The notes under the pieces: generated by a model
Told to the model about the DNA's origin: nothing
The model's input: only the letters and a program-made list of their open reading frames with translations
Databases searched by the model: none
Part shown: one piece after another, positions 1 to 64,000 of the stretch
Numbering within the stretch: the stretch's first letter is position 1
Layout: each line of letters starts with the position of its first letter
Translations under genes and position numbers: made by a program
Source: Octopus vulgaris
Taxonomy: Eukaryota
Assembly (NCBI GenBank): GCA_951406725.2
Contig: OX597816.1
Location: 144,584,001 to 144,648,000 of the forward strand
Length of the DNA: 64,000 nt
Direction of reading: 5' to 3'

Positions 1-728
1 CACATTCATACGACCAGCTACCACCCAGCCTCCAACGGGATGGTCGAACGTTTTCACAGGCAATTGAAGGCTACCCTACGTGCCACTTCTGACCCGCATC
101 TTGGACAGAATTCCTGCCTATCGTTCTTCTTGGTTGTGGCACTGCTGTTAAAGCAGACTTATGTTTCTCTTCCGCTGAGCTCTTCTACGGTACCATCCTA
201 GTACTCTCTGGTACAATGTTAGCGCCAGACAACTCATCGCCTCCTAATCCAACGTCGTATGTCACCAGACTTCGCTCATATTTCTCAAGTCTTCCACCCA
301 TGCATCTGCATGACCAGTCTATTCCATCTCACGTCCTTCCGGATATTGACAAATGGACTCATGTTTTTGTTCGGAATGATTCTGTCAGAGGGCCTCTCGT
401 TTCTCCTTATAAGGGACCGTTTCGTGTGCTATCGCGCAGACCCAAAACTTTTAGTCTCGACATCCATGGTCGGGTAGAGATCGTGTCGGTCGACAGACTT
501 AAAAGTGCACATTTTGAGGTGTCCATACCCTTCCATGACACCCCAAACACGCCCACCTTTGATCCTTTACAACTACCTACACATTCACCTGCACATGCAC
601 CTTTGACCACACCATCACCTACACCTACACCTTCGTCGCCACTGCCTAACACGAACAAACCCTATGTCACCAGGACTGGCCGCACTGTGCATTGGCCTAA
701 AAAACTCACTAAAACTATTTATATCTGA
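1..728 (+). mobile_element. Ty3/Gypsy LTR retrotransposon pol 3' end (integrase core end and C-terminal domain), degenerate
   Basis: 5' end reads HIHTTSYHPASNGMVERFHRQLK (integrase). ORF 216-728 contains VFVRND..GPLVSPYKGPFRV..VSVDRLK (GPY/F motif). A frameshift lies between the two parts. Confidence 0.9.
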
Positions 729-978
729 CAATCTCTTTTGTGTTTCCTGTGACAGACAATCGCTTTCTTGTCTTACTGGACAGTTCCAATACTCTGCCAT
801 TAAAAATTTTGTCAAATTTTGTGCATGCCAATTTATATTTCTTGCAGTTATTTTTCTATTTGACTTGTCACATTTTTGTAGCATATCTTGTTGGTTGCGA
901 TCAGTTGCCATCTTTCCTCTTTCTTGTGCCTGCTCCAATTATTCTGTTTTCGTACTACCACACTCAGGGGGGAGCCTT

Positions 979-1360
979 TGTAGCGGCACAAGCAGTCTGC
1001 GCCATATTGGATGAGATCTCGCGGCAGTCATTGCCATTTCCGAGACTGTATGGAGACCTGATCTGCATTCATTTGCCATGCACAAGATCACAACGGGGCT
1101 TGTTGTGGAGAAAACTATATAAAGGGAAAACCTTCTTCAAATTTTTCTTCTTCGGCTCCACAACACAGCAGCACTGGCTGAACAACATCACTGACTGTGG
1201 CTTTCTGCCTGTCTATCTTCAGAGGCAATGCGCCTACACTATCGGAGCTTAAGATGGTAGCTGAGAGCAGTACACTTCACCTTTCCTGTAAATAAACCAG
1301 ATGTAAATAGCATTTGTGCTTGAAGTCTTTTCTCTTTGCCTGCCGGAAGCCTGAACTACT
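979..1360 (+). mobile_element. 3' LTR of the Gypsy element
   Basis: Polypurine tract AGGGGGGAG at 966-974 precedes TGTAG at 979. TATA-like CTATATAAA near 1115 and AATAAA near 1291. Ends in CTACT, a degenerate CTACA. Confidence 0.7.
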
Positions 1361-1934
1361 TAAAGAACAAAAAGAATGATGGAAAGAGGCGATATTCTTC
1401 AGATATCATAAACCTTGCCTCTCATTATTAAAAAAGTATCTGTGAGAATGTTTGAGTTACCCATATTGTAAAAGGCGTTTGCATATTGATGGAAACAATC
1501 AGGTCAAATGTTAGCAAAATCATATTATACAGATTCCTTTGTGTTGTTCTTCTGCATCTTATCACTACTACAGTGTAGACAGAAGCTTTCTTTAAAATAT
1601 TTCAGATTGTGTGGTTGAAATTGTTTATGACGCGAAATCTATTGCAATGGTTGCCTGAAGAACGATTTGAACTCAACACGTAATAGCAAAATGCATAAGG
1701 AACGTTCTGTTTTTTTTTTATAATGATTGGCTGTAATTATTTAGAGATATGTAGACAAGATCATTGATAGTTAACCATCTTAGTTAAGGTGACTGTCTAA
1801 AGCCGGTAACAAGATAACGAACAAATCTGTTCTTCAAAAGAAGGAGGTAATTTCTTTTAAATCAAACTGAAAAGTTTTTTAAAGTTAAATTTGCAATTTA
1901 ATGTCAGTGGATTTAAATTCCCATACATCATTTT

Positions 1935-2625
1935 AGAGTTCTTTCTGTTTGGATGCCACCTTCCAATTTCTTCAATTTTGTCCCAATTGATTTCAGATTT
2001 AGTGTATTGATGTAGTTTTGTATGCCAATTATTGACATGGAATTCATTTTCGTCATAAATAAATAAATAAACAGTTTATAGCTTTTAAAGTTTGCAAATG
2101 TTGGATAATCTTAGCCAAGTGTAAGCCACAGACATTTAGGCGCCTGTTTGCACGGTAACAAACCAAGCGTAGGAACTCTAGTTTACGTGTGTTTAGAAAC
2201 TTATATTTTATGCTGTGTTTTTCTGTTTGTACAAATTTGCTGCTGTTTTTGGATGTTTCACATTGCATTTTCGATATCCACCTCTCGAATGCTGAAAACT
2301 ACAAAATATGTGTTGTTCACTCTTTTTTTTTGGTAATTTTTCGCTTATTAAATGCTTAAAACACGTGCTATTGTCGCAATGTTGACATTATTCTTTTGTC
2401 GTCTTATGATTGCAGTTACGCACAAAGTGACAACGTCCAAATCCTGGTTTCTGACTGGGAAAAAAATGATCACACTTTAAACGTCTGTAACTTTTAAAAA
2501 ATTTTTCTGGAACAAGTGAATTAAACTCTGAGATTCAGCATGAAAAATTACATCAATACACCAAATTTGAAAATTCCCACTTAATTCTAAAATTTCAAAA
2601 AGTGCTGCCAAACAGAAAAGATCCC
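1935..2625. mobile_element. Non-autonomous DNA transposon remnant with long imperfect terminal inverted repeats
   Basis: TCTTTCTGTTTGGATGCCAC...TCAGATTTAGTGTATTGATGTAGTTTT (about 1940-2020) is the approximate reverse complement of AAAATTACATCAATACACCAAATTTGA...GTGCTGCCAAACAGAAAAGA (about 2545-2621). Confidence 0.55.
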
Positions 2626-2731
2626 CACTTTATCTTACATTACCCACTACTATGCAATACAAATCCATAACAGCGATCTCATAAATTGCTACAAGCAATT
2701 ATGGGATCGTTTATTATTATTCCTCAAGATA

Positions 2732-3135
2732 GGCGCAGGAGTGGCTGTGTGGTAAGTAGCTTGCTTACCAACCATATGGTTCTGGGTTCAGTTCCACTGC
2801 GTGGCACCTTGGGCAAGTGTCTTCTACTATAGCCTCGGGCCGACCAAAGCCTTGTGAGTGGATTTGGTAGGCGGAAACAGAAAGAAGCCCGTTGTATATA
2901 TGTATATATATACATGTGTGTGTGTATTTGTGTATGTTTGTGTGTCTGTTTGTATTGTCCCCCCAACATCACTTGACAACCGGTGCTAGTGTGTTTACGT
3001 CCCCGTAACTTAGCGGTTCGGCAAGAGAGGCCGATAGAATAAGTACTAGGCTTAAGGCCTGGGGTCGATTTGCACGACTAAAGGCGGTGCTCCAGCACCG
3101 CCAAATGACTGAAACAAATTAAAGAAAAAAAGAAA
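2732..3135 (+). mobile_element. tRNA-derived SINE (family A, CORE-like segment, internal TA/TG microsatellite)
   Basis: A box TGGCTGTGTGG, B box GGTTCAGTTCC, CCTTGGGCAAGTG core and A-rich tail. Many near-identical copies in the window. Confidence 0.85.
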
Positions 3136-3877
3136 ATATATGGATACTATCCGTTACCACAATATCACCTCATATTAATACACCTCATTATACCATTTAT
3201 CACTATCGCGAAACAATGAGACACTAAATCTGTTACAAATATCAATTAAATTTCTTGCACATCAACTTATTCTATTTTTGTTTTTAAAAATAGAGAAGGA
3301 CACATTTTGTGTATTACTGATTATATTATCCCAGACAAAACAAATGCTCACAACAAGATAGTCAAATATTAACTTACAGAATGACACCAAACGTGAGAAA
3401 ATTTTGAGGTAACACAAAGCAGATAAAGGATGAGTTAAGAAAGAGCGCCACTTCGTGCAACTTACGCACACAACTAACAAAAACTTCGAAAGCTCACTTA
3501 ATCAGCTTACATCACAGCAAAATTCAGCACAGAAACAGGAAGGGCTAACAAAAGAGACCCAATACCAAGTTTTAATTGCGAGGGCATAAGACTACAACAG
3601 CACAGTTGCACCGAAGACTATTATGAATTTTTTTTTTACAAATTCGTAGGTATGCATCTTCAACTAATGCAGTCTTTTAAAAAACTATAAATAACAGTCA
3701 AATATCCTTCAAATACAATCTTCAAGATGGATGATGAGGACGTAGACATTAAATTAGATTTGTATGAAAGATGGGAAAGTCACGGTTGGGATGCTTTTGG
3801 TTACAGTTTTACTAAATCATGACTGACCTTGGGCTAAACAATATTTTCTAACGTTTTTCTATAATCTTTAAACAATA

Positions 3878-4033
3878 GGAGTAGCTGTGTGATAAGTAGC
3901 CTGCTTACCAACCACATGGTTCCGGGTTCAGTCCCACTGCGTGGCACCTTGGGCAAGTGTCTTCTACTATAGCCTCGGGCCAACCAAAGCCTTGTGAGTG
4001 GATTTGGTAGACGGAAACTGAAAGAAGCCCATC

Positions 4034-4084
<51 letters not shown>

Positions 4085-4308
4085 AGTATATGTATGTGTA
4101 TATACTTGTGTGTCTGTGTTTGTCCCGCCAAACAACCGATGCTGGTATGTTTACGTCCCCGTAACTTAGCGGTTCGGCAAAAACAGAGCGATAGACTAAG
4201 TACTAGGCTTACAAAAAATAAGTCCTGGAGTCGATTTGCTCGACTAAAGGCGGTGCTTCAGCATGACTGAAACAACTAAATGACTGAAACAACTAAAAGA
4301 TTAAAAGA
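3878..4308 (+). mobile_element. SINE family A copy
   Basis: Same head, core and tail as 2732-3135, with an expanded (TA)n. Confidence 0.85.
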
Positions 4309-4451
4309 TCATATCGTTTGCTCTTTTTCCTTTACAGTTCACCTGTTTTCTCTCTCTTGCTTCTTCTTTCTATCCCCCCCATGTTGACTTTCTTATTAGA
4401 CCAACAAGTAAGGAATTGTTTTTCATTACTCTTTATACTGGACTATCAACC

Positions 4452-4455
<4 letters not shown>

Positions 4456-4493
<38 letters not shown>
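4456..4493. repeat. (CT)n microsatellite
   Basis: Visible dinucleotide run. Confidence 0.95.
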
Positions 4494-4496
<3 letters not shown>

Positions 4497-4653
4497 GTTC
4501 TTCCTTTCCCTCTCTCTTTCCACCTTCAACTATTCTTATCGAAATTGCCAAGCCCCAACAATATTGAACTTAGGGTAAATCGTAACTACTGCAAAGACCA
4601 ATAAAACTCCGAATGAAATAACTTTACATAGATATATTATCCTTCTATGCATA

Positions 4654-5928
4654 CAAGGGTGAGCTGAAAAATTCATATGCTGATTATGAAGGAGTGGTGC
4701 TACAGCTGTGAAATCTTGCGCGCATTAATTTCTGTCCTTATTAATAATTGCTTTGTTTCTTTTCAGGTAAATTGACACCTGACTGTTCTAAGAAGATTTC
4801 AAAAACAACTTCTTTTGAAAAAGGAACAAAATTTGGCATCAAGGGGTTAGCAGTACCTGCAGGAAAAGGGGTTTAGTTCCGAATGACATTCATGCTGACA
4901 TGGTCGCTACTTAATGGAATGAAACTCCAGCTTCATCAACATTATAAAACCCTGAATTTAGGCAACTGAATTTAGGAGGAGAAGGGGTAACATTGCAGGT
5001 GACCCATCGTCTGAACGTCCAGCAACTGTCACCACCGAGGAAAACGTTTATCGCGTTCGCTACATGGTGATGGATGACAGGCAATTGACTGTAAATCAAA
5101 TAGACAATGCTATTAGCATATCTCATGAAAGAGTTGAGAATATATTCTGCACATTGAATTTGGTATGACAAAAGTTTCTGCTCGGTGGGTGCCATATCTG
5201 ACACCTGATCAAAAGCATACCAGGCTGATCATAACACGAGAAAATCTGACATTGTTTGAGGCAGATCCAGCTGGTTTCCTTCAACGTTTCCTATCCCAGG
5301 ATGAGTGTTGCGTTCATCACTTTGAGCCGGAGACAGGGAGACAATTTATGCTGTGGAAACACCCCTTCTCGCCTGCTCCAAAGAAGGTCAAGGTGATTTC
5401 ATGTGCAGAGAAGGTGATGGCCTCAGTTTGTTGCGATACAAAAGGAATTGTGCTTATTGACTATCATCAAAATGACCCCACCATCAATGCCAACTTGCTG
5501 AGACAGTTACGAAAGGCTGTCGAGACCAAACCGTCAGGAAAACTAACAAAAGTGGTCTTTTTTCATCGAGACAATGCCCCGGCACAAAAATCCTTGCTTT
5601 CAAAGGCTGTTGTGCGTGACTATGGCTTTGAACTAGATGATTACCCTTCCTATTAACCCAATTTTGGCCCCATCTGACTATCATCTGTTCCCCAACATGA
5701 AAAACACTTGGCTGAGAACCAGTACCGCAACGATGATGACGTCATATCAGCATTTGACATTATAAAGCAACAGAATGAAAGCTTCTTCAGCGATGGAATC
5801 CAAGCACTGTAACACTGATGGAAGAAGTGTGTGGACCGCAAGGGAGACTACGTTGAAAAATAAATCTTATTTGGTCACATTCCATGAGAATATCTTAGTC
5901 AGCTCACAAATATTTCAACTGAACCCCA
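4654..5928 (+). mobile_element. Mariner-type DNA transposon, decayed
   Basis: Transposase motifs KVSARWVP, QDE..VHHFEPET, HRDNAPA and LAPSDYHLF in shifted frames. Degenerate TIRs flanked by TA. Confidence 0.9.
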
Positions 5929-6858
5929 TACATTCATACGTATAGCTACAAATATATTTATATCTACTTACATAAGTGTATATATATATTTCTATATAAG
6001 TATGATATTCCGGTTTGATCTCGTTACATAACTTCTTATTGCCTGAAGTTGACATCTATTACCTGAAGGTGACATACTTTGTGTGTGAAACGGAACCTTT
6101 GAAATATAGGTGCAGTCCTTCAGATTGTCTTCTACTGAATTTCCGTGTACCCAGATACATTCACAAGTTTGTTTTGACCCATAACAACGTCAAAGCTAAA
6201 CGATCGCGAAAAATGTTACTTAAATATCGAACCAGCCCTGCAACTATATCTACACACCCTCGCAAACGGATGCAAATAAATATATATATACATACATAAA
6301 AACATACCCACTCCCACGTTTACACAATGAAGCGCATAGCTATACTTACATTATATAGATTGTGACTGACTATGAAACTTGTTCGTAATAGAAGTAGTTT
6401 CATTAGTTGACCTAAACAAGTTAACCAGTGGTTCATGTCATAGGAAGTAAGTAGTTTTACTTGCGTCACCGATGAGGTAAGGCTTAATAAATTAATTCTT
6501 ATCGAAATTACTACTATGTCCAAATACTTGAATGTATGCTAAGAGATTGTCATAGTCCGTTTGCCTTCGGACGGTTGATTTCTGTTGTTATTATCAGTGT
6601 ATTTTGGCGATTTAAATAAGAGTTTTAACTGTTATTTCCAGTAGACATACTTAGTATGTCTTTGATTAACTATATATATATATATATAAACATAAGATCC
6701 AAGGATAGAGGTGTAGGAAGAAAGTAAGCTTCAAGCAATCCGTAGAAAATATAAAAACAACAATAGTGGTTTATAGGGGTGGAAGGTAGTGAATTTTTCC
6801 GTATTTCACGATTGGCAGCCGGGATTGCCAGGTACGCAAATAAAAATCCGGGAGTTGA

Positions 6859-7020
6859 GGAATGAAGTAGATAAGATCCGGGCTACATATGTTTCATAAC
6901 GAGCAGAACCTCGGAAATGGTAATTATCCAAGTGAGATGCTCTGCGCTTGGATATTTACCACTTCTGAGGTTCCACTCGCTATGAAACATATATAGCCCG
7001 GAATTTATCTATTCCATTCC
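6859..7020. repeat. Imperfect inverted repeat (about 75-bp arms, 10-bp spacer), related to the hammerhead-bearing repeat at 16.3 kb
   Basis: 6859-6934 is the approximate reverse complement of 6945-7020. The same sequence recurs at 16285-16360. Confidence 0.8.
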
Positions 7021-7036
7021 TTAACTCTTGGATATA

Positions 7037-7087
<51 letters not shown>

Positions 7088-7091
<4 letters not shown>

Positions 7092-7300
7092 TTTTACTCT
7101 TTTACTTGTTTCAGTCATTTGACTGTGACCATGCTGGAGCACCGCCTTTAGTCGAGCAAATCGACCCCAGGACTCATTCCTTATAAGCCTAGTACTTATT
7201 CTATCGTTTTTTTTTGCCGAACCGCTAGATGACGGACACGTAAACACACCAGCATCGGTTGTCAAGCGATGTTGGGGGGACAAACACAGACAAACAAACA

Positions 7301-7353
<53 letters not shown>

Positions 7354-7535
7354 ACACACATATACATATATACGACGGGCTTCTTTCAGATTCCGTCTAC
7401 CAAATCCACTCACAAGGCCTTGATCGGCCCGAGGCTATAGTAGAAGACACTTGCCCAAGGAACCACGCAGTGGGACTAAACCCGGAACCATGTGGTTCGT
7501 AAGCAAGCTACTTACCACACAGCCACTCATACGCC
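7088..7535 (-). mobile_element. SINE family A copy
   Basis: Reverse complement of the family A sequence with internal (CA)n. Confidence 0.85.
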
Positions 7536-7538
7536 TTT

Positions 7539-7980
7539 ACACACACACACACAATATATATATATATATATATACATACATACATATATATATATTATAT
7601 ATATACACACACACACCTACACATACATACATACACACATACATACATACACACATACATACATACACACATACATACGTACGTACATATATACATACAT
7701 ACACACATACATACATGCATACATACACACATACATACATGCATACATACATAGATACATGCATACATGTATACATACATACATACATACATACATAAAT
7801 ACACACACACACATGTGTGAGAGAGAGAAGAGAGAGAAAAAGAGTGAGATAGATAGATGAGACATGTACATGTATATGTGTGTGTTGTATGTATTTATGT
7901 GTGTATGGTTGTGTACACATACACGTATACATGCTGGCATACACATATATTTACACACGCACACACATGCACACACATCT
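7539..7980. repeat. Compound microsatellite (CA/TA/TACA/GA/TG)
   Basis: Visible low-complexity runs. They explain the spurious H/T/Y/I and C/V/M ORFs. Confidence 0.9.
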
Positions 7981-9849
7981 ACTAGTAGTCTTTTATTGAT
8001 TTGATTTAGTCATTGTATTGCGGTTATGCTGGGGTACCGTCTTAAATTGTTTAATCAAGTAGATCAATACGCTTGTGCACACACACACACACGCACACTC
8101 ACACACATAACACACACACGGTAAAACTTTTATTATTTAGTGAAATCAATTCGATGAAAATGGTAGAGTGAAGTTGCTGTGAGGAGTGGAAAAACCAATA
8201 TTTTGGACAGAAACAGGAGTTGCAATCAGTGGGCTTGTCATTAACGGAGGTGGACAGATAGATACTCTTTATGGTGATGAAGATATTGAAAAACTCAACA
8301 GAATTATAATATATGGTGGAGGTAAATTCCAAGGAAAGACGACAATGGTTGTGTCATCCTCATATTCTCAATGTTACTACTGTACTGTATACCTCTGGGA
8401 TGGATCCAATGAATAGGGAAAATATTTGCTCTTCCATGTGGCCCACAAAATTGGATTGCAATTATAATTAGAACCAAAGTAATAATATTGGTTTCAAATT
8501 TTGACACAGGGCCAGCAATTTTAGAGGAGAGGTAAGTCAGTTACATCAATTCCAGTATTCAACTGATACTTATTTTTTCTAGCCCGAAGGGATAAAAGGC
8601 AAAATTGACCTTGATGGAATAACCAGAATAATAGCATTAATAATGAAAATGAAGTTAAATGTGTTAGACCAAGCAGTGAGGGAGGGAACTGGCAAAGAAG
8701 GGTACCAGCAGTTGTATATTTTGTTACTTGCCTTATTGTGTTGGTCCGAAGGGAGTGTCTAGCAAGCTTCCAGTGTTGGTGAGTGTATGCTGTGATTAGG
8801 TTTAAAATAAACTTGCTAATGGCTAGGTTATTAGTGACTAAACTGGCAAGCTCACTAAGCATGTTTGGTGAGGAAGGTGATAGTTGGACACCCTGCATGA
8901 TGAAAAACAAGGGTGGATGAACTAATAGGAACCAATGGCAAACCACCAGTTAGGAAGGCAGATGTGGGCTCTCTGAGCCTTGGTTGGCAACCCAACTAGT
9001 GATGGTGTCATGATAAAAATACTAGTTATTGCACATCCTTATAGATGCTAACTCAAAATGAGTGAAGTAATATTCAAGTATTAATCCTTTCTACTACAGG
9101 CACAAGACCTGAAATATTTGGGGAGGGGACTAGTTGATTACATCGAACCCAGTGTTCACTGGTTTTTAATTTGTCGACTCCAAAAGGATGAAAAGCAAAG
9201 TCAACTTCAACAGAATTTGATCTTGGAATCTAGAGATGGATGAAATTCCCCTAAGTATATTGCCTGGTGTGCTAACAATTCTGCCAGATCACTGCCTTTA
9301 ATATCTAAGTAATGATAATAACTGCATTATCAATACCAGATCTTATTAGGGAAGGTGTTGCACCCAGCAAGCAATGAACATTTGATCAAGCTCCAGCAGG
9401 TCATTGTCAAGCCATTGATAAGGATCAGGGTCAGAATTATATTCAAAAGCAGTGGTAGAAAAATAAAATGGGAAGAGGTAGACAAGATTGTGACTGAAAG
9501 TTAGCTGAGAAAATGAGCCAAATAAAAGTGGCTTCATGAAACAAATAAAGAAAATATGAAAATAAAGAGAGATGAAATGTGAACTTTTGAAGCAAGAGTA
9601 ATTCATATAAATGATTGGATTACAAGATTAGTGGTAGAAGAAATTCAGAGAAGACTAAAAAATGAACAGGATGAGCTTGAAACAGCAGTAGCAGAAAGTG
9701 GTGAAGAATGGGTAAGAGATAAAGAAAATGAATAAAAAAGAAATCACTATGTGTCTGAGAATGCTGATAAAGTAAATATTAGAGGGGATTTAGTAGGACA
9801 AGTCATAATAAATATTAAACAAGATTTCAATGATGAAGAGAAGGAGATT

Positions 9850-10200
9850 TTCTAAATGCTGTGAGATAAAATGTTTGGTGTGAACAATGAAATGCCACCA
9901 AATGTAAGGTGTATGGACAAAAGTCAAGTAAGGAGAGCCATAGGTAAAGTAAACAGTGCTTTGTGCTTGGTTAAAACAAAGAACATTAGTGAAATAAATC
10001 AGTTTATCATAGCTGCTGCTAATGTTGTAGCTGACATAATAAGATGCATGTGGAAGATTATTGGAGAAAAGAAGGGGAAGGAAGTGAAAGAACCAAATTT
10101 GAAGAAGAGAATATAAATGAAGTTGGAAAAGACAGAAAAAACTGGGGCAATTAATAGGATAATGAGAAGAGAACTCAAGAATGAGGTAGTAAACAATACC
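9850..10200 (+). mobile_element. Non-LTR retrotransposon ORF fragment (possible R4/NeSL-like)
   Basis: KVNSALCLVKTKNISEINQFIIAAANVVA resembles N-terminal ORF segments of site-specific LINEs. Recognised by eye only. Confidence 0.35.
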
Positions 10201-10204
10201 ATCA

Positions 10205-10872
10205 TTCTTTGATGAGCCTAGATTTGCTGTATTTTCTGACAGTGGTTGAGTATGGGTCTGGAAACTGTAATTAAGAATTTGACATAAAAAAGATTGCTGC
10301 CAACAATGAAACAAGGCAGTTATTCTGTGATGGTCTGGGGAGCAATTTGGAGCAATGGCCAATCAGAACTGGTGGAGTGTGATGGAAACATAAACTCAGA
10401 TAAATGTGTGTCCATATTGCAGAAAGGACTCCTTCCAATCTTCTTCAGTGGTGAAATGATTAAGAAGATGATTTATTTATGTCAGACAGCTAAAAAGACC
10501 CAAGATTTGTTGGAAAAGTATGGCATTAAAAAAAACTTCCATGGCCAAGCCAGTCACCAGATATGAACCCTATTGAACACCTCTGGGGCATGATGGACAG
10601 GGCACTTCATAAAAAGAATAAAAAAGCATGCTCAAAGCCAGATCTTTTGAGATTACTGTATGAAACTTGGCAAGAAATTCCCCAAGAGAACATTCCCCAT
10701 CTGATCAGTAGCATGCCTTACAGGACCCTTGCATTGAAAATGCAAGGGGCATGTCTACTAAATATTAGATTTTCACATTAAAATAATTAATAAATAATTT
10801 GAATGTATAATTTCAGATTTAAATAAATTTTAATGATTATATGGGTGTCTATTTACTTCTGCCATGTCTGTG
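10205..10872 (+). mobile_element. Tc1-like transposon 3' half, decayed
   Basis: [18 protein letters not shown] and [11 protein letters not shown] motifs. Ends near a TA. Confidence 0.85.
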
Positions 10873-11029
10873 TACATATATTCATAAAATAATTATTCCT
10901 TTCATTATCATCTTCATTATTATAATCTTCTATAACATATCCTAACCAACACTATCTTCAGCACTGCTATCATGTTATAAAATGCTGAATCTGTCATAAA
11001 TTAATATTCTTATATTCACAGATCATCAG

Positions 11030-11114
11030 ATGAAGTGGTGTCTCTGTCAATCTAATTGTATCAATCTGATCTTATTGGTAGTTGCTGCTTTAACTTTACC
11101 TGGATATGCTGAAT
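11030..11114 (+). CDS. Mosaic serine protease coding exon 1: signal peptide
   Basis: CAG acceptor ends at 11021, ATG at 11030. Reads MKWCLCQSNCINLILLVVAALTLPGYAE, then a GTAAGT donor. Phase 1 matches the next exon. Confidence 0.75.
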
Positions 11115-11373
11115 GTAAGTAAAAGTAGATCTATGCTATCTCATTCTAAACAGAAAGAAAGCATGTTTGTTTATAATTGTAACAAGTCAGTGATGGACCT
11201 TGGCATGTTGTGAAAATGTCCCCATTCAGCTACATGGCATTATAGAAGAGAATAGATGTTATTTAGTGCATAATTAACCAATGGATTTTTGAATTAGTCA
11301 TTAACATATATTGTCATAGTATTATTTATATATATTGAGTAATTGCTTGCGAAACTCACTACACTTAGTGACT

Positions 11374-11409
<36 letters not shown>

Positions 11410-11469
11410 TGTTGCCTAAATGACACAGCAATGAAAATAACATTGACATCTCATTTTAAGAGATATATT

Positions 11470-11690
11470 TACCAAAATTGCAAAAAAATATCAATAAAAT
11501 CACCATTGGCTTCATCCATGGCCTCCTGGTGATTTTGGAATCTCTTGCAACTCTTCTGGATGGTCTCCTTGTTTAAGTTGGTTCATGCTGCCATAATCCT
11601 TGTCTTCAATTCATCTTTGGTGTTACAAGGTATTTTGTTGGTCTCTTGCTCAACTGCAGCCCACACATAATAACCAAGAGGGCTGTACTC
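11470..11690 (-). mobile_element. Tc1/mariner transposase C-terminal fragment
   Basis: Minus strand reads PLGYYVWAAVEQETNK..NTKDELKTRI..EANGDF. Confidence 0.7.
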
Positions 11691-12360
11691 TGTTAACAGT
11701 TCAACAGCACTTTTCTCAAGGTAAAACAATAGTTTTTCTGTGAGTGACAGCAGTTACATTTGCCAGATGCCTTCGCTAAGCAGAATAATGTACTTGCCAC
11801 TTGACCCTTCTAACCTCTTCTAGGCCACCAAAAGCTAGAATAGAGATAACAAATCTATTGTTCTCAACAATATGTCTATCCTTCTAGCTGGTTTTGCATT
11901 ATTGTAAATACTAGAATTTGGTAAGGCAAAATTAGTTAGTGAATAAAGACCAACCAGAGTAATGGCCACAAGCAGGCAGCCACTAAAGACAAACGGCCAG
12001 AGGAAGAATAAGGTTATAATCAGCCAACTATGAGACACAACGTCCTTCGACTCTATAACTTTCACTAGCTCAATTTCTTTTCTCTTACATCATTCTATCA
12101 CTATCGATAGTTTACTACAATGAGAACGTGTACACACGTACCAGCCGAAATTAACCCTTTTAATCTCGCATGCTTTTCTATTTACTAATTATACATACCA
12201 AGCCGTCGTGGTTTTGGATATATACAAAGTAACGGTAAATAAATATTTCTTTCTAACTTCGATCATTGTTCTTCTTCCATCTTACAAATGGCAAACAATG
12301 AATACCATTGCCGTTACACACCCAAGTATGTGTTTTGCTTATTCTACTCTTCTTTTGAAG

Positions 12361-12490
12361 ATGATGGAGACATTACTTTGGAATCTTCCGGTTTAGTTAA
12401 AGTGTTTCACAATGGTAAATGGGGATCCATTTGCGAAGGAAACACTTCTCATGTGGAGGCGAAAGTGATATGTCGGAGCTTAGGCCGCAA
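12361..12490 (+). CDS. Exon 2: SRCR domain 1, first half
   Basis: DGDITLESSGLVKVFHNGKWGSICEG..EAKVICRSLG. AG/GTAAGT, phases 1 and 2. Confidence 0.92.
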
Positions 12491-12900
12491 GTAAGTAAAA
12501 CAATTTTTTTTTTAAGCAGAATATGTAAAATAGGTGCGTTTATCTAGTACTGAAAGTATGACAATTGGTGTGTTTTTATCATTCTGTAAAAGATATGGCT
12601 AAATAGTTCTAATTACAATTTATAAATCTTCTATAACATATCCTAACCAACACTATCTTCAGCACTGCTATCATGTTATAAAATGCTGAATCTGTCATAA
12701 ATTAATATTCTTTGGAAATTTCTTCTACCTTCATCAGATTGCAGACGATGGCTTATCTGGCCAAAACTTTGAAGTTACTGTCAACAATATCCTTGTTAAA
12801 GAATAAATTTGCACTCTACTGAAGTATAGAGTAACTCCTCAGATTAACATCAAATTGTTTTTACTATAACTGTACATAAAAACAAACGTTAACATACAGA

Positions 12901-14253
12901 CAGGGTGGGGCAGAAAGAACGAACGCTTTTGAAATGGCTGTTACTCAGCCCCAGGAGGAGGGACATTTGTCTGACTGATACAATTCGGTCCCTGGCATCT
13001 TAGCATCGTTCTTTTGTTCAGATGGCACTGTGGACTAAAGCGCTTCGCATGTTTACCTTCAACAGTTATGTGAAGAATAATGAGTCATAGCAGTTCAGCG
13101 AGTTTCGGCACCATTTCCAACAGTCACCGAAATTAAGCTGTTTCCACTTGTAACACAATCTTACGTTGGGTGAATGCACTTCATATACAAGGTATGCTAA
13201 TGAATAGGAGATTGGCGGGGGCGCCACGAACGGTATGGTCCCTGGAAAATGTGGAATGTTTCAGACATTCCAGGTGCAGAGTCTGGAGAAAAGTCTTCAG
13301 AAAAGTATGGAGGAGGCTAAATTTATGATACGGAGTCTGAATCGCTCTGCTCAGAGGCATTCCATTGAATTTGGCATCGGTAGTCGATCGGTAAGATGTA
13401 TTTTGCATGACAACCTCCATTTCCACTCGTACAACAGTTGAAACCATGGGACTATGCACAGTGGTTTAATTTTGCACGTCAGATAGAAGCGATTTTTGAG
13501 GCATATGACAACCTCATTTTGTTAATGAGTGATGAAGCTCATTTTCATCTCAATGGCATGGTGAATCAACAGAACTTTCGTTATTGGGCTCTTGAAATCC
13601 GAGAGAACTGCATGAAAGGCCACTGCATAGCCCGAAAGTGACAGTCTGGTGTGCTGTGGGAGAGGCTGCTGTCATTGGGCCTTAATTTTTTTAAAGATAA
13701 TAATGGAAATGCTGTTACTGAACTCTGAGCGTTACATAGAGATGATAAACAACTTCTTTGTACTTGAATAACGAAGAAAACGCATGCCTATTCGATGTGT
13801 GTGGTTTCAGCAGGATGGGCCCACACAGCTAGAGTATCAAGGAACATTCTTCGCTCTCTCTTCGGGACCGCCTCATTGCCAGGTTTGCTGACATTCCTTG
13901 GCCCCCTCAGTCCCCTGATTTGTCCATGTGTGATTATTTCTTGTGGGTAAACCTCAAGGCACGTGTATATACGCATAAGGCCCGTACATTGGACGATTTG
14001 AATGAAGCTATTCACATGGAAGTTATTCAAATCGACAGAGCAGTGCAGGAGAGAGTGGAGGCCAGCTTCCAAGAACGCCTTCAGAAATGCATCAATGAAA
14101 ATGGACACCACATGATGGATGTTGTTTTCCACACTTAATTTTGATAAATGCTAATTCAATACGAACACATTAATATCAATAAAATTTGTTTGCAGCTAAA
14201 AGTAATGATTTTGCGAGTTTTTCAAAAACATCCGTCCTCACTGCTCCACTCTG
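12901..14253 (+). mobile_element. Tc1/mariner superfamily transposon (resembles the rosa/DD41D group), decayed
   Basis: SDEAHFHLNGMVNQQNFRYW, WFQQDG and WPPQSPDLSMCDYFLW. Left TIR CAGGGTGGGGCAG..TTTTGAAA matches the right end TTTCAAAAA..CTGCTCCACTCTG. Confidence 0.88.
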
Positions 14254-15444
14254 TATACATATACATTTATACGTATGTATATGTATATATATGTGTGTGT
14301 GCATGTATATACAAAAATTAAGTTCTATTGCAATTAATAAAGAAACCTGGGGCATTGCAAAAAATTCTGAGTGTGTGAGATAAAGTTCAATACCTGTATG
14401 AAACAAGACAAATTATGATTACATGGCTCAGTCATCAGTGATATCTGTAATCAAATTCATACTAACTTCAAAATTTTCTCATTTAAACCTTAGAATCTTT
14501 GCAAACTTCTGAAATATTTGTTTATGAAAACAGTATATATTTAGTATATGGTGTCTTGGTTGAATGTTGGTGATACAAAGTTGGGAAAATTTCAGAAAAA
14601 ATGGAAGGTAGTATTAGTCGCATAAAAGTGAGCTTACAGCTGTAACAGCAGGTTGGTCATTAGTGTATAGGAAAGAGAGAACGGAGGACAAAAAAGAACT
14701 CTGGGTATAGCAGAGTTGATAATGTGTTGGGTAGAAAGAGCTGTGATTACGTCATCTGATGAAAAGTTACTGATCCCAAAGATGAATCCATATATGGCAG
14801 TTTTGATAGGATTAAGAGTGAAGCACATATGCAGCTAAAGTTAGCATAAAATTGGTGAAGCTTCTCACTCTCAATCAGTCAGCTTGAAATATCATAGGGT
14901 CTGGGGGTAAAGGCATGGTATAGCATGTGGCAATATGTCGGGTTGTTGCGATCAGTTAGTGGTTGGATGACCTGATAGGTGCAGAAAGAGTCTGGAGAAA
15001 AGTCTGCAGAAAAGTTCGGAGGAGGCTAAATTTAGAATTGGGGTGTCTATCACGGATGTGTGAATGGGGATGAAACAAACAGGTGTAGAAAATTAAGGAT
15101 TACAACTTCAGTACTGGTTGTATCAGTGTATGGTGAGTGTAAGAGTCACAAGGGGACGATGGTACCAAAATCATTGAAGATGGTATTTATGGTAAGGGAT
15201 GTTATCAATGCAGGAGGACATATGAACAAAATGATGCTGGTAGTTCAAGGACTTTTGAGAGTGGCAGAAAGAGCAGGTGTATTTGAAAGAGTGGAATAAG
15301 GAAGCTTTGAACCAAAGTAATAGGAAATTATTATTTTAATATCCAGCTAAGAGAGGAGAGTGACAGGGAGAAGAGAATCTTCATATGCACAGACACAGCT
15401 TTACATTCCTTGAGAAATACTGTATTGTCATATTTACCTTTCAG

Positions 15445-15608
15445 ATATTTATCTCATGGAGGAATATCTTCATCTTTACCTGCCTACATGAGTTCAGTGA
15501 CATGCAGGGGGGATGAAATGTCACTTGTAGATTGCTATAATGCCACTTTGTCAAGTTACTCATATTGCTCTTCATCCCCAAAGCTTTATGTCAGATGCAA
15601 GGAAAATC
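15445..15608 (+). CDS. Exon 3: SRCR domain 1, second half
   Basis: YMSSVTCRGDEMSLVDC..C..LYVRC. CAG/GTGAGT, phases 2 and 1. Confidence 0.92.
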
Positions 15609-16300
15609 GTGAGTATAAATGTTTATATTTAATTGCAATATCAAAGTGTATTATCATTCAAATAAACCTTTATCATATTTTGAAAATTACAAGAATTTGT
15701 GTATCAATGTCTTATCTCTAGTTCCTTCAGGGATAATGGGATTAGTGACTGTTAACCCAACAAAACAGTCAACATCTATGCTACTGCTGATGTTCATGCT
15801 TACAAAAGCGAGTTAGACATACTTGCATTTGCTACTTTTTAAAAATTAATTTGACATTGTCAGAGGCGAAGTGAGGTGCACATGACCTTTGGTGACTGGT
15901 TGGATTAAGATGATCAATATTCACCCTGAATAGGTCAATATTTGCAAGAAACATATAGGTGAAGAGGTAAGTGAGAGTCTGATTTTAATGCTTGTGATAG
16001 GATGAATTTGGCTTGAGAACTATACAAAACAGATAGTGGTATGGGTTGTGTGTTAGACTGACCACCTATACCAATAAATAAAAAGTAATGGCAGCAATAA
16101 TGAGAGAGTGTTAGACATATAATATTAAAAACACTATATAATTGGCATTAAAACTAAAAGTAAAATCCTACACAATTTCACTATGTCTCCAAGTGTATTG
16201 ATATAGTGAAGAGGGACATAAAAATAAAAAAAAACCTAATAACTTATATTTGTTGTCTATATATATATATGATGATGATGGTATGGAATGGAGTAGGTAA

Positions 16301-16396
16301 GATCTGGGCTACATATGTTTCATAGTGGGTGGAACCTCAGAAGTGGTAAAAATCCAAGCAAAGTGTATACTTCCAGCTACTCTTTAGGCCGAGGAT
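16301..16396 (-). ncRNA. Degenerate type I hammerhead ribozyme in a Penelope-like repeat
   Basis: Minus strand: GGC-CTAAAGA-GTAG...CTAT-GAAAC-ATAT-GTA-GCC. Helices I-III pair, but core G5 is A. Confidence 0.6.
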
Positions 16397-17099
16397 ATAT
16401 TGGCTGAATTAAAGGTTACATTGTTGCAAAGATGTACATGCTGATGCATGGAAGATTCAGTCAGAATGTGTAGTGAGCACAGTATGAGAAGAGCATAAAA
16501 ATAAATATTAGAAATAGTATTAGAAGAAGGCGGGTAAAAAACGAAAATATAAGGGAGTAAGAGGAAGGAGGAATTTAAGCAAGAAGAGATTTGGAGATGT
16601 AGATTGGTTTGTTGGAGTAGGGTGAGTGAAAGGTTTTCTTGTTATGTGTGAGGGAAACACACAGGTTGGAGGCTAGCAGATAGCAATAATACAGTGAGAG
16701 AGGGTGGATGGGTGGAACACAGGTCGGGGACTATCAGAGAGCCATGATACAGTGGCACAGGGCCAAGAGGACAGGATTGAGGAGTGGAAGGTAAGCATAG
16801 TGCATGAAGCGGAAATGTGAGGAAGAGAAGAGATGTAGAGATGTAGTTTGGTTTGTTGTGGTAGTGCATTAAATGTTTTCTTGTTAAGTGTGGATTGGAC
16901 ATGCGATGCTTTTAGAACTCAGTTTCGTTGACGTGGGCAGGTTTTCTCCAGAACTTCATATTCCCAGATATCTCAGTCCATTGTCATTTCCTCTGTGAGG
17001 GCCAACATCTTAAGATAAGTCTTTACCACTTCATACCATGTCTTCCAAGATCTCCCTCTTCTGATATATACATATACGATAGACTTCTTTCAATTCTGT

Positions 17100-17144
<45 letters not shown>

Positions 17145-17526
17145 TGTTTTTGTGTCCCACCACCACTTGACAACTGAGGTTGGTTTATTCATATCCCTAT
17201 AACTCAGTGGTCTGACAAAAAGGCTTAAAATGAGCAGCAGGCTTAAAATAATAAGTACAAGGGTCAATTCCTTTGGTTAAAACCCTTCAAGGTGGTGCCC
17301 CAGAATGGACACAGTCCAACGAATGAAACATGTAAAAAATATAGATAGTATCAGTACATGCTAGATTTTAGTACCAGTGCTATACTGGGGTTAAGTTAAT
17401 AGGCTATACCTCTCATAAGAATAAATTGACCATTGACTAGACTAATGAAAACAATAAATATTTCCATACATTTCTTCATAAAAATGAGCTTATATTGTGT
17501 TACTTTTAATTTGTCTAACTTTTCAG

Positions 17527-17670
17527 CAACTGAGACATATTGCTCATTTGATAACGATATGTGTGGGATGGTTAGTGAAGGCACATTATATAAATGGAAA
17601 CGTATTTATCCCAAGAAACATTCAAGACTGCCAGGATCTGAAAAGGATCACACAACCAAAAGTAGTGAAG
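17527..17670 (+). CDS. Exon 4: MAM domain 1 start
   Basis: YCSFDNDMCG..WKR..DHT..G. CAG/GTAATT, phases 1 and 1. Confidence 0.92.
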
Positions 17671-18966
17671 GTAATTAGCCCTAGTTTCTATATTATTCAA
17701 TTTTATAAAGTCTCCTACAACAGTCATGGATTAGTGATATCTATATTTCAAACAATTTTCTTATTTTAATGTCTTTTTGGACTCAACATTTCACTCAGTA
17801 TTTTCAGCCACCATCTTCAGGTGATATTCTTGAATTAGGGATCTATTTGAAAATTGAACGTTTATTTTGCTATCTGATTATATTCTTCTAAACATGTATC
17901 TATTATTCTGAAGTACAATAGTGTAAAGGTTAAAGCAGTTGTATGTAGTATGAGTATTGTTAGGGATGGCAGCAAACTGTTAATGTACATGAAATGAAAA
18001 TAGATATTAGAAATGTAAGCAATATAGTAATGTTTGGTAAGGGTCAGTATGTTTCCAAGGAACAGGACAGATTCCTTGGAGGAAATAGATGCATGCTCTG
18101 AGATGCATGTCTTGAAAGAGATGGAAAAGGTATTATCATAACTGGGTACATTGATGAATTTAAACGAACAGATGTGTTTTTCCACTTGATATGCTAATGC
18201 TATGATTACTGTTGGTGTTGTTGTTGTTTAACCCCAAATCAAGCCTGAATAGGCAGAACATTTCAACCAGGATTATCATCTCTTTATCAATATCTAGAGC
18301 TGCACTGTCCAATGTGCACATCCTTTTTTAATATGGTAGAGTGTGATTTGAAGGATATTTGGCTACTAATTCTGGCCACTTGAGTAGTAACCTCATAAAT
18401 GGAACTTCTTGTTGGAGTATGGATGTGTGTTGTGATGAAGCTGCTGGAATGGTAAAAGGAAGACTTTAGAGGAGTTTTGTCAAATATATGCAATCTAGAA
18501 CTGAATGCAAATCAGGCTGCAAACACAGAAACATTTCCCACTACTACACTGGTTATGGATGTATTATGATTGAGGAGCAGTGAATAAGAATATTCTACAA
18601 GGAACCAGAGTGATCAGCAATAATTTGAGTTGAGAAAGAATTTTCAGATTGTGTGATCCAGTAAGGTATCCTTTGTTCTATGGGTGCTAATTTTGTTGGA
18701 AGCTGAACTTTTTTGATATATGTAAAATGTGTTTGCAGAAAATGGAAGGAACCCCTGTACATATGTATAACATTGTGTACTTTAAGTGAATTACAATTTT
18801 TATCCTATGTTTTACATCAAGTGTTACTTACTCTGCCTCTGAAGAGAAGGAAAGAGTAAACAACTGAGCTATCAAGCACATGGATGTGAAAAACAAAAGG
18901 AAAGAAAGTTAATGTGGTATATGAGTGATATAGTAGTATTACATTAAACATTTAATATATCTAAGA

Positions 18967-19270
18967 CGGCACTTGTGCCGGTGGCACATGAACAAAACAT
19001 TCGAGTGAGGTTGTTGCCAGTGCCGCTGGACTGACTCCTGTGCAGGTGGAACATAAAAAACACCATCGCCACCAGACTGGTCCTTGTGCAGGTGGCACGT
19101 AAAAGCATCCACTACACTCTCGGAGTGGTTGGCATTAGGAAGGGCATCCAGCTGTAGAAACTCTGTGAGATCAGATTAGAGTCTGGTGCAGCCATCTGAT
19201 TTGCCAGTCCTCAGTCAAATCGTCCAACTCATGCTAGCATGGAAAGTGGACGTTAAATGATGATGATGAT
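18967..19270 (+). mobile_element. SINE/RTE-type 3' end repeat (family B) with (GAT)n tail
   Basis: GAGTGGTTGGCATTAGGAAGGGCATCCAGCTGTAGAAA...GACGTTAAATGATGATGAT. Further copies near 21.1, 22.0, 22.9, 23.5, 24.0, 27.4, 29.6, 42.9, 50.1, 50.8 and 56.9 kb. Confidence 0.8.
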
Positions 19271-19347
19271 GTTATGTTACTCTGTTTTTTTGTTTTAAAT
19301 AGATTCAGCTTGTTTAGTCCTTGAATGTTCTATATTTACTTTTGCAG

Positions 19348-19582
19348 GGAAATATATGTTTGCTTCTTCTGTTGGTTTTCCTGGACAAAGAGCATATCTG
19401 AAGAAAGTCTTTAACAACTATATCAGGAGTATTAGTTTCTATTATCACATGTTTGGAAAAGACATGGGAAGCCTAAATATTTATATTCAAACTAATTCCA
19501 GCAAAACTGAAATTGCATCTATATCAGACAATCAAGGTGATGGATGGAAATATCTATGTCTACCTGTAGCAGTGAAATATGG
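19348..19582 (+). CDS. Exon 5: MAM domain 1 middle
   Basis: GKYMFASS..SFYYHMFGKDMGSLNIY..NQGDGW. CAG/GTAAGA, phases 1 and 2. Confidence 0.93.
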
Positions 19583-21604
19583 GTAAGAAGAATAGTTTGG
19601 TTTTAATATCTCTTAATGGTTCATTGTTGATTTTCAAGCAATGTTTATGCCAAAATTTTGGCAGATTATCTTATTTGGGAGACCAACAGAAGATATGTAA
19701 TCATGATACAACATTTTATGTCTGTCCTTATATCTAACAACAGCTAAAAAATTCACCTCCCACCTTCTGAGTTATAAAGAAATGGTAGTTCATTCTGACT
19801 ACTCATGTAGCAATGATTTGACAGTTTATCTCTGACCTTCCCTGTAATAATAATTTAGCAGTTCACTTCTAATTTATCATGTCTCTAAATGACCAACTAT
19901 TGATTTGTCACTGATATTGGTACCAAAACACAAATCTGTGATGGAGGTGTATGATCATCTTTGCTAACTTAGTAAATTCATAGCCTTTATCAGCATTGGG
20001 AGAATAAAATACATAGTTGACTCCAGGGACATTTGAACTCATAACAGGTCAAAATTAAAAACTGTGAGATTTAAAAACTGAAACTAGTCAAATAATTATT
20101 TTTGATACAACTACAGGTTCACAGATCTGAGATTAGGTAACAGCTGAATTATAAAGCCCCCTAGCAGTAGATGGACATTTATTTTATTGACTCTAGAAGA
20201 ATGAAAGGGAAAGCCAGCTTCACCGTGATTGAAATAATTCAGAACGTAAGGGACATATGTATAACTGCAAGTTTAATCCCTTACTCTTCTGTTTCTACCA
20301 TTAACTCTTTCATGAAATTAACTATGAAATAGAAATTAAATGAAATACAAAAAAAAAAAACATTAACAAAAATCATCTTATATCAGTGTAGCTAGACATT
20401 TTATAGATGAAATTGGTAACTAATGTGCACAAGACGACACCTATAGAATACAAGACAAAAACAGAACTTAACAGAAATAATCTTCTGAGTTAACAACAAC
20501 CCACCCTCAATAGTAGTAGTATGGAGGCATGCACTGTAACAGTGCATTGCTGCATCCTCCATTTGTTGGTAATTCCCTATTCCTGACAGATTACTCCTTT
20601 GCACATTCAGGTAGCAGCCCTCCAACCTACAGGTCTGTTTGGATAGTTATTGTTGGTGAGGATTTTATGAGGTCAGAGTGCAAACCCTACCTCAACCTCT
20701 TTTAGTTGCCTTTTATGACACAGAGAGGCCCCACACAGCACTAAAGCAATGAGAGATGAAGTGTTCAACTCAAGAATATATTTGATTGCTTGATCCCGGA
20801 ATTGAATCCATGATCTATTAATTGTGGATGCAACACCCTAACCACTAGGCCACACACCTTCACAAGCTCTATAGATTGGAAATGAAAGAATTGCAAGTCA
20901 CTTATAGCAATTAAAGCAAATATTTGGCTATAAAAATTAAACAGGGTTAAAGAAACCAACTGTATTACAAAACGTTTTTGTAAGACTTAAGTGTTTCTCC
21001 TGATATAAGACATATTTGGAGTCAGTTGGGTCTAAATTATCTCAGAGCATGCTGTGGATTGACACACATCATTCTCAAACATCATCATCATTTAGTGTTT
21101 GCATTCCATGCTGGCATGAGTTAGATGGTTTGACTGAAGTTAGTAAGTTGGAGAGCTGCACCAGGTTCCAATCTGATTTGTCATGGTTTCAACAGCTGGA
21201 TGCCCTTCCTAATGCCAACCTCTCCAAGAGTGAATGGGTGATTTTTATGTGCTACCAGCACAGGTACCTGTTATGTGACTCTGGCATTGGCTACAACTAC
21301 AGTTCCACTTAGATTGAGGGGTAATCTCAAGCATGACATATCACCAAAAATCTTGGTCACCTGTCATTGCCTCCATGAGTTCAGTGTTTGAAGATCATGC
21401 TTCACCACCTCATCCTATATCTTCTTGGGTTAAAACTTAAACTATATAGAAGTAAAATATGCTGAGAATTGCACAAAAATAACCTTCCACAATTGTAAAC
21501 CATCAAGTAACTACATGCTGAACACAAAACTATCAGTAGTTATAACTACACACTTATTCATGTTGGTTAACTCCAGATGAGTCCTGATTGATCATTTTTC
21601 AGGA

Positions 21605-22170
21605 GCAGTGCATCAAATATCACAAAGGGATCCTATGGAAGAGGCAGACCAAGGAAGACATATAAACTTGATACTTTTACAAATTACTGTCAGAAATATA
21701 GTTTTAGTTTTAGATATTTAAAAAAAAAATTTTACTATGAGGAAAAATAATGAAAAATTTTTGTTACAAATTAATTTTAGCTATTAAGAATGTAGTCTTC
21801 AATAGTTATATAAATTACTTTGAATCTTGGATCTCACGGAGGCAATGACAAGTGATCAAGACCTTTGACAATTTGCTGTGCTTGAGGAGACTCATCAAGC
21901 CAAGTGAAATTGTAGTCATGGCCAGTGCTGGTGACATGTAAAAGGCACCCATGCCAGTGACACACGAGAGGCACCTGCTTCACTCTTGGAGTGGTTGGCA
22001 TTAGGAAGGGCATCCAGCTGTAGAAACCAAGCTAAATTAGACTGAAACCTGGTACAGCTCTTTGGCTTACCAGTTCCAGTCAAACCACCAGACACATGCC
22101 AGTATGGAAAACAGATGCTAAATTATGGTGATTATGGTGATGCTGATGATGATGACTATGATGATGATGA
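21605..22170 (+). mobile_element. RTE-clade LINE 3' end with (GAT)n tail, interrupted by a 160-bp local duplication
   Basis: Reads GRGRPRKT before 21661 and LDLTEAMTSDQDL after 21820, then the family B tail. Confidence 0.65.
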
Positions 22171-23688
22171 TAGGATGTGATATTTTAAAGAACATTTGGT
22201 TGCTGTTTTAAGCAAGTCATATAAATGATTCTTCATTAATTTGCTAGCCATTCAGTTGGACAAGTAACTGTTCAAAAAACAGTTTGTCATTATGTCTATA
22301 CTAAAAATAACCTCTTAATTATTAGTTTCCTGAAAATGAAATTTGACTCTGATATTGTTTTAAATATTTTAATCGTTTTCAGAAATTATATTTTGCTGCT
22401 TATAGAAAAAGGTCTAAATATTTAATTCTAGATACATTTAAAAATTACTTTTTGTTATCAAAAATATAAACTTGATACTTTTACAAATTAGTTTGTACTG
22501 TCAGAAATATAGTTTTAGTTTTAGACATTTAAAAAAAAATTTTACTATGAGGAAAAATAATTAAAAATTTTTGTTACAAATTAATTTTAGCTATTAGGAA
22601 TGTAGTCTTCAATAGTTATATAAATGACTTTTTGCTATTAGAAACATAGCCTTGTATAAATATACATTTATCTGTTCATTTATTTGTTTGTTTGTGTATT
22701 TATTTATTTATTTATTTATTCATTTATTTATTTAAAGAGTGTAGATATCTTAATTGAACTGATGGAAAAAAAAATGAAAAGTTATGACTCATATCCTCTC
22801 TGTCAATGTGTTGTGCAACTGCTGTATTTGCTCCGCATGATTGTACACATACACACACACACACACACACGCAAACACACCCAGATACATTCATCATCAT
22901 CATCATCATCATTTAACACCTGTTGTCCATGCTGGTATGGGTTGGACAGTTTGACTAGAGGTGGCAAGCTGTGGGAGCTGCACCAGACTCCAGTCTGATC
23001 TGACATGGTTCCTACAGCTGGATGCCCTTCCTAATACCATCCACGTTACAGAGTGTGCTGGTGCTTTTATGTGGCACTGCATGGTTGATTTTATGTGGCA
23101 CTTCCACAAATGCTGTTTACCACCAGAGGGACCAGTCTTAACACTTCTGCTGTGGAGTACAGGTCTTCTTGAGTATGGCAAGGCACAAGACATTTCAGTC
23201 CTTTGTCATCTTGCCTGAAAGGTTCAGTGACCTTATGTATTCATATCATTGATGTGGCTCCTAATATTCTTATTTCTGTTGTTATTACAACATTTATTAC
23301 TATTAATGATAGAGGAATCATGTAGCTCTTCTACAACAAGAACCTGCTTTGCTCCAATCCTTTCTCTCATACCTTAACCCTTACCTAGCATAAAGACATG
23401 ACTGCCTCCTCCACCCCACCTCCTCAAATTTTGTAGACTTGCAAATTGCATGGCAGCCTCACTAGTGATGGTAGCATGAGAAAAACACCTGGTATAAAGT
23501 TGTTGGTGTTAGTAAGGGCATCCAACTGTAGAAACCATGCCCTAGCAGACACTAGCTAGATCCTATTAAACCTTCCTACCCATGCTAGCGTGGAACATGG
23601 CTGTTAAATGATGATGATGATGATGATATATAATTCGACTAAATAGATAGTAACAATACAAAAGAATTGATGTTATTAATATAATGTG

Positions 23689-23730
<42 letters not shown>

Positions 23731-24485
23731 TAGTTCATATAAATTAAGAGACTCTCTACTTCATTTTCTTTCAAAGGTAGATAATATATGAAACAATTCT
23801 AGGGCATATTTCTTGGGTATATTTCTTTCAAAATAAAGCATTGGACCTTTTTAATTTATGTAACAAAACATCTAATTTTATGAAGACTATAACTTTTTGA
23901 ACTTCAATGAGCATATAATAGAATAAAAGGAATTCTTCTCTCAACTGAGAGGTCTTGTTGTGCAAGTTTCTTGGTGACGTTACTGCTTCCAGTACCATGT
24001 AAAAACATCTAGTACACTCTGTAAAGTGGCTGACATTTGGAAGGGCATCCAGTCATGAAAACCATACCAAAGCAGACAGTAGAGCTTGTAGTCTTCTAAC
24101 TTGCTAATGCCTGTCAATCCGTCCAACCCATACCAGTTTGGAAGGAGGATGCTAAATGATGATGATGATATTGTTCAAAATAAAGCTAACATGTTTGCAA
24201 TCATAAGTTCACTTTATTAATAAGATATGATAATGACACCATAAGCCAATGTTGACTTAAAAATCTAGGACTCTTGAAAAGTGTATGATATTGGTGGAAT
24301 TCTTATCTACTGTAGTTATGACCATAGTAATATGTGTGTGATGCTAGCTGGGATTTGAGTGCATTTAAAAACATACAAGAAGCAGAAATACAATAAAGTT
24401 AAATATTTTCTTTGGCATTAAGATGGCTTTCATCACTTACTTTGATGAAATTTTTCCTTTTAGTTTTTTTAATTTTTTATTTAAG

Positions 24486-24580
24486 GTATCAAGAAATCGT
24501 ATTTGAAGCATTCCATGGAAATGGTACTGAAAGTGGTATTGCTCTTGATGACATGACTATATCAACAGAGAACTGTTCAC
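24486..24580 (+). CDS. Exon 6: MAM domain 1 end
   Basis: YQEIVFEAFHGNGTESGIALDDMTISTENC. AG/GTGAGG, phases 2 and 1. Confidence 0.92.
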
Positions 24581-24626
24581 GTGAGGGAACAACTATATTA
24601 TAACATATTATCATATTATCACGAAA

Positions 24627-24860
24627 GGCGGCGAGCTGGCAGAAATGTTAGCACGCCGGGCGCAATGCTTAGCCGTATTTCGTCTGCCGTTACGTTCTGA
24701 GTTCAAATTCCGTCGAGGTCGACTTTGCCTTTCATCCTTTCGGGGTCGATAAATTAAGTACCAGTTACGCACTGGTATCGATGTAATCGACTTAATCCGT
24801 TTTTCTGTCCTTGTTTGTCCCCTCTGTGTTTAGCCCCTTGTGGGTAGTAAAGAAATATAT
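24627..24860 (+). mobile_element. tRNA-derived SINE (family C)
   Basis: GGCGGCGAGCTGGCAGAA head, GAGTTCAAATTC B box and GCCTTTCATCCTTTCGGGGTCGATAAATTAAGTACC central domain. Other copies near 8.5, 9.2, 24.9, 31.1, 31.3 and 56.7 kb. Confidence 0.8.
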
Positions 24861-25835
24861 TACATATTATCATATACTCTTATATGTAAGGTGATGAGCT
24901 GGCAAAATTGTTAGCATGCTGGGTAAAAAGCTTAGCACTATTTTATCTGTCTTTATGTTCTGGGTTCAAACTCTGTTGAGGTTAACTTTACTTTTCATCC
25001 TTTCATGTTGAGCATTGGGATTGATCTAATTGATTTACCTACTCCCCTGAAATTGCTGGCTTTGTACTAAAATTTGAAACCATTATAAACTAGTATGAAA
25101 TATTATTTTGTTGTAAATAATTAACTTTATCAACTGTGTGTATAAATAAACATCTCTGTATATGTGAACACATGTATATGTGTGAATGTGTGTGTGTGTG
25201 TGTGTGTGTGCATATGTTAATACATGTACCCATTTTTTCCATTCTGATTAGGTTTATATTTCTGATTTCAACATGTGGCCTACACAGAAACAATAAAAAG
25301 AATGATGAAATGAAAGGAAAGCTTTAAAAATATTGTTCATCTCCTTCAGTATATGCTGTCATCTTTTAAGATTTAAATATTTTAGTGACATACATTGTAC
25401 CCTATACTCTGGTTCATGATGTTTCAAGATTATGAAGTTTCTCTGCTTTCCTTTCAACCTAAAGTTCAGCTATGATTTGTTCCAGGATGACCATTATAAA
25501 GTTGCTGGTTCAATACCAGACACAATTACATCATAGAGTACGCTGTATGAGTAAAAGAAGGAGCTTCTATGTTGTTGCTCATCATGTTAGAAACAGCAAC
25601 TAAATCATCCTCAAATCATACCCTACTGTATTAGGAAAGAATAGAAAACATTAGATAATGTATACTGATATATAACTAAAAGACAGGCTGGTTAAGGTGG
25701 AAAGCCTTTGACCATACAATAATGACATGCAGCTAATCAAAAACAACACAATAAAGTACAATTAATATATGAATGTTGCACTTTGTACTTTATGTATCAC
25801 AATCTGAAAAGGACTAGGAAATTTGGAGTTGTTAA

Positions 25836-26056
25836 CCCTTTCATTACTGTATTTATTTTGAGATGCTCTGTGTTTCTTTCAATTACTTTAAATATAACAA
25901 AGAATTTAGTAAAATAACTTAGTTATCATTCAGCTAGTGTTAGGAGCATAAATTGTGACTAAGGTTTGATGGAAGATTTCAATTCAAAACTTATGCAAAC
26001 AGGATATTTGTACTACAGAACCAGAGGTGGTTTCAGCAGGGTTGGTAACAAAAGGG
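25836..26056. mobile_element. piggyBac-like MITE with TTAA target duplication
   Basis: TTAA-CCCTTT...AAAGGG-TTAA. A second copy lies in the opposite orientation at 44718-44930. Confidence 0.8.
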
Positions 26057-26282
26057 TTAATGTAAGAACAGGGATTATTTGCTTGAATAAACAAATGTAG
26101 TCACTATGTATTACAAGCAAATACACCAAACATTCCAACAATCAGTATTTTGCTCTGATTGTTGTTCGAATTAGAAATATATTGTTTTTTGATTAGCACT
26201 CTCGTTTTGATGTTTTAATACACATTCTGAAATAAAGAAAAAGATAGATACATGCATGCAGTGTTTCCACTATGACTTTGTG

Positions 26283-26284
<2 letters not shown>

Positions 26285-26337
<53 letters not shown>
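26285..26337. repeat. (TG)n microsatellite
   Basis: Visible run. Confidence 0.95.
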
Positions 26338-26340
<3 letters not shown>

Positions 26341-26800
26341 CAAACCTACAGCCAACAAATATCCATCCCTAAATAAATGTGAATAGATTAAATTTGGTTA
26401 TTAGCAGCAAAAATATTAAAAGAAAAAGTCCCTTCAAGATAAATAATCAAATGCCTGTATTCTGAAATAATTAAACTTGAAAAATATTGAGAGTGTAATC
26501 ATCTGATGCCAGCTGTGATGGACAGATCCTTTAGTATAGTTGAATAACAGATGACCATCAAAAATGACAATTTATTCACAGTTCAGCTTTGGTAGAAGAG
26601 CCAAGACACTGGGACAACTTCAAATTATACAGTAAAGATACCTTATAGATACAAACAAGTATAAAACTGGATTTCTTTATATCCTTTGGAAATTTCAAGT
26701 GGGTTTAGTAGTTTGAGTTTGCTTACAAATCTCAAATCATGAAGAGTAGTCAGAAATAACCGAATTAATTTATTAAATCAAATTTTTGCATTAATTTCAG

Positions 26801-26920
26801 AATGGAATGTTAGCTGTAATTTTAATGAAAACACTTGCAATTATGATATTGAAAATAATGATATAAATGGTGGCTGGAGAATTGAGAAGATATCTGGTCT
26901 GGAAGATCGTTCTAATTATG
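26801..26920 (+). CDS. Exon 7: MAM domain 2 start
   Basis: WNVSCNFNENTCNY..W..DRSNYG. CAG/GTAATT, phases 1 and 1. Not in the ORF track; translated by hand. Confidence 0.88.
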
Positions 26921-28180
26921 GTAATTATTCATGTTCTTGATATTTTTATTTCAAGTAGAAATACTAAAATGTTAATCAATAGACACAATCATATCATACA
27001 AAACCATATTACTCTAAGTAAAGTATGTGGATGGCTGTAACTTTGGGAAGAAAAGCTTGTAAAAATGACTGATGTGAAAGATGAAGATTTGCAGCATCAT
27101 AGGATAAATTGCTAGCTAAAGAATTATGTTTAAAAATTATAAGAACAACATTTATAGACTTGATCACTGTGGTAAATGCAACTAAAGCATCAAATCACTA
27201 AGCTAAATTTTAAAATTCTTTCTGTGATTCATTGCTGTTGTTAATGTATCAGCGCACTTGTTGTCGTCATTCTCCACCTCCTCCTCCTGCTCCTGTTCCT
27301 GCTCCTCCTGCTCCTTCTCCTTCTCCTGCTCCTGCTCCTCCTCCTCATCATTTTCATCTGGAAGGTATGACAGGATACAATGGGTCCAAGGACTGCAATG
27401 TACACTACTTGTCTACATTGGTATGGTTTCTACAGCTGGATGCCCTTCCTAATGTCAACCACTTTGCAATGTGTACTGGGTACCTTTTTCATATCTCCAG
27501 TATTAGTGAAGTTGCCATGCAGTTTGCAAGACTATGAACCACAAGAGAGGAGACTTTTGTGCTTGGAGGTGATGGGTTAAAGTATGAGAGAAGGAGCCAG
27601 AGCAGAACAAGGCCCTTTCTGTTGAGGGGTTACATGGCTACTCAAATTTATGAAGAGAAGGTGCCAGTGATTGGATTGGAACTTGGAAGAAATAAAAATA
27701 GTGGAGATGAGGTGTCTTAAGTGAGTAGAAGTGAATGAGGATGGAAGAACTAGGAGTGTGGCTGAGTAGAAGTTGCAAAAGTGTATGGGAAAATGAGAGA
27801 TGAGGAATGGGTGAGGTGGTGAATATAATGAATGAAGAACAAATGCTGAATGGGGGGATAAGTAGGGAAAGTAAGGAAGAGTAGGGGACAACTGTAGAGA
27901 TTGGATTTAGGAGTAGAGAATGGTGGTTACAGAGCATGGAGGTGATCAATGATGCATGAAGGTAAAGAGTAGCAGAATAATGGTAATGACAGAGTAGACA
28001 GGGGTAAGATGAGGGGGCAGGAGAGAAAGAGAGTAAGAGATATATGATAGTGGAGAAGGTGAGATAATTTGGTGGCACAGGGAAAGGTGAATGTAAAATG
28101 TGGGTGGCTAGTGAGAAAGATTTGTGGTATCAAGGAAAAGCTGCAGTATATATATATATATATAAATATATATATTATGC

Positions 28181-28214
<34 letters not shown>

Positions 28215-28221
28215 ATATATA

Positions 28222-28262
<41 letters not shown>

Positions 28263-28319
28263 ATGTATGTATATATATATACACACAATTTTAATATTTT
28301 ATAAGTCTTTGGTGTAATA

Positions 28320-29550
28320 ATATTTTCCTTATGTAAATATCATTGTTTATGTAATGATCTAATTATTGTAAGTTTCTATATTATTAGATATTAAATTTAA
28401 GTTTATTCGTAAGATATTACTTAGCGATAGATTTGTTGTTTGATAGCAAGTATACGAGGTGTCTAAAGTTAGGCTTTTGTATATACATGTATTAATAGTA
28501 TTAATTGTAGTTTTAAATTTCTTATAATTAAAATTAGATAAACTTTGATAAACTTAGATATGTTTCGACTAAAGATTGGTCCAGGCCATGTCTAACTTAA
28601 TAGCATAACTTAGTTATTGTCTTTTTAAATTGATATTCGCTAGTTATTCCCATTGATAATTATATTTATAGTATTTATAGTATTTATTCGATACTATATA
28701 ACTACGAATTGATTATTTCTATAAGTATTTTTAATAAGATTTCCGAAAGTTCGTTTAAGTTTGTTTGTTTGTATTTTTGAAATTAGACATTTCATCTTTA
28801 AATATGAAAAATTAATTTATTAGGTCTTTATTATATGTGCATATATATTTATTTATAGAGATTATTTTAGATATTAATCATAATATTTATATACATTTAT
28901 ATATTTTCATTGACAATTTATATATAATAGTCATTTAAAAAAAAAAAATATTTATGTAATTAGATATAGACTATTACCGATATTAGATTATTGGTGGGTT
29001 TTTTTACCTTATAAATTAAAATTAATATTTAACATTATAATAGATTTTGATATAATCATAATTGTTAAGTTTTAAGTTTCTAGTTTGATAATAGAGTTTA
29101 TTATAAGTAAAATTATTATATTATTTATATCTTAAAGATATTGTTTAAATATTTCTGATTATTTTAAAAATATTTCAATTAACCTGAAGATTGACTGTAA
29201 CCATAACTCGAATTATTAATTGAATTTAAATTATTGCTATTCGAATTGGTACAGCCATGAAACGATCGTAGTGTTTCACTCTTTTATTAAACTTTTAATA
29301 CTTTTGATATTTAAAAAAAAAAATAATAAATTAATTAATTAATAAATAAAGTAATATATAAATATAAAAATATACATACATATATATATATATTTGTATA
29401 TAAATATAAAATTTATAAGTTTAAATTATTTAAATAATTTTTTATTTTTAACTTTTATATTTTAAAATTAATTTTATGTATTGGCTTATGTTTTTCACTG
29501 TTTGATTTGCCTAATAGTGGTTTTATCTCTAATTTAATATAATATATATA
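28320..29550 (+). mobile_element. Extremely AT-rich repeat between TA microsatellites, Penelope-like, with a hammerhead-like motif
   Basis: Shares its 3' part (29.1-29.55 kb) with 43.73-44.1 kb on the opposite strand. Confidence 0.5.
29179..29276 (+). ncRNA. Hammerhead-like motif, variant type I with long helix II
   Basis: CTGAAGA (29184) - TGACTGTAACCA...TGGTACAGCCA - GAAAC-GATC-GTA (29259-29270). Helix I is weak. Confidence 0.55.
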
Positions 29551-29975
29551 TATATAAAACACTAAGTCCACTCTGCTGAGTGGTTGGTGTTAGGAAGGGC
29601 ATCCAGATGTAAAAATCATACCAAAACAGTTGCAGAAGTCTGATGCAGGCTTCTACCTGGCTAACTCCTGTTAAACTGTCCCACCCATGCCAGCATGGAA
29701 AGCAGATGTTAAACTATGATGAGGATGATGGTGATGCTGATATGTATATACGAGTGTATACACACACACACACAAAAATACATATGTACGACTGTATTTT
29801 AGATTGTTTTCTTATTTTTTTTAGAGAAACTGAAATATGTTTTTTGATTTTCAATTTATAATTGCTTAATTTAGAAGTTATTATATTCTGTAAAATGTTT
29901 CTTAGCAAATTGCTACCCATTTGTCAAGAAATAATGAAAGTGGGAATAATCATAACTTTTCTATCTGTTTTATAG

Positions 29976-30326
29976 GAGATTATTTGGTATTTCATAGTAA
30001 CTACAATGCAGTGAATAGAAACTCCCTGATATCACCTTTCATTGATATTCCATTGTCGAATGCCAAAGTTACATTTTATTACTACATGCCTGGGATTGCA
30101 AATGGTGAGCTACAAGTACGGTTTGTGGAGGAAGGACTTGAAAAATGGTCTACTAAAACACCATATTTCTGGCAAGATTTTGGAGACCATGGAACTAAAT
30201 GGCAATATGGTTGCATGAATCTACCAAGTAAAAGAGGAAGAATCGTATTTATTGGCTTTTCTGGAAGGTCAAAAACTTCTAAAATGGCTCTTGATGATAT
30301 TATCATTGCCGAAGGTCTTTGTCAGA
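29976..30326 (+). CDS. Exon 8: MAM domain 2 remainder
   Basis: GDYLVF..LISP..VTFYYYMPG..GELQV..DHGTKW..MALDDIII..C. TAG/GTAAGT, phases 1 and 1. Confidence 0.93.
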
Positions 30327-30585
30327 GTAAGTAGATTTGATTTCTATCTTTACAAGTGATGTTTGGGTTTTACTTTCTCAAAGTATTTTATATCTGTGTT
30401 GTATTTTTTTGAAAATTTTCTCATATTTCATTTAAGTAAGTTTAATTCTTTTCTCAGATCTTTATACTTTCACTGCTAGGAAAACTTTGAAAATAGCTGT
30501 TTGCTCAGGGCTGACCCAGGCTTAACAACAATATATATCATCTATTCACAACGCATGTTTGTGCTTACATGTCTTTTGTGCTTAT

Positions 30586-30815
30586 ACTCTTTACTCTTTT
30601 ACCTGTTTCAGTCATTTGACTGTGGCTATACTGGAGCACCGCCTTTAGTCGAGCAAATCGATCCCAGGACTTATTCTTTGTAAGCCTGGTACTTATTCTA
30701 TTGGTCTCTTTTGCCGAACTGCTAAGTTACAGGGATGTAAACACACCAGCATCGGTTGTCAAGCGATGTTGGTGGGGACAACCACAGACACAAAAACATA
30801 CACACACGCATGCAC

Positions 30816-30874
<59 letters not shown>

Positions 30875-31033
30875 TATGATGAGCTTCTTTCAGTTTCCGT
30901 CTACCAAATCCACTCACAAGGCTTTGGTCGACCTGAGGCTATAGTAGAAGACACTTGCCCAAGGTGCCAAGCAGTGGGACTGAACCCAGAACCATGTGGT
31001 TGATAAACAAGCTACTTACCACACAGCCACTCC
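30586..31033 (-). mobile_element. SINE family A copy
   Basis: Reverse complement of the family A sequence. Confidence 0.85.
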
Positions 31034-33071
31034 ATTTTGTCTGTCTTTATGTTCTGAGTTTAAATTTCACCAAGGTCGACCTTGCCTTTCATCTTTTCTG
31101 GGTTGATAAATTAAGTACCAGTCAAGTGCTGGGGTCAATGTAATTGACTATCCCCCTCCCCACAAATTCCAGGCCTTGTGTCTATAGTAGAAAGGATTAT
31201 TATTATTAGTAGTAAGGCAGTGAGCAAGCAGAATTGTTAGCACACCGGGCAAAATGCTTAGTGGTGTTTTGTGTGCCTTCACGTTCTGAATTCAAATTTC
31301 GACTTTACCTTTCATCCTTTCAGAGTTGATAAATTGAGTATCAGTGAAACACTGGGGTTGATGTAATCAACTAGTCCTCCCCTCACAAATTTGAGGCCTT
31401 GTGTCTTCAGCAGAAAAGATTATAATTATTATTATTAGCAGTAGTAGTTATATTGGTGGTGATGTAGAAGCAGTAGTGTATCATTATTTAATACTTGATA
31501 TATATTGATAGATTTCAGTTCAATTTAATTTTTTATCATTGTTATTCTTTAGCCCCTAACGAAGCTTGGTTAAGTAACCCTATGTTCAAGATGTTCAGGC
31601 CATAGTCATCCCATCTTCTATTCAGACATTGATGCATGTTGAACTACATTATTCGATGTGTCTTTCATTTTCCTTGATAGTCAGGTGTGGTTTGAGGGAG
31701 ATTTTTCTCCTACTTCTAGCCAGGTTGAGTGACTACATACAGGCTCTCACACTTGTGTAATGAGATTGACACTAGTAGAGATTGAATTTGCTTTTTATTT
31801 GTCCAGTGTTACTAAAATAAGTACCATTCGTATATTAGTTTGATCTAATCAACTGTTTGCAGCTTCAGAATTTGTGGCCTTCTGCCTACATAACAAATCA
31901 ATGTATTGTCATTTGAACAATTAAAATTAAATTAAATTCAGTTGAAGAACATAAAACTTTTTAATGACACAGTTGTCATCATGTGTTTCATTTATTTGCT
32001 TTTGTTTTTTCTGATTTAACTTCATAACATTATTTCGTTTTTGGATTTGGTTTGCAAGATTCTTTATATGAGTTCGTGTGTTGAAGCATATTCTGTTGTG
32101 TCTAGGGAGAGTCATTTTCTTTTTGTGCCTTACAATATAACACAACAGTACATAACATTATTTTTTTGCTAAAGTACATAGCAAAAGAGTTTGTGGGAAG
32201 AAACCACCTGTTTTTTTGAATACGTAATGTTACACATTTTTCAACAGGAACACCTGATGCTTTCAATCATTTTCTAAACACTGAAACATTTTTTTTAATG
32301 ACTTTTGTATTATTAATGTATAATCTCTATAGAGCATGATGCAGTTACTTCATACAAAAATTGTGATGATTATGATGGTAATGATGGTAGTGGTGGTGGT
32401 GGTGGTGGTGATTGCTTGAGTGAATGTGGATTTTGTGGTTGTTTTGTCATGGTTTGTTTTCCAGTTGCTAATTTGAACAGGGGGCGCAGCTCCTCCTGTA
32501 AACCTGTAGTTTTCTGCTAATTAGGGCTTCAATGCCTCTTCGTTCTCAAAACAGATCATTACTTGCACAGCCACAATCATCTAGGAAATATACATGAAGT
32601 ATATAAAAAAATGTAAAAAGAGAAATATATAAAAAACAGAAAAAAAAAAATATAAACAATATATATGTACATACACATTATTGGATGGTCGTTGACTATT
32701 CATGAGTTCTTCCACTCTTTGCTGGGGTTAAATCTTATTTTCTATCAGGTACATGGACCCTGAAACAAGCACTTGAGAAGAAACTAGATAGTGCATGCAC
32801 TAAAATACTTAGGGTTGCACAAAATATAAACTGGTAGATGGTAGGGATGGAGCAAATTCAATATTGCAAAGGACTAACTATTTTACAGTGCTTAGCAAAA
32901 ATTCTCTGCATTTAATTTCAAATTACTGTTGAAACAAAACAGATTTTCTTCCCTCTGGAGTTATAATAGGTAGGAGTTGTACACTGAAGTTGAGCCATTC
33001 AGTTACAAATCTCTTTAATAAATTTTGATAATTCTACCATTGTAAGAAAATGTTATTATTTTATATTGTAG

Positions 33072-33230
33072 CTGGGATCATAAATAACGTGTGCACCTTT
33101 GACAACCCATTACTTTGTAAATACATAATTACTTGTATGAACCCCATTGAATACACGTGGAGAAGGATTATTGGAGGAACACCAACAAATGGAACAGGAC
33201 CTGACACTGACAATTCAAATAGTAAAGATG
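33072..33230 (+). CDS. Exon 9: MAM domain 3 start
   Basis: CTFDNPLLCKY..WRR..GGTPTNGTGPDTD..G. TAG/GTAAAT, phases 1 and 1. Confidence 0.93.
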
Positions 33231-34204
33231 GTAAATTGTTTTTGTTTTGGTTAACTTCTTTTTTAATGCAAAATTTGTAATCCGATAAATTTTATAATGG
33301 ACTTTCTCTGTACAAAAAAAAAAAAATACAGGCTGAACAACCAAACAAATGGTTACTGTTTTACTCTGTATCACGCGGTATTCTTGTAATGTTTATGACT
33401 AAGACATTTTTTACAAACATCCTGATTACCTAGCTGCATATAAAAGTTTCATCCTGTTCACTGGTATAACAGCAGGATTATTGTAAAATTGATGAGTATT
33501 TTGTTAGTTTATGGCAAACTCTATGACCAATACTTTGTATGTGTATATAACTTAGAGAGGGAGGGAGACAGCTCCATTTGATCAACTTACCCTGAAGTTC
33601 TTTATGATTATGAATTTAACTACTCCTTATTGTAAATATAACAACCATAACTTAATATTTAATAGTTTATTGGTAGGTAATGATGTTCAAATGTTAATAT
33701 AACTGTTAAAAACTACTATCATAATTTTTGATATTTTTTAGATAAAACTTTATAGTTCAGGTAAAAACATTAGCCATATAAAAAGGTAAGTAGTCTATTA
33801 CCAAGAGTGTAAATTAATTCATTCATTTCTCATCCAGCTGAGAAGGTTCTTGATCAGGTCAGGTCAGGTATAATCAGATATGCTGCTGCAATGCATTGAT
33901 GCACATACCATTTGTTGGTATTTGTTTGGGTTGTACCAAGCAGTGTCCCAGTCAGTCCCCATCTCTGCAAGATACTACCTCATCCACTATGACTTGTGTG
34001 TGGTCAACTAGCATAAGCCATCACCCCAGATGGATCTTCAGAGAAGAGAACACAGTATGCAGAATCCAGTATACATATACATATATGAAAATTCTGTTAA
34101 TACATACCTACGTACATACATACATACATACACATACATACATACATACATACATACATATGACGCTAATTGATGATGATGATGATGATACATATATATA
34201 TAAA

Positions 34205-34538
34205 AAGGGTAAAGGCCCCCTTCGGTCATGAGTGACCATGGGTTTGCACCTAGAGAGTTACCCTCTGAGGCACAAGTCTGGGCAAGGTTTTTTTATGGAA
34301 GACCAGTAGTCGCCCATGCATACCGGCCTCCCCTCTCCACGCCACCAAGGGAAAGACAAAGGTCGATACAGCTTGGCACCTGTGACGTCGCAACTCATTT
34401 CTACAGCTGAGTGAACTGGAGCAATGTGAAATAAAGTGTCTTGCTCAAGAACACAACACGCAGCCCGGTCCGGGATTCGAGCTCACAACCTCACGATTGT
34501 AAGCTTGACGCTCTAACCACTGAGCCATGCGCCTTCAC
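34205..34538 (-). mobile_element. tRNA-derived SINE (family D)
   Basis: Minus strand GGCGCATGGCTCAGTGGTTAGAGC (A box), GCTCGAATCCCGG (B box) and GTTCTTGAGCAAGACACTT core. Confidence 0.85.
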
Positions 34539-34562
34539 ATATATATATATATATATATATAT

Positions 34563-37500
34563 AAAATAAATATAAGAGAGTGGTCACTATATGGCTCACT
34601 CTAGCACCAGTTAATCCAAAAGGTTTCAACCACAAAAATACATGTTTCCCATGAAAGTCAGTACGATTGTTAGCTCACACGGACAGGGCAAATAAAAAAT
34701 AACAAATACAGATTATTTTGGGACAATTGTTTCGCTATTAATGAATTAAATGTAATTTTACTTACAATAAAATCCACTTGTAGCTCTTCAGCCAAAACTA
34801 TCTGGATGAAATCCACTCAATCACACGCCAGATTTTACCATAACGATAAATACGCGTGTGGTTCAATTGATTACATCCGACGTTATAATTCAAATGCCCC
34901 AACTAACAGCGCGCCAAATTTTCACGGAAAACAAATACAGCATTTAGAAATAAATGCAGCATAATTATAATTAATTAATAAGGGTGAGAGAATTAGATAC
35001 TAATTTAATAGTATATCTATTCTACACCAAGTGGCCTAGTGCTCCGAGAAACCTGGATTATTATAATATTTTATAATATATTATAATATTTTTACAAAAT
35101 AAATATAAGAGAGTGGTCACTATATGGCTCACTCTAGCACCAGTTAATCCAAAAGGTTTCAACCACAAAAATACATGTTTCCCATGAAAGTCAGTACGAT
35201 TGTTAGCTCACACGGACAGGGCAAATAAAAAATAACAAATACAGATTATTTTGGGACAATTGTTTCGCTATTAATGAATTAAATGTAATTTTACTTACAA
35301 TAAAATCCACTTGTAGCTCTTCAGCCAAAACTATCTGGATGAAATCCACTCAATCACACGCCAGATTTTACCATAACGATAAATACGCGTGTGGTTCAAT
35401 TGATTACATCCGACGTTATAATTCAAATGCCCCAACTAACAGCGCGCCAAATTTTCACGGAAAACAAATACAGCATTTAGAAATAAATGCAGCATAATTA
35501 TAATTAATTAATAAGGGTGAGAGAATTAGATACTAATTTAATAGTATATCTATTCTACACCAAGTGGCCTAGTGCTCCGAGAAACCTGGATTATTATAAT
35601 ATTTTATAATATATTATAATATTTTTACAAAATAAATATAAGAGAGTGGTCACTATATGGCTCACTCTAGCACCAGTTAATCCAAAAGGTTTCAACCACA
35701 AAAATACATGTTTCCCATGAAAGTCAGTACGATTGTTAGCTCACACGGACAGGGCAAATAAAAAATAACAAATACAGATTATTTTGGGACAATTGTTTCG
35801 CTATTAATGAATTAAATGTAATTTTACTTACAATAAAATCCACTTGTAGCTCTTCAGCCAAAACTATCTGGATGAAATCCACTCAATCACACGCCAGATT
35901 TTACCATAACGATAAATACGCGTGTGGTTCAATTGATTACATCCGACGTTATAATTCAAATGCCCCAACTAACAGCGCGCCAAATTTTCACGGAAAACAA
36001 ATACAGCATTTAGAAATAAATGCAGCATAATTATAATTAATTAATAAGGGTGAGAGAATTAGATACTAATTTAATAGTATATCTATTCTACACCAAGTGG
36101 CCTAGTGCTCCGAGAAACCTGGATTATTATAATATTTTATAATATATTATAATATTTTTACAAAATAAATATAAGAGAGTGGTCACTATATGGCTCACTC
36201 TAGCACCAGTTAATCCAAAAGGTTTCAACCACAAAAATACATGTTTCCCATGAAAGTCAGTACGATTGTTAGCTCACACGGACAGGGCAAATAAAAAATA
36301 ACAAATACAGATTATTTTGGGACAATTGCTTCGCTATTAATGAATTAAATGTAATTTTACTTACAATAAAATCCACTTGTAGCTCTTCAGCCAAAACTAT
36401 CTGGATGAAATCCACTCAATCACACGCCAGATTTTACCATAACGATAAATACGCGTGTGGTTCAATTGATTACATCCGACGTTATAATTCAAATGCCCCA
36501 ACTAACAGCGCGCCAAATTTTCACGGAAAACAAATACAGCATTTAGAAATAAATGCAGCATAATTATAATTAATTAATAAGGGTGAGAGAATTAGATACT
36601 AATTTAATAGTATATCTATTCTACACCAAGTGGCCTAGTGCTCCGAGAAACCTGGATTATTATAATATTTTATAATATATTATAATATTTTTACAAAATA
36701 AATATAAGAGAGTGGTCACTATATGGCTCACTCTAGCACCAGTTAATCCAAAAGGTTTCAACCACAAAAATACATGTTTCCCATGAAAGTCAGTACGATT
36801 GTTAGCTCACACGGACAGGGCAAATAAAAAATAACAAATACAGATTATTTTGGGACAATTGTTTCGCTATTAATGAATTAAATGTAATTTTACTTACAAT
36901 AAAATCCACTTGTAGCTCTTCAGCCAAAACTATCTGGATGAAATCCACTCAATCACACGCCAGATTTTACCATAACGATAAATACGCGTGTGGTTCAATT
37001 GATTACATCCGACGTTATAATTCAAATGCCCCAACTAACAGCGCGCCAAATTTTCACGGAAAACAAATACAGCATTTAGAAATAAATGCAGCATAATTAT
37101 AATTAATTAATAAGGGTGAGAGAATTAGATACTAATTTAATAGTATATCTATTCTACACCAAGTGGCCTAGTGCTCCGAGAAACCTGGATTATTATAATA
37201 TTTTATAATATATTATAATATTTTTACAAAATAAATATAAGAGAGTGGTCACTATATGGCTCACTCTAGCACCAGTTAATCCAAAAGGTTTCAACCACAA
37301 AAATACATGTTTCCCATGAAAGTCAGTACGATTGTTAGCTCACACGGACAGGGCAAATAAAAAATAACAAATACAGATTATTTTGGGACAATTGTTTCGC
37401 TATTAATGAATTAAATGTAATTTTACTTACAATAAAATCCACTTGTAGCTCTTCAGCCAAAACTATCTGGATGAAATCCACTCAATCACACGCCAGATTT

Positions 37501-38883
37501 TACCATAACGATAAATACGCGTGTGGTTCAATTGATTACATCCGACGTTATAATTCAAATGCCCCAACTAACAGCGCGCCAAATTTTCACGGAAAACAAA
37601 TACAGCATTTAGAAATAAATGCAGCATAATTATAATTAATTAATAAGGGTGAGAGAATTAGATACTAATTTAATAGTATATCTATTCTACACCAAGTGGC
37701 CTAGTGCTCCGAGAAACCTGGATTATTATAATATTTTATAATATATTATAATATTTTTACAAAATAAATATAAGAGAGTGGTCACTATATGGCTCACTCT
37801 AGCACCAGTTAATCCAAAAGGTTTCAACCACAAAAATACATGTTTCCCAAGAAAGTCAGTACGATTGTTAGCTCACACGGACAGGGCAAATAAAAAATAA
37901 CAAATACAGATTATTTTGGGACAATTGCTTCGCTATTAATGAATTAAATGTAATTTTACTTACAATAAAATCCACTTGTAGCTCTTCAGCCAAAACTATC
38001 TGGATGAAATCCACTCAATCACACGCCAGATTTTACCATAACGATAAATACGCGTGTGGTTCAATTGATTACATCCGACGTTATAATTCAAATGCCCCAA
38101 CTAACAGCGTGCCAAATTTTCACGGAAAACAAATACAGCATTTAGAAATAAATGCAGCATAATTATAATTAATTAATAAGGGTGAGAGAATTAGATACTA
38201 ATTTAATAGTATATCTATTCTACACCAAGTGGCCTAGTGCTCCGAGAAACCTGGATTATTATAATATTTTATAATATATTATAATATTTTTACAAAATAA
38301 ATATAAGAGAGTGGTCACTATATGGCTCACTCTAGCACCAGTTAATCCAAAAGGTTTCAACCACAAAAATACATGTTTCCCATGAAAGTCAGTACGATTG
38401 TTAGCTCACACGGACAGGGCAAATAAAAAATAACAAATACAGATTATTTTGGGACAATTGTTTCGCTATTAATGAATTAAATGTAATTTTACTTACAATA
38501 AAATCCACTTGTAGTTCTTCAGCCAAAACTATCTGGATGAAATCCACTCAATCACACGCCAGATTTTACCATAACGATAAATACGCGTGTGGTTCAATTG
38601 ATTACATCCGACGTTATAATTCAAATGCCCCAACTAACAGCGCGCCAAATTTTCACGGAAAACAAATACAGCATTTAGAAATAAATGCAGCATAATTATA
38701 ATTAATTAATAAGGGTGAGAGAATTAGATACTAATTTAATAGTATATCTATTCTACACCAAGTGGCCTAGTGCTCCGAGAAACCTGGATTATTATAATAT
38801 TTTATAATATATTATAATATTTTTACAAAATAAATATAAGAGAGTGGTCACTATATGGCTCACTCTAGCACCAGTTAATCCAA
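34563..38883 (-). repeat. Tandem array of 8 complete 533-bp units plus a 57-bp partial unit; hammerhead-containing, retrozyme/Penelope-like
   Basis: Units start at 34563, 35096, 35629, 36162, 36695, 37228, 37761, 38294 and 38827, an exact 533-bp period. Only a handful of substitutions. No ORF of 60 aa or more in the track. Confidence 0.97.
34711..34802 (-). ncRNA. Type I hammerhead ribozyme, unit 1 (repeated at 35244, 35777, 36310, 36843, 37376, 37909 and 38442)
   Basis: Minus strand GATAGTTTTGG-CTGAAGA-GCTA-(43 nt)-TAGC-GAAAC-AATT-GTC-CCAAAATAATC. Full core, all three helices pair. Confidence 0.9.
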
Positions 38884-39400
38884 TGCATTTATTTCTAAAT
38901 GCTGTATTTGTTTTCCGTGAAAATTTGGCGCGCTGTTAGTTGGGGCATTTGAATTATAACGTCGGATGTAATCAATTGAACCACACGCGTATTTATCGTT
39001 ATGGTAAAATCTGGCGTGTGATTGAGTGGATTTCATCCAGATAGTTTTGGCTGAAGAGCTACAAGTGGATTTTATTGTAAGTAAAATTACATTTAATTCA
39101 TTAATAGCGAAACAATTGTCCCAAAATAATCTGTATTTGTTATTTTTTATTTGCCCTGTCCGTGTGAGCTAACAATCGTACTGACTTTCATGGGAAACAT
39201 GTATTTTTGTGGTTGAAACCTTTTGGATTAACTGGTGCTAGAGTGAGCCATATAGTGACCACTCTCTTATATTTATTTTGTAAAAATATTATAATATATT
39301 ATAAAATATTATAATAATCCAGGTTTCTCGGAGCACTAGGTCACTTGGTGTAGAATAGATATACTATTAAATTAGTATCTAATTCTCTCACCCTTATTAA

Positions 39401-39409
<9 letters not shown>
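38884..39409 (+). repeat. Inverted, circularly permuted copy of the 533-bp unit (526 bp)
   Basis: Reverse complement of the unit starting at TGCATTTATTTCTAAATGC. It crosses the unit junction near 39280 and ends in (TA)n. Confidence 0.97.
39040..39131 (+). ncRNA. Type I hammerhead ribozyme on the host-gene sense strand
   Basis: CTGAAGA 39051-39057, GCTA/TAGC helix II, GAAAC 39109-39113, GTC 39118-39120, TTTTGG/CCAAAA helix I. Confidence 0.9.
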
Positions 39410-39437
<28 letters not shown>

Positions 39438-39904
39438 CATTCAATAAATAATAATTATTACAAGGTTAAAGCTGATAAACAATCACAGTGTATTGGCTAA
39501 AGAAAATAGTCTAATAGTGGGACATATAAGCTCTCGATGGCAAAAAGTGGGTATTAGTATACATGGAAACATATTAATGTTAACATGCTGCCCCCTCAAA
39601 ATAAGGGTAGATGAATATTGCAAAGCTGTGACATGAGGAGATATTAATAAATTGGGTATAGCTGATCATGTGTGGAAAAATGGAGACCACCTCCCCCTGT
39701 GGGATGAAGTTAAAATAATAGACAGAGAATACCACTGAAAAAGACGAAAACTAAAAGAAGCAGCGCAACAACCCCCTAAGCAGACACAACAACCTCCTAA
39801 GCATACTGCGCACAGATATGAGCAGCATATGGGAACTGGTATTAAGGAAGGATAGGAAAATATTAGATTTATAAGCCCTAAAATTGACTCCATAATTGCC
39901 CACA

Positions 39905-39974
39905 GGCATATGGCATAGTGGTTAAGAGTATGGGCTACTAACCCCAAAATTCCCAGTTAGATTCCAGGCAGTGG

Positions 39975-40016
<42 letters not shown>

Positions 40017-40200
40017 TGATGATGATGATGACATCGAAAAATACCTTAGGAATGAGAACCCAGGTTCGAAATTTCCTCAAGACACCAGATGTGGCTGGAG
40101 GGTATATCAGCTGAAACGTGTTAACAACAAACAAGATGAGGACAAATATTCGTCAAATGTAAATAATGTACATAATAGCTCATCTCTTAAATATAAAACT
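39905..40200 (+). mobile_element. tRNA-like SINE head, (AAT)n/(GAT)n and a repeat tail with a decayed hammerhead-like motif
   Basis: TGGCATAGTGGTTAAG A box. ACAC-CAGATGT-GGCTG...CAGCT-GAAAC-GTGT at 40082-40121. Confidence 0.5.
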
Positions 40201-40744
40201 GTAATATTAATGTTTGTTTTTATGTCATAATAACAACTATTTTACTTTAATTTGAAGGATTACTCAATACATTTGGTAGGGTATAAATTTATTATTTTTT
40301 AACAAGAATAGTATTGATAGTGACATTGAAATTTTGGCCAGTTAAGCCATCAGTGGACTGTAATGAATATTTTCTAGAATCTGACCAACAACTTTAAACC
40401 TACCTACATACTCTTGCGAACATTAAAACATTTGACTTAAAAATTTTCCATGCTAGCAACACTGTGACATGCTTAAGTGATAACCAACACACCTCTCAAT
40501 ATAAACAGGCAAAAAAAACTATAAAGAGTACCAACCTGCTAACTCATGTAACAAATGTTATAACAAATGTGATAAAGAGATCAAATTCAACCAAATTCAT
40601 CAAGAAAACTCAATAATCATATTTTCCTTTGTTTTGTTTTCCTTTTTTTAATAATTGCTTGAAAATTAAATTATTCTCAGTTTAAGTGTGTATATTTTAA
40701 TATATTAAAAATTTAGTTACCATTTAAAATTTCATGTTAACAAT

Positions 40745-41045
40745 GTTGTTTGTTCCTTCTTGAGCCATGCCTGGCTCATAAAGGTTTCCCGGTTTCATTA
40801 GTATATAGTTTCCCTACCTGAATGGGATGCCAGTCCATCACAGGTGAGCTACTAGATGCAGGAGGAAAGGGTGAAAGGAAGTTGTAATGAAAGCGTGAGC
40901 AGAAGTTTGCCATTACCATCTGTCGGAGCCGCATGGAGCTTTGGTTTTGCACTCATAAACACACACATCACTTGGTCTGAGATTCAAACCCACAATTCCT
41001 TGACTGGAAGTGCACTGCTCTAACCACTTGGCCATGTGCTTCCAC
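40745..41045 (-). mobile_element. tRNA-derived SINE
   Basis: Minus strand TGGCCAAGTGGTTAGAGC (A box) and GGTTTGAATCTC (B box). Confidence 0.7.
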
Positions 41046-41183
41046 TTTTGTTAATAATAGAAAACATTAAATGTAAAATATTTCTTATATATATGTTGAT
41101 CTTTAAATTTAACATTCAGAAATATTGTCTAAATTGTTAATAAATTACTTGTGAATCAATTATTCCATATTTTGTTTTTATAG

Positions 41184-41513
41184 GATTCTATATCTATGCA
41201 GAATCTTCTTATGGAAAGCCTAATGATACTGCAGAGTTGAAGTTTCCAGTTTCTAATGTCAAAGAAAAAAGTCTGAAGTTTGCTTATAGTATGCATGGAA
41301 GTGGAATTGGACAATTATATGTAAAATTTAAAAATAAATCTGATGAGAAAATAGTATGGAGAATGAAAGGAGACCAAGGATTATATTGGCACAAAGTGTG
41401 TTTATTTATTGAATATGACATAAATGATATCGTCTTCATTGCTGAAAGAGGAGACTCCTACCTGGGAGACATTGCAATAGATAGTGTCTCTGTTGAAATG
41501 AAAGCATGCCCTG
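41184..41513 (+). CDS. Exon 10: MAM domain 3 remainder
   Basis: GFYIYAESS..LKFAYSMHGSGIGQLYV..GDQG..W..GDIAIDSV..C. TAG/GTAATA, phases 1 and 1. Confidence 0.95.
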
Positions 41514-43330
41514 GTAATACTTAAATATTTCGTCTTTACATGTATGTGTATATATAGATATGTGTGTGTGTGTTACTGTCTTGCTTGACATTGTGTAATA
41601 CTTGTAAATGTATGTCACTATCATGCAAGCATTGTCCTTAGTTTCCAATCTTCTGTGAAAAAAATGTCTTGCCATGAAGGAATATTACTTTACTTGGAAA
41701 CAGATGAGGGTTGGTAACAGGAAGGACATATGACCATAAAAATTCTACCTCCATAAATTCCATTTGCCCCATACAAGCATGGATAAATGAACATAAAAAT
41801 GATGATGATGATAAATATTAAGTTCAGTTATTATCATTTTGTATAGTTTGGTGAGCTGTAAGCTTAATCATGTTGACTTGTTCTAAATACACTACATGTA
41901 GTTGAAGTCTTCAAGTGGGGCTTTCCAGATCTAATGGCTTAAGAGACCTACATATATAGCTGGCTTTAGATATAACTTACCATTACCAGTTAACTGTCCA
42001 AAATTGCTATGTAGATATTAAAAATATAACAGTCTCCCTTTATTTTCTCTAGCTAATGCATATGTAAAACCTCAAAAGGGATTAGAATGGTTAGTCTATG
42101 GACTTCATAGGAAAATGTTCAGGATCAGATGAGAGAAATTGTAACAATCAAAACTGAAATTAAAGTCCAGAATTCTAATGGCAGTTGTCTACACTTTTAC
42201 TACATTTATGGTATATTATATTCTTTGTTATAGGAGTATTGAAAATAGATTTAATTCCCTATATTGCTGGTATTACTTTATTGATTCTGGAAGGACATAC
42301 AGCTTATCTGCCAATAGTAGAATATGAAATTGGTACCATGGCATGAACAGTCTTTGTTACTCAAAACTATCATGTTGCTTACAATTTCCACCCAGCATCC
42401 CCTCTCTGCTATCTTTCACCAAGATTACTTTAATTAAATCCTCTTTACCAGAGAACCAACATTCTGAAATTATTTCTTTTCATGGAAGAAATTCTCTTCA
42501 TGAAGAAGAAATGTTGCTATCTAATCTCACCAATCTCAGAGGAGGAGCAAAGATCATAAAGACTTCCACGCATATTGACTAAGCCGTAAAAAAATATAGA
42601 TTCTAAATATCAGAAGTCTTCTTGCTTCTGTTAGCTATGCTACTTTTACTAACATAATTTTGTTATTTGATATTGAAAATTTTAATTTCAGTATGTTGTG
42701 ATAAATGTTATATATTTTGAAAATAAGAAATCTGGAATCCAAAATATACTTTCCTGGGGATTCTGTGAATGTGTATTCAATGTTAAGCTTGTACAAATAG
42801 TTTCCACACTGAATATAGTATTCACATATTTTTTTTAAATATAGAAGAATAAACCCTAGTCTTGCAGGGTCGTGGGTGCTGATGCCAGGTAAAATTACCT
42901 CTGCTGGTGCTATGTAAAAACACCCATGTTTGTGCCACATAAAAGCTTCGTACACTCCAAAAAATGGTTGGCATTAAGAAGAGCATCCAGTCATAGAAAC
43001 CATGCCAAAACAGACAAATGGATGCTGGGCAGCTCTCCAGCTGGCTGGCTTCTGTCAAACCACCCAGTCCATGCCTGCATTGGGAACAAATGTTAAAAGG
43101 TGATGAGGAGGGAAATGAAATATTTTTAAACCTTGCAGTTGCTGTATTTCATTCAGCCTGGAAGGAGAAGGAGAACAATACTTTTCTCTAATATAAATTA
43201 AACAAATCAAATGTTTTACTATAGCAAGCAAAATTTCATAAGAATTTAGCCCATCTGAATTCTCTGCAAAATAGTTCTTGTGAATGTGTATCTAAATCTT
43301 CTCATATAAATTTTTTATAAATTGTTGCAG

Positions 43331-43429
43331 GACCCTTTGATTGTGATTTTGAAGATGGAATATGCAACTATAAAGTATCCAATACTAGTCATTTATGGAA
43401 AATTAAGAACCAAAATCCAGATTCCGGTG
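43331..43429 (+). CDS. Exon 11: MAM domain 4 start
   Basis: PFDCDFEDGICNYKVSNTSHLWKI. CAG/GTAATT, phases 1 and 1. Confidence 0.88.
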
Positions 43430-43590
43430 GTAATTTAGCTCACTTTTCATTAATTCAGCAGAGATGTGTATATAAACATGCAACCATACACATACATGAT
43501 ACACACATACAGATACATACTTACAGATACATGCATATATACAAACGTAGATATACACACACTTATATATATGTATATATGCAAATTATG

Positions 43591-43639
<49 letters not shown>

Positions 43640-43734
43640 TAATAATATTAGGGAGCATAACTCCAAACTTACAGGGAAAAATTCAATTTAGTATTAAATC
43701 AAATTTCACAGTATAAATACATAAAATATAAAAT

Positions 43735-44161
43735 ATGAATTAGAGATAAAACCACTATGATGCAACTCAAACAGTGATAGACATAAACCAATGCATAAAT
43801 AACAAATAATAAATGGTATATATAATTAATATAATATATAATATATATATATATTTTTTTCAAAAAGTATAAAATGAATGATAAATATAAGTAAAAACAC
43901 TACGTACATTTCATGGCTATAATTAAATTCGAATTACAATTAAGTTTAAATTCAATTGAAATAAATTCGAATTAAAATTATAGTCAATCTTCAGGTTAAT
44001 GATAATGGTTAAATAAATAAGCAAATAGAGTTTAAAAATATTTATTTAAGAAATAAATAGAATAATAATTTTTCTTATAGAAAAAACTCCATTTTCTAAA
44101 TTAGAAACTTAGAACATTAGGATTATTTCCTACAACACATTTATTATGATAAATATTTATA

Positions 44162-44192
<31 letters not shown>

Positions 44193-44305
44193 TAATTATA
44201 TATATTATATTAATTATATATATTATTTATTATTTGTTATATATGTACTGGTTTATGTCTATCACTGTTTGAGTTGCATCATAGTGGTTTTATCTCTAAT
44301 TCATA
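43735..44305 (-). mobile_element. AT-rich Penelope-like repeat with a hammerhead-like motif (43895-44000) and an inverted terminal segment
   Basis: Minus strand CTGAAGA-TTGACTATAATT...AATTATAGCCAT-GAAAT-GTAC-GTA. About 43737-43790 is the exact reverse complement of about 44249-44302. Confidence 0.6.
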
Positions 44306-44717
44306 TTATATATATATATATATATACATACACACAGACATACATAAATGTATGCATATCCAAACTCATTTACATTCATCTACCTTGTCTATCTATCTGT
44401 CTGTCTGTCTCCCTCCCCTTCCTCCTTCTTTCTCTTCCTCCCCCCTTCCTTGAAAACAGAAAACAGTTTTTTTTTGTTCTTTTGCTTATGCTTTATAACT
44501 ATTAATATCAGTTTTCCTTGGTTATGACTTCGGTATTTTGCAGTTGTTGTTGTTTTTGAGTTATGTGATTTACTAAATGAAAGAACACAATGACTCTCAT
44601 GAGATTTGAACTGATGATTTTACTGTGTTTAGCAGTACAGAATCTTAGCTACTTAGCCATTCTACTTCATTTTATGTATGTAAATTCTTCCAGTAAATTC
44701 TTTATGATGTTTTTTAA

Positions 44718-44930
44718 CCCTTTTGACACCAACCTGGCTGAAACTGCCTTTGGCTCAGTAGTACAAATGTCTTGTTTTCAAAAGTTCTGAATTAAAAAAT
44801 CTTCCACCAAAACTTAGTCGCAATTTATATTTCTAACACTAGCTAAGTTATTTTACTAAATTATTTGTTATATTTAAAATTAATTGAAAGAAATACAGAG
44901 CATCTCAACAGAAATATGGTAACAAAAGGG
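44718..44930. mobile_element. piggyBac-like MITE with TTAA target duplication (second copy)
   Basis: TTAA-CCCTTTTG...CAAAAGGG-TTAA, homologous to 25836-26056. Confidence 0.8.
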
Positions 44931-45229
44931 TTAAGGAAATTTGTCTTTCACCTTCATAAAGTTTACTTTTTACCATCTACAATATAATCTGCCTTTCTGT
45001 TATTAGGATGGCTTCCACTGTTCATTATTAGTGAAGAGGTAAAATGCTAGATCACTGGACTAAATGTCTTAAGCTGTTTTTTTTTTAACAATATGTAACT
45101 GGGAAAGAGTAGTATACCCGTAAGATTCTTATGATTTTTTCCTGTTACTGTTAGATTGATCACTTTTCTGACAGTGTCATCTTGCTCCACTCATTAATGT
45201 ATTTTCACTTTTATACTTTTATTTTGCAG

Positions 45230-45571
45230 ATACAAGCAGTTACTTATTTATTTATTCATATTCAAACACTGAAAATATATTTGAGATGAAGTCTCCTCAA
45301 GCTTTTGTGAAAGGAAATTCAAGTGTCAGCTTTAAATACAAAATGACAGAATATACAAAAGAGATTGCAGTGTTTACTTATGATGCTAAGTCAAGAAATA
45401 ACATTTGGTCTTCAAATTACAATAATATTACAGAATTCACAACAGCTTGTATAAATTTCCAATTTTCACAGGAAATAGGGCTGGGCTTTCAGATGACTGC
45501 AAATACAAATGCATCCATGAAGGAATATGCTTATTTGGATTATATTTCCATAAGTAATACAACATGTGAAT
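45230..45571 (+). CDS. Exon 12: MAM domain 4 remainder (divergent)
   Basis: SYLFIY..MKSP..VSFKYKM..IW..AYLDYISISNTTC. CAG/GTAAGA, phases 1 and 1. Confidence 0.88.
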
Positions 45572-46163
45572 GTAAGATTCATTTTTCAATTCTAAATGCA
45601 ATTCATATATTACAGATCTTTTGTATCCATTTAATATGTTTGAAATTGTAGAAAATTTTTAGCTGCAAATAATTATTTTACAGAAATGGATTCCCTAGTA
45701 ATACAAACCAAGTAGTCTTTATATGAAATTGTTGGCAAACTGTTAAAAACTATAGTAACAAAGTGCAGTGGGGATGGAATTTATATTTTTATCATAATCT
45801 TAAAATTTGTCATTTGAAACTGTTTCATAATAAACTGTTTATTTGCTAAATTTTATCAGTTTAATGATTATAATAAACATAAATTTTGCATAAGTAATGC
45901 GTCTTTACAATTATCTATATATATTCTTTAAAGCATCAGTACACAGCAGGTTTATTTGTGCAAAATTAGCCATGGAAGCAATAGTTATTGTTGCTGAATC
46001 ACTGATTTCTATAAAACCTATCTGAGAAACAATAAATAACTCAAAATCTGAAATTGCAAGATGAAACTTTATACTAACACTCAAGAGTGAGTCCATTAAA
46101 CACAGCTAGTGTAAAATAATTTTTTGCAATTATTTGATCTTTTACTGATCTTATGAATTTCAG

Positions 46164-46301
46164 CAAAATTCTTCAGCTGTGCTTTTGAAGACACAAATAT
46201 GTGTGGTTTTAAAAGTTTCCCAGAAAGAGATTCTTGGACTTTAAGTAATGGTTTGTCTGGTGAAAGACCAAAACTTGATCATTCAGAAAGAACTTATGAA
46301 G
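46164..46301 (+). CDS. Exon 13: MAM domain 5 start
   Basis: FSCAFEDTNMCGF..W..RPKLDHSERTYEG. CAG/GTAAAA, phases 1 and 1. Confidence 0.9.
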
Positions 46302-46808
46302 GTAAAATATATTTTGATAATTAAACTACTTGCTGTTTTAAAGTCTATTTTTCTACAATAGCATATGTTGGAAATGACTGCAACAGGTATTACTCCTAAC
46401 GTATATCAATCTTTCATTTTTATATGATTTGATCTGTAATGTTCAATTGTCTCAGTTCTGATTTAACTACTTCTCAATCTATGCTTGACTTCTAAATGCA
46501 TTTCCATTGCACACTATCTTCATCTAGTATTCACTCACATTACTACAAGCATGTTCTAAATCCACTTAATAATTAACTTATACAATGGACAGTACTCAAG
46601 TAATTACTATTTCATCACTGAAGAATAAGTACTGGTTCTTTTATGTCTCATTACTGTATAATATCATACATCTTACACTTATCTTTCATGCAGGAAAAAG
46701 AACATTTTCTTACTAATGAATGTATTAATTTTAAAAGCATTTTTCACTCACTTTAAATGCTTGGTCACAGATGATGAGGATATTTATAATAAATATTTTA
46801 TTTTCTAG

Positions 46809-47111
46809 GTCTATATGTGATGTCGAGTTCTAGAGGGTTAAGCCGTCTAGAATTACCAACAATAACCATGGAAAATACTTTCTGTTTGAACTTTTATTAT
46901 ACATTCTTTGGTAATGGCAATGCGTCAGTCTATAACAACGATACTTTCCTAATGAGTCTTTCTAAATTTGATGTCGATAACTGGAGGAATGTCAAAATTA
47001 CTCTACCAAAAGGGAGACACAATATTTCTTATATATACTGGAAAAACAACACATATGGAACTGTGGCATTTGATAGTGTTTCAACAACCCCAGGAAAGTG
47101 TTCACACACAG
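46809..47111 (+). CDS. Exon 14: MAM domain 5 remainder
   Basis: GLYV..SRLELP..FCLNFYY..WRNVKITL..VAFDSVSTTPGKC. TAG/GTAAGA, phases 1 and 1. Confidence 0.92.
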
Positions 47112-47658
47112 GTAAGACCAAGCAAATTTTAATTTTTCTAGATATATTTATTGTGAGCAATAAGCAAATATCATTAAAGAGGATATGACAAGTACATGTA
47201 TACACAAATATACAAACTGGCTGCAATAGTTCATACATTTCATTTGCAATTTCTTCTTTATATTAAAAAAAAACAAACTTGTATTTCAATCATATGAAAC
47301 CTAACAACACTTAAAGGAAGGTATGCATAGAGTACAAACAAATCAAAAGATCTGATCTCATTCAGCAGTATCATTAAAAGATATCTTTCTTATCTACATT
47401 TAGTTGACGATCTTCAAATTTAATTGAAGTTCTCGAGACAATTATACTCATCACCTGTGTTTCTCTTTAAACAAGAATTTAAACTAGTAGGCCTGTGATG
47501 AAAATCAGATATTTTATTCTTAAAATTGTACATTGTATCAGGCTGAACTTTTACTTCAGAGCATTTTTTCTAAAGAGTACTTATACAATAATTGATAAGT
47601 ATTGACAGCAAGCACTATGTACTATTATTAATGTCGTTATTTCTTTTCCATTTAAAAG

Positions 47659-47772
47659 ACTGTGGAGAAAACTGGAAACCTTGTAATAATAACTACACAT
47701 GCTACCCGTATACAGCAAAATGTGATGGGATAAACAATTGCCCTGATGGAGAAGATGAATTTAATTGTACAA
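47659..47772 (+). CDS. Exon 15: LDL-receptor class A repeat 1
   Basis: CGENWKPCNNNYTCYPYTAKCDGINNCPDGEDEFNC. AG/GTAAGT. Confidence 0.93.
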
Positions 47773-49807
47773 GTAAGTGTTATGAACATTTAGTTTTGTT
47801 CAAATAGATCTTTTCAGAAAAAGTGATAAATTCCAAAAATTAGTTTTGGTTGTTAGGATTAGCATTTAAAAAAAAGAAAAAAAGGTTTAAACATTCATTT
47901 CAAGAAATATTATTTTCATTATGATGATGATGATATTTCTCATCGTCTTAATTGTTACCATCTCAGTCATTACTAGTATCACAATAATCATAATCATCAA
48001 AACTACCACCACTATCACCAGCATCACTACAATTTTCACTGTCACTGCCATCACAAGCATCACCAAGCCAGAAAGAGCAGCATACCCAGACTGCAGCACT
48101 ACTTCTTATGCAATTTAACTGTTGTATGTTGAAGTGTGTAATATGGATACACTAATAGCTACAGACATGGTATACCTGTATAATGAAGATGAGTTAATGA
48201 GAGAAATGTGGAAATGATGTATGACTTGAGATGAAATGAACTGGTAAGTGACGATTTATTCTCATTATAAAATACAATGATTGCCATACATGAAATAGAA
48301 TAACATAACAGGTTACAACAAAGATGTGTGAGAGACTTCATGGTTAGGCTGGACTATTGATCTTGTAGACATAGTTGAATTACTGTTTGGTAGTGTGTAG
48401 AGGCAGCTGTTGGTCTGTTGGTTGTTTGATGTTCATACAGCAATGATGTAGGCAGGGGTCTGGTGTAGATGAAAATGGAAGCTGGCTGGTGTCAGATACA
48501 TCGTTGCCAGAGATGAGTAGCATGTGGACAGTGGCATGTGCCAAAAACAAAGCTTAGTCAAGAACTGTCATTCTTATAGAGATCAGTAGGCTCTTAGAGC
48601 TGGTGATTAATTTCCTGTGTAAGAAAAAATGAACTGTTGCACCAACACAATTGGATGGCTGGAAACCAACCAATACGAACTGCAAATTTGGCTAATCACC
48701 ATGTCATGTCACCTGCTGGAATGAAAAGGCTTGAGGAGCCAAGATCCAGGTATTCAAGCCTAGATGAGTCAAAATTAAGAACATCGCATACATAATGACA
48801 GTATAAATTGCTTCTGCTACACATGGAACAGGTAGATCTGCGAGTCACACTTCATCATTCAACTGTTTATTTGAATGCAATAGGTGTGCTCAATAAAAAC
48901 TAACCTGTGTTTAATCAACAAAAGCAAACAACAGTACCACCACCACTACCACTGCTGCCACCATCACCACATCATCATCATCATCCTTTTCATTTTCTAT
49001 CAAAAGGGTTATAATATTTTAAATAGAAATTAGTGAACTAATTTGTTTTGGAATTGTGAAAAGCCTTTCTTTTCTTTATTATTGTCATGAGAAAAATCAT
49101 TAATCTGACACTTTATGCTTGTATATTTGAGTAGAAAACCAATTTTTGTAGGATAGATGAAACAGGTAGTTGAACTCACTTCAAAATATTACAGTTACTT
49201 ATTCTACTAATTATAGTGAAATGAAAAGTAAAGCAAATTCTCATTGTATATCAATGTTGACTATAAAAACATAAAATCAAAATATGCAATTATTTTTCCT
49301 TGCTGCTCTTATTATCACCACTACTTCCATTGCACTTAGGCAAGGAACCAATATTGCAACTGATATTAATGCTTTAAGAAGTAAGAGCTAGTAGAACACT
49401 TAATTGCTCATATTTAATTTCATCTCCCAACATTTTGACTTAAAATCATACCAGAATCAACTTCGCTTTTTATGCATTCAGGGTTAATACAAATAACACT
49501 AGCAACAATTTGAAATTGAATCTAGTCATAAAATATCAGTAATTGAACAAGCATTTTAGTATAAATCTAGTAAATGTATTTAAGTTAAAAATAGTTAACA
49601 ATGTAAAATAAATACTTAATAGATTTTACTGTCATCTCTCATTAAACTGAACTTAAAGCAATTCCACAGGGATCAGTTGTGCCATTCATATCTCCAGGAG
49701 CAAATAACATGCACCAGATGAATCTATCACCTTACCTTCAAAAATTAGTTTCATCCCTAACCCAGAGTAACCAATATTCCACTCCAAATTCTTTTTTATT
49801 ATTACAG

Positions 49808-49955
49808 GTGGAAAACGAAAATTTAGATTAGTTGGTGGCCAAAGTTTGCTGTCGGGAACAGTGGAAATGCATAATGGTTCACAATACTCACCAATATGTG
49901 CATACAGATTCTTACTGGAAGGAGTGGAACAGATTTGCTCTGAATTTGAAGTCAA
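49808..49955 (+). CDS. Exon 16: SRCR domain 2, first half
   Basis: FRLVGGQSLLSGTVEMHNGSQYSPIC..VEQICSEF. CAG/GTAAAT, phases 1 and 2. Confidence 0.9.
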
Positions 49956-51745
49956 GTAAATATTTTATTGTGTATTTATTACAGCTATTTATAGTGTTAA
50001 AAATGCTAGCTATTTTAAGCAAACCTACAATTTTGACCATATCATTACTAATTATATATATCATCAACACTATCATTGTTTAATGTTTGCCTTCCGTTCT
50101 GACATGGGTTGGACAACTTGACAGGAGTTGGCTATGCAGGAGTCTGCACCAGACTTCTATGTCTGTTTTTGGCATGGTTTTTACAGCTGGATGTCCTTTC
50201 TAACACCAACCACCCAGCAGGGTATATAAAATAAAAGTCAGGAATTAAAAATAAATATTGTGGGCAATTCTTTTGATTAAAACCTTTCAATGCAGTGCTC
50301 CAGCATAGCTAAAGTTCATTGACTGAAACAAGTAGAAGATAAAAAATAAAAGATACATTAAAAAACAGTTGATATTTCATTTAGAATCTACAGATAAAAC
50401 CCATTTTTTGTCATAAAGTATTAACTTTTGCCTGATTTTCATCGAGGACTCAACTCCCCTTCCATGACTTATTGTCTGTATTCTCACTTATGCTCATCTT
50501 CTTGTACCTTTTGAATTTGCTCTACCACTTCTTTCCTTTTGTCTCCTTCAAGCACGAATCTCTTCTATAACAAGACATTTGAGTTTGTTTGTCTATCATA
50601 CTTTAGCCTTTAAACACCTGTGTAAAGCCACCCACTTCCAAATATACCCCTTTCAAATATTCCCTCTTAGTAGTAGGATCTTCTTTCCTTTCTCTTTTCC
50701 CTATTCTTTCCCTATCATGCAAATTACACGACAACCTCATTATTGCTGGTATCACATTAAAAGCACCAGTACACTCTGTAAAGTGGCTGGCACTAAGAAG
50801 AGCATCCAGCCATAGAAACCATATACATACATACATACATAATATATGCAATGCATATATATATATATATACAATATGTATGTATGTATTCAATATATCA
50901 ATGCAAATAGCTTGGCAATTGCATGTAATTAAGATACAGATACAAATGGTGGTGAACCATCATTTGAAAATGAAGATTCAGATTTTTGATCAGCTGAGTT
51001 CTGAAGTAATGTATAAGTGGTTGAGCATACCACAGACAGCATTTAATGTAATCATGGACACAATCACCATGATTCTGTCCTAATGAGTGTAACAAGGAAG
51101 TAATTTTTGAATTGCTGGAATAACTCATCTACATGGTTTCACTAGTTTCCATCTATCCAATTTCATTCATAAGTTATCTGCGCCTACAAATACAAATAGT
51201 TTCCTTTTAGATAAAGCCTATGCAATATGGGACAGGTACAAAAGCATAAAGATAAAGTGCTGGTCCCTTGACTCCATCTTCATAAATTCAAACTTTATGA
51301 AAGAAATTGCCCTGCTGTCCTGCTCTAAACTCTTCTTTCAGTTTGCTTAACAAAATATAAAATGAAATAGGTTCCATTTGTATTTAATTGTTGAAGGATA
51401 TCCATCATCATAAAGAAATGCTCCAATTAAGAAACCATTCAATATATTCAATTATAATTCTGAGTTATAGGTAGGGCATCCATCAATAAAAACCAATTTA
51501 TCTAACAAACTATCCCACCTATGCATGCCTCAGTAATGCTACTCTTACTTCTAGCTGATTAATTAGCTGTAAATAGGATATACTGTAGTAAAAACAATTC
51601 ATCAGACAATCAGATAATTTCACATAAGCAAGAGTGGAAAATGTTTGTAATACTGTAAAAATAAATGGAACATAACATGACAAATAAAATAAATAAAATA
51701 TGAAATGAATTATGCAAAGTAAATGTCTTTCATTTCTTATTACAG

Positions 51746-51888
51746 TGGGACTGTAACTTTGCAAAAAAAGTTTATATATTTGACTGAAGAATACTTTAAT
51801 TGTGTTTATCGTGAGTTTAACTGTTATAAGAGAGAATGTTCAAGCCGCTGTTATTGTTCTTCACTTTATGTGACTTGTTCTAATACAA
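51746..51888 (+). CDS. Exon 17: SRCR domain 2, second half (divergent)
   Basis: FNCVYREFNC..C..LYVTC. CAG/GTAAGT, phases 2 and 1. Confidence 0.82.
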
Positions 51889-52132
51889 GTAAGTTATTAT
51901 CAATTATATTTCCTTTTTTTTATATGTTGTGATGTATGAGTGTCGAGGAGAAAGTGAACACCTGGTAACTTGAGACCATAATGCAATTTCATTTCCCATT
52001 TTAGGTTGCTTTCCTCTCTCTAAGTTAACAAAAAAACAAAGCATCCATTTTACAATAAAATTGCAAGGATCAAATAAAATAAATATATGAGATTGAAACA
52101 GTTGAACACTGTCTACCATTTCTTAGCAACTA

Positions 52133-52584
52133 TTATAATGTGTCCCTGGGCATGGAGACATTGAAATTCCGATGTCTGGCAGCTGATTTGGCAGATACCC
52201 ATAAAATTATTAACCATCTTACAAACAATAACTCTGAGCACCTTTTCAAACTCCACATGTCTAACACCCGTGGACATGTTTACAAAGTCAGAAAACAGCA
52301 CAGCTCCCATGACTTTCAGAAACATTTTTTCATGCTAAGAGTTGCTGAAGCATGGAACAGACTGCCGGCATCAGTTGTTAGTTGTCTGAGCACTGCATCC
52401 TTCAAAAGTTCTATGCTTCCAGAGATTCGCCAACACTACACCTGATTTTCTCTCCTCCATACACACACAAGCATGTATCAGACTCATACACTGTTCACTT
52501 TCCAGACATTTGTACATTACTGCATATACTATATGCGCACTTTTTGACAAGTTGTGGTGCACATGAGCACTGTATACAATAAGT

Positions 52585-52625
<41 letters not shown>
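52133..52625 (+). mobile_element. CR1/L2-group LINE 3' end with (TTA)n tail
   Basis: LETL..R....DL...HKI, NTRGHVYK and FF..RV..AWNRLP, followed by a 3' UTR and (ATT)n. Confidence 0.85.
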
Positions 52626-53192
52626 TTTTTTTTTTTTTTTTTTAACTTAGTCATCTGAGATTATGAAATTTTAATAACTTATTGGAATCATTTCTGGAAA
52701 ATGATTGGAAGTGAGAACTTGCAATAAAACTAAGAAAATGGAAAGTAAATTGGTAGAAAATACTGTGATAAATACATTAGTCTTAAGTTTAAAATTTACC
52801 ATGTTGTCTGAATTACATTCTTTAGAAGTTGATAAAATAGCAGTGCTGCACTGAGGATTCAAATCGGTTGACTCTACCATCTGCTCTGCATCAGGCCAGA
52901 TAAACCTGATATATTTCTTCTTCACTAGTTCCTAGATTTATTTCCTCACTAACTACACTTACTGACCTGTTTATTTAATTCTTATAGCCTATTGCAACAC
53001 TATGTCATCTGTTACCTAGCTCAATATCTATCTTAACATCATGGTGAGAGAGCATGTGATGATATCTACATAAAAATTACAATTGATTGGTTGCCAGTCA
53101 TATGATCCATTGTCAACATCAAGTTCTATATGTTTATAGAATATTTTATTATAACTCAATTACATATTCGTTTTTTTCTTTACATCTTCAAG

Positions 53193-53324
53193 CTTGTGAA
53201 GAAGGTGAGGTTAAATGCCCTCCAGGTCGCAATGAAACCAATTCTGCAGATGTATGCATTCGCCAAGAAAGTTTATGTGATGGGGAGATTGATTGCGAAG
53301 ATGGTACCGATGAAGAGATTTGTG
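53193..53324 (+). CDS. Exon 18: LDLa repeat 2
   Basis: CEEGEVKC..CIRQESLCDGEIDCEDGTDEEIC. AG/GTAAGC. Confidence 0.93.
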
Positions 53325-53659
53325 GTAAGCAAATAAATATCTTGTTTTAATTAGATATCAGATGATTTTATCATATTTAGCAAATGTGTCATTTAGACTA
53401 CTTATGGTAACTTTGCTTATTAAACAATAGAAGATTTCATTTAATAATATAGTATAATTGACAATATATTGCACAAATTCAGTCATGTAATAGCTGAAAA
53501 ACTTTTAATCACAGGTTTGAGGGATAGAGATTGTCTGGGACTAAATATCAACAATGATGGCAACAGCAACAACAACAAAATGGACATCATATATGATTAT
53601 AAAAGTTTCATTAGTGCAATAAGGGTGATGAATTTTTTATTTTAATTTTCTACTGTCAG

Positions 53660-53770
53660 ATCAATGTACAGATGAACAGTGGCAATGCAGAGATAAGAAG
53701 TGTATCAAGAAAGATCTTCGTTGCAATGGTATTAAAGACTGTAAGGATGGTTCAGATGAATTTCATTGCT
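53660..53770 (+). CDS. Exon 19: LDLa repeat 3
   Basis: CTDEQWQCRDKKCIKKDLRCNGIKDCKDGSDEFHC. CAG/GTAAGT. Confidence 0.93.
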
Positions 53771-53959
53771 GTAAGTAGGAAAATGGTTATACATTTTGAT
53801 TATAAATATCAATCATTATGGAAAGAATCCTTTGTGTGTTTGTCACTGGTCCTCTATTATCCTTGGTCCTGGGCCAGTCATGCTAGTCTGTTAAATTTGG
53901 GAGGAAGCCTCACACCTAAGGAAAAAACCAAATGAAGCACAGTGGCTGATGCAGTGAAT

Positions 53960-55150
53960 CTTTCTTGTCATTTTGTACTTGGAGCATAGATGAGATAAAT
54001 TACTCAACAAAGATGGATTACCACGTGAGGTGGAGGTTGTTTTTGATAGATCGATTTGGTATAGTGCATGTCTGTGCCTTACCCCACAGGATCTTGACAA
54101 GAGCTAATCTCTTAGCTAACACCTTGGCTGAAATCTTTGACCCTGCATTTAGCAAAGTTATGGACATGATATTGTTGAAATCACCCCTTTTGTTTAGGTT
54201 CTTACTCAGTAGCACCATCAAACTCTTTTTGCAGGACTAGGAATTGTCCCAGATAGCTGTCAAGTGGCTCCAGATCAAGACTGGCACACAAAAATAAAGC
54301 AGGTAGAACAGATCATTCAGCCCTGGTGATTTCTCCATTGTGCAGTCAGTCAGTGCTTCCTGTATTTCTTCAGCAGTTATTCCACAGGACTCTGCATCCT
54401 CACTTAAAAGCCACTGCAAGGTATCAATGTAGGTGGTAAAGCTCACACTTGGCTCAGGTCTAGCCAGTTCCAGACAGCTGAGTGAAGTGCCACTGAAAAG
54501 CCACACATATCTGCTTGGTATCGAGCAGCATGCACTCCTCCCTTTCTGTCACAGAATGAACTGTGGATTTGTTTCTGCATTTCATCTCTGCCACCTGGAA
54601 CAATCAAATGGCTTTCATTCGCTCATGCCTTAGAGCATGTGCTCCTGCTTTGATAATGTAGTTTTCATTGCATTGAAGAATCAGTCTTGGGCCAATCTTA
54701 CTGCCAGCACATTCTTTTTTAAGTGCCTCTTCTAGGTTACTAAGTAGCTCAATCTCTACTCTAGAAGACACCATTACTGATTTCTTACTAAGCCTAATCA
54801 ATTCTAATCAAAAAACCCTTTTTATGGTCGACTATCAATTGTTGTTGAGGATTGCCTCTGTCAACTTCCTCTTAGCTAGGTCTCAAATCCAGTTTCTGTA
54901 AACCTGAACACCAGGAGAAATGCATTCAGTTTCCAGCAATCAAATAATGCTCTATGCAGCCCATATAGACTGACCATGCAGATCATAAACTTGTGGTATG
55001 TGTAACTGACAACTTTGAGTTGTAGAGAACTTATATTATCAGTATCTTGGGTAAGAGAATTCTCAGGGTTGCAGATCTGGGTCAAGCATAGGCTGAGCTT
55101 TCACAGCCCTCTGTGTAATGCAGTTGGTGGATGTTCTACCATAAGGTTCT
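53960..55150 (-). mobile_element. L1/Tx1-like LINE ORF2 fragment, decayed
   Basis: Minus strand ITAEEIQEAL..KSPGLNDL and ITLLNAGSKISAKVLAKRL (RT domain start). Confidence 0.75.
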
Positions 55151-56117
55151 ATAGATGATTAATAGAGGGTAAGAGCAAAAACGTCATTGGAGAAACTTTG
55201 AGAATTGCGGAAAATCATCTAGCTGAACACTTCCAGAGTTCATAGATAATTTCCATAAATCTCTTGCATGGCAGTACTACTGGAGATGGGGGTTTGGGTG
55301 GGACTGCTGCTTTGAGATAAACTCTATATGCATGGTAGTATTATCAGCCAGGTCTGCCTGAGATATGTGCAGTGACGAAACTGCCCTGTCTCCACTTGTA
55401 CATTGTGTGAGCATTACTGTTCTGTGAAGTTTGTTGAACAATGGCTATCATATGTGGGACAAATCCAGTTATTGACTGACTTCATCATGAATATCATCTT
55501 GCTGCCTTTGTTTGGCTGAGACGGGCAAAAAATTTGTCTCTGTCTTGTGGCAATGGGAGAAGAGGTTGGTGCACATGACTGAAAACACTAAATCAGAATA
55601 CTTACCTCTTACCAACCACATAGTTCTGGGTTCAGTCCCACTGCATGGCACCTTGGGCAAGTGTCTTCTACTATAGACTCAGGCCAACCAAAGCATTGTG
55701 AGTGGATTTGGTAGATGGAAACTGAAAGAAGCCTGTCATATGTGTGTGTGTGTGTGTGGAAAGATAGTTGAAAGTGGAGAGGGAAGTACTGCTCAACAGG
55801 TAAATTTTAAAACAGTGGGTGAATATAGCATGAATGGCCTGAGTGAATCGACCAACTTAAAACATGCATCTGTAGGCTTAAAAGTACAAAAGAGAGAACA
55901 CTTACCATGATTCTCCTGGTGAATAGAGTGATTTGGGACCCGTGGGATTCCTTGGTTACCTCTAGGTGGCATTTAACTTCCTGTTGGATAATTTTATTGG
56001 GCTTTTCTTTTTAATTTTAATTAATCATAATAATTTTTATTGTTTACATATATTTATGTAAATCCCCACTCTGCCTTTGTATTGGTATAAATACAGTCAA
56101 TAAATTATTATTACATA

Positions 56118-56365
56118 GGCACAGGTGTAGCTGTGTGGTAAGTAGCTTACTTACCAACCACATGGTTCCGGGTTCAGTCCTACAGCATGGCACCTTGGGC
56201 AAGTGTCTTCTACTATAGCCTTAGGCCAACTAAAGCCTTGTGAGTGGATTTGGTAGATGGAAACTGAAAGAGGCCCATTGTATATATTGTGTATGTGTGT
56301 GATGTGTGTGTGGGTGGGTGGGTGTTTATGTTTGTGTGTGTGTGTTTGTCTCCCCAACATTGCTT
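56118..56365 (+). mobile_element. SINE family A, 3'-truncated (another partial copy at about 55605-55760)
   Basis: Family A head and core. Confidence 0.8.
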
Positions 56366-56439
56366 GTTATAGTCTATTTTGGAGAGATTTGCACGAGTTG
56401 AATATGGTAATTTTGTTTATGTTTTTTCATTTTTTCCAG

Positions 56440-56557
56440 TTAGATACATTGGCAAAACGATTAAATTTTTTTACAATGACTCATATAAATATATCTGTGA
56501 AAACAACTTGAAAAATGAAAGAATTGCAAAACAGTTGTGTTCCTATGTTGGAAGAAG
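56440..56557 (+). CDS. Exon 20: SRCR-like domain 3, first half
   Basis: RYIGKTIKFFYNDSYKYICENN..IAKQLCSYVG. CAG/GTAAGA, phases 1 and 2. Confidence 0.85.
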
Positions 56558-56654
56558 GTAAGAAAACTGAGTAACACCCTGTTTATTGTTTCTTCCTGTT
56601 AATTATAAAAGTACCAGTATCTTATTCTATAAGGTAATAATATGATATATAATC

Positions 56655-57197
56655 ATATTGGTTTCAAATTTTGGCACACAAGGCCAGCAATTTCAGGAGG
56701 GGTAAGTCAATTACATCAACCCCAGCACTCAAATGGTACTTATTTTATCAACCTTGAAAGGATGAAAGGCAAAGTTGACCTAAGCAGAATTTAAACTCTG
56801 TGCCGGTGGCATGTAAAAGGCACCATTCAAGTGTGATCGTTACCAGCATCGCCTTACTGGCACCTGTGCCGGTGGCATGTGTAAAAAGATTCAAGCAAGG
56901 TCGTTTCCAGTACTGCCTGACTGGACCCCATGCCGGTGGCACGTAAAAGCACCCACAAGACTCTTGGAGTGGTTGGCGTTAGGAAGGGCATCCAGCTGTA
57001 GAAACTTTGCCTGATCAAGATTGAAGCCTGGTGCAGCCATCTGGTTTGCCAGCCCTCAGTCAAATCGTCCAACCCATGCTAGCATAGAAAGCAGACGTTA
57101 AACGATGATGATGATGATGATGATGAATGTAAAGTGGACGAAATGCTGGTAAGCATTTTGCCTGGCATGCTAATGATTCCACCAGCTTGCTACCTTA
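56655..57197. mobile_element. Nested SINEs: family B (+, 56798-57125) inserted in family C (-)
   Basis: The family C reverse complement stops near 56797 and resumes after the (GAT)n tail at about 57126. Confidence 0.75.
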
Positions 57198-57459
57198 AGA
57201 TATATAAAAACATTAAGAGAACACGATAGAGACTAATGCAACTGAATGTTAAGCCCTTTTGTATCATTCTCTATTTTGATCCTTTTGCATTCTTAGATTT
57301 CCAAAATCTGTGATAATGCAACCAATCTTAAAATGGAATAAGTGTTTTCAGCCAGTAAGACTTTTTTAGAAACTCAAGAAGTAACAAAGAGACATTATGT
57401 TCATTGTGACTGTCACCAAATTGTGTTACCTGTTTTTCTCCATGTAATGTACTAAAAGT

Positions 57460-57609
57460 GTAGGTGTGGCTGTGTGGTAAGTAGCATGCTTACGAACCAC
57501 ATGGTTCCAGGTTCTGTCCCACTGCATGGCACCTTGGGCAAGTGTCTTCTACTATAGCCTCGGGCTGACCAAAGCCTTGTGGATTTGAAAGAAGCCCATC
57601 GTATATATA

Positions 57610-57644
<35 letters not shown>

Positions 57645-57875
57645 GTGTATGTGTGTGTATATGTTTGTGTGTCTGTGTTTGTCCCCCCCACCATCGCCTG
57701 ACAATTGATGCTGATGTGTTTACGTCCTCGTAACTTAGCGTTTTGGCAAAAGAGACCAATAGAATAAGTATTAGGCTTACAAAGAATAAGTCCTGGGGTC
57801 GATTTGCTTGACTAAAGGTGGTGCTCCAGCATGGCTACAGTCAAATGACTGAAACAAGTAAAAGAGTAAAAGAGA
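57460..57875 (+). mobile_element. SINE family A copy
   Basis: Full head, core, internal microsatellite and tail. Confidence 0.85.
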
Positions 57876-60088
57876 TATTGCAGTCAATTTAATCAAAGTC
57901 TTTGAATTGCAAGTATTGCAGGTTTGCTTGAGCTGTTCTTTTTTCTATCAATGACACATTCACCAATCAATGTGATTTATCTATTTGTTTCAGTGTCAAA
58001 GTAGAAGTGGAATCTGATGCATTTTAAGGCATCAACTGTGAAGGCTGTTGATAGTTTAGTTGCATCTATTACGTCTACAAACAACTGTGCTTTAATGCTT
58101 CTGTAAATGTCACAACAAATGTTGTCTATTTTGCATTGTGAGAATCTGTCAGAAGTCACCATCAAACACAACTTTATTATCAAATGACCCATCATGTTGC
58201 ATTATACCTAAAAATAAAGGATTTGCTCTTTAAAATAAATAGTTGATGGTGATTTCTGAATAGGTTTTTCAGATGTAGAGTTAAATGAAACATGACAGAT
58301 TGATGAGCTATAGATTTTTAATGGAACCTTTGTGAACGAGCAGTTTTTCACTTTTGGAAAGAAATGCAGCAAACCCAGATGAGGCTACAGTCAATATGAC
58401 CCAGCCTCAGGATTGAACACTTTTTGATATTGTTCTATGCAAATGCTATCACAACCTGTCAGGGCTTTCAACCAAAAAGTAAGATGATAACTAATTGATG
58501 CTGGCTATGATTTTGCTTTATGCCACCAGCTGTTTCCCTTTCAACTTCTTGTATAACATGTACTATCATCTTCTTTGTTATCATAACTTAATCCTAATGC
58601 ATGGTACAAATCATCCTATATTGGATCATACTTTATTGAAACAACTTACAAGAGGCTATAGAAACAATGAAAACATGTTCAAACTTGATCTTTCTTTCAT
58701 TCTGATATAATGCTCCTAATAGTACAGAAATTCCCCTCTTGATTCCATTGAAAATCTTTCATCAGTTGCTTCTTATACATGATGTTAAGCTGGAGTGGAT
58801 TAGCCAAGTTGCAGTGCAGCTGCAAGGGTACAAAAGCTGTTGGAACTCTTTGACAATATGAAGTGTATTGCAATGCTTATCATCACTTTGAAAGAGCTTT
58901 CGTTTCATGCCTATCATTTAATATTTATCATGTAATACCATTCACATCTCTTAGATCTATAAATGATGTTTTGCTTTTCACTTTTATGAGTAGAAGCCTG
59001 AAACCAGAAGTAAAACTGATCACTACTTTTGGGACTCTCATAACTCATTTAACCAACTGCAAACTCTTTTAATTCACCTGTGCTGTTGTTCATTCCAAGA
59101 GCAATGATGATAAAGGAATCCAAGATATATGTAAATGCATACTTCTTAAATTGAATCAAGAAGTTGTGATGAAATTTTGTATCAACTATCTGATTCTTGT
59201 ATTTCTCATTTGTGCTGTACTTTATTGTCTATTTGCAATGTTTGATAAATAGACAGTTTTCTCATTAAAACAAAAAAGATACTTCAAAATTTGTACAGAT
59301 AGATATTGCTTTTGTAAAAATAAATCCCAGAGACTTCTAAACAACCTCTGCTACTCCAGTTTATCTTGCATCTATATGTTAATCCATTTCATAGTGTTGA
59401 TGTTGTTTGGCACTATCACCAGCTACTCATATATTTGAATCTGTAGTTTATAGACTTCATTGTAGAATCAATTTCAACATTTAAATGAATGTGTATTGAG
59501 CATTTTTCATCAAATACACATTATATGATAAAACATGTTGGTTTTCATAAACAAATGTGTAGTAGTGTTTTAGCTAAACTGGATCTTGTACTTGTAGCTA
59601 CAATTTCAGTTTTTAATTCTTTTGGATAGTAAAAATGGTTGCATTGATTTATCTGGTGCTAATTCAAGCATACCATATTTAATTTGTTAGATCTACGTAA
59701 CTCTAGATTATGCATTTTAAAACAAGTTGGAATCGTTCATGTCATAATATTCATTTGGAGGTACAGCACACGTAATTTTGTCATAATCTGCTATTGATCA
59801 TGAATATATGTTGGAAGGAGTGAAACCTGCCATCAGGTTGAAAACTTTTCAGTGTATATGCATGAAGTAGGCTTCACCTTTGGAGTTCAACCAGAGAAAC
59901 TAATTTCACCACTTTTCCAAAGATATGCTTGCTTTGAAGCTGTTCATATAATATTTTTGACTTTATACAGAAAACCCTTTCACAAGAGGACTACTTGATC
60001 ACATATATATATACATATAACTATATATCTCTCTATGTATACATATATGTAGTAAACTATCTCTTCACTCTAATTTTTTTCTTGTCAG

Positions 60089-60196
60089 TAATGGAACATT
60101 TGGTGATCCAATTCTAGGAGATGGTGTATTATTCACATCCAAGATCTCGTATAACACTAACCAGCTGATTCCAGGTTTTGAAGCCGTGTCCATAGG
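60089..60196 (+). CDS. Exon 21: SRCR-like domain 3 continuation
   Basis: Open frame NGTFGDPILGDGVLFTSKISYNTNQLIPGFEAVSI between a polypyrimidine-CAG acceptor and a GTAAAT donor. Phases 2 and 2 fit the neighbours, but no diagnostic motif. Confidence 0.65.
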
Positions 60197-61448
60197 GTAA
60201 ATATCATATATTTCCTCATGTTATTAGGCATTTATGTTATGTTATGGCCTGTTATATAATATCATGCTTGGTTTATCATTGTGATGACAAAGTGAAATAG
60301 CAACAACTGTTTACTTTTTACACCGAAAATTACTTTTTTATTCAAATGTTTCTATCACAGAAATTTAGGACTTCTAACATGTAGAAAGCCTCACATTTTG
60401 AAGGTGGAGTATAATTAATTGGTGGATTATATTGTCTTCAGTATTTGCCTGACACTTATTTTATTGTTCCTACCTCAAGGAATATGAAAGATGAGAGACA
60501 AAGTGCAATGTGCATAGATGTGTATGCACATTGATTGCAAAAGGACATAACTGAATACAACAAAACTGCCTGTATACTTACATTTTTTCTTATTCTTTAA
60601 TCTTCCTGCTGCACTAAAGAAGTCATTCATATTGATTTTTTCCTTTTAGAAGTGGGAGTAAATTAGTTTAGCTGTGGCAGGAATGGTTTTATTATGGCTC
60701 AGTCCTTTAGATTCAAACTCCTCTCCATAAGCTAATGAAACACTCATCAACCATATATTACTTATCTCTGCTGTTTGTAGCTGTGAGTTGTATTTACACA
60801 TGATGTATGTACTATAAATTGTCTTCCAATGCCAAAAGTATTCTGTGAAGTGGTACTTAACTCCCATCTTCATGATGTGATTCGTAAGAGAAATAAAACT
60901 CCCCCTGGATAAAAAGCCAAACCATTGTTGATAACATTCTTATTTATCTATTTCTCACTTATTTTATTCCTGATGATCTATTCTGTGTAACTATTTCCTG
61001 ACAACTATGTGATTGAAAATTGGCTGCAATAGATTTGTGCATACAATTTATCAGAAGGTTCTCTGTTATTTACTTGGCCGTCTTGCTTCTGTCTAGGCAC
61101 ATTGCCTATTAGGTCAATAATGGATTCATTCATGTTTGAGAAGTGATTGCAATAGAACTGAAAGTAAGATCAGGTTATTAATACTGCTACTAGAGTCAGA
61201 ACTCAAAAGAATACATTCAAGTTAATGCAATACTCATTAACTTTATAGCATTACCACTGATTTCAACAATCATCACTTCATAGTTATGTTGACTGAATAT
61301 GAGGGGTCATCAATCCACTCCTAGTAGTTTAAATTCCTATCAACTTGACAAGCTTTCACTCTGTAATAATGTGATTTGATGACATTCTAATTATGTGATT
61401 TTTAACAATGACAAACACAATGATAAAACTCCTACTGTTTTTCAATAG

Positions 61449-61486
61449 GAACTGCAGCATCATGGTTCTGAACTGTATTGAACAAC
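61449..61486 (+). CDS. Exon 22: 38-bp exon ending the SRCR-like domain
   Basis: NCSIMVLNCIEQ. TAG/GTAAGT, phases 2 and 1, restoring frame into the protease exon. Confidence 0.7.
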
Positions 61487-62228
61487 GTAAGTTGAATATA
61501 ATTATCAATAATTTATTACATAAGTATAAGGCTTAACATTTTATAGAAAAGGGGAAAGATTGCATAACATTTCTGCTTTCACCAAAGAAATTATTCTCGG
61601 AAACTCAATTCTTTTGATGAGTCTGAAAGAGGAAAAACCAAAACAAAACATGCATAGTAAATAAATATCTAAAATGTAAATACTCGATCTTTTGAATGTT
61701 TTGCAATTTCAGGTGAAAGCTAGTCAGTGAGAGAAATTTTAGTTGTAGTTCTGGGAAGGAATGGTTGAGATAAAGTATTTTTGTAGAGAACCATTGAAAC
61801 TTAGGTAAAGTAGGAACTAGAGTAGGAGGAGTTATATTTTAGTTGAAGGTGATATTTACAAATTGTGAATGTAGAATGAAAACTAGTGTATTAATAGCAG
61901 ACAAAAAGCAGAAGCAGGACACAGCTTTTCTGTGAGTGAGTATTAGTAACTGCTTGTTAATAAGTGTACTATCTTCTTGGGAGTCTTACGTAGTGCAAAT
62001 TATGTGTGAAATGATACAATGGTTGATTTAAGAATTGCAGTTGGAAGATGGATAAAATGTTAGAATAATGGCCTAAAGATCACGTATGTAATAATATTTA
62101 GGTCACATCATTATTAAAAGTTCTTTAATCTGTTTGTTTTGAAAATCAGTAATAAATTAACTTTAATTAGGCTTTTGAGAAAAGAAAGTAACACAGCTCT
62201 TAAAATGACGACTGTAACAATTCATGTA

Positions 62229-63092
62229 TGAGGGGTAATCAAAAATTATCTGCACTTTTGCCATAACACATCTTTATCATTGTCACACTGCCTTTTGTGC
62301 ACATGTGCTTATAGTTGGTACTAATTTGGTCCTGTGATCAAAGTTTGAACCTGATCACACCATTTTCCTTTCTGGATTTACAGGGTAAGCATGGCTGCTC
62401 CACTGGCAATGTGTACCAAAGAAGAACAAAGAGCAGCAATTTGAGTTCTCTGGTCAGAAGGTATGTCAGGTGGTGAAATTCATTGGAGGCTTTTAGTACA
62501 ATATGGGGATGCCAGTGATGAAAAGATTCAGCCTTCAGTGGGAAAGGTGATGCTAACCCTTTTTGGGGACTCAAAAGGGCCTATACTGGAAGACTACCTG
62601 GAAAAGTGTGTACGATCAACAGTGCAAGATATAGTGCTTTGCTGGCCAACAAACTGAAACCAGTAATTCACACCAAACGCCGAAGTATATTGTCAAAGAA
62701 AGTTTTGTTGTTGGTTGATAATGCATGCCCATATATGGCCACCCAGACCAATAAAACCATTAACCAATTGAGTTTTGAGGTGCTGGAACACCCTGCCTAC
62801 AGCTCAGATGTTGCCCCTTCTGACTGTCATATCTTTGGACCACTCAAAGATGGTTTACATGATCGTTGATTTCCTATGCATGAAGATGTGAAGGAAGCAG
62901 TACATAGATGGTTATGCAATCAACTGAAAACCTTCTTCTTGGTAGGAATATGCAAACATCAGAATTGCTAGTCCAAGTGCATCGAAAAGGAAAGGGACTA
63001 TATAGTCAAATGGTGCACTTACTTATCCCTTGTTTTTGTGTAAATACATTGAAAAAAAAACAAGAGTGCATATAATTTTTGTCTCTCCCTCA
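62229..63092 (+). mobile_element. Mariner-type transposon, internally deleted
   Basis: TIRs TGAGGGGTAATCAAAAATTATCTGCACT / AGTGCATATAATTTTTGTCTCTCCCTCA flanked by TA. Motifs GKVMLTLF, DNACP and HPAYSSDVAPSDCHIFGPLK. Confidence 0.9.
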
Positions 63093-63290
63093 TAAATTTC
63101 CAATGAGTTACAATATTTCAATAAGCATGAATCGTTACTGAAACATATCATTTTATTTTTAAAAGCATTACATAGTATTTGACTTGAAAAATGACCAGTC
63201 TTAAGGCAACAGTTGTTTTAAATCTTATTTTTCTTTATTTGTTTGTTAATTAATTTACTAATCAGGCAAAATATATTTTCCTTATTTCAG

Positions 63291-63459
63291 AATGTGGAAA
63301 TCAAAATATGAACTTAATTGAACCCAACATTAGATATGGACAAAAATCTTTGGATGGTAAATGGCCATGGGATGTGCAGATTTTTGCAGGTTCCCAATTG
63401 ATTTGCACTGGAGTCATCATCAACAGTCACTATGTGCTTACTGCTGCTCACTGCTTAAT
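63291..63459 (+). CDS. Exon 23: start of trypsin-like (S1A) serine protease domain; gene continues past the window
   Basis: CGNQNMNLIEPNIRYGQKSLDGKWPWDVQIFAGSQLICTGVIINSHYVLTAAHCL. CAG/GTAGGT. Confidence 0.93.
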
Positions 63460-63791
63460 GTAGGTACTTTCAGTATATTGACAGCATTACTTCTTGTCTG
63501 TGTGTATTCAGTGAAGGTATTCTTGTGTCTTGTTTCAGTTGCTTTAGTCTCAAGTCAACTACTACTCATGTATTTATATAACAGTGCAATTCATTGCAAA
63601 ATCTTTCAACTTTCTTTCACACATCAGTTTTTCTTTCAACCAATTTGTCTTATTCATTTCATCTAACATCACACATCCTGTTGAAACTACTTAAAAAAGC
63701 CTCTGCATTCAATGCCCCTTTCACTACTGTGTGATATTGCACTTCATACACAAGCAGCATACAATCTGTTCTCTTCTTACTGAAAATTTGT

Positions 63792-64000
63792 TATACATAC
63801 ACACACACACACATACATACACACACACACACATACATACATACATGCATACATACATACATACATACATACATACATACATACACACATACATACACGC
63901 ACACATACATACATACATACATACATACATACATACATACATACATACATACATACATACATACATACACACACATATACATACATACACACATACATAC
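63792..64000. repeat. (CATA)n/(CA)n microsatellite
   Basis: Visible run. Confidence 0.95.

Follow-up and report, generated by a model that had tools for sequence, protein, structure and literature searches.

A young two-armed array of an ORF-less 533-nt hammerhead family in Octopus vulgaris, probably written by a Penelope-type enzyme

Introduction

Metazoan non-LTR retrozymes are described as tandem, ORF-less, low-GC units of 170-400 nt with one type I hammerhead ribozyme each, whose highly self-paired monomers form RNA circles and whose likely helpers are named as Penelope-like elements (PLEs) (Cervera and de la Pena 2020, PMC7229834). A recent preprint with a unit range of 51-972 bp (Li, Clavereau and Pollet 2026, 10.64898/2026.07.22.740005) treats animal retrozymes as non-autonomous PLE derivatives, on the basis of co-occurrence and similarity to pseudo-LTRs (pLTRs), and favours local amplification; only one of the nine dimers tested there cut. 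EN+ PLEs leave partial tandems with an inverted 5′-truncated copy (Craig et al. 2021, PMC8557442; Arkhipova et al. 2013, PMC3846280), and a tail at one end, a bias for microsatellites, two internal RT start sites and the cutting and extension of both strands are also described for them (PMC8557442, PMC3846280, PMC11167929). In vitro, anole Poseidon cuts and extends two strands, with no difference in start site seen between them, and inserts without need of ribozyme cutting (Frangieh et al. 2024, PMC11167929).

Here we describe an insertion in a window of 64,000 nucleotides of Octopus vulgaris DNA that combines traits of retrozymes and of EN+ PLE insertions. The retrozyme class is already known; what the locus contributes is one more family with tighter numbers, and no new system. 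In contrast to EN+ PLEs, the family is ORF-less, has a tail of 131 nt rather than 30-40, and shows a strict one-start-per-end rule, coupled ends and TA-like microhomology at the starts. The searched text of PMC7229834 has no mention of arms in inverted orientation, of two fixed starts or of targeting to (TA)n, and the circles shown there are a prediction for this family. The unit was originally predicted to be long for a metazoan retrozyme; it does exceed the 170-400 nt of PMC7229834, but lies inside the range of the preprint. Its helix II is extended to 51 nt. Contrary to the elements of that preprint, no pLTR similarity was found for it, and its arrays seem to form during insertion.

Results

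The insertion consists of two inverted arms. Arm B (34563..38883, RNA sense on the minus strand) contains eight full 533-bp units at 34564-38827 followed by 56 bp reaching 38883, and arm A (38884..39409, RNA sense on the plus strand) is an inverted 526-bp copy running from unit position 403 to 395. The original prediction of eight head-to-tail units with almost no divergence was therefore correct for arm B, with 99.8% of bases matching at period 533 and 5 differences in total from unit 2, our reference, but it missed the inversion of the last 526 bp. The unit was rightly said to have no ORF, its longest coding potential (frames of at least 90 aa) being a single stop-to-stop frame of 96 aa that matches nothing in Pfam. 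A promoter scan based on bacterial signals, which is uninformative for such DNA, gave no promoter. The RNA 3′ end is at the left in arm B and at the right in arm A, and the 5′-truncated ends meet head to head at 38883..38884 (unit positions 56 and 395) with neither overlap nor extra bases. We infer that the left end of arm B is RT start B (unit position 533/1) and the right end of arm A is RT start A (unit position 403), both being starts common across the family. The 131-nt 'tail' between them (unit 533 to 403) occupies 39279..39409 on the plus strand. The insertion is very young, and its family is many-copy and protein-free.

Both outer ends lie in (TA)n, which the original prediction did not mention: the left tract (34539..34562) abuts arm B and the right tract (39406..39434) overlaps the end of arm A by 4 bases. 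Inside (TA)n any target-site duplication is illegible. TA steps make up at least 70% of the sequence outside 46 of 60 arm starts in a set not selected on TA, in line with the microsatellite targeting of EN+ PLEs. MAM-domain exons on the plus strand lie on either side (29906-30331 and 41144-41521; context span 29906..41521), so the insertion is likely in an intron of what appears to be one gene, with the arm A hammerhead in the sense of this host gene.

The array and its type I hammerhead are real. The motif reads on the minus strand as predicted (unit 1, 34709..34804), recurs every 533 bp and places the predicted cut at 34722/34721, comprising a helix I of 7+5 bp, a C3-A9 core, the extended helix II, and a helix III of 2 bp capped by a tetraloop, a form described for invertebrate HHRs and HHR_Amex2 (PMC7229834); the tetraloop here is the palindromic AAUU. 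Tandem units with one type I hammerhead each are a feature of non-LTR retrozymes. The motif is found in all units, yet it is intact in only six of nine copies, three of the eight in arm B being changed: A15.1 is G in units 4 (36308..36403, minus; position 36329) and 7 (37907-38002, minus; position 37928), and G10.1 is A in unit 8 (38440..38535, minus; position 38515), which disrupts the first pair of helix II. The ninth copy, in arm A (39038..39133, plus), is intact, with a predicted cut after 39120. The Rfam search put forward as a check matched no hammerhead model, neither at the gathering threshold nor with E values allowed up to 10, and the assignment rests on motif, fold and family variation. 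Across family loci C3, G5, A6, A9, A13, A14 and U16.1 are unchanged as the locus majority, while N7 varies (A55, C32 and G13 of 100 loci). The core is not significantly depleted of variable sites (2/14 versus 63/443, p 1.0), nor of transmitted alleles (1/14 versus 75/443, p 0.29).

The monomer folds far better than its shuffles (z -6.2, 0/100 equal), and the circular minimum free energy is -143.9 kcal/mol for the minus strand versus -111.3 for the other. Of 53 segregating alleles at paired sites, 32 preserve the pairing, against 24 expected; the p-value of this test counts each compensated pair on both sides and takes no account of relatedness. Both-sided pair changes (n=3) were equalled by 3 of 500 shuffles, with 0-1 in slid controls; the strongly self-paired monomer thus appears to be under selection, on few double changes and with relatedness left uncontrolled. 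We also considered A-to-I editing or a deaminase signature and rejected it: the strand bias of the first 38 loci was not significant among private variants of 137 loci (A>G 6 versus U>C 6; G>A 20 versus C>U 8, p 0.13). Shared alleles do show a bias (A>G 18 versus 9, p 0.018 uncorrected), which is better explained by G-U tolerance in the minus-strand fold.

The genome holds 1,186 family candidates and 2,141 exact ribozyme-half matches, confirming a dispersed, multi-copy mobile family, as non-LTR retrozymes are. Exact end junctions number 842 for (TA)n-A and 332 for (TA)n-B, with none in reversed controls. The starts of the arms fall at two unit positions, A=403 and B=1, which are fixed and separated by 131 nt, and within an array one unit is followed by the next up to 13 times. 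The loci number more than 800, of which some 140 were read, and 143 element loci were scored for PLE linkage. According to the original prediction, copies always attached to a Penelope ORF would mark the unit as a pLTR. None of the 143 loci has a PLE protein match joined to the truncated end of the arm, the nearest (L208) being 32 nt away but past the (TA)n at the outer end, and no RT plus GIY-YIG ORF between pLTRs, as in an autonomous EN+ PLE, was found. Nor is any sequence common past the truncated end among 50 single-arm loci. Together with the uninterrupted succession of units and the lack of similarity between the unit and all 64 GIY-YIG/PLE stretches fetched, this makes it extremely unlikely that the unit is a mere pLTR of an unsampled autonomous PLE, even if its ends are of PLE type, Xenopus retrozymes resemble pLTRs (10.64898/2026.07.22.740005) and the loci were sampled in part.

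A Neptune-type PLE in the same genome encodes an intact 765-aa RT plus GIY-YIG ORF with a CX4CXXC linker. It is young, with 15 of 16 copies 0.1-0.6% distant from their nearest neighbour, targets (TA)n and has two 3′ ends 38 nt apart. Among 60 copies, all ten resolved two-armed ones carry opposite end classes, which is weak evidence for an end rule because end 1 is six times commoner. Target and end rule are thus like those of the 533-nt family, but there is no sequence in common, in pLTR or tail; its ribozyme is of U3/A8 type and its tail is 38 nt. Scoring covered 150 of the 6,136 GIY-YIG candidates, and the sampling of other PLE families is accordingly thin. The helper of the family is likely a (TA)n-targeting Neptune-type PLE, for which this element is a candidate.

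Our results show that 76 of 79 complete two-armed loci pair an A arm with a B arm, against no A/A, no B/B and three atypical loci. The best-case chance of this under independent choice is 1.2e-17. This is the EN+ PLE footprint of an inverted 5′-truncated copy with a tail at one end. One locus (L088) holds a short possible A/A insertion, and in another (L215) an arm starting at 25 faces a B arm. The fixed starts, the A/B rule and the two-arm architecture are thereby shown for the family. Back-to-back arms from two fixed starts suggest that a Penelope-type enzyme copied one RNA from both ends of the cut DNA, and inverted arms with PLE-type starts tie the family to PLE machinery.

The truncated ends are in part coupled. 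In 19 of 76 two-armed loci they are no more than 30 nt apart (permutation mean 8.7, p 0.0008), as they are in 18 of 55 junction-selected loci (mean 6.0), while in 57 of 76 they are uncoupled; arm lengths are correlated (rho 0.54, p 2e-5) and the arms overlap by 0-6 bases at head-to-head joins. Such an excess of near-palindromic junctions would also be produced if the inverted arm came from fold-back self-priming, proposed for head-to-head PLE copies in the Discussion of PMC3846280, or from later hairpin trimming, and not from a second target-primed RT. Trimming may contribute, as coupled-end loci are slightly more diverged (0.21% versus 0.13%, p 0.053). However, fold-back priming requires the copied arm to be nested in the template arm, and we rejected it since 13 of the 24 loci whose ends lie 4-50 nt apart break this rule. 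Furthermore, either arm can be the longer (A in 43, B in 33), in 19 of 76 loci each arm is longer than one unit, and the use of the other fixed site at the second outer end is left unexplained. We regard this origin of the inverted arm as very unlikely.

The predicted cut site is no stop. Arms cross it 179 times, arm ends at 153-163 number 3 against 3.5 expected, and all 323 scored unit-unit junctions are exact (only junctions with matching flanks were scored). The template of the arms was not cut linear monomers, and template jumping between such monomers was rejected, no base having been gained or lost at these junctions. Moreover, both arms of a locus share a haplotype: divergence is 0.21% between them versus 1.7% between loci, the partner arm is nearest or tied in 37 of 45 cases, locus-private fixed alleles occur in both arms in 12 of 22, and family alleles are consistent across all passes for 487 of 533 and mixed for 46. 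Read-through, shared haplotypes and coupled ends are consistent with a single RNA, likely a circle, that was copied from each of the two DNA ends.

Long arrays are less uniform. Four mutually exclusive unit variants are mixed in both arms of the array L115/L222 (p 0.002), and variants recur without periodicity in the loci L046, L119 and L218 and in the window array. Such mosaicism, unlike the product of one clean circle, calls for template switching or later exchange. Multimeric circles were rejected, as variants lack strict periodicity in 16 long-array stretches. Two-ended PLE priming on the linear multimeric transcript of a genomic array, left uncut, with no circles and with uniformity due to unequal exchange and gene conversion, fits the mosaics, accounts equally well for read-through and exact junctions, and derives coupled ends from a common RNA 5′ end (the 131-nt offset is seen in 14 of 19); uncut RNA is also the main substrate of anole Poseidon (PMC11167929). 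But new alleles would then have to become fixed by some other route in all units of both inverted arms in very young loci, with 12 private alleles and a within-locus discordance of 0.13% to explain, and the succession of variant units along arm A of L115 is absent from arm B. On balance we judge the linear template unlikely.

Discussion

The original prediction of a retrozyme made by reverse transcription of a unit-length RNA is supported for the non-LTR type: the family is dispersed, its ends are fixed, the arms share haplotypes and the variation preserves the structure. But two inverted arms are not a simple concatemer. We think it probable that the window carries a young two-armed (TA)n insertion of an ORF-less 533-nt retrozyme, made by a PLE RT-endonuclease that copied one RNA, probably a ligated circle. 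By analogy with PMC7229834, minus-strand multimers would be transcribed and self-cut after GUC, and a host ligase would close the monomers. A PLE protein, probably a dimer, might then cut both strands of a (TA)n tract, one 3′ end priming at A and the other at B, where each start offers a small AU-rich hairpin and TA-like microhomology. Both RTs would circle the template, for up to 8 or more laps, until the two cDNAs joined head to head, overlapping by 0-6 bases.

In its full form, this model has an RT dimer on a single ribozyme-made 533-nt circle, with obligatory A/B priming and two-ended rolling-circle integration until the copies meet, and occasional switching to sister circles. We advance it tentatively, at somewhat short of an even chance. 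If true, each retrozyme array would be written in one event. How animal retrozymes re-insert, and how the tandem and inverted ends of PLEs arise, are open questions in the field (PMC7229834, PMC8557442, 10.64898/2026.07.22.740005). On these a young ORF-less family of nearly identical members brings countable rules: one start per end, a cut site that is not a stop, and coupled ends. With these rules, a small RNA and an intact candidate enzyme in one genome, the mechanism is testable in vitro.

A two-armed insertion with many relatives in the genome

The tandem array comprises eight 533-bp units (34564-38827) followed by 56 bp more, with 5 differences in total from unit 2, which served as reference. 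The original observation of nearly identical copies, all head to tail, holds for these eight units, but 38884-39409 is an inverted copy of 526 bp that begins at unit position 403 and ends at 395 (unit positions are counted on the + strand, with 34564 as origin). The insertion has (TA)n on either side. As + strand MAM-domain exons flank the site on both sides, it is likely to be intronic. A tRNA-like SINE head (34500-34534, - strand, E 0.32) adjoins the left (TA)n. The stretch 39570-39750 (+) looks like a broken GIY-YIG-like fragment of a Penelope-like element (PLE), and about 40085-40125, 3' of an (AAT)n tract, looks like a decayed second hammerhead-like repeat.

In the 2.8-Gb genome (227 contigs), a DNA search with the unit returned 1,186 candidates, many of the 40 scored being at 99-100%. 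We named A and B the inferred starts of reverse transcription (RT) at unit positions 403 and 533/1. Exact patterns gave at least 2,141 ribozyme halves, at least 842 (TA)n-A junctions and at least 332 (TA)n-B junctions, and reversed-control patterns gave 0 matches. The loci read number 137: besides the window itself, 37 came from the DNA search, 59 via the A junction (the initial 61 hits on contig C1, minus one already sampled and minus L127, which duplicates L072) and a further 40 via the B junction (matches on contigs C1 and C2 in order, minus 9 already sampled). L072 and L127 are identical insertions with identical flanks at two places on C1, reflecting either a segmental duplication or an assembly duplicate. 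The parser classed 79 loci as complete two-armed and 47 as single-armed; 11 were excluded (2 run off the stretch and 9 have extra or complex chains).

Each end of an insertion has its own start site

Starts cluster at 403 in 96 of the 111 A arms and at 533-3 in 106 of the 112 B arms. An A arm is paired with a B arm in 76 of the 79 two-armed loci, one atypical start being present in the other 3, and neither A/A (0) nor B/B (0) pairs were seen; possible exceptions to the rule are L088, a short and ambiguous A/A, and L215. Among long second arms that begin at either site, the loci selected by junction had B at the free end in 37/37 and A in 22/22, two starts 13-15 nt inside being counted as in class. 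Under independent choice this pattern has a chance of at most 1.2e-17.

The arms lie with the RNA 3' ends outward and the 5'-truncated ends meeting. The family thereby matches the footprint of EN+ PLEs, an inverted truncated copy plus a tail at one end, as presented in PMC8557442 and PMC3846280, although the tail measures 131 nt here and 30-40 nt in that footprint. The two-start, two-arm pattern also agrees with anole Poseidon, for which PMC11167929 demonstrates that RT starts at two internal sites and that both strands are extended. Fold-back priming could also generate an inverted arm, but its nesting rule is broken in 13/24.

The predicted hammerhead and the RNA fold

The hammerhead motif first read on the minus strand was found as quoted. 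Its parts are a helix I of 7 + 5 pairs, C3-A9, a helix II extended to 51 nt, G12-A14 and a helix III of 2 pairs with a palindromic tetraloop (standard hammerhead numbering), with a predicted cut between unit positions 159 and 158; the Rfam check that had been proposed gave no match to any hammerhead model. The claim of a hammerhead in every unit stands for the motif, but units 4 and 7 carry A15.1G and unit 8 carries G10.1A, changes that presumably lower ribozyme activity. N7 of the core has three common states, and U4C in L086 is the sole core allele fixed across passes; this CCGA variant is mosaic in L119. Core variability was not significantly reduced relative to the rest of the unit (p 1.0 and 0.29).

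The monomer folds with z = -6.2, and the circular fold is better for the minus strand (-143.9) than for the plus strand (-111.3). Pairing is kept by 32/53 segregating alleles at paired sites (24 expected). Among 30 distinct units, 3/157 pairs are altered on both sides, a count matched in 3/500 shuffles and compared with 0-1 in slid controls, the structure itself being derived from the sequences tested. One of the three lies in helix I, and the same pair is a C-A mismatch in 11/30 units.

Template of the insertions

Cut linear monomers were rejected as template. Indeed, the 163 arms of the junction-selected sets pass through the cut site 179 times in total, and only 3 of these arms end at 153-163 (3.5 expected); of the junctions scored, 323/323 are exact. 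Because the cut site is crossed freely and the junctions are exact, the template consisted of circles or uncut multimers. Divergence is 0.21% between arms of one locus versus 1.7% between loci, 12/22 private fixed alleles are present in both arms, and 487/533 allele checks are concordant. This haplotype, common to the arms of one locus, suggests that the same single unit was traversed repeatedly.

Furthermore, the two ends of one insertion are coupled: they lie at most 30 nt apart in 19/76 two-armed loci (permutation 8.7, p 0.0008), 2 of the 19 having an AT-rich palindrome that makes end positions uncertain, arm lengths differ by about 131 in 13/55 (3.2 expected), and the lengths of the two arms correlate (rho 0.54). 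Three observations count against one clean circle: ends are uncoupled in 57/76, divergence is slightly higher at coupled loci (p 0.053), and several of the long arrays show a mosaic of variants with no periodicity. In L115/L222, both arms contain four mutually exclusive variants (p 0.002). Variants specific to one locus reappear in units that are not adjacent (L115/L222, L046, L119, L218 and window units 4 and 7), and two unrelated loci are mosaic for T409G, which lies within start site A; template switching, an RT hot spot or later exchange may account for this recurrence. On balance, the RNA template was probably a circle, and an uncut multimer, which would also be read across the cut site, seems unlikely.

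A candidate helper

Among the 150 of 6,136 candidates scored in a GIY-YIG search, we found a young PLE family with an intact 765-aa RT + GIY-YIG ORF. Its CX4CXXC linker is a mark of Neptune or Nematis according to PMC8557442. This PLE targets (TA)n and has two 3' ends 38 nt apart, with 109 and 639 exact end junctions; opposite end classes occur in 10/10 resolved two-armed copies (60 read, within 1.5 kb). No sequence common to this PLE and the 533-bp unit was found, and the proposed search for copies joined to a Penelope ORF yielded no PLE match joined to a truncated end of an arm at any of 143 element loci. The unit is therefore not shown as the pseudo-LTR of any element, and the Neptune-type PLE is a candidate helper, that is, a proposed source of the enzyme copying the retrozyme RNA.

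The same PLE (L158-L177, for example L161:2104-5771) has an upstream 466-aa frame that overlaps the RT frame in another phase, is open in 3/7 copies reaching it and has no credible match in Pfam. Its 3' end carries a motif that resembles a hammerhead and has a U3/A8 core. At L208:6440-6649, a Neptune-type GIY-YIG relic and a retrozyme insertion lie on one and the same (TA)n tract.

Standing of the family and its host gene

PMC7229834 and 10.64898/2026.07.22.740005 describe non-LTR retrozymes together with their circles, and regard PLEs as likely helpers. We found no paper on the 533-nt family or the one-start-per-end rule in the open-access literature on retrozymes, octopus hammerheads and PLE priming; Figures S6/S9 of PMC7229834, the tables of 10.64898/2026.07.22.740005 or Repbase/Dfam may hold cephalopod families. 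Within this literature, the 533-nt family is new; its class, the non-LTR retrozyme, is already known. There is good genomic evidence that its insertions would arise by PLE-type two-ended priming on one RNA. In the window, 38884-39409 would add an intact hammerhead, as well as an inverted repeat of 526 bp, to the pre-mRNA of the host gene, and could possibly affect its splicing or editing.

Follow-up and report, generated by a model that had tools for sequence, protein, structure and literature searches.

Head-to-head insertions of a young octopus retrozyme point to reverse transcription primed at both ends of one staggered cut in (TA)n

How does a tandem array come to end in an inverted and incomplete copy of its own unit? 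The question is raised by a locus of Octopus vulgaris on contig OX597816.1, where it lies in a window (the whole stretch of 64,000 nucleotides that was analyzed, and whose coordinates are used here). A forward array with a period of 533 bp (34563-38883) holds eight full units and then 57 bp of a ninth, with five substitutions in total relative to unit 2. At 38883 the strand switches. An inverted arm of 526 bp (38884-39409), having one mismatch, then runs from unit phase 396 down across the unit junction to phase 404, which is 7 bp less than a full turn. Tracts of alternating A and T flank the array at both ends (34539-34563 and 39406-39434), the first four bases of the right tract being readable as element. 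The initial annotation of this DNA had described the truncated ninth unit, the inverted arm passing through the unit junction and the (TA)n at both ends, and alignment bears out each of these. The features are as follows.

34539-34562, no strand: left (TA)n target tract, forming the 3' terminus of a SINE-like repeat.
34563-38883, minus strand (the RNA sense): arm A, eight units plus 57 bp of the 533-nt unit, starting at site A (phase 1).
34722-34791, minus strand: core of the predicted type I hammerhead in unit 1 (phases 229-160), recurring every 533 bp in units 1-8.
38883-38884, no strand: blunt head-to-head joint between two 5'-truncated arms, with 0 bp of overlap.
38884-39409, plus strand: arm B, inverted, 526 bp, phases 396 to 1 and then 533 to 404, starting from site B (phase 404), next to the right end of the target.
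38885-38902, plus strand: hairpin directly 3' of site B in the RNA; paired changes preserve it in other subfamilies, and it is not a preferred switch point.
39038-39133, plus strand: predicted type I hammerhead ribozyme, with CUGAAGA at 39051, GAAA, a palindromic stem III of 2 bp and a predicted cut after GUC at 39120.
39280-39409, plus strand: "tail" of 130 nt, bounded by start sites A and B and present on the outer end of a single arm.
39410-39434, no strand: right (TA)n target tract.

The surroundings deserve a few words. The SINE-like repeat occupies 34200-34538, and its own 3' (TA)n is the target at this locus; the same repeat, at 86-92% identity, flanks the insertions at loci L045 and L067. 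Directly to the right of the (TA)n, at 39435-39770, lies a decayed reading frame that resembles the C-terminus of a Penelope GIY-YIG protein and is unrelated to the array; a Pfam search with 33 amino acids of this relic gave no match. Farther on, 40033-40190 belongs to a very high-copy repeat, the deepest in the comparison with contigs from public runs, and contains a decayed hammerhead-like stretch whose core looks intact in other copies.

What kind of element is this? The 533-bp unit has a GC content of about 32%, and carries what reads as a hammerhead ribozyme on the minus strand in the array and on the plus strand in the inverted arm: stem I, CUGAAGA, stem II (GCUA/UAGC), GAAA, a palindromic stem III of 2 bp, and GUC. 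Between 33500 and 41000, Rfam at E<=1 returned mir-297 on a simple repeat and no match to any hammerhead model, so that the type I assignment is made from the known core and from the pattern of variation. The core (CUGAnGA/GAAA/UC) is intact in 246 of the 266 motifs at the fetched loci, with N7 the position that varies freely (A, C or G). Across 14 variants, 96% of cells pair in stems I-III and three stem I pairs are doubly changed, figures that come from related sequences judged against a lenient shuffle control. The monomer folds with z=-7.3. In 16 of the 266 motifs the core carries U4C, and that subfamily has spread too. Its core is predicted to be weak or inactive, yet it has made new two-arm and multimeric insertions (L079, L081, L095).

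The unit has no open reading frame of note; over three turns, the longest from Met to stop is 19 amino acids in the RNA sense and 52 in antisense. Lacking a frame for a reverse transcriptase with a GIY-YIG endonuclease, it is not an autonomous Penelope-like element, and an LTR/PBS/PPT layout is absent as judged from its ends, both of which abut (TA)n directly. It is, of course, abundant. An exact 22-mer anchor has 1098 matches in the 2.8-Gb genome; 97 of these fall in 40 loci on the largest contig, which gives an estimate of about 450 loci genome-wide. A looser hammerhead pattern occurs 2163 times. In the first sets of loci, copies differ from the window unit by 0.5% substitutions, and the lowest identity met in the family is 74%, in a subfamily whose unit measures about 502 nt. 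Among the public runs listed as containing the element, none is on record as RNA. By unit size, low GC, dispersal and predicted hammerhead, the element fits a young, non-coding, 533-nt non-LTR retrozyme.

If the inverted arm were an accident of one locus, little could be learned from it. Many insertions are available for comparison. The first sets comprised the window, 37 loci ranked by BLAST (a ranking that favors long, young arrays) and the 37 remaining anchor loci on the largest contig; removal of three duplicates of the L069 joint (L099, L100 and L101) left 72 independent loci. L069 was also kept out of the duplication test described below, and four complex loci (L049, L071, L086, L102) were kept out of the counts of variants and of inner ends. 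A replication set held 22 further loci of chromosome 1, from other subfamilies (74-97% identity), drawn from the first 100 rows of the hammerhead-pattern list; here, ends were read by eye.

The first sets divide into 40 loci with two arms and 32 with one. Their outer ends fall, within 8 nt, at one of two phases of the unit: phase 1 (site A) or phase 404 (site B), 130 nt apart. In all 36 of the classifiable two-arm loci, one arm begins at A and the other at B, where free choice of site would give this with p=1.5e-11. The replication set adds 15 two-arm loci, 14 of them classifiable, and all 14 are again A plus B. Combined, one site per arm is seen in 50/50 classifiable two-arm insertions (of 55), each with the 130-nt tail on one end only, and the arms are head to head (5' to 5', in the RNA sense) in 55/55. 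The exceptions, having an end at neither site, are L031, L034, L056 and L069 in the first sets (4/40) and L120 in the replication set (1/15); the odd end of L056 appears by eye to be an eroded A end.

One-arm copies are divided between 17 with site A and 15 with site B, which means that both sites are used about equally. Seven of the 32 also retain a stub of a second arm, and in all seven the stub is of the complementary class (Fisher p=0.048). Arms have a median length of 758 bp and range from about 40 to 6810 bp, single arms reaching 10-13 units. In 18 of the 35 two-arm loci that were measured, both arms extend beyond the point where the other arm starts.

Several loci have peculiarities of their own. 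Short reiterated AT-rich motifs stand between (TA)n and the arm start at site A ends of L052, L079, L086 and others, suggesting slippage and re-priming at initiation. The joint of L069 recurs with identical flanks at L099, L100 and L101, all four places being on the largest contig, as would follow from segmental duplication or from a larger element that carries the insertion. The flanks of L034 (3060-3085 and 6470-6530) form an inverted rather than a direct target duplication, and its left arm is without site B. L120 (3060-3475) has an inverted arm from the divergent subfamily that meets the tail-bearing 3' end of a Hydra-like Penelope element; a 34-bp palindrome, and no (TA)n, connects them. 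This junction would be the product either of template switching from one RNA to the other or of an insertion that came afterward.

The inner ends behave differently from the outer ones. The initial annotation, which had suggested comparing end phases and inversion points among copies, had the strand switch land on the hairpin GCATTTA-GAAA-TAAATGC (38885-38902), with AATGCA as an overlap between the arms. The inverted arm does start one base outside that hairpin. The joint itself is blunt, the arms having 0 bases in common: AATGCA is the final AA of the forward arm followed by the self-complementary TGCA, and in the unit it occurs at phase 391, on the forward strand only. Across the family, outer ends recur at two phases, inner ends at scattered ones. 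Among the 37 joints there are 13 blunt ones, 15 with 1-3 bp of overlap, one with 6 bp and eight with fillers, some of them short and templated; the mean overlap is 1.07 bp, as against 0.78 for random joins. Neither the hairpin (7/141 inner ends at phases 378-398, with 5.6 expected; p=0.32) nor the vicinity of site B (13/141 against 9.8, p=0.17; scan statistic p=0.11) is enriched for inner ends. Near-mirror joints of the kind left by fold-back number 4/37, where about 4 (11%) are expected. A template switch directed by the hairpin or by microhomology is not supported, with hairpin hits at the level of chance and the AATGCA overlap absent.

The annotation had also offered twin priming as a mechanism. 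In twin priming of L1, as Ostertag and Kazazian are said to have described it, priming takes place at both ends of the target, so that the 5' segment comes out inverted and the RNA 3' ends both face outward; the second priming site is reportedly a chance internal microhomology, near which the first cDNA stops. The octopus element likewise has outward RNA 3' ends. Its two sites, however, are fixed, its arms overlap in the template, and a stop at the other primer is seen in 5/33 cases, where chance gives 4.9. Classical twin priming of the L1 type is not supported. What stands of the earlier proposal is reverse transcription on a circular or multimeric template with priming from both sides; its template switch does not.

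Direct flank duplications containing G or C are found in 6/39 two-arm loci (6/7 of those having G or C in both flanks), where shuffling gives 1.0 and 0 of 2000 shuffles reach 6. One-arm loci show 1/32, which is chance level. The duplications span about 9-16 bp (that of L078 by eye). Most targets are, of course, pure (TA)n, and there any duplication would be invisible, the window locus included. If both ends prime, short duplications of this kind would imply staggered nicks with 3' overhangs.

Fixed ends with a target duplication had been named in the annotation as the mark of a DNA transposon. That rule proves misleading here. The ends are fixed and duplications are present, but the two ends are different sequences rather than terminal inverted repeats and the lengths of the arms vary over the range given above, neither of which fits a DNA transposon or MITE. 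The annotation had overlooked both the hammerhead motif and the fixed, differing outer ends.

Do the two arms of one insertion share an origin? They agree at 1202 of 1209 polymorphic columns; the disagreement at 7/1209 compares with 7.1% for shuffled arms. In 6/37 loci, alleles private to the locus are common to both arms, and these favor one template or one source locus for the two arms. Whether that template was a circle or a multimer, the variants answer in a mixed way: of the private alleles, 5 are fixed, 9 are partial and 37 are single, without clean periodicity. Variants between units are in register across the arms at L037 and L054, partly so at L095, and out of register at L110; L041 has arm-specific alleles, and L116 and L110 have alleles in part of the array's units only. 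Such alleles mean that conversion after insertion, or heterogeneous source arrays, do occur. A test for A-to-I editing or strand bias, as traces of an RNA stage, gave 10 T>C against 7 A>G among singleton substitutions (p=0.23), with the pooled classes weakly biased.

These observations make it probable that the window holds a young retrozyme insertion whose head-to-head arms arose when a Penelope-type enzyme primed reverse transcription at both ends of one staggered cut in (TA)n. Here, a GIY-YIG endonuclease would nick the two strands some 9-16 bp apart, creating two 3' ends. One ribonucleoprotein, its protein probably a dimer, would present one of these ends to site A and the other to site B. 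Two enzymes would then copy toward the 5' end of the RNA, be it a circle or a tandem transcript, each passing the start of the other and covering 0.1 to 13 monomers. End joining would link the two 5'-truncated cDNAs head to head. Should one enzyme stall early, the result would be a one-arm copy, at times with a few bases of the complementary arm. The window locus would be such a two-primer product: a long A arm, whose cDNA would have grown rightward out of the left end of the target, and a B arm that halted 7 bases before completing one turn.

A more general proposal can be made, tentatively, as something that may hold rather than something we expect to hold: Penelope-type transposition would be an obligatory two-primer reaction, in which a dimeric reverse transcriptase-endonuclease, one RNA and two structurally defined start sites, one for each end of a staggered break, support two strand-displacing syntheses. 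In retrozymes, these would proceed round an RNA circle made by the ribozyme.

The same arms might have been made in sequence. First-strand priming at one site would be followed by priming of the freed second target end at the other, with either the displaced template or another RNA of the same lineage to copy, so that A plus B would reflect two steps with different choice of site rather than a symmetric dimer. The genomic footprint would be identical, and genomic data cannot separate this from simultaneous priming; the out-of-register variants of L110 and the arm-specific alleles of L041 would fit separate template molecules or units. The near-equality of A and B among one-arm copies, however, implies that neither site is obligatorily first, unless either arm can abort, and the private alleles found in both arms speak for one template or source locus. 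Sequential priming is accordingly judged unlikely. Suppose instead that the inverted arm came from an antisense template by self-priming or fold-back, as PMC3846280 has it, or from a switch at a hairpin or microhomology. This reading would draw on a few near-mirror joints (L087, L078, L084, L092), on the slight excess of overlap at joints and on the short templated fillers. It is made quite improbable by the chance-level frequencies of mirror joints and hairpin hits, and it leaves unexplained why a second arm should end at the other fixed site against (TA)n.

Two further explanations dispense with an insertion event that makes both arms. Monomers might insert first, with arrays and inversions arising later in the DNA through unequal crossing-over, conversion and palindrome repair, the array model found in the available text of bioRxiv 10.64898/2026.07.22.740005. 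Partial alleles (9 partial against 5 fixed private; L116, L110) would fit such growth. It cannot, however, yield 55/55 head-to-head arrangements, 50/50 A plus B at (TA)n, or target duplications, and the copies are very young for single arms of 10-13 units; we regard it as highly improbable. The initial annotation had likewise set unequal crossing-over aside as the origin of the layout, and had read the locus as a Penelope-like insertion into (TA)n; the footprint of the family upholds both. Last, the inversion in the window might be an artefact of assembly or of a long read, such as a fold-back read. Its joint is without an independent spanning read or contig: in a comparison of the right end and the joint with contigs of five public runs, none of the pieces listed spans the joint and none represents an empty site, which is uninformative either way. 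Against this, the joint is no mirror fold-back (phase 57 meets phase 396), and the same layout, with different joints, recurs at 55 loci, a set in which outer ends are fixed and target duplications and private alleles occur. An artefact is thus scarcely credible.

Is there a candidate for the enzyme in this genome? Beside L052 lies a Penelope-type open reading frame with more than 20,000 candidate matches in the genome. Copies that were fetched have frames of up to 896 amino acids, with reverse transcriptase and GIY-YIG motifs read by eye, and carry a type I hammerhead whose stem III is palindromic; their targets are (TA)n, and their two 3' ends are separated by about 145 nt (a 145-nt tail). 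Pfam assigned two of these frames to no significant family, and a PDB sequence search with one had no match; their look-alikes in the Atlas (0.94-0.95) carry HTH_animal (in 10-69% of members) and RVT_1. The elements are called Hydra-like here because the hammerhead, the (TA)n target and the C-terminal endonuclease are as in PMC8557442, a name given from motifs and look-alikes rather than from a tree. In L126 (3512-5734), the frame has long asparagine-rich inserts between the reverse transcriptase and the endonuclease, resembling those of rotifer Penelopes in PMC3846280.

Among 45 loci of these elements, 16 are two-arm pairs of the same family, and a tailed arm meets a tailless one in 16/16. 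Ten of the 16 came from selection for a tailed arm. Two cases with divergent neighbors were excluded, L166 and L160; the latter has a tailed hit on the opposite strand (76% against 95% identity) and was taken as a different insertion, with which the tally would be 16/17. Similarity in sequence is another matter: the resemblance between retrozyme and Hydra-like tails is not significant (of 300 shuffles, 14-124 do equally well), and comparison of the retrozyme with 16 Hydra-like loci and four tails gave no significant match. The Hydra-like family is the likeliest candidate for the partner enzyme, by common footprint and not by homology.

How much of this was already known? Metazoan non-LTR retrozymes, as described by Cervera and de la Pena (2020, PMC7229834) and by Li, Clavereau and Pollet (2026, bioRxiv 10.64898/2026.07.22.740005) so far as their accessible text goes, are tandem units of about 50-1000 bp, low in GC and non-coding, with a type I hammerhead in each and a Penelope-like mobilizer proposed. 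The octopus element shares the non-coding, low-GC tandem units, the type I hammerhead (here predicted), and the dispersal as monomers to multimers. It differs in its inverted arms, fixed start sites and targeting of (TA)n, features without description in the accessible text of either source (the main text of PMC7229834 has 0 instances of the word "inverted"). Circular RNA expression has been shown for the published retrozymes, whereas the octopus element is known from genome sequence. The bioRxiv text ascribes arrays to local unequal crossing-over.

For Penelope-like elements, the accessible parts of Arkhipova et al. (2013, PMC3846280) and Craig et al. (2021, PMC8557442) report inverted copies, an inverted pLTR, a one-sided tail of 30-40 nt and duplications of 8-10 bp; in these accounts the tail is optional, and antisense self-priming or resolution by the endonuclease is given as the cause of the layout. 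Compared with these endonuclease-bearing elements, the octopus element has no open reading frame, its tail is 130 nt rather than 30-40, both of its arms can be multimers, and there is one tail per two-arm insertion in 50/50. The closest biochemistry is that of Poseidon from Anolis (Frangieh et al., 2024, PMC11167929), where the accessible text describes, in vitro, cleavage at AT-rich sequence, both strands cut and extended, two internal start sites bounding the tail, a predicted dimer, and insertion for which hammerhead cleavage is dispensable. Against the present reading, no difference in start site between the strands was seen there in vitro, and the accessible text reports no pairing of sites within one insertion. 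In Poseidon, the sites are tens of bases apart in a coding RNA; in the octopus element, they are 130 nt apart in a non-coding one.

Thus, two start sites, a one-sided tail and inverted copies are already published. What is new is the strict pairing of one site with each arm, and its extension to a non-coding element. In the literature searched by title and abstract (a search with subscription papers and supplements outside it), neither a one-site-per-arm rule nor such a footprint in retrozymes was found. PMC8557442, PMC7229834 and bioRxiv 10.64898/2026.07.22.740005, in the text available, pose as open questions the origin of the tandem and inverted insertions of Penelope-like elements and the identity of the enzyme that mobilizes animal retrozymes.

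The value of this family is that it is young, with hundreds of near-identical insertions, so that the footprint becomes something that can be counted: two start sites, one per arm, and target duplications. The link that this makes between retrozymes and the Penelope machinery is one of mechanism and not of co-occurrence. The footprint further argues for insertion as the moment at which arrays arise, and provides evidence, for this 533-nt family, against the model of antisense self-priming. The strict pairing of A with B is, in turn, a precise prediction for experiments in vitro. If true, an obligatory two-primer mechanism would account for pseudo-LTRs, inverted copies, the one-sided tail and multimeric retrozyme arrays alike, and in the 533-nt RNA one would have a minimal, natural substrate with which to reconstitute the two-primer reaction.
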